DNA of 33,746 nucleotides from a virus (Duplodnaviria; Caudoviricetes): IMG/VR virus record IMGVR_UViG_3300032103_000281, positions 1-33,746 of that record. One strand, 5' to 3'. A program made the translations under genes and the position numbers. Below the pieces are notes generated by a model. It was given only the letters and a program-made list of their open reading frames with translations. It made no database searches and was not told the DNA's origin. Positions 1-33,746 of the stretch are shown here, one piece after another; position 1 is the stretch's first letter, and the number at the start of each line of letters is the position of its first letter.

Positions 1-61
1 AACCACCATATGCAGTTCTAATGTTTTCTAGTGAAATTGCACCAGTTGATGGTAATGTCAT
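1..61 (-). CDS. 5' end of a putative tail-fibre/adhesin-like virion protein (partial, runs off window)
   Basis: ATG at 61, reads MTLPSTGAISLENIRTAYGG; AAAGGA RBS upstream; this N-terminal motif is common in phage fibre/adhesin proteins; near-identical to the gene starting at 33664. Confidence 0.6.
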   Translation of the reverse strand, partial: MTLPSTGAISLENIRTAYGG

Positions 62-81
62 TTATCGCTTCCTTTAATTGT

Positions 82-597
82 TTATCGAAGTGTGTCTTTT
101 AGATTCCAAATTTTTGCATATGTACCTTGGACGTGTGCCATTAAAGCACCAGCCAATGCCAAAACTTCTGATTGGCTCAGCTGTACGGTGGTGTTATCTT
201 TTTTACGAACATCTACCTTACTATTAGCCGGCAGCATACCAACTTGCCAGGCTAGCAAAAATGCCTGAACTTGAGATTGGAATACAGTATCACAATGATA
301 AACACCGCCACTATATGTAAATCCCAATTCTAAGAATTTTTCTCTAATATCATTAAGTGCCCGGTCTACAGATTCTTTATTTGTAGTTAGGCCCCATTCT
401 TGACGATACGTATAATCATACCCCTCTGGAATTACATTAATTGGGGTTAGACCGATGTCCTCGTCTGTAATAAAAAGAAAAGCAGAACAGTCGGGTTTTT
501 GTGCAATATTAAAAACTACACGCTGAACACGATTTCCTGACATTGGGTCACCGAATACTTCTTGCATTTGTGACGCTTGAATTTCATATAATTTCAT
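82..597 (-). CDS. Tail-fibre assembly-associated protein with C-terminal DUF4376-like domain
   Basis: C-terminal half GFTYSGGVYHCD...DNTTVQLSQSEVLALAGALMAHVQ..Y..IW.LKD resembles DUF4376; GGAGAG RBS favours ATG at 597; TAAATA at 623-628. Confidence 0.6.
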   Translation of the reverse strand: MKLYEIQASQMQEVFGDPMSGNRVQRVVFNIAQKPDCSAFLFITDEDIGLTPINVIPEGYDYTYRQEWGLTTNKESVDRALNDIREKFLELGFTYSGGVYHCDTVFQSQVQAFLLAWQVGMLPANSKVDVRKKDNTTVQLSQSEVLALAGALMAHVQGTYAKIWNLKDTLR

Positions 598-629
598 CAA
601 AGCTCTCCTAGAGTTATTTTTCTATTTAT

Positions 630-679
630 CGAATTGAACGCAAAACCAATCAGATCCACAAATCGCTGTAGGTGGTTCA
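630..679 (+). mobile_element. Minimal IS200/IS605-type relic (left end plus right-end-like GGTGGTTCA)
   Basis: TATTTAT|CGAATTGAACGCAAAACCAATCAGATC matches the left-end consensus seen at 1411, 1659, 13413, 24906 and 30572. Confidence 0.45.
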
Positions 680-1327
680 CTCGGTTACACCAATCTTTAA
701 CGTTTCTGGCGTGATATTGAGCTTGAGTGGCTCAACACTATCACTCGTGAGTAATTGCACATGCTCGACGCTTGCACTTGGTAAAATCATTTGTGTTTCT
801 ATTGGAATGAGTCCAATTTGTTTTAGTGCATTAAACGTAACAGGATTCGACATCGCGTTTCTTAACTTTGCCGGCGAAGGACGACCGTTTGCAATGATTT
901 CAGCTTGTATTTCTCTTGCAATCATAACCGTGAATTCATGAGCAGCATTAGCTTCAAACATATCATCATCCGAATACCCAGGGATACGGCTAGGTTCTGC
1001 AATGTCATAAAGCTCTTGTAAGTATTTTTCGAGGCACGCGATTTCTTTTTTGTTTAGTTCGAAACTTTCGCTGAGATCATCTTGAACAGATTCAGCTTCT
1101 AATAAATCGGCACGTAAACGGAAAATAACATGAGGGAGTGCGTTTGATTCCTCTGCATGTTTTAATTCGGCGCGAAGAGCTTCTAGTTTATAGTTTCCAA
1201 CTTCCTGAAGTGCCGCAGCACGTTTACGGCCGATTAAAAAGTTTTTGATATGATAAATCTTAGTCCAAGGTGTTTGGCCTTCTACTTGGGTGCGATAATT
1301 AAACTCAGAATTAAGACGTGATGCCAT
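677..1327 (-). CDS. Phage hypothetical helical/coiled-coil protein
   Basis: 216-aa ORF with AAGGA RBS; helical, charged sequence; lies upstream of fibre-associated genes. Confidence 0.75.
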   Translation of the reverse strand: MASRLNSEFNYRTQVEGQTPWTKIYHIKNFLIGRKRAAALQEVGNYKLEALRAELKHAEESNALPHVIFRLRADLLEAESVQDDLSESFELNKKEIACLEKYLQELYDIAEPSRIPGYSDDDMFEANAAHEFTVMIAREIQAEIIANGRPSPAKLRNAMSNPVTFNALKQIGLIPIETQMILPSASVEHVQLLTSDSVEPLKLNITPETLKIGVTE

Positions 1328-1362
1328 TTATTTTTCCTTTATCATTTGAAGTGCAATACCAG

Positions 1363-1411
1363 TGGACTACCTTCGGCGGTCTAAGGGTCCAGTAGTTTTG
1401 CGCTCGATTCA
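1363..1411 (-). mobile_element. Minimal IS200/IS605-type relic
   Basis: Minus strand reads TATTTAT|TGAATCGAGCGCAAAACTACTGGACCCTTAG...GGTAGTCCA, closely matching the left end at 13413-13448 (AAAACTACTGGATCTTTGG). Confidence 0.5.
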
Positions 1412-1418
1412 ATAAATA

Positions 1419-1537
1419 TTTACTGCATCGCGCTCGTGGCAGCATGTTTTCTGTTACCTCACTAATGTTTTGTACAAGAAATCGATCCCGCAATCATCCA
1501 GTAGAGTCCTCCCATTTTTAAGATGGGGATCTTGTTC
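1419..1537 (+). mobile_element. Possible degenerate tnpB/IS605 relic with right-end hairpin
   Basis: GAGTCCTCCCATTTTAAGATGGGGA hairpin (about 1505-1529) resembles IS605-family right ends; weak VQEIDP fragment just upstream. Confidence 0.35.
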
Positions 1538-1544
1538 GGCAATT

Positions 1545-1659
1545 GGAACCGATCTAAAAACATAGCGGCCCATTAGTCAGTAAGCAAAGAGACAATAGTA
1601 AAATTCACTCGCTCTTACATTCACACGACCAAAGAATGCGCAGCTTTGCGCTCGATTCA
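1545..1659 (-). mobile_element. IS200/IS605-type relic
   Basis: Minus strand TATTTAC|TGAATCGAGCGCAAAGCTGCGCATTCTTTGG; accounts for the ~21-bp direct repeat of 1397-1418 and 1646-1666. Confidence 0.45.
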
Positions 1660-1660
1660 G

Positions 1661-1666
1661 TAAATA
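1661..1666 (+). promoter_or_regulatory. Late promoter motif TAAATA (T4 gp55-type TATAAATA-like)
   Basis: 5 nt upstream of ATG 1672. The same motif precedes late genes at 623, 8204, 10742, 11562, 13406, 15583, 24602, 24899, 28134, 30565 (minus) and 33575 (plus). Confidence 0.7.
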
Positions 1667-1671
1667 CACTC

Positions 1672-2835
1672 ATGCCTAGACTATCACTTTGGCGGGAAAA
1701 TAAGTCCCACGATTACAAATTCATCGACCGAGCTATTTCCGAGCGTTATACAATCGGAGGCACTGCTGCCTATGTTCACAAATACATTGGACCAAAAGAC
1801 ACCGGGCCCTCCACCGACAAAACACAACCACAATATACCGAACAATCTATCTTTAACATTCAGGATCTACTGTTTCTCGAAAATAGAGATAGAAAATACG
1901 ACGAAAATATTTATCAGCTAAGGGCAGTTTATACTAGATCAGACACCGAGTTTGACTTATCACAGTTCGGGCTATTCATCGCCAATGGTGCAATGTTTAT
2001 GACATTCCATCTCAACGACATGGCTGAGATTTTAGGAAGAAAGCTCATGAACGGCGATGTTATTGAATTACCTCACCTCCGCGACGATCATGTCGATGAT
2101 TCATTAGAACACTCGTTAAAAAGATTCTACACTGTAACAGATGCTTCTTGGCCAGCAGAAGGATTCTCACCCACATGGTATCCCCATCTCTGGAGAGTAA
2201 AATTAACACCGCTAGTTGATTCCCAAGAATACAAAGATATTCTCGATCGCCTCAAAGACGAAGATGGCGACAAGATTGCCACATCAACATTAGAAGGCCT
2301 ACTCAACATTAACCAGGCAATTGTTGATCAAGCCAACATTGATGTTAAACTATCAGGACAAGAAACACAGCATCTATACACTAAGCCAAACGTTAGCGAC
2401 TCTGAGTTTGGCCATTCGAAGTCTGTATTTGAGGATCGTTCTATGGCAGGAGAAGACACCGACACCACAGACCAAACCGAATTATATACCCCGCGCGGAA
2501 CAGCATATGACGGTTATATGCACGGCGACGGTTATTCACCAAACGGACATCCTGTGTCGGTGGGAACATCCTTCCCAACAAATGCTTCTATCGGCGACTA
2601 TCATTTGCGAGTAGATTTCCAGCCACAGCGATTGTTTAGATTTGACAGTAGACGTTGGGTTAGGGTAGAAGATGTAGTTAGAACATCGCTCAATCGCGGC
2701 CCAGGTAACCTCAACCAAAGAAGTACATTTGTCAATAACGATAATACTTACATTGATGAAAATGGTATTGAACACCCAGAGAAACAATCAATGTATGAGG
2801 CTGTTGCATTTAAAGCCAAACCAGACGAAAGTTAA
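1672..2835 (+). CDS. Neck/head-completion protein, T4 gp14-like
   Basis: Start MPRLSLWR follows TAAATA; FDLSQFGLF...FMTFH...GDVIELPHL pattern; lies directly upstream of the gp15-like gene. Confidence 0.6.
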   Translation: MPRLSLWRENKSHDYKFIDRAISERYTIGGTAAYVHKYIGPKDTGPSTDKTQPQYTEQSIFNIQDLLFLENRDRKYDENIYQLRAVYTRSDTEFDLSQFGLFIANGAMFMTFHLNDMAEILGRKLMNGDVIELPHLRDDHVDDSLEHSLKRFYTVTDASWPAEGFSPTWYPHLWRVKLTPLVDSQEYKDILDRLKDEDGDKIATSTLEGLLNINQAIVDQANIDVKLSGQETQHLYTKPNVSDSEFGHSKSVFEDRSMAGEDTDTTDQTELYTPRGTAYDGYMHGDGYSPNGHPVSVGTSFPTNASIGDYHLRVDFQPQRLFRFDSRRWVRVEDVVRTSLNRGPGNLNQRSTFVNNDNTYIDENGIEHPEKQSMYEAVAFKAKPDES

Positions 2836-2837
2836 TT

Positions 2838-4253
2838 ATGGAATTAGAAGGTTATTTTTACTCAGGACAGATTAGGCGATTCTTGATACAGTTTATCAGG
2901 GCTGTATCGGGGTTCCAGGTGGAAATTGGTCGAGACGACTTAGGCAATCCGTTTTATCAGCAGGTTCCTGTTATCTACGGAGACTCTTCTCGTCAAGTTG
3001 CGCAACTACTAATAAACAATTCGGAAAATACGTTACCAACAACACCGTGTATTTCAGTGTATATAAGCGAACTTAAATACGATCGAGAGCGGTTAATCAA
3101 TCCAACTCACGTAAGTAAGCTTCATTTACACGAAAGAAGCTTCGATCTTGAAACGCAAGAATACTCAACTACCTTAGGTGATTCTTTTACTGTAGAACGC
3201 TTAGTCCCAGTTCCATACACGTTGGGTATTAAAATGGACATTTGGACTAGTAGCTCTTCACAAAAATTACAAATTGTTGAACAAATATCAACTCTTTTTA
3301 ATCCAGCACTAGAAATACAATCCACCGATAACTATGTTGACTGGACTTCTATTACAGCAATTTTCCTAGAAGGGACCACATGGACATCGAGGTCAGTTCC
3401 AATCGGAACAAACGACCCGATCGACATTTACACATATTCATTTAGATTACCAATTTGGCTTGCCCCGCCAGCTAAAGTTAAGAAAATGAATGTTATTCAT
3501 AAGATTATTGCAGATGTATTTGACGACTCTGGTAACTATAACTCAGATCTAGTTGGGGAATCAATAATTGATGCTTCTGGAACGTTAATTACAGGGAATC
3601 AATTAATTAGAAAGGTAATTACACCATCGAATGCTCGTCTGATTTATCAGGGCAACACTTTACAATTATTGCGAGATCGTGATCGTCTAGTCAATGGTAA
3701 ATTACACTTTGAAGTTGGTAAAACTGCTCCGGCCTCTTGGGCTGCATTATTAGAACAATACGGAAAAATAACCCCAGGATATACTCAAATTCGCCTAATG
3801 CAGGAAGCAACTGGGACAGAGGTCATCGGAACTATAGCACTCCACCCCGCAGACGATAACCTACTATTATTCACTGTATTTCCTGATACTATTCCATCTA
3901 ATACACTAGATCCAGTCGACGGAATTATTGACCCGTTTAAGGTTAAAGTAGACGACTTTTTGGACCCAGAACCAGGCGTTAGATACATTATTTTAGACAG
4001 AATCGGCGACGATAGTAACGCAGAGGCTGCTATTGCGTGGGATGGCGAGAACGGCATTCCTTTAGTTGCTAACCCAAACGATATTATCGAATACAACGGA
4101 ACCAACTGGTTTGTTGCATTTTCGCCAGGCGAAGGTCCACAGTATGTAACTAACCTAAGAAATAGTGCCCAATATAGGTGGGATGTTAATGTCGGGTGGG
4201 TTAAGTCAGTTGAGGGCTTTTATAATAACGGGCAGTGGAGAATTATCCTTTGA
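2838..4253 (+). CDS. Tail sheath stabiliser / tail terminator, T4 gp15-like, with C-terminal extension
   Basis: YFYSGQIRRFLIQF, VPVIYG, PVPYTL..KMDIW, QIVEQI..LFNP motifs typical of the gp15 family. Confidence 0.8.
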   Translation: MELEGYFYSGQIRRFLIQFIRAVSGFQVEIGRDDLGNPFYQQVPVIYGDSSRQVAQLLINNSENTLPTTPCISVYISELKYDRERLINPTHVSKLHLHERSFDLETQEYSTTLGDSFTVERLVPVPYTLGIKMDIWTSSSSQKLQIVEQISTLFNPALEIQSTDNYVDWTSITAIFLEGTTWTSRSVPIGTNDPIDIYTYSFRLPIWLAPPAKVKKMNVIHKIIADVFDDSGNYNSDLVGESIIDASGTLITGNQLIRKVITPSNARLIYQGNTLQLLRDRDRLVNGKLHFEVGKTAPASWAALLEQYGKITPGYTQIRLMQEATGTEVIGTIALHPADDNLLLFTVFPDTIPSNTLDPVDGIIDPFKVKVDDFLDPEPGVRYIILDRIGDDSNAEAAIAWDGENGIPLVANPNDIIEYNGTNWFVAFSPGEGPQYVTNLRNSAQYRWDVNVGWVKSVEGFYNNGQWRIIL

Positions 4254-4687
4254 TCGACAATGCCGGTGCGTTAATCTACTCTAGGTCAACTAATCGATTT
4301 CTTTTTGTTCGTCGTGCAGCAGACAAAAGACACAAAGGAACGTGGGGTATTGTTGGCGGAAGATTAAACCCGGGAGAAGATGCCAACCAAGGACTACGTA
4401 GAGAAATAGCAGAAGAAGTATCACTCACATTGCTCGAGTATTCTATTATTATTCCATTGACTGTTTACAACTCAGATGATAAACTATTTTCTTATCAAAC
4501 ATTTGTTGTAGTAGTGAACGATGAGTTTATACCAAAGCTAAACGACGAGCACAGCGGATATGCATGGACGAAAATAGAAGGATTTCCTAGACCACTACAT
4601 CCCGGCGTTTGGAAAACAGTTAATTTTGATGAAGTCACAGAAAAACTAAGGACAATTGAAGGCCTGTTCGGTCAGCAACGTCCTTAG
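4235..4687 (+). CDS. Nudix hydrolase
   Basis: Nudix box GGRLNPGEDANQGLRREIAEEV; LNDEHSGYAW C-terminal motif; start codon uncertain (GTG, overlaps gp15). Confidence 0.88.
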   Translation: MENYPLIDNAGALIYSRSTNRFLFVRRAADKRHKGTWGIVGGRLNPGEDANQGLRREIAEEVSLTLLEYSIIIPLTVYNSDDKLFSYQTFVVVVNDEFIPKLNDEHSGYAWTKIEGFPRPLHPGVWKTVNFDEVTEKLRTIEGLFGQQRP

Positions 4688-4689
4688 TC

Positions 4690-4886
4690 CTTCCCATCCC
4701 GGTGAGGAAGTCTTAAATTATATTACTACGCATATTAGGCGAGATACAAGCAACGAAACTCAAACTGTGATACAATGCATAAAATGACGCCATCTGAACG
4801 TGAATATGCGTTTATGATTAGTGTGGTTTGATACTATAGTTATCTCAGTTGAAAGAGGTGCGTGTTTTTAGGCACGCAACGCCTCA
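4690..4886 (+). mobile_element. Degenerate tnpB C-terminal fragment with right-end hairpin
   Basis: 4760-4807 translates SNCDTMHKMTPSEREY, followed by TGTGGTTTGATA (CGLI); DNA aligns with 13672-13736; hairpin TGCGTG-TTTTTAGG-CACGCA at 4859-4878 may also act as terminator between convergent genes. Confidence 0.6.
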
Positions 4887-6170
4887 CTTCTTTGTTTCTT
4901 TTTTAAGTTCGTCTAAGCGAGACTGATAATCTAAAAGTTTTTGATACATTTCTCTGGCGGCTTCACGACTAGTTACCTTCTTTGTCTGTTTTGGTTCTGT
5001 CTTAATCACCTCTGTACTGCGAGCTTCGTAATCGGGAACCTTTAGTTTGTCGGATTTAATTACCTCAGCTGACTGTTTCATATCGGCAGTTTTAGGCAGT
5101 GGCTTAGGAAGAGCTGGGTTAACTACTTCTATCTTTTCGTTAGAGTCGTCTTCTTTCTCTTCATCTCGCAAAAAATACTTATCCTTAGGCTTAGGCTTCT
5201 TGGCGTTGGCAGGATTAGTGATAGATGCTTTAGCAATATCGATCCACGATTTTTCTGGCTTAGTTCCAGCGGCAGTATTTGGCGCCCCTGGAATATCGTC
5301 TGAAGTCCGTTCTGACTCCACTAAACCCGACTTAGCTCGTGATTTTTTCTTTTTAATCTCAAAATCTTTAACTAAACGAAACGATTCAGTTAGTGCATAT
5401 CCTTTTGGTGCTTTTAACATTACATCAGGGTGACCACTGTTTTTTGCTGTTCCGATTTTTAAACTACCAACAGCTAAGTTATGCTTTTCGACTAAATCCT
5501 GTAATGTTGCTTTAGACAATGCAACATCACCAACGATTTCACCACGATGCTTCATTGTATCCCACTCTAACATTACTTCTAACTTAGAACCAGCTTTAAT
5601 TGCAATACCATCTGATCTTTCTAATATAAAGATATCGCCGGATTTCTTTACAATAAATCCGTTTTCTGATTTTTTAAGGACACCGCTTTTTCGAATGTTT
5701 TCTAGCGCGTCATCGGTGTCAATACCTTCTACTAACTGGGTAAACTTCTCGCTAAGGTCTTTCTTCGTCTTTTTGGGTGTTTTTGATTCAGTTATTGACG
5801 ATTTTGATGCATTTGACTCCCTAATTTCGTCATTGATATCATATTCGTCCGAAAGTTCAACACGGCTGCGAAAACCGGTAAATTCGGGCTCTGGAACGAA
5901 TTCAATGTTTTCGCTAAATGGAGTAAACACTTTACCATCAACAACAATTTCCATCTTCGCACCATACACGCCAGGAGCAAGCTTACCTTCCATTTTTGGG
6001 ACGATAACTTTTAGCGTATTTTCGTTAATTTGCTGACACTTACAACTATAATCAAAATCTTTGCCTTCAATAATAAAACGAATACTATCGGCCGAATTTC
6101 TAATACCGCCAATACTAACTTCAAATTCTAGATCTTTTTGTTCTGTTAGTTCAATTGTTGTTAGTACCAT
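4884..6170 (-). CDS. Hypothetical Lys/Glu-rich protein, possibly a processed head/internal protein
   Basis: 428-aa ORF; folded-looking N-terminal ~90 aa, then a charged low-complexity region with IRES, ITES, LVEG, LTES, LVES motifs. Confidence 0.7.
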   Translation of the reverse strand: MVLTTIELTEQKDLEFEVSIGGIRNSADSIRFIIEGKDFDYSCKCQQINENTLKVIVPKMEGKLAPGVYGAKMEIVVDGKVFTPFSENIEFVPEPEFTGFRSRVELSDEYDINDEIRESNASKSSITESKTPKKTKKDLSEKFTQLVEGIDTDDALENIRKSGVLKKSENGFIVKKSGDIFILERSDGIAIKAGSKLEVMLEWDTMKHRGEIVGDVALSKATLQDLVEKHNLAVGSLKIGTAKNSGHPDVMLKAPKGYALTESFRLVKDFEIKKKKSRAKSGLVESERTSDDIPGAPNTAAGTKPEKSWIDIAKASITNPANAKKPKPKDKYFLRDEEKEDDSNEKIEVVNPALPKPLPKTADMKQSAEVIKSDKLKVPDYEARSTEVIKTEPKQTKKVTSREAAREMYQKLLDYQSRLDELKKETKK

Positions 6171-6171
6171 C

Positions 6172-6597
6172 TTATTTTCCTTTCGCCTTACTATCTTTGC
6201 TGCTACTGACCTTCTTTAATGTAACTTTGGCTTCCGAAACAATCTTCTGGCGAACAGACGGCTTAAACATAACAGAAACCTTCTCATTTGCATAAGGCAT
6301 TTCGAAAGTTGGGAGCCTAGTTTCTTGTTCCCATTCGCTATCTTTATATTTAACTCTTAGCCAAACAATACGCTCTGGAACTGGAGTATAATAGTTTGGT
6401 GCAGGAATAACCGTACCGCCGCTTATCTCTTTGGCGCAATCATTCGAAGTTTCCAAGACGAAGAAACTATCAGACCCCTCAAGGTAGAGGTAGGAGTCGT
6501 TCTCTTGTAATAATGGCGAGCAAATAGACATATTAATATTTACCGAATCGGTCGTAAAGCCGCACATAGGCTTTGCTCGGCATGTTTTTAGATACAA
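6172..6597 (-). CDS. Hypothetical protein
   Basis: 141-aa ORF tightly packed between co-oriented genes; start uncertain. Confidence 0.6.
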   Translation of the reverse strand: MYLKTCRAKPMCGFTTDSVNINMSICSPLLQENDSYLYLEGSDSFFVLETSNDCAKEISGGTVIPAPNYYTPVPERIVWLRVKYKDSEWEQETRLPTFEMPYANEKVSVMFKPSVRQKIVSEAKVTLKKVSSSKDSKAKGK

Positions 6598-6610
6598 GGC
6601 GGTTCGCCAA

Positions 6611-7072
6611 TTACCTAGCCAGCGGAATTTCGTGTGCTTGAATTGGATTATTTAGGATTTGATTGGCTCTACCTTGACCAATAATGCCAAACTGCTCTAA
6701 CATTCGAACACCCTGTATAGTATCTGCCCTGTCTAATTCAATGGCTGTGGCAGCGGCAGAATCAGCCCCCATAACCCGCAACATTGCTGACATTTGACGC
6801 CGTTCGGTTGGTGCTGTTGGATCATCAATCGAAGCCAAATCAATCGCAACCTTTTCTACTATAGAAAAACGATTACGAAATGCCAACACAGTGATTCGTC
6901 TAGAAGTGTGTCGCGGGTTGGCTTGAATCCACGCATCTAGTGCTTCTTTTGATGGCAACGGTGCACCAGCACTCCACACAAGATTGTTGTAATCAAAAGG
7001 ATCGCCAAATGCGTGACACTGAACACCTGGGAAACCCACTGCGATTGCTTCTACATAGTTATAATGTTCCAT
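6611..7072 (-). CDS. Putative tail-fibre assembly chaperone
   Basis: Directly downstream of a fibre gene; EAI...FPG...YNNLVW....LPSKEAL N-terminus and RRITVLAFRNRF...EK.AI domain resemble small fibre-associated phage proteins. Confidence 0.55.
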   Translation of the reverse strand: MEHYNYVEAIAVGFPGVQCHAFGDPFDYNNLVWSAGAPLPSKEALDAWIQANPRHTSRRITVLAFRNRFSIVEKVAIDLASIDDPTAPTERRQMSAMLRVMGADSAAATAIELDRADTIQGVRMLEQFGIIGQGRANQILNNPIQAHEIPLAR

Positions 7073-7088
7073 TTTTTGCTTTCAATTC

Positions 7089-8174
7089 TCAAATATATTC
7101 CACAATTGACCAAACCGTTCTTACAGACCCACCAAAGCCCATCGTCGAGACCTGTCCGCTCGTGACGAACCAAGTTCCGGCCCCGCCACCGATTCCTGCA
7201 CGAACCGACAATGTTACTGGGCTAGTGGTGTTTGGGCTATAGACGTAGTCAAGCGAGATAGTGTCTGGTTGACTTGCATTCAGCCAAACCGCAGCAGCAT
7301 TAAGAAATGTTGCTCCGGCAAACAAGGTTAATATGTATGCCCGGCTGCTCGTTGCAACTGCACCCATCGAGGTAATACTAAATTTTAACTTCGACGCAGT
7401 TGATTTTGGTGTAAGTGTGAAAGATAAAATCTCAGTACCTTGCGTGTTAGTTGGTGTTGCATTGGTTACAATTGTAGTATTTCCAGTTACGAATCCAATT
7501 GTTCCAGAATAGAAGCTAGCAACTAGCGGAAATCGATTAACCCACTCAGTACCATTGTGAACTAATGTATGGCCGTTTAACGGGCTTGTAATTGTTACAT
7601 CATTAAAGTCAGTAATGTTATTATTACTAACGACCCATTCCCAGTTTGCAATATTGTTAAGAATGCTTACCGACGAAGTGTGCGAAGAAATACACCGATG
7701 AATTCGTTTGGTTGCTGGATCATATACCACATCCCCAACAATGTAGTTTATCCCCGCTGCCCAATTGTGAATTGACCCCAGTTGTAGATTACGATTCGGC
7801 ACCGTAAGTGTTCTAGTAGTAGAAGGCGAAATAGCCGATACTTCGAGCGCCATTTGTTTGGTGGCATCAGCATTATCATGGACTCTAAACAGGCTATCAG
7901 ATACTGTCGACAGAGACCCGCCTGTTGACCAAACCAAATTACCTGCACCGTCGGTAGCAGGAACTTGGCCAGCAATACCGTCTGTAGCAGGCAAAGTCCA
8001 TGTTACATTGCTAGTTGCGGCCGGGTTCGATCTGAGCGCCTGGTAAAAATTAGAGGCATTAACAAATCGTGCTTCTGGCGATCTTACTGTGCCGTTCGGA
8101 TCAATTACGTCTGTGTAATTAACACCAACGCTTACGCCGTTTTTGGCGTTGAATCTTTTGTTAGTTGTTGTCAT
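7089..8174 (-). CDS. Tail fibre-like protein with a CBM5/12-like carbohydrate-binding motif
   Basis: WTLPATDG..GQV..TDGAGNLVW fibre repeat; WAAGINYIVGDVVY...HRCISSHTS module; DFNDVTITSPLNGHTLVHNGTEWVN repeat; Thr/Ser/Gly-rich. Confidence 0.7.
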   Translation of the reverse strand: MTTTNKRFNAKNGVSVGVNYTDVIDPNGTVRSPEARFVNASNFYQALRSNPAATSNVTWTLPATDGIAGQVPATDGAGNLVWSTGGSLSTVSDSLFRVHDNADATKQMALEVSAISPSTTRTLTVPNRNLQLGSIHNWAAGINYIVGDVVYDPATKRIHRCISSHTSSVSILNNIANWEWVVSNNNITDFNDVTITSPLNGHTLVHNGTEWVNRFPLVASFYSGTIGFVTGNTTIVTNATPTNTQGTEILSFTLTPKSTASKLKFSITSMGAVATSSRAYILTLFAGATFLNAAAVWLNASQPDTISLDYVYSPNTTSPVTLSVRAGIGGGAGTWFVTSGQVSTMGFGGSVRTVWSIVEYI

Positions 8175-8253
8175 TGGTTCTCATGTCCCCAAGTGTGATA
8201 CGTTATTTATCAGATAACTGGCGCGGAGTTTAATCATTCGTAATTTCGTTAAA

Positions 8254-8281
8254 AAACAGGGTATATCTCTATACCCTGTTT
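8254..8281 (-). terminator. Intrinsic terminator after the long fibre gene
   Basis: 12-bp perfect stem AAACAGGGTATA/TATACCCTGTTT, GAGA loop on minus strand, followed by a T run. Confidence 0.8.
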
Positions 8282-8311
8282 GTTCACACCTTTAAATTAC
8301 TGTAGTAGCAA

Positions 8312-10714
8312 TTATGCGTCTAATGTTGCAGCAAGAACTTTAACAGTAAACGCACTAGTTGCACCGGCTTGTGTAGCTTGAAGCTCAATGTTTGCACCAT
8401 TTAAGACAACGCTAAAGTTTAGCGTGCCGTTGATAGTACCAAGGTCGAGACTAGCATACTCGGTTACTGCAACGTCTGTGCCGTTATAAATTGCAAACAC
8501 TTTCATTGAACGGAAGTAGCCGCTGGCTTGTCTAGCTTGAACAGTAAACTCGTATGTTGTAAAGTTAGCAGCAACCGCAGTTGCAACAACAGCATTAGTT
8601 GCATTTACTGCGAGGGCCGTATTGAACGACCTAAGTACTGCGTGGCCTAAGTCGACCGTGTTAGTGGTTACGCTATTTGCGTGCAGTGCACCTGCGACGC
8701 CAACTCCACCAGCGACAACCAATGCACCAGTTGTAGCATTAGTAGAAGCAGTAGTGGCAGAAACTGTAACGGTACCAGTTGTATTGGCAGCGTTTGGCCT
8801 GAGCTCTAACGCACCTGCATCACCGCGGACAGAAGCAATAACTGGTGTTAGCAAGGTTGGGGTGTTGTTGAACACTAATACGCCCGTGCCAGTTTCATCT
8901 GAAATAACGCTAGCTAGTTCAGCCGATGTAGTTGCAGCAAACGCAGACAGATTGTTACCTAATAATGCAATTGTACCGTTTGCGTTTTGAACTGTTAGCG
9001 TGCGGGTAGTTGCAGTTGAGACGCCAGCAACCTGGAACTTAACAATCTTAGTAGGATCAAGGTCATCAGTGAGCAAGAAGGCTTCGTCTGTAACTGTGCC
9101 GTAGTTTGTCCAGGTTGGAGCGCCAGTACCACCCGACAGTAAAACTTGACCAGTGGTACCAGCAGCAAGAAATGCTGTGGTGTTAGGTGCGGTTTGATAA
9201 GCAATAGAACCAGCAGCACCACCAGCTAGGTTAGTAGCACGGAGTGCAGTTCCGTTTAGGTTAGCGGCAATGGTTCCTGGTGCACCAGAAAACACCTCAG
9301 CAACACCCGTAGCATCTGGAATAAATGTAAATTCACCAGTTGAATCTTTGAATCCAAAGAAGCCAGCTTTAGAGCTAACACCATCGTTATACCTAAACGT
9401 GACACCACGATCTTTGTTGTCGTCTAGTGTGTCATCACCAAGGGCGAACACTGGATCTTTAATAGTAACAACAGTCGAGTTAACAGTGGTTGTGGTTCCG
9501 TGAACAGTTAAATCGCCAGAAATAATTGTGTTGCCAGTAATATTGATGTCGCCACCAACGCCAACTCCACCAGCGACAACCAATGCACCAGTTGTAGCAT
9601 TAGTAGAAGCAGTAGTGGCAGAAACTGTAACGGTACCAGTTGTATTGGCAGCGTTTGGCCTGAGCTCTAACGCACCTGCATCACCGCGGACAGAAGCAAT
9701 AACTGGTGTTAGCAAGGTTGGGGTGTTGTTGAACACTAGCGAGCCAGATCCAGTTTCGTCCGAAATAACACCAGCCAATTGTGCTGATGTTGTAGTAGCG
9801 AACTGACCGAGATTATTTTCTAACAGAGCTAAGGTTCCGTTTGCATCCTGGAACGTGAATGTACGGGTTGTACCTGTTGTGATACCAGACGATTCAAACT
9901 TAGCAACCTTGGTGTTATTAACGTTATCAACAATAGCAAATGTTAGGTCGTCATAAGAACCCATACTTCGCCATGTTGGTGCGCCGGCGCCGCCCGAAAC
10001 TAAAGCTTGGCCAGCTATACCTGCACCAATTGCAGCAATTTCAGTTGTCGATGTTGCATAAACAACGCCGCCAGCAGCAGCAATTGTCCCAATGCTAATG
10101 CCATCAACTGTATCGGCGTTTAAGTTGTTAACTTTAGTGGTCGAAGAAACAACTAGCGGGGCAGTGCCGGTGGCAACAGTTGAAGTTAATTGGCCAGTAA
10201 CCGACAATGAGCTACCGGCAGCGGCACCAATGTTTGGTGTTACTAGGGTTGGCGAATTAGCAAATACTAGCGAGCCGGTGCCAGTTTCGTCTGAAATAAC
10301 GCTAGCTAGTTCAGCTGATGTAGTTGCAGCAAACGCAGACAACCTGTTGCCCAACAATGCAATAGTGCCACTTGCATCTTGAACTGTTAACGTGCGGGTG
10401 TTGCCTGCTGTAATGTTGGCTGTTTCAAACTGTAGTGCTTTAGTTGTGTTGCCGTTGTCAACAATAGCAAATGTTGCATCGGTAACATTAAATGTGCCAC
10501 CGATTGTGACTGAACCACCGACATTTAAGTTACCGCCAATGCCAACGCCACCAGTAACAATTACTGCACCAGTTGTCGTATTAGTTGATTGGGCGTTTGA
10601 GCTAAATGAGCCAGTTACACTTGTGATATTACCATTTTCGTCAATAACATTAACTGGTGCTTCGCCGACGCTTAAACCAGTTTTTGCATTGAACCTTTTT
10701 ACGATTGTTGCCAT
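8312..10714 (-). CDS. Long tail fibre-like protein with internal repeats
   Basis: 800 aa, Thr/Gly/Ala-rich; repeated STNATTGALVVAGGVGVGG and TTSAELASVISDETGTG modules; AAGGAG RBS; TAAATA at 10742. Confidence 0.8.
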   Translation of the reverse strand: MATIVKRFNAKTGLSVGEAPVNVIDENGNITSVTGSFSSNAQSTNTTTGAVIVTGGVGIGGNLNVGGSVTIGGTFNVTDATFAIVDNGNTTKALQFETANITAGNTRTLTVQDASGTIALLGNRLSAFAATTSAELASVISDETGTGSLVFANSPTLVTPNIGAAAGSSLSVTGQLTSTVATGTAPLVVSSTTKVNNLNADTVDGISIGTIAAAGGVVYATSTTEIAAIGAGIAGQALVSGGAGAPTWRSMGSYDDLTFAIVDNVNNTKVAKFESSGITTGTTRTFTFQDANGTLALLENNLGQFATTTSAQLAGVISDETGSGSLVFNNTPTLLTPVIASVRGDAGALELRPNAANTTGTVTVSATTASTNATTGALVVAGGVGVGGDINITGNTIISGDLTVHGTTTTVNSTVVTIKDPVFALGDDTLDDNKDRGVTFRYNDGVSSKAGFFGFKDSTGEFTFIPDATGVAEVFSGAPGTIAANLNGTALRATNLAGGAAGSIAYQTAPNTTAFLAAGTTGQVLLSGGTGAPTWTNYGTVTDEAFLLTDDLDPTKIVKFQVAGVSTATTRTLTVQNANGTIALLGNNLSAFAATTSAELASVISDETGTGVLVFNNTPTLLTPVIASVRGDAGALELRPNAANTTGTVTVSATTASTNATTGALVVAGGVGVAGALHANSVTTNTVDLGHAVLRSFNTALAVNATNAVVATAVAANFTTYEFTVQARQASGYFRSMKVFAIYNGTDVAVTEYASLDLGTINGTLNFSVVLNGANIELQATQAGATSAFTVKVLAATLDA
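8697..8877. repeat. 181-bp exact direct repeat, copy 1 (copy 2 at 9558-9738)
   Basis: No mismatch found on base-by-base comparison, offset 861 (in frame). Confidence 0.9.
9558..9738. repeat. 181-bp exact direct repeat, copy 2
   Basis: Identical to 8697-8877. Confidence 0.9.
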
Positions 10715-10761
10715 GAATTACTCCTTATGAATGTTATTTGCTATTTACCGAAAACACAGCA

Positions 10762-11490
10762 TTAAACTGTTCGGATTGTTGCTGTTACATCTAATGTATC
10801 TGCTCCCGTTGCTCCCGTTAACGACGCAGCTAATACAATATTGCCTGCGTTAACTACCAAACTGCATGTTACCGTTCCGGCCGATGTCCCGCTTTCTAAT
10901 GTTGCATAAGCTGTGCTGTGAATATTTGTGCCGTCGAACATTCCAAACAGTTTTACCGATCTAACAAACCCGGTACTATTTTGTTTGATATAAACAACAT
11001 ACTCTACTGTTTTATAATCTACAGTTGCAATTGGCAATTGATGGTTAGCAACATTATTCTGAACCTGGTATGTGACATTACCAAACGTCGCTGTTCCGAC
11101 TCGAATGTTCGGAACAGACAAGGTATTAGTAATAATATTGTATGTTAGATTTGGGTTAGACGACACAGTGTTAGTGTGGCTAAACATTATCTCACCATTA
11201 GCAAACGAGACTGTTGGGGATATGTTCCTTTCAACAATAGTTGATGCGGCACCAAATGGTGCCCACGATAACTGTCCCGCACCGTTGGTTGTTAGGACGT
11301 TGCCAGAAAGACCGTCGGCTGCTGGAACCGTCCATTCGACGTTTGCAATTGCAGCAGCGTTAGATTTAAATGTTTGTGTAAAGTTGTTTGACTTGAGGGA
11401 GAGGTTGCCCGCTGTTATAGAACCAGTCCCGTTGTGGCCGATGCGAAAATCATTAGCCGTTGTACCGCGTGCATTCATCATAACTGCCAT
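10762..11490 (-). CDS. Short tail fibre-like virion protein
   Basis: WTVPAADG.SGNVLTTNGAGQLSW repeat shared with 7089-8174; C-terminal domain resembles that of 8312-10714; TAAGGAG RBS. Confidence 0.7.
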   Translation of the reverse strand: MAVMMNARGTTANDFRIGHNGTGSITAGNLSLKSNNFTQTFKSNAAAIANVEWTVPAADGLSGNVLTTNGAGQLSWAPFGAASTIVERNISPTVSFANGEIMFSHTNTVSSNPNLTYNIITNTLSVPNIRVGTATFGNVTYQVQNNVANHQLPIATVDYKTVEYVVYIKQNSTGFVRSVKLFGMFDGTNIHSTAYATLESGTSAGTVTCSLVVNAGNIVLAASLTGATGADTLDVTATIRTV

Positions 11491-11561
11491 GTCGTCTATC
11501 TCCTTAATCGAGTCTGAGAGTCTAGTGACCCGCAGTTAGCTCAGGCATAAGCTATTGTTTT
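11491..11561 (-). promoter_or_regulatory. Putative structured 5' leader motif, copy A
   Basis: CTTATGC-N7-AACTGCG-GGTCA-CTAGA between TAAATA and the RBS; same words in the same order at 15501-15582. Confidence 0.4.
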
Positions 11562-11568
11562 TATTTAC

Positions 11569-11857
11569 CGGACCAAGTGATCCGAAGCCAGACCACAGCG
11601 ATATATTTAGAATTATTTTCTTACGGAAGAAGTTAAACAACAAAACATTTCGTTTTCTAAAGAAAACGGCCCAGGTTTAACAATAACGAATGGGCGACTA
11701 TGTTACTCAAGATAATAGATTTTCTTCTACACAGGCTGTAGCACGGCGCACGAAATGGTGTAGTTCGTATGGTTTAATAATCCCGATGTCAACTTAACAT
11801 AGCAGCGTGACATCTTAGCCAGCAGAGAAGACCATGTGTTCTAAGTAGCAGAACAAA
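11569..11857 (+). mobile_element. Internally deleted IS200/IS605 tnpB relic
   Basis: QRYI*NYFLTEEVKQQ fragment; DNA similar to 13470-13590 and 30669-30810; ends with GGTTTAATAATC...AACTTAACATAGCAGCGTGACATCTTAGCC, resembling a decayed CGLIIDRDLNAA.NIL. Confidence 0.65.
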
Positions 11858-12676
11858 TTAAGCCAAACTATAGAATACTTCGATTTCGGCTTGTCCGACT
11901 GTGCTGCCACTGGAATCGAATGTAGCAACTAGCTGTGTATCTACACTGAACCCAACATAGTTATTAATAACGTATGTCATAACGTTACCGAGATGCGTGT
12001 CTTCAATTGCCGCCAGTGAGTTTGGGACTGCAATGTCGCCAATTGCAAGAGATGCATTTGTTCCGTTAAATGCGGTTGTTACGTCAACGACAACACGATT
12101 TACGCGGGCGCCGGCTGGAACGCTCGTTCCAATGTTGAGCGTTAAGCCGCTGGCAACAGTTACGGTAGACCGAGCCGATTTTACATAACCGACCTCGGGT
12201 GTGACTGCGACAGGACCAACATCGATCCACGATGCCCCTTGGGTGTCCCATAAGTATAGGTGGTCGCCTGAAAAAGATACAGTGCCGCCGGTTAGTGGAG
12301 TCCCCACTACAACTGTCATTCCCTCTACATGGGGGATAAACTCCCACATACCGTTTTTACGCAAGTATAATTCGTTAGCTAAAAACGACCCGCCTGATGT
12401 AGTAACAATATAAATTACGCCGTCTGCTGGTGCAGAAGGAGCAGTGCCGTTAATTTGCCCGACAACTGTGATCTGGGCGCCGCTTGTGCGTAGGTAGCGT
12501 AGTGTAACGAAGTCATCGTCTGTTACTGGATCAGCACCCCGAACAGAAGCGTAGTTGTTGTTAGTATTGTTGCGGACTTCTAATGCCGACGCTACACTGC
12601 GAATCTTGTGGCCGCCAAGCCCGATAGTGAGCGGCGTTCCTACACCTTGTAAATTGTAGATATATTGGACTGCCAT
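11858..12676 (-). CDS. Virion structural protein (fibre/baseplate-associated)
   Basis: 272 aa, beta-rich; ADPVTDDDFVTLRYL and APSAPADGVIYIV motifs; C-terminal domain similar to that of 12680-13183. Confidence 0.6.
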   Translation of the reverse strand: MAVQYIYNLQGVGTPLTIGLGGHKIRSVASALEVRNNTNNNYASVRGADPVTDDDFVTLRYLRTSGAQITVVGQINGTAPSAPADGVIYIVTTSGGSFLANELYLRKNGMWEFIPHVEGMTVVVGTPLTGGTVSFSGDHLYLWDTQGASWIDVGPVAVTPEVGYVKSARSTVTVASGLTLNIGTSVPAGARVNRVVVDVTTAFNGTNASLAIGDIAVPNSLAAIEDTHLGNVMTYVINNYVGFSVDTQLVATFDSSGSTVGQAEIEVFYSLA

Positions 12677-12679
12677 TGT

Positions 12680-13183
12680 TTAAGGCTCTAGCGTCAATAC
12701 AACAAACACCTGACCGGCTGTAGCACCGGCACCAGGAGTTACTGTTGTGATTACATCTGTGTTTACTAAGAACTTGTCAAATGTTCTGATAGAGTGAATA
12801 CTTGGTGCCATTAGGTCTTGGCCAGCAACAGTGATAAACATCCCAGGCGTAGATGCTGTTCCGACTCGAACCTGGCCGCTCGCAACGTCCCATCCTTCTT
12901 CAATGTACACGTCAACACCGAGGACTCGCTTACCAGCAGCAACATTGGCTAGTAATCCCCCGCCCGAGTTATAAGCAAACTCGTTGCGCGGACTTAATAA
13001 CACTGAGCTTGATGGTGCGGCGGATCCACCAAAGTATGGAAGGGAGTTCCATGCAGTTACACCGTTGCCAAACTTTAGGTAGCCAGTGTCCTTTTCGTAC
13101 CCCATTTCGCCATCGGCTAAAACTGTATTAGCTGTGGTCCACTGTGCGGCTGTACCGCGTCTAATTTGAATTTTAATAGCCAT
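12680..13183 (-). CDS. Fibre protein with Mtd_N/hyaluronidase-type N-terminal domain
   Basis: KIQIRRGTAAQWTTANTVLADGEMGYEKDTGYLKFGNGVTAWNSLPY is the characteristic major-tropism-determinant N-terminal motif. Confidence 0.8.
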   Translation of the reverse strand: MAIKIQIRRGTAAQWTTANTVLADGEMGYEKDTGYLKFGNGVTAWNSLPYFGGSAAPSSSVLLSPRNEFAYNSGGGLLANVAAGKRVLGVDVYIEEGWDVASGQVRVGTASTPGMFITVAGQDLMAPSIHSIRTFDKFLVNTDVITTVTPGAGATAGQVFVVLTLEP

Positions 13184-13377
13184 TAAGGTCCGCCTGCGTC
13201 TATAAGTTGTGATACATTAGTATATACAGTGTCTGGTGCTCCGCCGTCGATCTGTTGAACCCCAACTAAATCTGCAACTAACATTTTTACGTTATTGATA
13301 CCTTGGACAACAGGAACTATCTCCGTTCCGGTTAATGGCGCGTTCCACGGCAATTGGGAGATTTTTACACCAGCCAT
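13183..13377 (-). CDS. Small virion protein
   Basis: VKISQLP....LTGTEIVPVVQ motif common at fibre N-termini; AAGGA RBS, TAAATA at 13406; stop overlaps next start (TAATG). Confidence 0.7.
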   Translation of the reverse strand: MAGVKISQLPWNAPLTGTEIVPVVQGINNVKMLVADLVGVQQIDGGAPDTVYTNVSQLIDAGGP

Positions 13378-13412
13378 TATTTATTTTCCTTAGTGTTCAT
13401 TTTTGTATTTAT

Positions 13413-13754
13413 CACCGAGTGTAAAACTACTGGATCTTTGGTCCAGTGGCCAACTAAATCAAAATAACTAAATCGCAGCGATATATTTGGAATTATTTTT
13501 GCAGAGGAAGTTAAACAACAAAATGTTTCGTCTTAAAGAAAACATCTCAGATTCAACAACGAACGGGCCGTGTTACCAAAGATGGTGGATTTTTATGTAC
13601 AAAGCTGAACTATACAGTAAGAAATCGGTTGTAATCGACTGTTATTATCCGTTGTCATGGCTTTGCTTGCAATGTGACGCAGTGCATAAAGTGGCGTTAT
13701 CTGTGCGTGCGAATATACGTTTGTGATACGTGTGGTGTCGACTTAATAGATCAA
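13413..13754 (+). mobile_element. tnpB: Internally deleted IS200/IS605 tnpB relic (best-preserved copy)
   Basis: Left hairpin CTACTGGATC-TTTG-GTCCAGTGG; QRYIWNYF; 13595-13708 YKAELYSKKSVVIDCYYPLSWLCLQCDAVHKVALSVR then frameshift to RIYVCDTCG, matching the TnpB zinc-ribbon region; ends TCAA. Confidence 0.8.
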
Positions 13755-14192
13755 CTATGGCATCTTATCTGATTTGATATTGAGGGGGAGGTTTGCGTGT
13801 TCATTAGATATACGGTAATTCACCGATGCGGTTGGTTCAATTGCAGTTAATCGATCGTGTATTTTTGCATGAGAGTATAGCCCAACCAATCCAATTAAAA
13901 CAATAACAACAGACATTACAATAGTAGCCAACTGATACCTTTTTTGAGAACGGGCGTGTGCCCTACGATCAGATAAAGAGTTTGACGCCATCTTTTTTCT
14001 ACTCAACACATTGCATCGACTAATTGTTCGTTCTATATCATTTAACAATTTAGTAGCTTGCGATATATCTTCTTTCATTTCAGTCGACACATTATCAGTA
14101 ACAATAGAAGAAGAAATATGCGAATCCTGAAGATCAGAAGCAAAGGTAAGTCTTTGCTTTTGATCTATTAAGAGCCCTTTATTACTTTTCAC
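13755..14192 (-). CDS. Hypothetical protein with one transmembrane segment
   Basis: LATIVMSVVIVLIGLVGLY hydrophobic stretch; overlaps upstream gene; start GTG uncertain. Confidence 0.65.
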   Translation of the reverse strand: MKSNKGLLIDQKQRLTFASDLQDSHISSSIVTDNVSTEMKEDISQATKLLNDIERTISRCNVLSRKKMASNSLSDRRAHARSQKRYQLATIVMSVVIVLIGLVGLYSHAKIHDRLTAIEPTASVNYRISNEHANLPLNIKSDKMP

Positions 14193-14643
14193 CTGAGTTG
14201 CCCTCTTTGTCTTCTAAAATAGACTCGAGGTGTTCTAATTTAGACAATAAACGAACATTCTCAATTGCAAACTTGTGAATTTCTTCCCTGGCTTTATCTA
14301 GTGATTCGCCCAGTTTAGAAACTACTGCCTTTAACTCAAGCACCTGGCCACTTAAAATATCAACCTCAGTGCTAAGTTTGCCAACGCGCTGAACAGCATC
14401 GTTGCGCTCAGATTCGACTTGCTCTAAGCGATTTTTTAGTCTTTCGTTTTCTGATATTAGAGATACCTCACGGGCCTGTAACTTTTCGATCAGATCCTCT
14501 TCGGCCCTGTCTTTTGTTTGGTCCACTTTCTCTTGAGACATCTTCCGAACAGTGTGGAACATGAACGCCGTAATGATGCCAATCGCTGTCAATATGCCAG
14601 TGACATATTCTGCTCCAGGAAAAACTCCAATGGTTTCAGTCAT
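14182..14643 (-). CDS. N-terminal membrane anchor plus coiled-coil protein
   Basis: YVTGILTAIGIITAFMF followed by a long heptad-rich helix. Confidence 0.75.
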   Translation of the reverse strand: MTETIGVFPGAEYVTGILTAIGIITAFMFHTVRKMSQEKVDQTKDRAEEDLIEKLQAREVSLISENERLKNRLEQVESERNDAVQRVGKLSTEVDILSGQVLELKAVVSKLGESLDKAREEIHKFAIENVRLLSKLEHLESILEDKEGNSGEK

Positions 14644-14645
14644 TT

Positions 14646-15128
14646 TTAATTACCAATATTAACAGGTTCGTACTTTTCTCGTTGCAGTGGATATGTCGCT
14701 AAAATCCACCAGCTTAACATAGCAGTTGTAATTTCTGCGCTAATTGCTGCGGGAGCTGGGTAAACAGACAACAATATTGCTACACAGCTCCCCGTCCATA
14801 ATACGCAGCTAAAAGCAGCATCAAAAAACAGTGCTGCGCGATTTCGTAGATCGTAAAACAGTGTTACTAGTCCAAACAACCCGACAAACCCAAACATAAC
14901 CGCCCATGTCGTTTTTGATGCAAAGTGAAACATTAAAGTGTATGTTTGGCTCTCGAAAGTGCTGCTCGGCCAGAACAACAATAGACTCCACAATAGCGAC
15001 GATAATGCAATGTAGAGGCGTGCTGGCCAGAGGTCTGCATTGATTAGCTTGTACCAAAACAACAGAAATCTGTTTTTCATTTCGGCAATTACTAACGAGC
15101 AAGGGCGACTGTTTAGACAAGAGCGCAT
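14646..15128 (-). CDS. Multi-pass (about 4 TM) membrane protein, possibly holin-like
   Basis: Four hydrophobic segments; true start may be MKNRF at 15080. Confidence 0.65.
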   Translation of the reverse strand: MRSCLNSRPCSLVIAEMKNRFLLFWYKLINADLWPARLYIALSSLLWSLLLFWPSSTFESQTYTLMFHFASKTTWAVMFGFVGLFGLVTLFYDLRNRAALFFDAAFSCVLWTGSCVAILLSVYPAPAAISAEITTAMLSWWILATYPLQREKYEPVNIGN

Positions 15129-15140
15129 GAACGCAGGCTT

Positions 15141-15500
15141 TTACGAGTTATTAACTTCAGCTAGTCCGTCGGTGTTAGAGGAAGCAAATGTCCACTTGCG
15201 ACGTTGACCTGCAAAATCAGCGAATGTGCGATTTGACAGCTTACGAGCACGAACAACACTGGCATTATCTAATGTAAACGACACTGTCATAGTGTTGTCG
15301 GTGAGTGCGCCGTTAGCTAAGTCAGACAAGGTACAGATTCCGACATTAGTGCCATCTGTAACTAGATAGCGACGAGCCGATTTTTGTTTGATAATGAAAC
15401 CGTTGGCTTCAGCATTTGAGCCGATTTTAACGCGAACAACGATTTGTTGACCAGCTTCTGCTGTATTGCCAATGAACGATTTTTTAATTGGACGACCCAT
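15141..15500 (-). CDS. Late-expressed hypothetical, probable virion protein (MGRPIKK)
   Basis: Strong AAAGGAG RBS, TAAATA at 15583-15588; beta-rich 119 aa. Confidence 0.75.
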   Translation of the reverse strand: MGRPIKKSFIGNTAEAGQQIVVRVKIGSNAEANGFIIKQKSARRYLVTDGTNVGICTLSDLANGALTDNTMTVSFTLDNASVVRARKLSNRTFADFAGQRRKWTFASSNTDGLAEVNNS

Positions 15501-15582
15501 TTTGTTTCTCCTTTATAGTGGTGTTCTAGACCTACGCAGTTGGGTGAAAAACTGCATAAGTTCGTTAAACGACGAACACTAT
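15501..15582 (-). promoter_or_regulatory. Putative structured 5' leader motif, copy B
   Basis: Hairpins GTTCGT/ACGAAC and TTATGCAGTT/AACTGCGTAG; alternative pairing of 5' GTGTTC with GAACAC next to the RBS. Confidence 0.45.
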
Positions 15583-15585
15583 TAT

Positions 15586-17619
15586 TTACCTTTGGTGCGT
15601 CCATTTTTTCTTACCAGCATCCCAAACCCTGTCGTAACCCATCGATTGCATTATTTCCCAGGTTGCATTGGGAAAGCACGTTTTACTTTTGAGGGTTCTG
15701 TAGTCATTAGTAAGAAAATAATCAACATCAATTTCACCGACAAAAACAAATCCACTATCTATGAGTAACTTTTCTTCATTCAACATGTTGTTTGAATGTG
15801 CTTCAATTGTTTTTACGTTAGGGTGCTTTTCTAAAATGTAAGAAACAATAGATCGAAAGACGCCGTTATACCTATTATTAATTTTGCTGCAAAAGTGATC
15901 TATGACAATTAATTTTTCCTTAACTGAATACAAGACCACACTGCACAATTCGTTGTTATAAAATGCACCGACAGAAAAACTATCAGCGCAAACATGTACA
16001 CTTTGAGCTGTGTAATTTGAGTTCAAAAAACTTAAGCCAAGAGAACAATCAATTTCTTTGATTGAGCAATTTTTGTCGCTGATAACAGGCAACTGGTAGT
16101 TAATTGCTTCTAGAATTAAATGTTTTACAATTGGTAACTTTGACCAAAAATCAGAACTGAAAAATTGTAACAAGGTGACGCCTGCTGGTAATGATTTTTC
16201 GTATTTAGAATAATGGTAGTTGCGATCCTTTTTGCCTAAAATTTCCGAATGTATTTCTAAACCATGTAGCTCAATGCCAACATTATTTTCTTTAAGTAAA
16301 ATATCAATTTCTAACCTATTTCCCAGGACAGTTCTATCTCGTCGTTTGAATTGTATGTTTAGGCCCGAAAGAAATTCAACTAGAACTTCTTCCATGGCCG
16401 AAGGCGGATCAAACTTCATCTGATCAACGACCCCATACTTTCGTGCGTAGCCCAAAATAATACTAGATGTTTTTGTTCCAATTTCTTTTGCTACATCAAC
16501 AGAAGTTCTTCCGATAACCGTTTCACAAAACAACTCTCTATCTTGAAGAAAATTGTAAACCGAATCTGACATATTCAACTGTGCTGCATTTGTTCTGCCA
16601 TATCGTTCAGATAACGTTGCTTTAACTTGCTCTCCCCATGCATCAGTAGATGAGTAATGTTCTACATCGTACTTTGCTAGCATTGTTTGTTTAGCTTTTT
16701 TCTTCACCTCATCTGTTTCGAACGGGTTCTTTCCGTCATATATCTCAGATAGTTTTTCTCTAGCATGCGTCATGAAAGAACCGTATCGTTGCAATGTGGT
16801 CTTTGCTACTTTACTTTGAATTTCGGCAGATTGAAATGGCGTATCCACACCATATCGTTTTTGGCAGGTTTCTTTCATCTTTTGTCGGACCTCTGGGTTT
16901 TTTACGCCCCACTCATATCCAGTTCGAAATAAGTTACCTTCCTTTAACTTTTCCACTACTTGCGACGACTGCATTGGGTTTTCAACTCCGTATCGTTCGA
17001 CACAAGTTTGTTTGATTTTGTCAAAAACCGCCCTCTTTTCTTCTTCTGATTTCTGTTCGTGCAATCTAGAAATAATAGCAGAATGTTCTTCTTTGTTGCA
17101 TCGACATGATGTTTTGTCTCCACAAAATTTCCTATATCCTAATTCGTATGAGTTGAATAGTGGAGTCTTTCCACATTTGTTCGCATGTGGTTGCCCTTTT
17201 AAGACAATATACACCATTTCAGCAATACTGTTTGGTTGATACTGTTTTGTTGCACTAATTAAAAGGGTAATTAAGTATTTTCTATCAGCAACAACAGTTC
17301 CAAAGTTTTTAGACTTAACCCCATCTAATAGTTTTTCTAAAATAGACCGCAGCGATCCGTCGGTTCCATGTGAATCCACTAACTGTCGATACATCTGATA
17401 AGCCGATTCTACTTGGCTTTCTAATGCAACTGATAACCTATTATTTTCACTGACTGCACACGGGTCTGAATTTGCTAGCTTTGTGTTTTTAATTTCGCGA
17501 AGGTAAATTCGTAATTTTCTTTCCCTTAATTGATAAAGCCGTAGTTCATCAAAATCGGGGTTTGGTTTGTTGCTTAAAATATCGTCTAAGCTTTCTCTTA
17601 ATCGAATTGGTTTGTTCAT
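15586..17619 (-). CDS. Homing-endonuclease-like protein (xYGV repeats + PD-(D/E)xK/Vsr-like nuclease + GNAT-like C-terminus)
   Basis: Repeats TCVERYGVENPMQ, TCQKRYGVDTPFQ, TMLAKYDVEH; LEIDILL....VGIELHGLEIHS; ends RVWDAG. Confidence 0.75.
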   Translation of the reverse strand: MNKPIRLRESLDDILSNKPNPDFDELRLYQLRERKLRIYLREIKNTKLANSDPCAVSENNRLSVALESQVESAYQMYRQLVDSHGTDGSLRSILEKLLDGVKSKNFGTVVADRKYLITLLISATKQYQPNSIAEMVYIVLKGQPHANKCGKTPLFNSYELGYRKFCGDKTSCRCNKEEHSAIISRLHEQKSEEEKRAVFDKIKQTCVERYGVENPMQSSQVVEKLKEGNLFRTGYEWGVKNPEVRQKMKETCQKRYGVDTPFQSAEIQSKVAKTTLQRYGSFMTHAREKLSEIYDGKNPFETDEVKKKAKQTMLAKYDVEHYSSTDAWGEQVKATLSERYGRTNAAQLNMSDSVYNFLQDRELFCETVIGRTSVDVAKEIGTKTSSIILGYARKYGVVDQMKFDPPSAMEEVLVEFLSGLNIQFKRRDRTVLGNRLEIDILLKENNVGIELHGLEIHSEILGKKDRNYHYSKYEKSLPAGVTLLQFFSSDFWSKLPIVKHLILEAINYQLPVISDKNCSIKEIDCSLGLSFLNSNYTAQSVHVCADSFSVGAFYNNELCSVVLYSVKEKLIVIDHFCSKINNRYNGVFRSIVSYILEKHPNVKTIEAHSNNMLNEEKLLIDSGFVFVGEIDVDYFLTNDYRTLKSKTCFPNATWEIMQSMGYDRVWDAGKKKWTHQR

Positions 17620-18992
17620 ATTTTTAGTCGGAGTAGTTTATGTCCGCAGTCCCAGATTCTTTGGAAATTTTCGCTTTCTAAAATAGAATTATTCGAGAGC
17701 AAAACATTGCCGTCGGTCCATGCATAATCGGGTTCTAATTGTTTTTCTAGAACAAATCCTGCTTTTTCTAAATCGACTCCGATTCCGTATCTTCGATCAA
17801 CCGTAGCATACACCGACGCATTGTGATTTTGTCTAAAGTAATCAATAATTGTAGATAGCCCTTTAGTAACAACAACATTCAATTTACTACAAATTCGAAC
17901 CAATTCCCAGTCGTCATGTTGTATTTGCTTAAACAACCCAACCATTGCGAGTTCGTTGTTATGTTCTAGGCCGATTGTTAAGTCTGCATAAGTGAACCCT
18001 TGAATGTGATTCTTTTCTAAGAATTCTCTCGATTTGCTGTCACTTAACTTCACAACTAAACATTCGCTAGCTAATATTTGCTGAGATAACCCCAATTTGC
18101 CTGCAATGATGGATTTAACTATTTCTTCTTTTTGATTCCACTCAACATCGTAAAAATGCAAAAGTTCAACTCCATTGTTCTCTGCATTAATTGTTTTGTT
18201 TAAATGATAATCTTTCGGTTTGTATTTTTCAGAGTGCCAATGCAATCCGTTAATTTCAATGCCTAAATTAAAGTTTTTCACATAGCAATCAATTTCGTAA
18301 GGTGGTATCATTGAATAACAACCCATTTCGTGTTCAATGTTCAGACTACTAAGCCAGTTGCTCAATCGAACTTCAACTATTGAATAGTTTGATCGCTTTT
18401 TAATCTTAAATCCGTACAGTTTACAGTAATCAATGACCGTTCCGTAATAGCAGTCTAATTCTGCTGCTATATCAACTGCTGTCCTGTTGTTTAGGTTGTA
18501 TTCTACGTCTAGCCAGGCTTTGTCTTTTAACTTTGAATGAATTTCAGGTAATAATTTACTTTTCTCCCAAATGTGATGAATGTCGGGCCGTTGCGAATTA
18601 AACGCAACACCGTATTTTTCAATCATCGTTTGTTTTCTTTTTTCGTTTGTGTGGGATTGGTCGTTTAATTGCCTAGATGCAATCATCTTTTTTGTTCGTA
18701 ATATGTCTTTGTCTGCACATGATTTTGAACAAAAATTATGCAAAGCCCTATTTGTTACTTTTGCTGGTTTGTTGCAGTAACAAAGCGGAATTGAATCAAA
18801 ATGGCCAGCATCTAAAATACGGACTCTTTGAATGTATGAATACTCAGATAAATGCGATGTTTTTCGAATAAATTCTTCCCATAAGGAAAGTTGATTAATT
18901 TTAGAAAAATGTTTCTCGGATAGAAAATAAGAACAAATTTTACCAGAGCTATTATTAATTAGTCGACGAAAGGTTTGGTACCAATTAGGCAT
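17616..18992 (-). CDS. Homing-endonuclease-like protein, same family
   Basis: FCSKSC zinc motif, TMIEKYGV, HTH-like RTAVDIAAEL, YEIDCYV....LGIEINGLHWHS, FLEKNHIQG, WELVRICSK, RIWDCG. Confidence 0.8.
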   Translation of the reverse strand: MPNWYQTFRRLINNSSGKICSYFLSEKHFSKINQLSLWEEFIRKTSHLSEYSYIQRVRILDAGHFDSIPLCYCNKPAKVTNRALHNFCSKSCADKDILRTKKMIASRQLNDQSHTNEKRKQTMIEKYGVAFNSQRPDIHHIWEKSKLLPEIHSKLKDKAWLDVEYNLNNRTAVDIAAELDCYYGTVIDYCKLYGFKIKKRSNYSIVEVRLSNWLSSLNIEHEMGCYSMIPPYEIDCYVKNFNLGIEINGLHWHSEKYKPKDYHLNKTINAENNGVELLHFYDVEWNQKEEIVKSIIAGKLGLSQQILASECLVVKLSDSKSREFLEKNHIQGFTYADLTIGLEHNNELAMVGLFKQIQHDDWELVRICSKLNVVVTKGLSTIIDYFRQNHNASVYATVDRRYGIGVDLEKAGFVLEKQLEPDYAWTDGNVLLSNNSILESENFQRIWDCGHKLLRLKI

Positions 18993-18996
18993 GACG

Positions 18997-20673
18997 TTAA
19001 TTTTTAATGTTCAATTGAAGTAATTTATGCCCGCAGTCCCAGATACAATCGAATTCTGTTTTCTCACAGATTTTGTTTGGATCATTTTTATATTTTTTGA
19101 TTATCTTTTTTGCTTCTTTTTGCGGAACTCTAGCTTCATAATCAATTACTAACCACAGCACTGGGTCAATATCAGATATACAAGAAAAACCTAAATCTAA
19201 ATAATCGTTTGGATTTTCCCATCTAAGGTCTATACAAAAATTAATAAACTCAGGATTTAAGGTAGTTTTAATATGCTCAATGAATTTAGGAAAAATGAAT
19301 TTTCGACTAATACCAGAAGTAGAAAAGTCTACAATATCAACTGTATCCTTATTTAATGTTAACGATACGGTTGCTACTAATTGGTTATTCAGCCAAGCCC
19401 CGTATACAACTTTTTCGTCGGGTATATCTAAAGACAACGAGTACTCATCTAAAAACGAATTAATAGTATTTTCGTCTGTTAATTTCTCTATTTTTAAAGT
19501 TTCTTCGGGCAACGGAATTATAGGACTTACAATGTCTTTAATTCTTGCAATAACTGCATTATTTTTTCTGTTATTTTCATCAGAAAAAATAGTAATTAAG
19601 TGAAACCCTTTATCATTTGCTCGTTTTGTTTTTGTTTGGTGATACTCTGCTTTTTTACCTAAACTATAATACGAATGCCAATATAGACCGCAATATTCTA
19701 TTGCTACTTTTAGATCAGACAAAACAATGTCTAGTTCGTATGGTAAAATAATTCGCTTGTCAGACTGATGATATTTGGCTTCAGGAGAAAAGTGTTCAAT
19801 AAGATTAACTATTGATATTTCTTCGTTGCTACAATAAGATGGTATCTTTTTAGGGGAGCAAGAAGGACACTTGATATTTGGAATATGATAAATTTTTTGT
19901 TCAAATTCGTAACCACAGTTATCGCACTTGAGTAGATATACAAATGCGTCTTTCATTTTAATGCCTTGGTATTCCTCAAATGGAGTTAAGAGCGTAAAGT
20001 TTGCATTTTCTTTTAAATTCTTCTTAACAAGGTTATATCCGATTTGTAGCCATTCTTTATCTTCGGTCATCTTCTTGTTTCGTTCGCGAGTATACTGTTT
20101 GACTTTTGGTAGTTGAAGTGGGTTTTTAACACCGTATCTTTCTAAATTGGTTTTTGTTATTTCTTGTCTAATTTCTGGCAATTTCAACGAACTGCTAACC
20201 CCGTATCTCTCAAGGCAGGTTTGTTGCGATTTAGCTGTTACGTTTGCAACTTTTTCTTTATCGGCATAAAATTCTTGATGCTTAGCCTTTGCTTTATTTG
20301 TTTGTCCAACATTAGCCACACCGTATTTCTTTAGGTTCGTTTCTTCTCGTTTTTTCCTTATTTCTTCTACCTGTTCTTGTGTTTTATTTGTGTGAAAGGT
20401 TTTAGAAGCTATACTTTTAGCTTCTGCTGCACATTGTAGACACCCCCTTGTCCACCCGGTATAGATGTCTACAAATTTAAGTCGGTTTCCGTGTTTACAA
20501 GTGTTAGTTTTGTCTAGATGAATTGAACTATAAATCTTTTCAACAAAACTGTCTATAGTTAATGATGAATTAAAGTTATTTAACACCCACTCTTTTAGTG
20601 TGGGGTTACTCTGGATCATTTTAGAAAAGTGTTTTGGCTTTTCTTTGATTAATTGCTCAATTTTTTCTTTCAT
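18997..20673 (-). CDS. Homing-endonuclease-like protein, same family
   Basis: TNLKKYGV, TCLERYGV, TNLERYGV repeats; CDNCG...CPSC zinc ribbon; YELDIVL....VAIEYCGLYWHS; CIWDCG. Confidence 0.8.
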   Translation of the reverse strand: MKEKIEQLIKEKPKHFSKMIQSNPTLKEWVLNNFNSSLTIDSFVEKIYSSIHLDKTNTCKHGNRLKFVDIYTGWTRGCLQCAAEAKSIASKTFHTNKTQEQVEEIRKKREETNLKKYGVANVGQTNKAKAKHQEFYADKEKVANVTAKSQQTCLERYGVSSSLKLPEIRQEITKTNLERYGVKNPLQLPKVKQYTRERNKKMTEDKEWLQIGYNLVKKNLKENANFTLLTPFEEYQGIKMKDAFVYLLKCDNCGYEFEQKIYHIPNIKCPSCSPKKIPSYCSNEEISIVNLIEHFSPEAKYHQSDKRIILPYELDIVLSDLKVAIEYCGLYWHSYYSLGKKAEYHQTKTKRANDKGFHLITIFSDENNRKNNAVIARIKDIVSPIIPLPEETLKIEKLTDENTINSFLDEYSLSLDIPDEKVVYGAWLNNQLVATVSLTLNKDTVDIVDFSTSGISRKFIFPKFIEHIKTTLNPEFINFCIDLRWENPNDYLDLGFSCISDIDPVLWLVIDYEARVPQKEAKKIIKKYKNDPNKICEKTEFDCIWDCGHKLLQLNIKN

Positions 20674-20764
20674 TTATCCGAATGTTATCTAGATATTCAA
20701 TGCTACATTATTGCATTATATCAGTTAATTTAATTTTTGTCGGTTGAAATGACAATCAGAAACG

Positions 20765-20790
20765 AAAACAGGACCCGAAGGTCCCGTTTT
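20765..20790 (-). terminator. Intrinsic terminator after the major capsid gene
   Basis: Minus strand AAAACGGGACC-TTCG-GGTCCTGTTTT with cUUCGg tetraloop, as in T4-like terminators. Confidence 0.85.
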
Positions 20791-20815
20791 CTTGATACTA
20801 TAACTTCTATATTGA

Positions 20816-21994
20816 TTACAGGAAGCTAAGATTGGAAATGCCAATTTCGCCCAAGTAGTCACCCGAATTGCCAAAGCTGGAAGCAGTGTTAGTAAGTTCA
20901 GTGTAACCATACCTGGTCATGAAGCCAACGACTGGCTCTAGTGTGCTTGGATCTAACACGACACCGGAGCTCATCAAAGGAATATATGGGCAGTAGAACG
21001 CAGGGGCATCGCTCTCGCTCTGACCTTTGTATCCAACTAGAACTGGAGTAGCATCGCTAGCATAGCTGTCAACATAAATCCGCATAGCATTGTTGAGTGT
21101 GCCAACAAACTTGGTGTTAGTTGGGGCTTCAAATGTGCCTTCTGTTGAGCGAGCAAATGCCGAGGTTGTCGCAGACTGTAGGATAGTAAGTGCGGTTGGT
21201 GAAACAACGGCCCAGTTACCAGCACCACGACGTGTACGCTGCGCGATCTTGTTAGCAACACGGTTGATTAGAACAGCTAGAGCGGCGTGTTCGTCACCAA
21301 CGAATGTAGCTGTGCCAGAAACAGCAGCCTGATCGTAGTTCTCTTCAGTTGCAGCTAGTGCGCGGAGTGAACCAAGGATCTCTTGATCGATTTCAACAGT
21401 AATCTCTTGGGCTAGTGCAGCCATGATTTCTGCTTCGATGTCGATACCGTGCATGGCTTGTGCATCTTGCGCGGCTTCGAATGTCCAGCGAGCAGATAGC
21501 TTGCGTGCCTTAGCTTCGACTGTTTGCTTTAAGAGTTGCACGTTGAGGCGACGACCAGGAGTGCCTTCTAGTGTTGCAGTAGCTTCGCCGCGGCCAGTTG
21601 TAGCTGAACCAGAGTAAGCTGTTGCAATTTTGAATGGGCTTAGGGCCTCATCACCGGCCGTTGTTGATGTTGCGTATGGCGATGAATCAACCATATCGTC
21701 AGCATAACGAACACGGAGGGTGTGGATTTGAGCGATTGGACCAGTCATTGGCTGAACACCAACGATTTCGTTTGCAATGACGCTTGGCATCACACGACGA
21801 ATCACCGGAAGAATAACGCGGTTTAGTGTTGCGATGTTGCCTGAAGCCGTTGCACCAGAAGAAGCTGATTCAACGAGGGTCTTGCGTGTGTTTTCTAAAA
21901 TAGTGCTTAATGCATTACGACGTGAGCCCTGAAGTCCTTCTAGAAGGGCTTCTTTGGTTTCAGCCCAACGGCTCTCAAGTAGTTTGGTTGACAT
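20816..21994 (-). CDS. gp23: Major capsid protein, T4 gp23-like
   Basis: PVIRRVMP..IANEIVGVQPMTGP, VEAKARKLSARWTFEAAQD, EIDQEI, FYCPYIPL, GFMTRYG motifs. Confidence 0.96.
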   Translation of the reverse strand: MSTKLLESRWAETKEALLEGLQGSRRNALSTILENTRKTLVESASSGATASGNIATLNRVILPVIRRVMPSVIANEIVGVQPMTGPIAQIHTLRVRYADDMVDSSPYATSTTAGDEALSPFKIATAYSGSATTGRGEATATLEGTPGRRLNVQLLKQTVEAKARKLSARWTFEAAQDAQAMHGIDIEAEIMAALAQEITVEIDQEILGSLRALAATEENYDQAAVSGTATFVGDEHAALAVLINRVANKIAQRTRRGAGNWAVVSPTALTILQSATTSAFARSTEGTFEAPTNTKFVGTLNNAMRIYVDSYASDATPVLVGYKGQSESDAPAFYCPYIPLMSSGVVLDPSTLEPVVGFMTRYGYTELTNTASSFGNSGDYLGEIGISNLSFL

Positions 21995-22023
21995 AGTTTA
22001 TTTCCTCTTTCTAAAATAACCAA

Positions 22024-23133
22024 TTATTTAAGCCCTGCTAAACGCTTGAGCTCAACGACATTAGTGTCGGTGTCATCTGCGGCTGTACCAGAATGGACTT
22101 TCGCAGGTTTATCGCCAGTGATTTCAACACGAGATTCAACTAAAGCCTGTTTGTTGCTGGCCTTAGGTGTTCCGTTGTTTAAAACAGCTGGTAGATACTT
22201 TTCATATGCAGAACGAAGGTTAGCCGTCTGCACACTTTCGAGAAGCTCAGTCATTACAACTGCTTTCTCTTTTGCTAGTGGTTTGAGTAAGTCAGACATT
22301 AGTTCGCGACGGTGTGCATTTTCTTTGATAATGCGAACTTCGCGTTCTTTTGCTGTTACTTCACGCTTAATCGATTCGGCTAATTTCTTAGTTTCTTCAA
22401 TCTGGCGGTTCTTAACGTTGACGATCGAGCGTAACTTCTTGATCTCTTGGTTTTCGTTAAGGTGTGACAATGAAAACTCGCCTGCAAACGCTTCAAAGAT
22501 GCGACGACCAAACATGTTTTCGCGTGCTTGGGTAATGTCTTCTTTGAGTTGCTTGATCTCAGCCTGTAAACGCTTTGATACTGCTTCTTGGACTAGCTTT
22601 GAAGAACGGACAATAAAACGTTTTTGCATTTCTGCTATACGCTTCTTGCCTTCTGTAATTAGACGAACTTTAGCCTCAACTAGTGCCTTGCGATCAGTTT
22701 TAAACTCTTTGATCTCTTCGGCGACGTTGCGACGGACAAATTCTTCCATACGCAGAGTTGCGTTCTGCTGCTGTTTACGCTGAGTGCGAAGCTCGGTGAT
22801 CTCTTCTGTCAATTTCTTGACTAGGAAATCGTTGAACTTTCCGCTGGCTTCTACAGTAAATTTCTTAAAATCGGCACGCTCTTGGGTAAGTTTGCGCTTC
22901 TCTTCTGCGAATTCAGCGATTTCAGCTTCCAAGGATTCAGTGACCAGTTTGTTTAGTGCTTCAACCATTGCAGCTTTATCGTGGGCATAGCGTTGAGCAA
23001 ACTCATCGCGCATTTCTGCGCGGACTTGCTCTTTTGCTTCAGCTAGCTGTTTTTCCCATGCTTCTGAGATAGCTTGCTGAGTGTCTTCGCTAATGATGCC
23101 ACCATCGATTAATGGTTTAATGACATTAAGCAT
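22024..23133 (-). CDS. gp22: Prohead core scaffold protein, T4 gp22-like
   Basis: Long coiled coil between protease and capsid genes; FGRRIFEAF motif; L/I-x-E cleavage-type sites. Confidence 0.82.
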   Translation of the reverse strand: MLNVIKPLIDGGIISEDTQQAISEAWEKQLAEAKEQVRAEMRDEFAQRYAHDKAAMVEALNKLVTESLEAEIAEFAEEKRKLTQERADFKKFTVEASGKFNDFLVKKLTEEITELRTQRKQQQNATLRMEEFVRRNVAEEIKEFKTDRKALVEAKVRLITEGKKRIAEMQKRFIVRSSKLVQEAVSKRLQAEIKQLKEDITQARENMFGRRIFEAFAGEFSLSHLNENQEIKKLRSIVNVKNRQIEETKKLAESIKREVTAKEREVRIIKENAHRRELMSDLLKPLAKEKAVVMTELLESVQTANLRSAYEKYLPAVLNNGTPKASNKQALVESRVEITGDKPAKVHSGTAADDTDTNVVELKRLAGLK

Positions 23134-23145
23134 TAGGTTCTTCTC

Positions 23146-23811
23146 CTATTGTAACTTCAGCTCTTGAATGAGCCTAATAATAGACTCACGCAAATACTTT
23201 TGAACTCGAGGATCATTTTTGGCCTCAAGTAATTCTTTTGATAACTCTAGTGTTTTGTAGCCATGACGCATGTTCATCAATGACTCATAAACAGGGACAG
23301 GAAAGGCAGCAGGTGCAGATGGTTGAGCCACCACGTCTACGGTTACGATTTCAAAATCAGAAACGCGACCAGAGGTTTCGTCGACGTTGCCGGTACCGCG
23401 AGACGATACACCTAACTTCATACCAGACTCTAGAATGGTCTTAACGATGTTGCCCATTGGTGTTGGAATAAGCTTTAGTTTGCCATACCCGTTAGCACCT
23501 TCTATCCACATATCTGTAATAGCATGCGAAACACGATCTAGGTTAATTTTTAAATCGTCTGGGTGGTCTAATTCACCAAAAATTGTTTGACCTTCTTTTA
23601 GTTTGGTTTTGATATCGTCTACAGCACGCTTGATCTCAGTCAAGGGGTATACACGTTGGTTGTGGTTACGAACGTCCCCTTGAATCATCAAACCTTTTAG
23701 GTGTAGTGTTTTTGATTTATTACCAAATGCATCTTCAGAATCTTCGAGGAAAACAGACTGACCAGTTACGGTCGGATTGATGTATTCGCTTAGTATTGCT
23801 CTCTCAATCAT
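23146..23811 (-). CDS. gp21: Prohead protease, T4 gp21-like
   Basis: N.N.RVYP, GELDHP, INLDRVSH, TPMG, LGVSSRG.G, DVVAQPSAP motifs. Confidence 0.95.
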   Translation of the reverse strand: MIERAILSEYINPTVTGQSVFLEDSEDAFGNKSKTLHLKGLMIQGDVRNHNQRVYPLTEIKRAVDDIKTKLKEGQTIFGELDHPDDLKINLDRVSHAITDMWIEGANGYGKLKLIPTPMGNIVKTILESGMKLGVSSRGTGNVDETSGRVSDFEIVTVDVVAQPSAPAAFPVPVYESLMNMRHGYKTLELSKELLEAKNDPRVQKYLRESIIRLIQELKLQ

Positions 23812-23844
23812 TGTCTATTTTCCTTTTAGAAAATTCTCTAATCT

Positions 23845-24549
23845 TTAAACCTTCTTAAATCCAGCCGACCTATGGCCAACTGTGTTGTCGAAGTTGCCTG
23901 AACGAACTGGTTGTGACTTTGGTGTTGGTACATAAGACGCAGCACCACCAGTGGCGATGTTCTTCGCAGTGCCACCCATGTTGTTCTTCTTAGCAACGGG
24001 CGAAGCAGTTTGTGCGCCGGTTGGTTCGCTCGTCACAGCAGGACGAACTTTTTCAACATATTCACGAACTGTTTTGGAATCGTCTTCGCTATCGTCGTCG
24101 AGGTCTTCTTCTGAATCGTCATGAATGCCGGGGAAGTTTTCTTCTTCGTTCTCTTCAGCGGCGAGTAGTTCGTCTAGTTCAGCGCGAAGTTCATCGATAA
24201 CTACCTCTAAGTCCTCGACGCGATCTTCTAGTTCCTCGGCATGATCCTCTAGGTCTTCATCTTCGCCGGCGTCTTCGTCTTCATCTTCGTCGCTCTCAAA
24301 GTCGTCCGAAGACTCGATATCGCCTTCTTCGTCTGCTTCGACTTCGTCGCTAATGTCAGAAACAAAATCTTCAGCTTCGTTATCAGCAGAAACGTCGAAT
24401 TCGCCGTCATCGGTCTCTTCGGTGTCGGACATTGACTCATAAATTGAACGGCTCTGTTCTACTACGATTTCATGAAAGAGGGCGCGAGCCTGCTCCTGCT
24501 CTTCATTAATGATTAGATCAATAAGTTTTTCAAACTTTGCAGTTGACAT
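23845..24549 (-). CDS. Acidic prohead core-like protein (gp67/gp68 position)
   Basis: Very Asp/Glu-rich; located between portal and protease; AAGGAG RBS, TAAATA at 24602. Confidence 0.7.
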   Translation of the reverse strand: MSTAKFEKLIDLIINEEQEQARALFHEIVVEQSRSIYESMSDTEETDDGEFDVSADNEAEDFVSDISDEVEADEEGDIESSDDFESDEDEDEDAGEDEDLEDHAEELEDRVEDLEVVIDELRAELDELLAAEENEEENFPGIHDDSEEDLDDDSEDDSKTVREYVEKVRPAVTSEPTGAQTASPVAKKNNMGGTAKNIATGGAASYVPTPKSQPVRSGNFDNTVGHRSAGFKKV

Positions 24550-24632
24550 TGAATTTTCTCCTTAAGGTAGAATGTCACGAGATTACAATTTCTTGTAATG
24601 GTATTTATGACACGAAGGAGAAATGGCTTCAG

Positions 24633-24656
24633 AAATAGGCGAAAAATCGCCTATTT
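24633..24656. terminator. Hairpin, probable terminator
   Basis: AAATAGGCGA-AAAA-TCGCCTATTT perfect 10-bp stem directly after the stop at 24658. Confidence 0.65.
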
Positions 24657-24657
24657 T

Positions 24658-24891
24658 TTAGAATCCGGGGATAGGTTCTTCTGATTTTGTGCTGTATTGT
24701 GCTTGTAACGCTACTAATTTCTGCTCGAACTCAAAATCCCTAGTATCACGCATGATACGCAAACGATTGATTTGCTCTAAGGTGAGGCGAGTTTTTCTTA
24801 CATCAGTCATCCTGAGTTGACTATTATCTAGCTTATCAGAATGATAACCTTTGTAATGTTTGCTGCTGTTGAATAGTTCATTTAGTAGCAT
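24658..24891 (-). CDS. Small head-module hypothetical protein (77 aa, MLLNELF...RKTRLTLEQIN)
   Basis: Start reassigned to ATG 24891, 7 nt after TAAATA 24899-24904, which avoids overlap with the portal gene. Confidence 0.7.
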   Translation of the reverse strand: MLLNELFNSSKHYKGYHSDKLDNSQLRMTDVRKTRLTLEQINRLRIMRDTRDFEFEQKLVALQAQYSTKSEEPIPGF

Positions 24892-24905
24892 GATACGGTA
24901 TTTAT

Positions 24906-24946
24906 CGAATCGAGTGCAAAGTTGCGTGTTCTTTAGTCGATTTAGA
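24906..24946 (+). mobile_element. IS200/IS605-type left-end relic
   Basis: TATTTAT|CGAATCGAGTGCAAAGTTGCGTGTTCTTTAG matches the shared left-end consensus. Confidence 0.5.
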
Positions 24947-27900
24947 TTATGGAAACGGAGTAGGTTCGGTGTCACCTTCTGGTCCACCCAAGTTACCTGG
25001 TTCGCCTTCTGGTCCACCCCCCATATTTAATTCGCCTTCGCTACCTTCTAATCCCATGTCAACGCCAGCAGACATGTCTGATGTGATACCGCCTGGCGTA
25101 ATGCCCATTGATCGCATGTCTGCTGAGCCAGTGTTCTTGCGTTCTGCTGTACCGTTCTCTTCGGTCCACATTTCTTCGTTAAGCTGAATCTCTTCTTCAG
25201 TTAGACCTAAGTATCGTCTCAGAATGAAACGCTTAGATAGGTATGAGAATTGTTCTACTTGGGTGAATGCAGAAATTCGTGCGGTGTCGAGCTCAGCTTG
25301 TCGATACTGAGCGAAGTTTTGTGGTTCTGTAAACCAAAGATTAAATAACGCACTATCAATGTTAATACCACGCCAGTTTAAGAACATCTTGAATTCTTTA
25401 TCTAGCTGTGGAATAATACTGTTTTGCAAACGCTTACAATACTGATTGAAACGCCACTCTTGAATAAGTGCAGTTCCGACCTTGCCGTTTGCATATGCTC
25501 GTTCGCTTTCTTCTTCTTGCGTTGGTAGATAACTGGATGGGATGCGCAAACCACGGAATAGCTTGTTAGTAAAGAAGCGGAGGTCAGCTACTTCACCAAC
25601 TGATGAGTTTTGGGTAAAAATACCAACTTCAAGAGCAAAGTTATGATAATCGTGGTATACTTCATCTCCGTCGATTGTTAGTGTGCCGACTTCTATTTTG
25701 TCTGACAACCGTTCAATCGAGACAATTTTGTGGTTATATTTTGTTACATCACGCTTAAAATGTCTCCAATTAGAATAGCCGTGTTGCTTAACACAGTCAC
25801 TTAGCATGAACGGAGAAATATAATCTCCTTTCCACTTCTTGCTATTGTTGCCAATGTTTATGGCTCGGAAGTGCTTCATAAATTCTTCGTTAGTCGAAAG
25901 GTAAGACGCTGCACTCGATAAAGTTTGTGTTGATTTGCTACCTTGTGATAAAAGATAAGATTGAATCATGTCCGTCAAAGTTTTATCATATTTTAACTTT
26001 TGGTTGGCGAACATTTTTTCATAATTCACAGGGTCTTTTGCGCGGGCAGCACTGTAATTGCTGATTTTTTTCGAACGCTCATTATATTGTTCGGTTTGTT
26101 TAAATTTTTCCCACCCTAATGCTTTTTGCTGAATAAAAAATTCTCTAAACTCTGGGTTTTGTAGTTTTTTTTGTAATTTTGCATTTGCACCAGAGAGATT
26201 AGAAATGTTAGTTGCACGGTCTCGCGCTTTTTGTTCCTCTGTGCGGTTTTTTAGATATTTTTGTTGTGCCGCAAACAAATTAGCAAGACGCTTTGCTCTT
26301 TCTTCGTCAGATAGACTTTCCCACGCCTTTTTAGAGCGCTCACTGATTTTTTTACTTCTAGCAGCATATGCCTCAGAATCATGTTCTTTCATATGTTCTA
26401 GGGCAGCTTTTGCTGCTTTTGTTCCTAGTCCTTGTGCTTCTTTAGAGAAGCCATGAAATGTGTGATATTCTTTGTGGTCTTTCCACCCCATAATAACTAA
26501 ATTAGATGGCGAGTTATTGTATCTGTTATGGTCTTTATGGTGTATTACAAACGAGTTATCACTGTCAATAGATTCGTCAAATGCATAAAACTCGAGGCTA
26601 ATAAACCTACAAACCATTCGATGGACAAATTCCCATTTTTTAGTATCGTTTTGGTAGACTTGTGTATACTCTTTTTTACGGGTTTTAGACAGGTCCTCGT
26701 TTTTTGTATTAAACGGTATCATACTTTCGCCAACTGTTAATTTGTCAGCGCGGACTTTACCTTTACCAATAACCGGAAACTTGTGGTCGGGTGTTGCGAT
26801 TATCTCTTCACCGTTGTCGAGCGTAATACGAAGAACATCTGCAGATTTTTGTGTTACACCAGCCCATGTAATTAGACCAGGACAGACCTCGCCTGTTTCT
26901 GGGTTACAACTAAAGGCCCAGTTTTCTTTTCCGTTATTATATTCTTCTTCTAGCTCTTTGATAGTTAACGTCCTGCCATCTAACAACGGAACCCTAGTGT
27001 CCATTGCTAAACACCCCCCGGGGAGCTGTTCAACACTAGAGCCGCGGCCTTCAGATACAGGAAAGAAGAAGTCTTCGTTAATACTAATTGGGTTATATGT
27101 TGAATCCGTAACCATGTTCCCGCCGCCGGTTCTTGTAGGAATACGACGCTGTTGGATCTCGTTTTTTACTTTCTCAACATATGCCATCGCCATGTGTGCT
27201 GGCATGTTACCGACATCAATTTTGAAAATACGACGCTCTGGTGCACGATTAAGACGATAGATGATAACCGCATCTTCTAGTAATTCTTTTTGCTTATATA
27301 CTTTATAAACTGTTTCAAGAACAGATGATGCAAAGGGCCACGTTGCATCTAAGCCTTCTGATAAGCTAAGATGTAAAATGTGTTCTGCTGGAATAGCCGC
27401 TTCTTGGTCTTGTCTCGAAAAGCGAGAAGACCCGCCAGTAAACGCAGCAGGACCTGCTAGAGAAAAGTTTGTCCCACCGCCGCCACCAGGGGGAGATGTG
27501 TGTTTGGTGTTTGCTGTAATTGCTGCGGTTGATAGCGCATTTAAATTGGCAGCAAGATCTTTAATGAAGTACTGTTCGGGTTCTTTACCGGCACCTTCAT
27601 TTACAATAATCTTGATTACTTTTTCAATCTCAGTCCAGTGAAGAACAAATGTTTCTGGATCACGAACAAACACTTGATCACCAAATTTCAACGTATTACG
27701 AAAAATTCGGAAAATCCGTTGATCGAATTGATTGATTTTACACCACTGTTGTAGTTGCTCTTTGATGATTTTAATTTCAGAATCAGTCGCTTTATCGTTA
27801 TAGTGGATTTCAAACGGCAAACCAGTAATATCTGAAGATTGTGTGCAGAATTCAGCCAGAATATCTAATGCTGCATTGATCTCAGCATCCATATCCATTC

Positions 27901-28126
27901 TGTTAATTTCACCGTATCGGTCAATACGATTTGGATGACCAATATAAATGTCTGGAAGGTTGCTCTCCCAGTTTGCAACCCCAGGGGGAACAGACGACAT
28001 GCCTGCATTGCTAGATATGTTACCGTTTTTATTACGGCCAGAAATCGGACTTATATTACCAGAGGTGTCTACTTTAGCAAATGCACTAGAGACGTTTGAA
28101 GTTTTAAAATATTTTTTCCAGGACAT
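24947..28126 (-). CDS. gp20: Portal protein, T4 gp20-like, containing an intein
   Basis: LEDAVIIYR..RAPERRIFKIDVGNMP, EDFFFP, LPGG, LRIPSSYL motifs; 590 aa remain after removing the intein. Confidence 0.95.
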   Translation of the reverse strand: MSWKKYFKTSNVSSAFAKVDTSGNISPISGRNKNGNISSNAGMSSVPPGVANWESNLPDIYIGHPNRIDRYGEINRMDMDAEINAALDILAEFCTQSSDITGLPFEIHYNDKATDSEIKIIKEQLQQWCKINQFDQRIFRIFRNTLKFGDQVFVRDPETFVLHWTEIEKVIKIIVNEGAGKEPEQYFIKDLAANLNALSTAAITANTKHTSPPGGGGGTNFSLAGPAAFTGGSSRFSRQDQEAAIPAEHILHLSLSEGLDATWPFASSVLETVYKVYKQKELLEDAVIIYRLNRAPERRIFKIDVGNMPAHMAMAYVEKVKNEIQQRRIPTRTGGGNMVTDSTYNPISINEDFFFPVSEGRGSSVEQLPGGCLAMDTRVPLLDGRTLTIKELEEEYNNGKENWAFSCNPETGEVCPGLITWAGVTQKSADVLRITLDNGEEIIATPDHKFPVIGKGKVRADKLTVGESMIPFNTKNEDLSKTRKKEYTQVYQNDTKKWEFVHRMVCRFISLEFYAFDESIDSDNSFVIHHKDHNRYNNSPSNLVIMGWKDHKEYHTFHGFSKEAQGLGTKAAKAALEHMKEHDSEAYAARSKKISERSKKAWESLSDEERAKRLANLFAAQQKYLKNRTEEQKARDRATNISNLSGANAKLQKKLQNPEFREFFIQQKALGWEKFKQTEQYNERSKKISNYSAARAKDPVNYEKMFANQKLKYDKTLTDMIQSYLLSQGSKSTQTLSSAASYLSTNEEFMKHFRAINIGNNSKKWKGDYISPFMLSDCVKQHGYSNWRHFKRDVTKYNHKIVSIERLSDKIEVGTLTIDGDEVYHDYHNFALEVGIFTQNSSVGEVADLRFFTNKLFRGLRIPSSYLPTQEEESERAYANGKVGTALIQEWRFNQYCKRLQNSIIPQLDKEFKMFLNWRGINIDSALFNLWFTEPQNFAQYRQAELDTARISAFTQVEQFSYLSKRFILRRYLGLTEEEIQLNEEMWTEENGTAERKNTGSADMRSMGITPGGITSDMSAGVDMGLEGSEGELNMGGGPEGEPGNLGGPEGDTEPTPFP
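25607..27013 (-). mobile_element. Intein (469 aa) with HNH homing endonuclease
   Basis: LPGG|CLAMDTRV (block A), IIATPDHKF (block B), HNFALEVGIFTQN|S (blocks F/G); internal VHRMV...IHHKDHNRYNNSPSNL HNH motif. Confidence 0.92.
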
Positions 28127-28167
28127 GATTAATTATTTACCAGTGGTCAGCTAGTGAGAATTAGTTT

Positions 28168-30543
28168 TCACCAGTCTTTGTATCGTTGTTGTTTAACAAT
28201 AGATATATTCTGACCAGAGTAAAAAACTAGCTCATCTAGTTTTGCTACTAATTGCCGCGATAAGGCAACCTGCTCTTCTAGTAACTGCTTATCTATTTCA
28301 GCACGGGTTAATTGTGTAGCAGTAGGCGAAACTATGGGCTTCTCTGTTGATTCAGTGCGAATTGCCTGCATAGCAGTAAACGAGGCCATAGCTGACCTAA
28401 GGCTATTTTCTAATGCTTGCTGAGACTTGGCGGCTGTCTCAACGAGCATAGCAGCAATTCGATCAGCCGATGGTAGTTGAGATTTAGAAAGCTGATCTTT
28501 AATATCAATAGAAACCGGAATAGTTCTACCGTCTGGCAAAGGAACTATGGCTTCGGTGCCATGTAATCTAGCAAAGAATCCAGACTCTGGTCCTTTTGCC
28601 ACACCACCCAAAGAATAACTCCCAACTACCTTTGTTGGGTCTTCTCCTCTTTCTTTTAGGTAAGCCTCTCTACGCTGCTGTTCTCTCTTTAATGCGTCTG
28701 CCACACCTTCTTTTTCTGCTATTTCTTGTTGTCGTTTATGTTCGATAAATTGCCGCTTCAGCGCATCTTCTGACCAACGGCCACTGCTGAATAAATGCAG
28801 GTTACCAAGATCACGTTGCTCTTTTTTGTATTTCTCAAGTGCCTCTTTGCCTCCATACTGCTGAAACATTTTGTTAGTAAGATACGCTTCTTTAGTTTCT
28901 TCTAAGTTTCTGCCTTCTGGATTAAAACTAGCGCCAAACTTCTTTGCAATATGATCCCTAAATCCAGGATCGCTTTTCAACAACTCGGCTGTAGATATCT
29001 TTTTAGATTCTTCAATTGAAGCCTTTGCTGCACTTGATATATCACGCATTACTTTTCCATCTGCTTCTCTTGTTTCTTTTAAGATGTTCTTTGCACTACC
29101 TCCGGTGACACCTAACTCTTCGGCAAACTTCTTTAAGGCATCAATTGCATTATTTAAGCCCTCTCCGAATTTAGCAATAACAGGTGCAGCAAACTCCATT
29201 GCTTCAAATGCAATCCCTTGCAGATTTAACATCAGATTTTGGTTTTCTTCGTATATCTTAAGTGCAGACGTTGTTGCTATATCAGTTCTTCGTGCCTCAA
29301 CATGAGCGACTTGTTCGGCCCGCGCCTTATTATACTTTTCTGAAAAGTCTCCGAAATCAAAAGTAGCTGCTTTACCAAGAGCCTCTGCAAACGGTTCGTG
29401 TATATAGCGAAGGGGCTCCTGCATCCCTGTGCCTCGTTGCTCTGCTCCTGCGAGAACCGAAGAGATCGACTCGAGTCCGCTAACAGACCTATCGCCTCGT
29501 ATCACTTTAAAAAGATCTGACGCTCCCTCGCCGGCAATTTTCCACAAATCTACTGCACCTGCGCCAGCACCTTTTCCTGCAACGAAACTCTTTATTGCCT
29601 GGGCTAATTCTTCTTGCCCAGTGTCTTTAAATGTTTGGACTGCGGCATCAATTTCCCTAGCCTGCGTAGCATCCATTGCGTTTAGAGCACTCTTATATCG
29701 CCACTCACGCTGACGTTCTTCTGTTTCTTTTTCGATCTGCTCACGGTTTTTACCGGTGATTCTCGCCAACGCATCCATTTGAAATGCCAACGCATATGTT
29801 ACATCGCCTAAATGCCTAGTATCATGCAGTTTTTTTGAACCAGACTGCCACTCTAGCTTAGCAGCAGTACCCATTAACTCTACGATCTCTTCGTACTTAT
29901 AACCCATTTGTACTAGTTGATCATACTGGTCTCTGTTGTTAGAACGAAACTGTTCTGCAGATGCCCCTATTGTTTCTGCACCTTTAGATGCTGTTCTAAA
30001 TGCAATAGCTAGATTATTACTCTGACTTTTTACTACAGCTTCAAATTGTTGAACAGAGATACCAGCACTAAGCGCCATGTCTCTGAATCCACCGAGCGAA
30101 CCAGTTGCCAAACCACCCACACTAGTAAGCGAGTGATACGAGTCAATTTGTGCCTGGATAACTGGCGACAATAAATCAAAAGCAACTACGCCTTTTTCTA
30201 TAGTTGCTTTACTTAATTGAGCAGCGCCCGTAGTTAACTGAGACAGCCCATCACCGATAACCGGGACCATCTTAGCAAGGCCGCCAATAGCATCTGAAGC
30301 TAAGTCAATTGTAGTCGTTGCTGTTTTTGCTGCGATGCCGACCGCCGCCGACATCGTGTCCATACTGGCTTTACCAGTAACAGCAGCCGATGAAAGCTGT
30401 CGCGCAAAGTCACCGGTTGCACTCGATAACCCGCCAAAGGTATTACTAACAGTTGTAGTCGCCCCTCTTAGGCGACCCATATTGTTGGTTAGCTTTTCTT
30501 GCTCTTCGGCTAATCTCTGTGCAGCCTCTAATTCAGCGGACAT
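28168..30543 (-). CDS. Tape-measure-like / baseplate hub protein
   Basis: 791 aa, Ala/Gly-rich helical; YSLGGVAKGPESGFFARLHGTEAIVPL motif seen near tape-measure C-termini; divergent from gp26-like gene. Confidence 0.6.
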   Translation of the reverse strand: MSAELEAAQRLAEEQEKLTNNMGRLRGATTTVSNTFGGLSSATGDFARQLSSAAVTGKASMDTMSAAVGIAAKTATTTIDLASDAIGGLAKMVPVIGDGLSQLTTGAAQLSKATIEKGVVAFDLLSPVIQAQIDSYHSLTSVGGLATGSLGGFRDMALSAGISVQQFEAVVKSQSNNLAIAFRTASKGAETIGASAEQFRSNNRDQYDQLVQMGYKYEEIVELMGTAAKLEWQSGSKKLHDTRHLGDVTYALAFQMDALARITGKNREQIEKETEERQREWRYKSALNAMDATQAREIDAAVQTFKDTGQEELAQAIKSFVAGKGAGAGAVDLWKIAGEGASDLFKVIRGDRSVSGLESISSVLAGAEQRGTGMQEPLRYIHEPFAEALGKAATFDFGDFSEKYNKARAEQVAHVEARRTDIATTSALKIYEENQNLMLNLQGIAFEAMEFAAPVIAKFGEGLNNAIDALKKFAEELGVTGGSAKNILKETREADGKVMRDISSAAKASIEESKKISTAELLKSDPGFRDHIAKKFGASFNPEGRNLEETKEAYLTNKMFQQYGGKEALEKYKKEQRDLGNLHLFSSGRWSEDALKRQFIEHKRQQEIAEKEGVADALKREQQRREAYLKERGEDPTKVVGSYSLGGVAKGPESGFFARLHGTEAIVPLPDGRTIPVSIDIKDQLSKSQLPSADRIAAMLVETAAKSQQALENSLRSAMASFTAMQAIRTESTEKPIVSPTATQLTRAEIDKQLLEEQVALSRQLVAKLDELVFYSGQNISIVKQQRYKDW

Positions 30544-30571
30544 GTTTTTCCTTCATAGTTCTTTTATTTAC

Positions 30572-30885
30572 CGGGTGCAAAACCACCTAGATCTTTAGTC
30601 CCGCAGATATAGGCGCGATAAATATTTAATGCAAAACTTAAAGTACAGATTATAGGTCAATTAAATAACCAGACCGCAGCGTGATAATATTTGGAATCAT
30701 TTTCTTGCAAAAGAAATTAAACAATACCAACATTTCATCTTTAAAGAAAAACATATCGCGAATACACGTCTGTGATTCGTGTGGTTTAATACCGATGTTG
30801 ACTTAATTAGGAAAGAACATAGCATCTGATGATCTGCTACATTGAAAAATAAACTGCATGTTCTTTAGATACACACTGCAATTTA
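30572..30885 (+). mobile_element. Internally deleted IS200/IS605 tnpB relic
   Basis: Left end GTGCAAAACCACCTAGATCTTTAG; internal TAAATA (30619) then ATG 30629 MQNLKYRL*; NIWNHFLAKEIKQYQ; RIHVCDSCGLI at 30759-30791; decayed right end TGCATGTTCTTTAG. Confidence 0.75.
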
Positions 30886-30932
30886 CCGGTTACTTTTAAT
30901 CGCAAATAGTTATAACCAAAGGAAAACAAAAC

Positions 30933-31796
30933 ATGGAACAACCAAACCCACTTTCTAAATATTTTCGTCAACCTACCTTATTTGTAAGCTTGCCGTCAGC
31001 GGGCAGGTGGTATAATTCCGAGACAATCACATATTCAAACAATAATAACGACGAACAGGAAGTTGCTGTTTATCCATACACTGCAATGGATGAAATCATG
31101 ATGCGATCACCTGACGCATTACTAAACGGAGTAGCAGTTACAACTACTTTGAAGAGCTGTGTTCCTGCGTTTGCTGATCCATGGGAAATCCTAACATGTG
31201 ATGTCGACAAATTGCTTGTCGCAATGCGTGTTGCATCATACGGTCAGAAAATGGAACTAAATGCTAATTGCCCACATTGTAACGAGGAACTAACATACGA
31301 CGCCAATTTAGCAGTTCTACTTGATTCTTTTAAGCCTGTTGAATTCCATGCGTTACAGTTAAGTAACGGCATCACCATTCAATTCCGTCCAATTACATAT
31401 CGTCTTGCTACTAAAATTAATACTCTCCGTTTTAACAATGAGCGACTAAGCATCCAACTTAGACACGAAGCAGAAGCCAACCCAGACACAGATCAATCGG
31501 CAATACTAGAAGAAATTGTAAAGAATTCGCGAAATATTACACATTTATCAATCGCATTCTCGACTGAGTACATTCAAACACCAGATGGCAACAAAGTAAC
31601 CAAATTCGAAAACATCTTAGAGTTTGTATCAAACATTCCCCGCGAACTATTTTCACAAATCGAAAAAGGACTAACCAATATTACCAAGAATAATAAAGCA
31701 TTCGACGATTTCGAAATTGTTTGCACTGCATGTCACAAAACATTCAACTCACCATTTTCGTTTGATCAATCTGATTTTTTCGTAAAAGGCTCTTGA
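30933..31796 (+). CDS. Baseplate hub subunit, T4 gp26-like
   Basis: NPLSKYFRQP, LPSAGRWY, YTAMDEI, D.DKLLVAMRVASYG, CPHC and C-terminal CTAC...DFF motifs. Confidence 0.82.
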   Translation: MEQPNPLSKYFRQPTLFVSLPSAGRWYNSETITYSNNNNDEQEVAVYPYTAMDEIMMRSPDALLNGVAVTTTLKSCVPAFADPWEILTCDVDKLLVAMRVASYGQKMELNANCPHCNEELTYDANLAVLLDSFKPVEFHALQLSNGITIQFRPITYRLATKINTLRFNNERLSIQLRHEAEANPDTDQSAILEEIVKNSRNITHLSIAFSTEYIQTPDGNKVTKFENILEFVSNIPRELFSQIEKGLTNITKNNKAFDDFEIVCTACHKTFNSPFSFDQSDFFVKGS

Positions 31797-32011
31797 GTCT
31801 ATCCCACGAAGAAATCATTGAGTACATTGAATCTTTAGAGAAAAGTGCAAGAGCCATAAGGGAAACGCTATTACAATTAGCTTGGTCAATGCGTGGAGGT
31901 GTTACATACGAGGAACTAGCACACTCATCCCCGACAGATAGAGAGATCATGTTAAAGATCACGAACGATAATATTGAAATCACAAAGAAGACAAACTTAC
32001 CACATTTTTAA
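31793..32011 (+). CDS. Baseplate hub assembly protein, gp51-like
   Basis: 72 aa overlapping the gp26-like stop; W.MRGGVTYEE.....DRE pattern; call rests mainly on synteny. Confidence 0.55.
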   Translation: MSLSHEEIIEYIESLEKSARAIRETLLQLAWSMRGGVTYEELAHSSPTDREIMLKITNDNIEITKKTNLPHF

Positions 32012-32031
32012 GATAACTTAAACACTAGATA

Positions 32032-32226
32032 TCAGCTATCAGAGCCACTACGCCAAAACAAAGGCAGTGAGTTTTCGATAGCTGATTTCTTTTGACCTAC
32101 ATTCTCTAAGCCCTGATTCGTTATCATAGATTGAATTACGGCCATATCCTCTGTCGTTAGCGAACAATCTGGTATATCAGAACTACTATCAACGAACATG
32201 TTTGTGGTGATTTTGTATTGTTTCAT
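32032..32226 (-). CDS. Small hypothetical protein
   Basis: AAGGA RBS; MKQYKITT start (32226 or 32232). Confidence 0.55.
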   Translation of the reverse strand: MKQYKITTNMFVDSSSDIPDCSLTTEDMAVIQSMITNQGLENVGQKKSAIENSLPLFWRSGSDS

Positions 32227-32359
32227 CTTCATTTTTCCTTCTACAGAAATTTTAGTCAGAGTATCGTCCAGAACGTAGTTGATTGTTCTTTCACAGTTTC
32301 TAAACTGTATTTTAGCTTTTTGTGTTTAAGGAAACTTTTTGATTTCTACTGTTCTTATC

Positions 32360-33340
32360 TATTATTTGGTTTGCTTGCGCAAACCAGCAAACATCAGTTT
32401 CTCATTCGTTTCGTTACACTCAACTCAATCGAAACTTCGTTTGCACTTTCTTCTCTACTTTTTTGCACTCTCAATTATGATTATTTCTCTATCGAACTTT
32501 TAATTATTATTTTAATTATTATTTTTTTAATTATTAAGGACGTTCCCTTACGAACGGGGATGGATTCACAGAGGAAAGGCTCAGAATTCTGCTATTGCTA
32601 GCAGAAAACGAGCCAATCAGACACCGAAGACGATTCTCTTCACGTCGGACGAAGCCCACCCACGGAGTCATTTGTTTGTGTAGTGCTACTACACTCTCGG
32701 AGGCGGTTGCGCGGTACCCCCATCAGACTCGAATCCTTCTTACAACGCGACGTAAATGAGTTCGTGAGTGTTTAACTTCATTTACGTTGGTAGGTGCATC
32801 TTTTTCTACAGAGCTACCATCGTTTAGCCACCTTTGGTTGTGACTTTCACCCCAGTTATTTTTGGATGGCACCCTAGACTCCACTGCCCATAACTTTCAG
32901 ATACAGCTCCTAGGGGGTTCGAACCAGATCATTGCCTAATATTTTGACTAGCCTTGGGTAGAGCACCGATATGTAGCGTTTAACGACTCCGCATCAACCA
33001 CCTTTTCAGTGTAGTCCAGGTTTTTGGATCCCCGACTACGGGTGACAGTTCCACAAAGTTTTTCTACTTGGTATCCCAGAGCTTGTTAAAACTCAAAGGC
33101 CCGAATCTCACGGGTGGGTAGGTTCCATTTGTTTCTCTGCGACTCTACTTAATACTAATCCCTCGGCAGCTACCCCGAGGACCATTCTACTTTTACAGTT
33201 AGCCAGACCCACTACCTCGCCGACATACAATCTATGGCCAAGCCGACAACGAGCATAACTATCCTTGACTACCAACTAACCTTATTACATAGGTGGTTTT
33301 TTTGCTACTGTGACGCTTCACAGCGTGACGTTTACTACTT
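32360..33340 (-). ncRNA. Candidate large structured non-coding RNA (family not recognised)
   Basis: No credible ORF; many stems (32367-32386, 32578-32614, 32678-32694, 32750-32787, 33011-33039, 33161-33180, 33308-33323); GCAA tetraloops on minus strand; upstream promoter; boundaries approximate. Confidence 0.65.
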
Positions 33341-33344
33341 GCTA

Positions 33345-33375
33345 CTATATTATACTACTCAGAGTATTTATGCAA
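33345..33375 (-). promoter_or_regulatory. Overlapping late (TAAATA) and sigma70-like promoter directed into the ncRNA candidate
   Basis: Minus strand TTGCATAAATACTCTGAGTAGTATAATAT: TTGCAT -35-like box, TATAAT/TAATAT -10-like box at 15-17 nt spacing, TAAATA embedded. Confidence 0.55.
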
Positions 33376-33389
33376 TACATTTTGGCTGA

Positions 33390-33565
33390 AAAAATTCTGT
33401 CGCCTTTGTATACTTTTGATATTACATAATACACTCGATTTAATGAAGTCATACAAACAAAAGTCTAAAATCGGTTACTAGTTCGACGATCAGTACAGTA
33501 ACGTCGACTGTATTATTTAGCTCTTAGGCAGCAATCCTGCTGTTTTTAAAGCAGCATATGGTCTG
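33390..33565 (+). mobile_element. Probable degenerate tnpB relic
   Basis: ATG 33443 MKSYK; 33502 RRLYYLALRQQ (TnpB R.lYN.AL.Q-like); right-end-like AATCCTGCTGTTTTTAAAGCAGCA hairpin. Confidence 0.45.
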
Positions 33566-33663
33566 TCTAAGAACTAAATAACATTGTCGTACAACGGTGA
33601 CAAAATGATTTGCAATAACACCGATGATCTGTTAATTGATGAATCGAATTGAAAGGAAAATAA

Positions 33664-33746
33664 ATGACGTTACCATCAACTGGTGCAATTACACTAGAAA
33701 ACATTAGAACTGCATATGGTGGTTCTGGCACCACTTCTGCTTTTTC
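33664..33746 (+). CDS. 5' end of a putative tail-fibre/adhesin-like protein (partial), paralog of the gene at 1-61
   Basis: MTLPSTGAITLENIRTAYGGSGTTSAF; AAAGGA RBS; TAAATA at 33575. Confidence 0.65.
   Translation, partial: MTLPSTGAITLENIRTAYGGSGTTSAF

Follow-up and report, generated by a model that had tools for sequence, protein, structure and literature searches.

The window analyzed here is an entire 33.7-kb viral contig (33,746 nucleotides) with T4-like head, tail and baseplate genes on board. Near its end, a stretch of almost 1 kb (32360..33340) raises the question of what DNA that encodes no evident protein is doing among structural genes. A preliminary description took it for a single structured RNA of about 1 kb, read from the minus strand. 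It was right that a credible ORF is lacking: no ORF of at least 60 aa lies in 32602–33663, and the 127-aa plus-strand frame that overlaps the low end of the region (32218–32601, TTG start) has no Pfam match. The GC fraction is indeed raised, at 0.46–0.50 in 32600–33299 versus 0.32–0.34 on both flanks, and every arm of the stems listed at that stage is found in its place. No known family had been recognized, and Rfam likewise gives no credible match in 31900–33746 at E values up to 10. The sole Rfam match across the window is freshwater-2 (51.7 bits; 15577–15498, minus strand), ahead of a 119-aa gene without known family. ARAGORN finds no tRNA and no tmRNA in the window.

The neighborhood is that of the baseplate hub, as first noted. 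The gp26-like hub gene (30933..31796, plus strand) lies outside the element, adjoins it and is the syntenic anchor for the family; its product is 28–34% identical to counterparts in Atu_ph07, BF, RaK2, PA5oct and Phosso. The element is placed between the plus-strand gp26–gp51 pair and a plus-strand gene starting at 33664, and a 66-aa ORF (32232–32032) lies downstream of it. Between convergent gp51 and this ORF, a strong hairpin region (32000–32119; z −6.3, plus strand) is a probable terminator. On the other side, a long inverted repeat (33509–33585; z about −5) carries TAAATA on opposite arms and strands (33520 minus, 33574 plus) and possibly represents divergent late promoters. Further away on the minus strand, the portal protein gene (24947–28126) is interrupted by an intein containing an HNH-type endonuclease, and three large free-standing homing-endonuclease-like genes, two with DUF7487, stand in tandem behind the major capsid gene (15586–20673).

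Relatives of the element in T4-like jumbo phages

Loci anchored on gp26 relatives formed the starting set and gave weak, syntenic minus-strand matches to the window. A profile from those matches finds the element in 109 of 153 loci, including 57 of the 61 T4-like jumbo-phage loci with full flanks (near-copies included); of the four misses, L085 has the element just past its flank. A covariance model built from 34 relatives, with the window left out, identifies a conserved core in the window (32665..32824, minus strand) at 49.7 bits (E 5.7e-10), the runner-up in the window reaching 12.6 bits. Each of seven large contigs (G001–G007) has exactly one match. The strand assigned earlier is borne out, as the model matches only the minus strand here and G-U pairs are kept among relatives. 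At two positions of one helix, G-U is present in 26 and U-G in 33 of the 34 sequences.

Cultured phages are scored weakly. A 21-bit match inside coding sequence of PA5oct (201.9 kb) sets the noise level near 21 bits, and the syntenic sites of BF and PA5oct reach 17.4 and 8.7 bits, respectively; position, together with helices read by eye, makes both likely members of the family. For Phosso and RAS14, which have a gap at the syntenic place with no useful model score, position and helices read by eye are again the basis; RaK2 has only a short gap and no model match there, and Atu_ph07 gives no match. Four tiny annotated CDSs of PA5oct (gp338–gp341) overlap the probable RNA (L004, 6189–7001) and may be mis-annotations. 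The PA5oct RNA-seq paper lists four ncRNAs, all located elsewhere.

BLAST of the window region against GenBank phages returned chance-level matches only, and searches with one relative against phages and two relatives against plasmids (PLSDB) gave nothing useful and no plasmid match. Window-specific patterns had 0 matches in viral contigs and 0 in metagenomes, and a protein-anchored metagenome scan confirmed no relative; the long form seen in the window is therefore without close known homologue. Rfam has no family that matches the shared core or the 3′ part. We found no description of the family in the literature searched; the supplements of PMC2864571 and PMC10690425 were covered in part, and an earlier listing there is possible. 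Four motifs had no match in the portion of the Fremin 2023 supplement files that was searched.

The 5′ part of the element varies among groups. In 5 of 26 related loci scanned (L016, L019, L066, L069, L374), it is the Rfam motif Polynucleobacter-1 (RF01718; PMC2864571), which is absent from the window, and unrelated domains take its place in others. Group D (L176, L178, L181) has a longer version with a clear sigma-70-type promoter and repeats of its own. One possibility considered is that the element is a cis-regulatory leader, or an antisense regulator, for ORF 32232–32032 or for the convergent gp26–gp51 message. The 66-aa ORF does follow on the same strand, and the element usually faces gp26–gp51. 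However, neighbors and orientation vary, group D reads in the same direction as gp26, and the satellite described below has neither gene. We regard regulation of this kind as the most improbable of the explanations weighed here.

Covariation and anatomy of the element

In a set of 61 non-redundant copies, reduced from 99, the columns that covary most strongly are Watson–Crick pairs of several helices and of two pseudoknots. Pairing cells hold a pair in 91.2% of cases in the 34 sequences, compared to 74.3% in shuffles and 44–52% in slid controls, which are lenient controls because the structure was drawn from the same 34 sequences. Both partners have changed in 24 of the 35 pairs. Different letters in the window still allow the same helices and the two pseudoknots. 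Homologues and covariation thus support the earlier call of a conserved, structured, minus-strand and uncatalogued RNA-like element.

Read along the minus strand, many relatives begin at an AGGCA box (32933..32937 in the window). The same box is found in ssb leaders of three of three genomes versus 46 of 478 leaders overall, which hints at common timing with replication genes. Within the core, helix P1 encloses a conserved A-rich loop (32788..32819, with 32819–32814 paired to 32793–32788) and is followed by the long hairpin P2 (32751..32786), whose loop (32770–32764) can form seven pairs with 32663–32657, giving pseudoknot A. The hairpin P4 region (32699..32746) has a stem of 32721–32716 with 32704–32699, and its loop (32710–32706) can pair with 32746–32742, giving pseudoknot B. 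This loop had been proposed to pair instead with a distant segment, 32989–32999. The distant pairing is possible at −16.2 kcal/mol, a value equalled in 6% of 300 shuffles, and covariation in relatives assigns the loop to the segment just upstream. We therefore rejected it as a pairing of the family; as an alternative private to the window it is possible. Covariation upholds two pseudoknots, neither of which is the one first put forward.

Upstream of the core, a GC-rich, ORF-poor 5′ extension (32945..33340, minus strand) has no homologue and folds no better than shuffles, and it may be part of the transcript. Its comparison with group D yields 16 shared letters (E 0.69), which is not significant, and those with PA5oct and Phosso are likewise not significant. 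The fold is weaker than had been claimed. The 811-nt fold has a z of −1.67 on the minus strand and −0.73 on the plus strand; by part, the minus-strand core (32945–32540) has −2.46 and the 5′ part (33335–32940) −0.09. At the start of the extension, overlapping promoter-like signals occupy 33349..33375 on the minus strand: ATAAATA of late type (33371–33365), TATAAT (33354–33349) and a weak −35 (33375–33370). Both words of the promoter proposed earlier are present, and its sigma-70 character is less secure, with that weak −35 and no entry for the site in the list from a sigma-70 consensus scan. The TAAATA word also stands ahead of several structural genes in the window.

Downstream of the core come a 3′ hairpin and a partial direct repeat (32565..32649, minus strand), the hairpin (32614–32578) carrying a GCAA loop and the repeat consisting of GTGAA at 32643–32639 and 32569–32565. 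An AT-rich tract follows (32473..32532), the lowest-GC 60-mer of the window with 6 G+C (the next lowest has 12) and a candidate unwinding element. Beyond the tract is a minus-strand cluster of mini-hairpins of single-stranded-DNA type (32367..32441; near 32441, at 32421–32411 and at 32386–32367; motif class per PMC13037366). Of the two GCAA hairpins that had been assigned to the RNA, the one at 32614–32578 has its place in the 3′ hairpin of the element. The other, at 32386–32367, sits past the AT tract within the DNA-type cluster and probably lies outside the RNA. The single 1-kb RNA first described reads better as two pieces, an RNA core and a separate DNA-level module on its 3′ side.

A DNA-type 3′ part and repeats that change in step

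The partition between the two parts was counted in 78 non-redundant loci, drawn from 116 selected on the basis of their repeat. The core is rich in GNRA hairpins, with 43 in 26.9 kb (1.6/kb, where controls reach 0.22/kb at most). Over the 170 nt that follow the core, the sense strand has 39 GNA triloops in 13.1 kb (3.0/kb versus about 0.25), with 13 on the other strand. A tandem-GA mini-hairpin, whose loops show no GNRA preference, is present on the sense strand of 60 loci and on the other strand of 19, where 0.005 is expected per strand. One of the two such motifs in the window is found here, at 32421, behind the most AT-rich 60-mer. According to PMC13037366, such mini-hairpins have much greater stability as DNA, are located at primase sites of phages G4, St-1 and alpha3, and also occur in N4 promoters. 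In the element, they are carried by the non-template strand, which in ColE1 is the strand displaced.

The DNA-type character of the 3′ part could be extended to the whole element, which would then fold as single-stranded DNA with no RNA involved. Single-stranded DNA and RNA are hard to tell apart by comparative analysis (PMC5737381). The GNRA excess and fixed G-U pairs of the core nevertheless speak for RNA, as do the promoters upstream, and we consider a DNA-only element highly improbable.

Most relatives carry two short direct repeats flanking the 3′ hairpin, stricter than those of the window. In 58 of 60 aligned copies, the two repeats agree in all of their first 6 nt, compared with a mean of 12 and a maximum of 23 after shuffling. 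Sixteen variants occur, with spacers of 38–57 nt. Two marker positions have changed 16 times on the tree, with the change almost always shared by the two repeats. By eye, similar repeats are also present in groups C and D and in phage BF; the window departs from the strict pattern and keeps only GTGAA, twice. No recurring complement of the repeats is found in cis. We infer from the in-step changes that an identity rule is enforced through the opposite DNA strand, rather than by a protein site. One explanation would be that the two copies take turns in pairing with a single template strand. Alternatively, the new strand may realign between the copies.

A satellite core and a proposed replication origin

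A pattern scan of bacterial genomes produced 11 loci, five of which score at least 28 bits by the model. Four of the five (L380, L381, L383 and L386) are binned into bacterial MAGs and look like contigs of the same phage group. The fifth (L379/L390, G008) is an element of ~10 kb integrated at tRNA-Leu in a Kiloniellaceae MAG, with genes for an integrase, an Arc-type regulator, portal, protease, capsid, HNH and large terminase proteins. In this satellite, the core scores 50.7 bits, and at about 66% GC the two pseudoknots and an 11-nt repeat are retained; the part downstream has no clear GNA mini-hairpins. The RNA is positioned directly before a cos-like word and the terminase. No replication-domain match was found in 13 ORFs tested, and the small upstream ORFs could include an initiator. 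A search of 127 genomes of the host's order returned only this known case.

Sibling satellites (L391–L470) make up a large family of ~10-kb capsid-forming integrated elements with interchangeable replication genes. With default filters, the RNA is found in 0 of 80 siblings. We tested 34 of 66 listed upstream ORFs, one per locus, from 47 loci with enough upstream DNA. Replication-type domains are present in 19 (12 AAA_25, 5 HTH_36, 1 VapE/Toprim and 1 PriCT, the last below the cut-off), 14 have no match and one has a weak tail match. As the siblings have Rep-type ORFs where G008 has the core, upstream of the terminase, the RNA occupies the usual slot of a replication gene in this single example. 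One sibling (L425, 650–1550) has no long ORF before its terminase and instead a stretch rich in hairpins, with GAA triloops, which may be a further origin without an initiator.

The satellite also bears on the possibility of an RNA for late packaging or virion assembly, or of a site where packaging starts. The pRNA of phi29-type phages is required with the terminase and is bound to proheads. The satellite RNA immediately precedes the large terminase, annotation of that one example revealed no small terminase, and in the window a late-type promoter word lies upstream, with head and baseplate genes as neighbors. Against this, the siblings keep the same terminase and the cos-like word (68 of 80) and package without the RNA, which weakens a role in packaging. 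In PA5oct, the locus is 76 kb into a 287-kb linear record, far from the ends. A packaging function is, in our judgment, quite improbable.

The main competitor is a free, trans-acting non-coding RNA, a scaffold or protein sponge in the manner of GOLLD and ROOL, with the DNA hairpins a separate neighbor or a signal at the transcript end. The element resembles GOLLD and ROOL in being large, structured and phage-borne. A free RNA would account for the elaborate tertiary-type conservation, the GNRA loops and the swappable 5′ domains, including Polynucleobacter-1, and the element has its own sigma-70-type promoters upstream in group D, PA5oct and BF. It leaves unexplained why DNA-type mini-hairpins on both strands are so closely tied to the RNA, why repeats that have no RNA partner change in step, and why the core occupies a satellite's replication slot. 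In addition, a scan of the minus strand finds nothing resembling a terminator behind the core. The element also differs from GOLLD and ROOL in its DNA-type 3′ module, in a window without tRNA and in the lack of an Rfam match. We consider a free RNA unlikely. The roles initially suggested (ribozyme, scaffold, virion RNA) have no direct support, and several lines point to replication.

On balance, we favor the reading of this locus as a ColE1-like origin of replication that is primed by RNA and would need no dedicated initiator protein. In ColE1, a long RNA stays in a persistent hybrid from which synthesis is primed, and this leaves the non-template strand open to helicase loading (PMC5043065, PMC4412123). 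By analogy, transcription from the upstream promoter would yield an RNA that folds into the double pseudoknot. Near its 3′ end, the transcript would stay hybridized to the template as an R-loop and prime DNA synthesis, and the displaced strand would expose the mini-hairpins, predicted loading sites for primase or helicase. The likeness to ColE1 RNA II, as described in those sources, would lie in a long structured RNA from an upstream promoter, no need for an initiator gene, loading on a non-template strand that has been displaced, and pairing of part of the RNA with template DNA to start the hybrid. There is no sequence likeness to RNA II by Rfam in the window or by the plasmid search with two relatives. 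ColE1 replicons are plasmids, whereas the element belongs to jumbo phages and one satellite and has a double pseudoknot, an AT-rich tract and in-step repeats on its side.

Two further systems are informative. The origins oriF and oriG of T4 consist of a middle promoter and an unwinding element and use R-loop priming (PMC4412123). The element shares with them a T4-like phage, promoter-like words of uncertain class and a downstream AT-rich candidate unwinding element, and adds a conserved fold of 350–800 nt, mini-hairpins and a single match per genome. The late-type TAAATA in the promoter region of the window is a poor fit to an early origin. ARRPOF, GEBRO and PAGEV are structured motifs of 223–349 nt tied to plasmid replication regions, and the ARRPOF region supports replication without a rep gene (both from PMC5737381). 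Rfam matches to these three, or to GOLLD, ROOL, RNase P or introns, are absent from both the window and the 26 related loci scanned.

GC skew tracks the coding strand in G003, G004, G005 and PA5oct, without a switch where the element lies. Neither GC skew nor fourfold-site skew gives an origin signal, with a T-over-A strand component of 0.02–0.04 in three genomes that has no G-over-C match. The missing switch rules out a simple bidirectional origin and is still compatible with a start that is one-way or T4-like. No RNase H domain is found in G003–G005 or PA5oct, and Phosso has one weak match; host RNase H could act in place of a phage enzyme. RVT_1 is absent from all five related genomes, which weakens a reverse-transcriptase-linked role (retron, DGR); the window's own contig is a 34-kb fragment.

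A broader proposal, which we advance tentatively and with somewhat less confidence than an even chance would warrant, is that the widespread, uncatalogued family serves T4-like jumbo phages as a self-contained module for replication. It would combine a double-pseudoknot primer RNA, a template found through identical repeats and single-stranded-DNA loading hairpins, and be portable enough to replace the helicase, primase or initiator genes of small satellites. In the literature searched, we found no paper that maps an origin or describes this RNA for RaK2/PA5oct-like jumbo phages, and the locus supplies one precise candidate site in the cultured relatives, namely Sinorhizobium phage Phosso (PV764938, about 229.8–230.8 kb), BF and PA5oct (NC_071039, about 75.8–76.8 kb). 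Should the element prove to be a free RNA instead, it would still be a large uncatalogued family with an unusual in-step repeat. If the origin reading is true, the orphan motif Polynucleobacter-1 would gain a role, and the element would offer a phage-dependent replicon or an anti-phage target. RNA-primed, initiator-free replication would then extend from ColE1 plasmids to large phages and to satellites.
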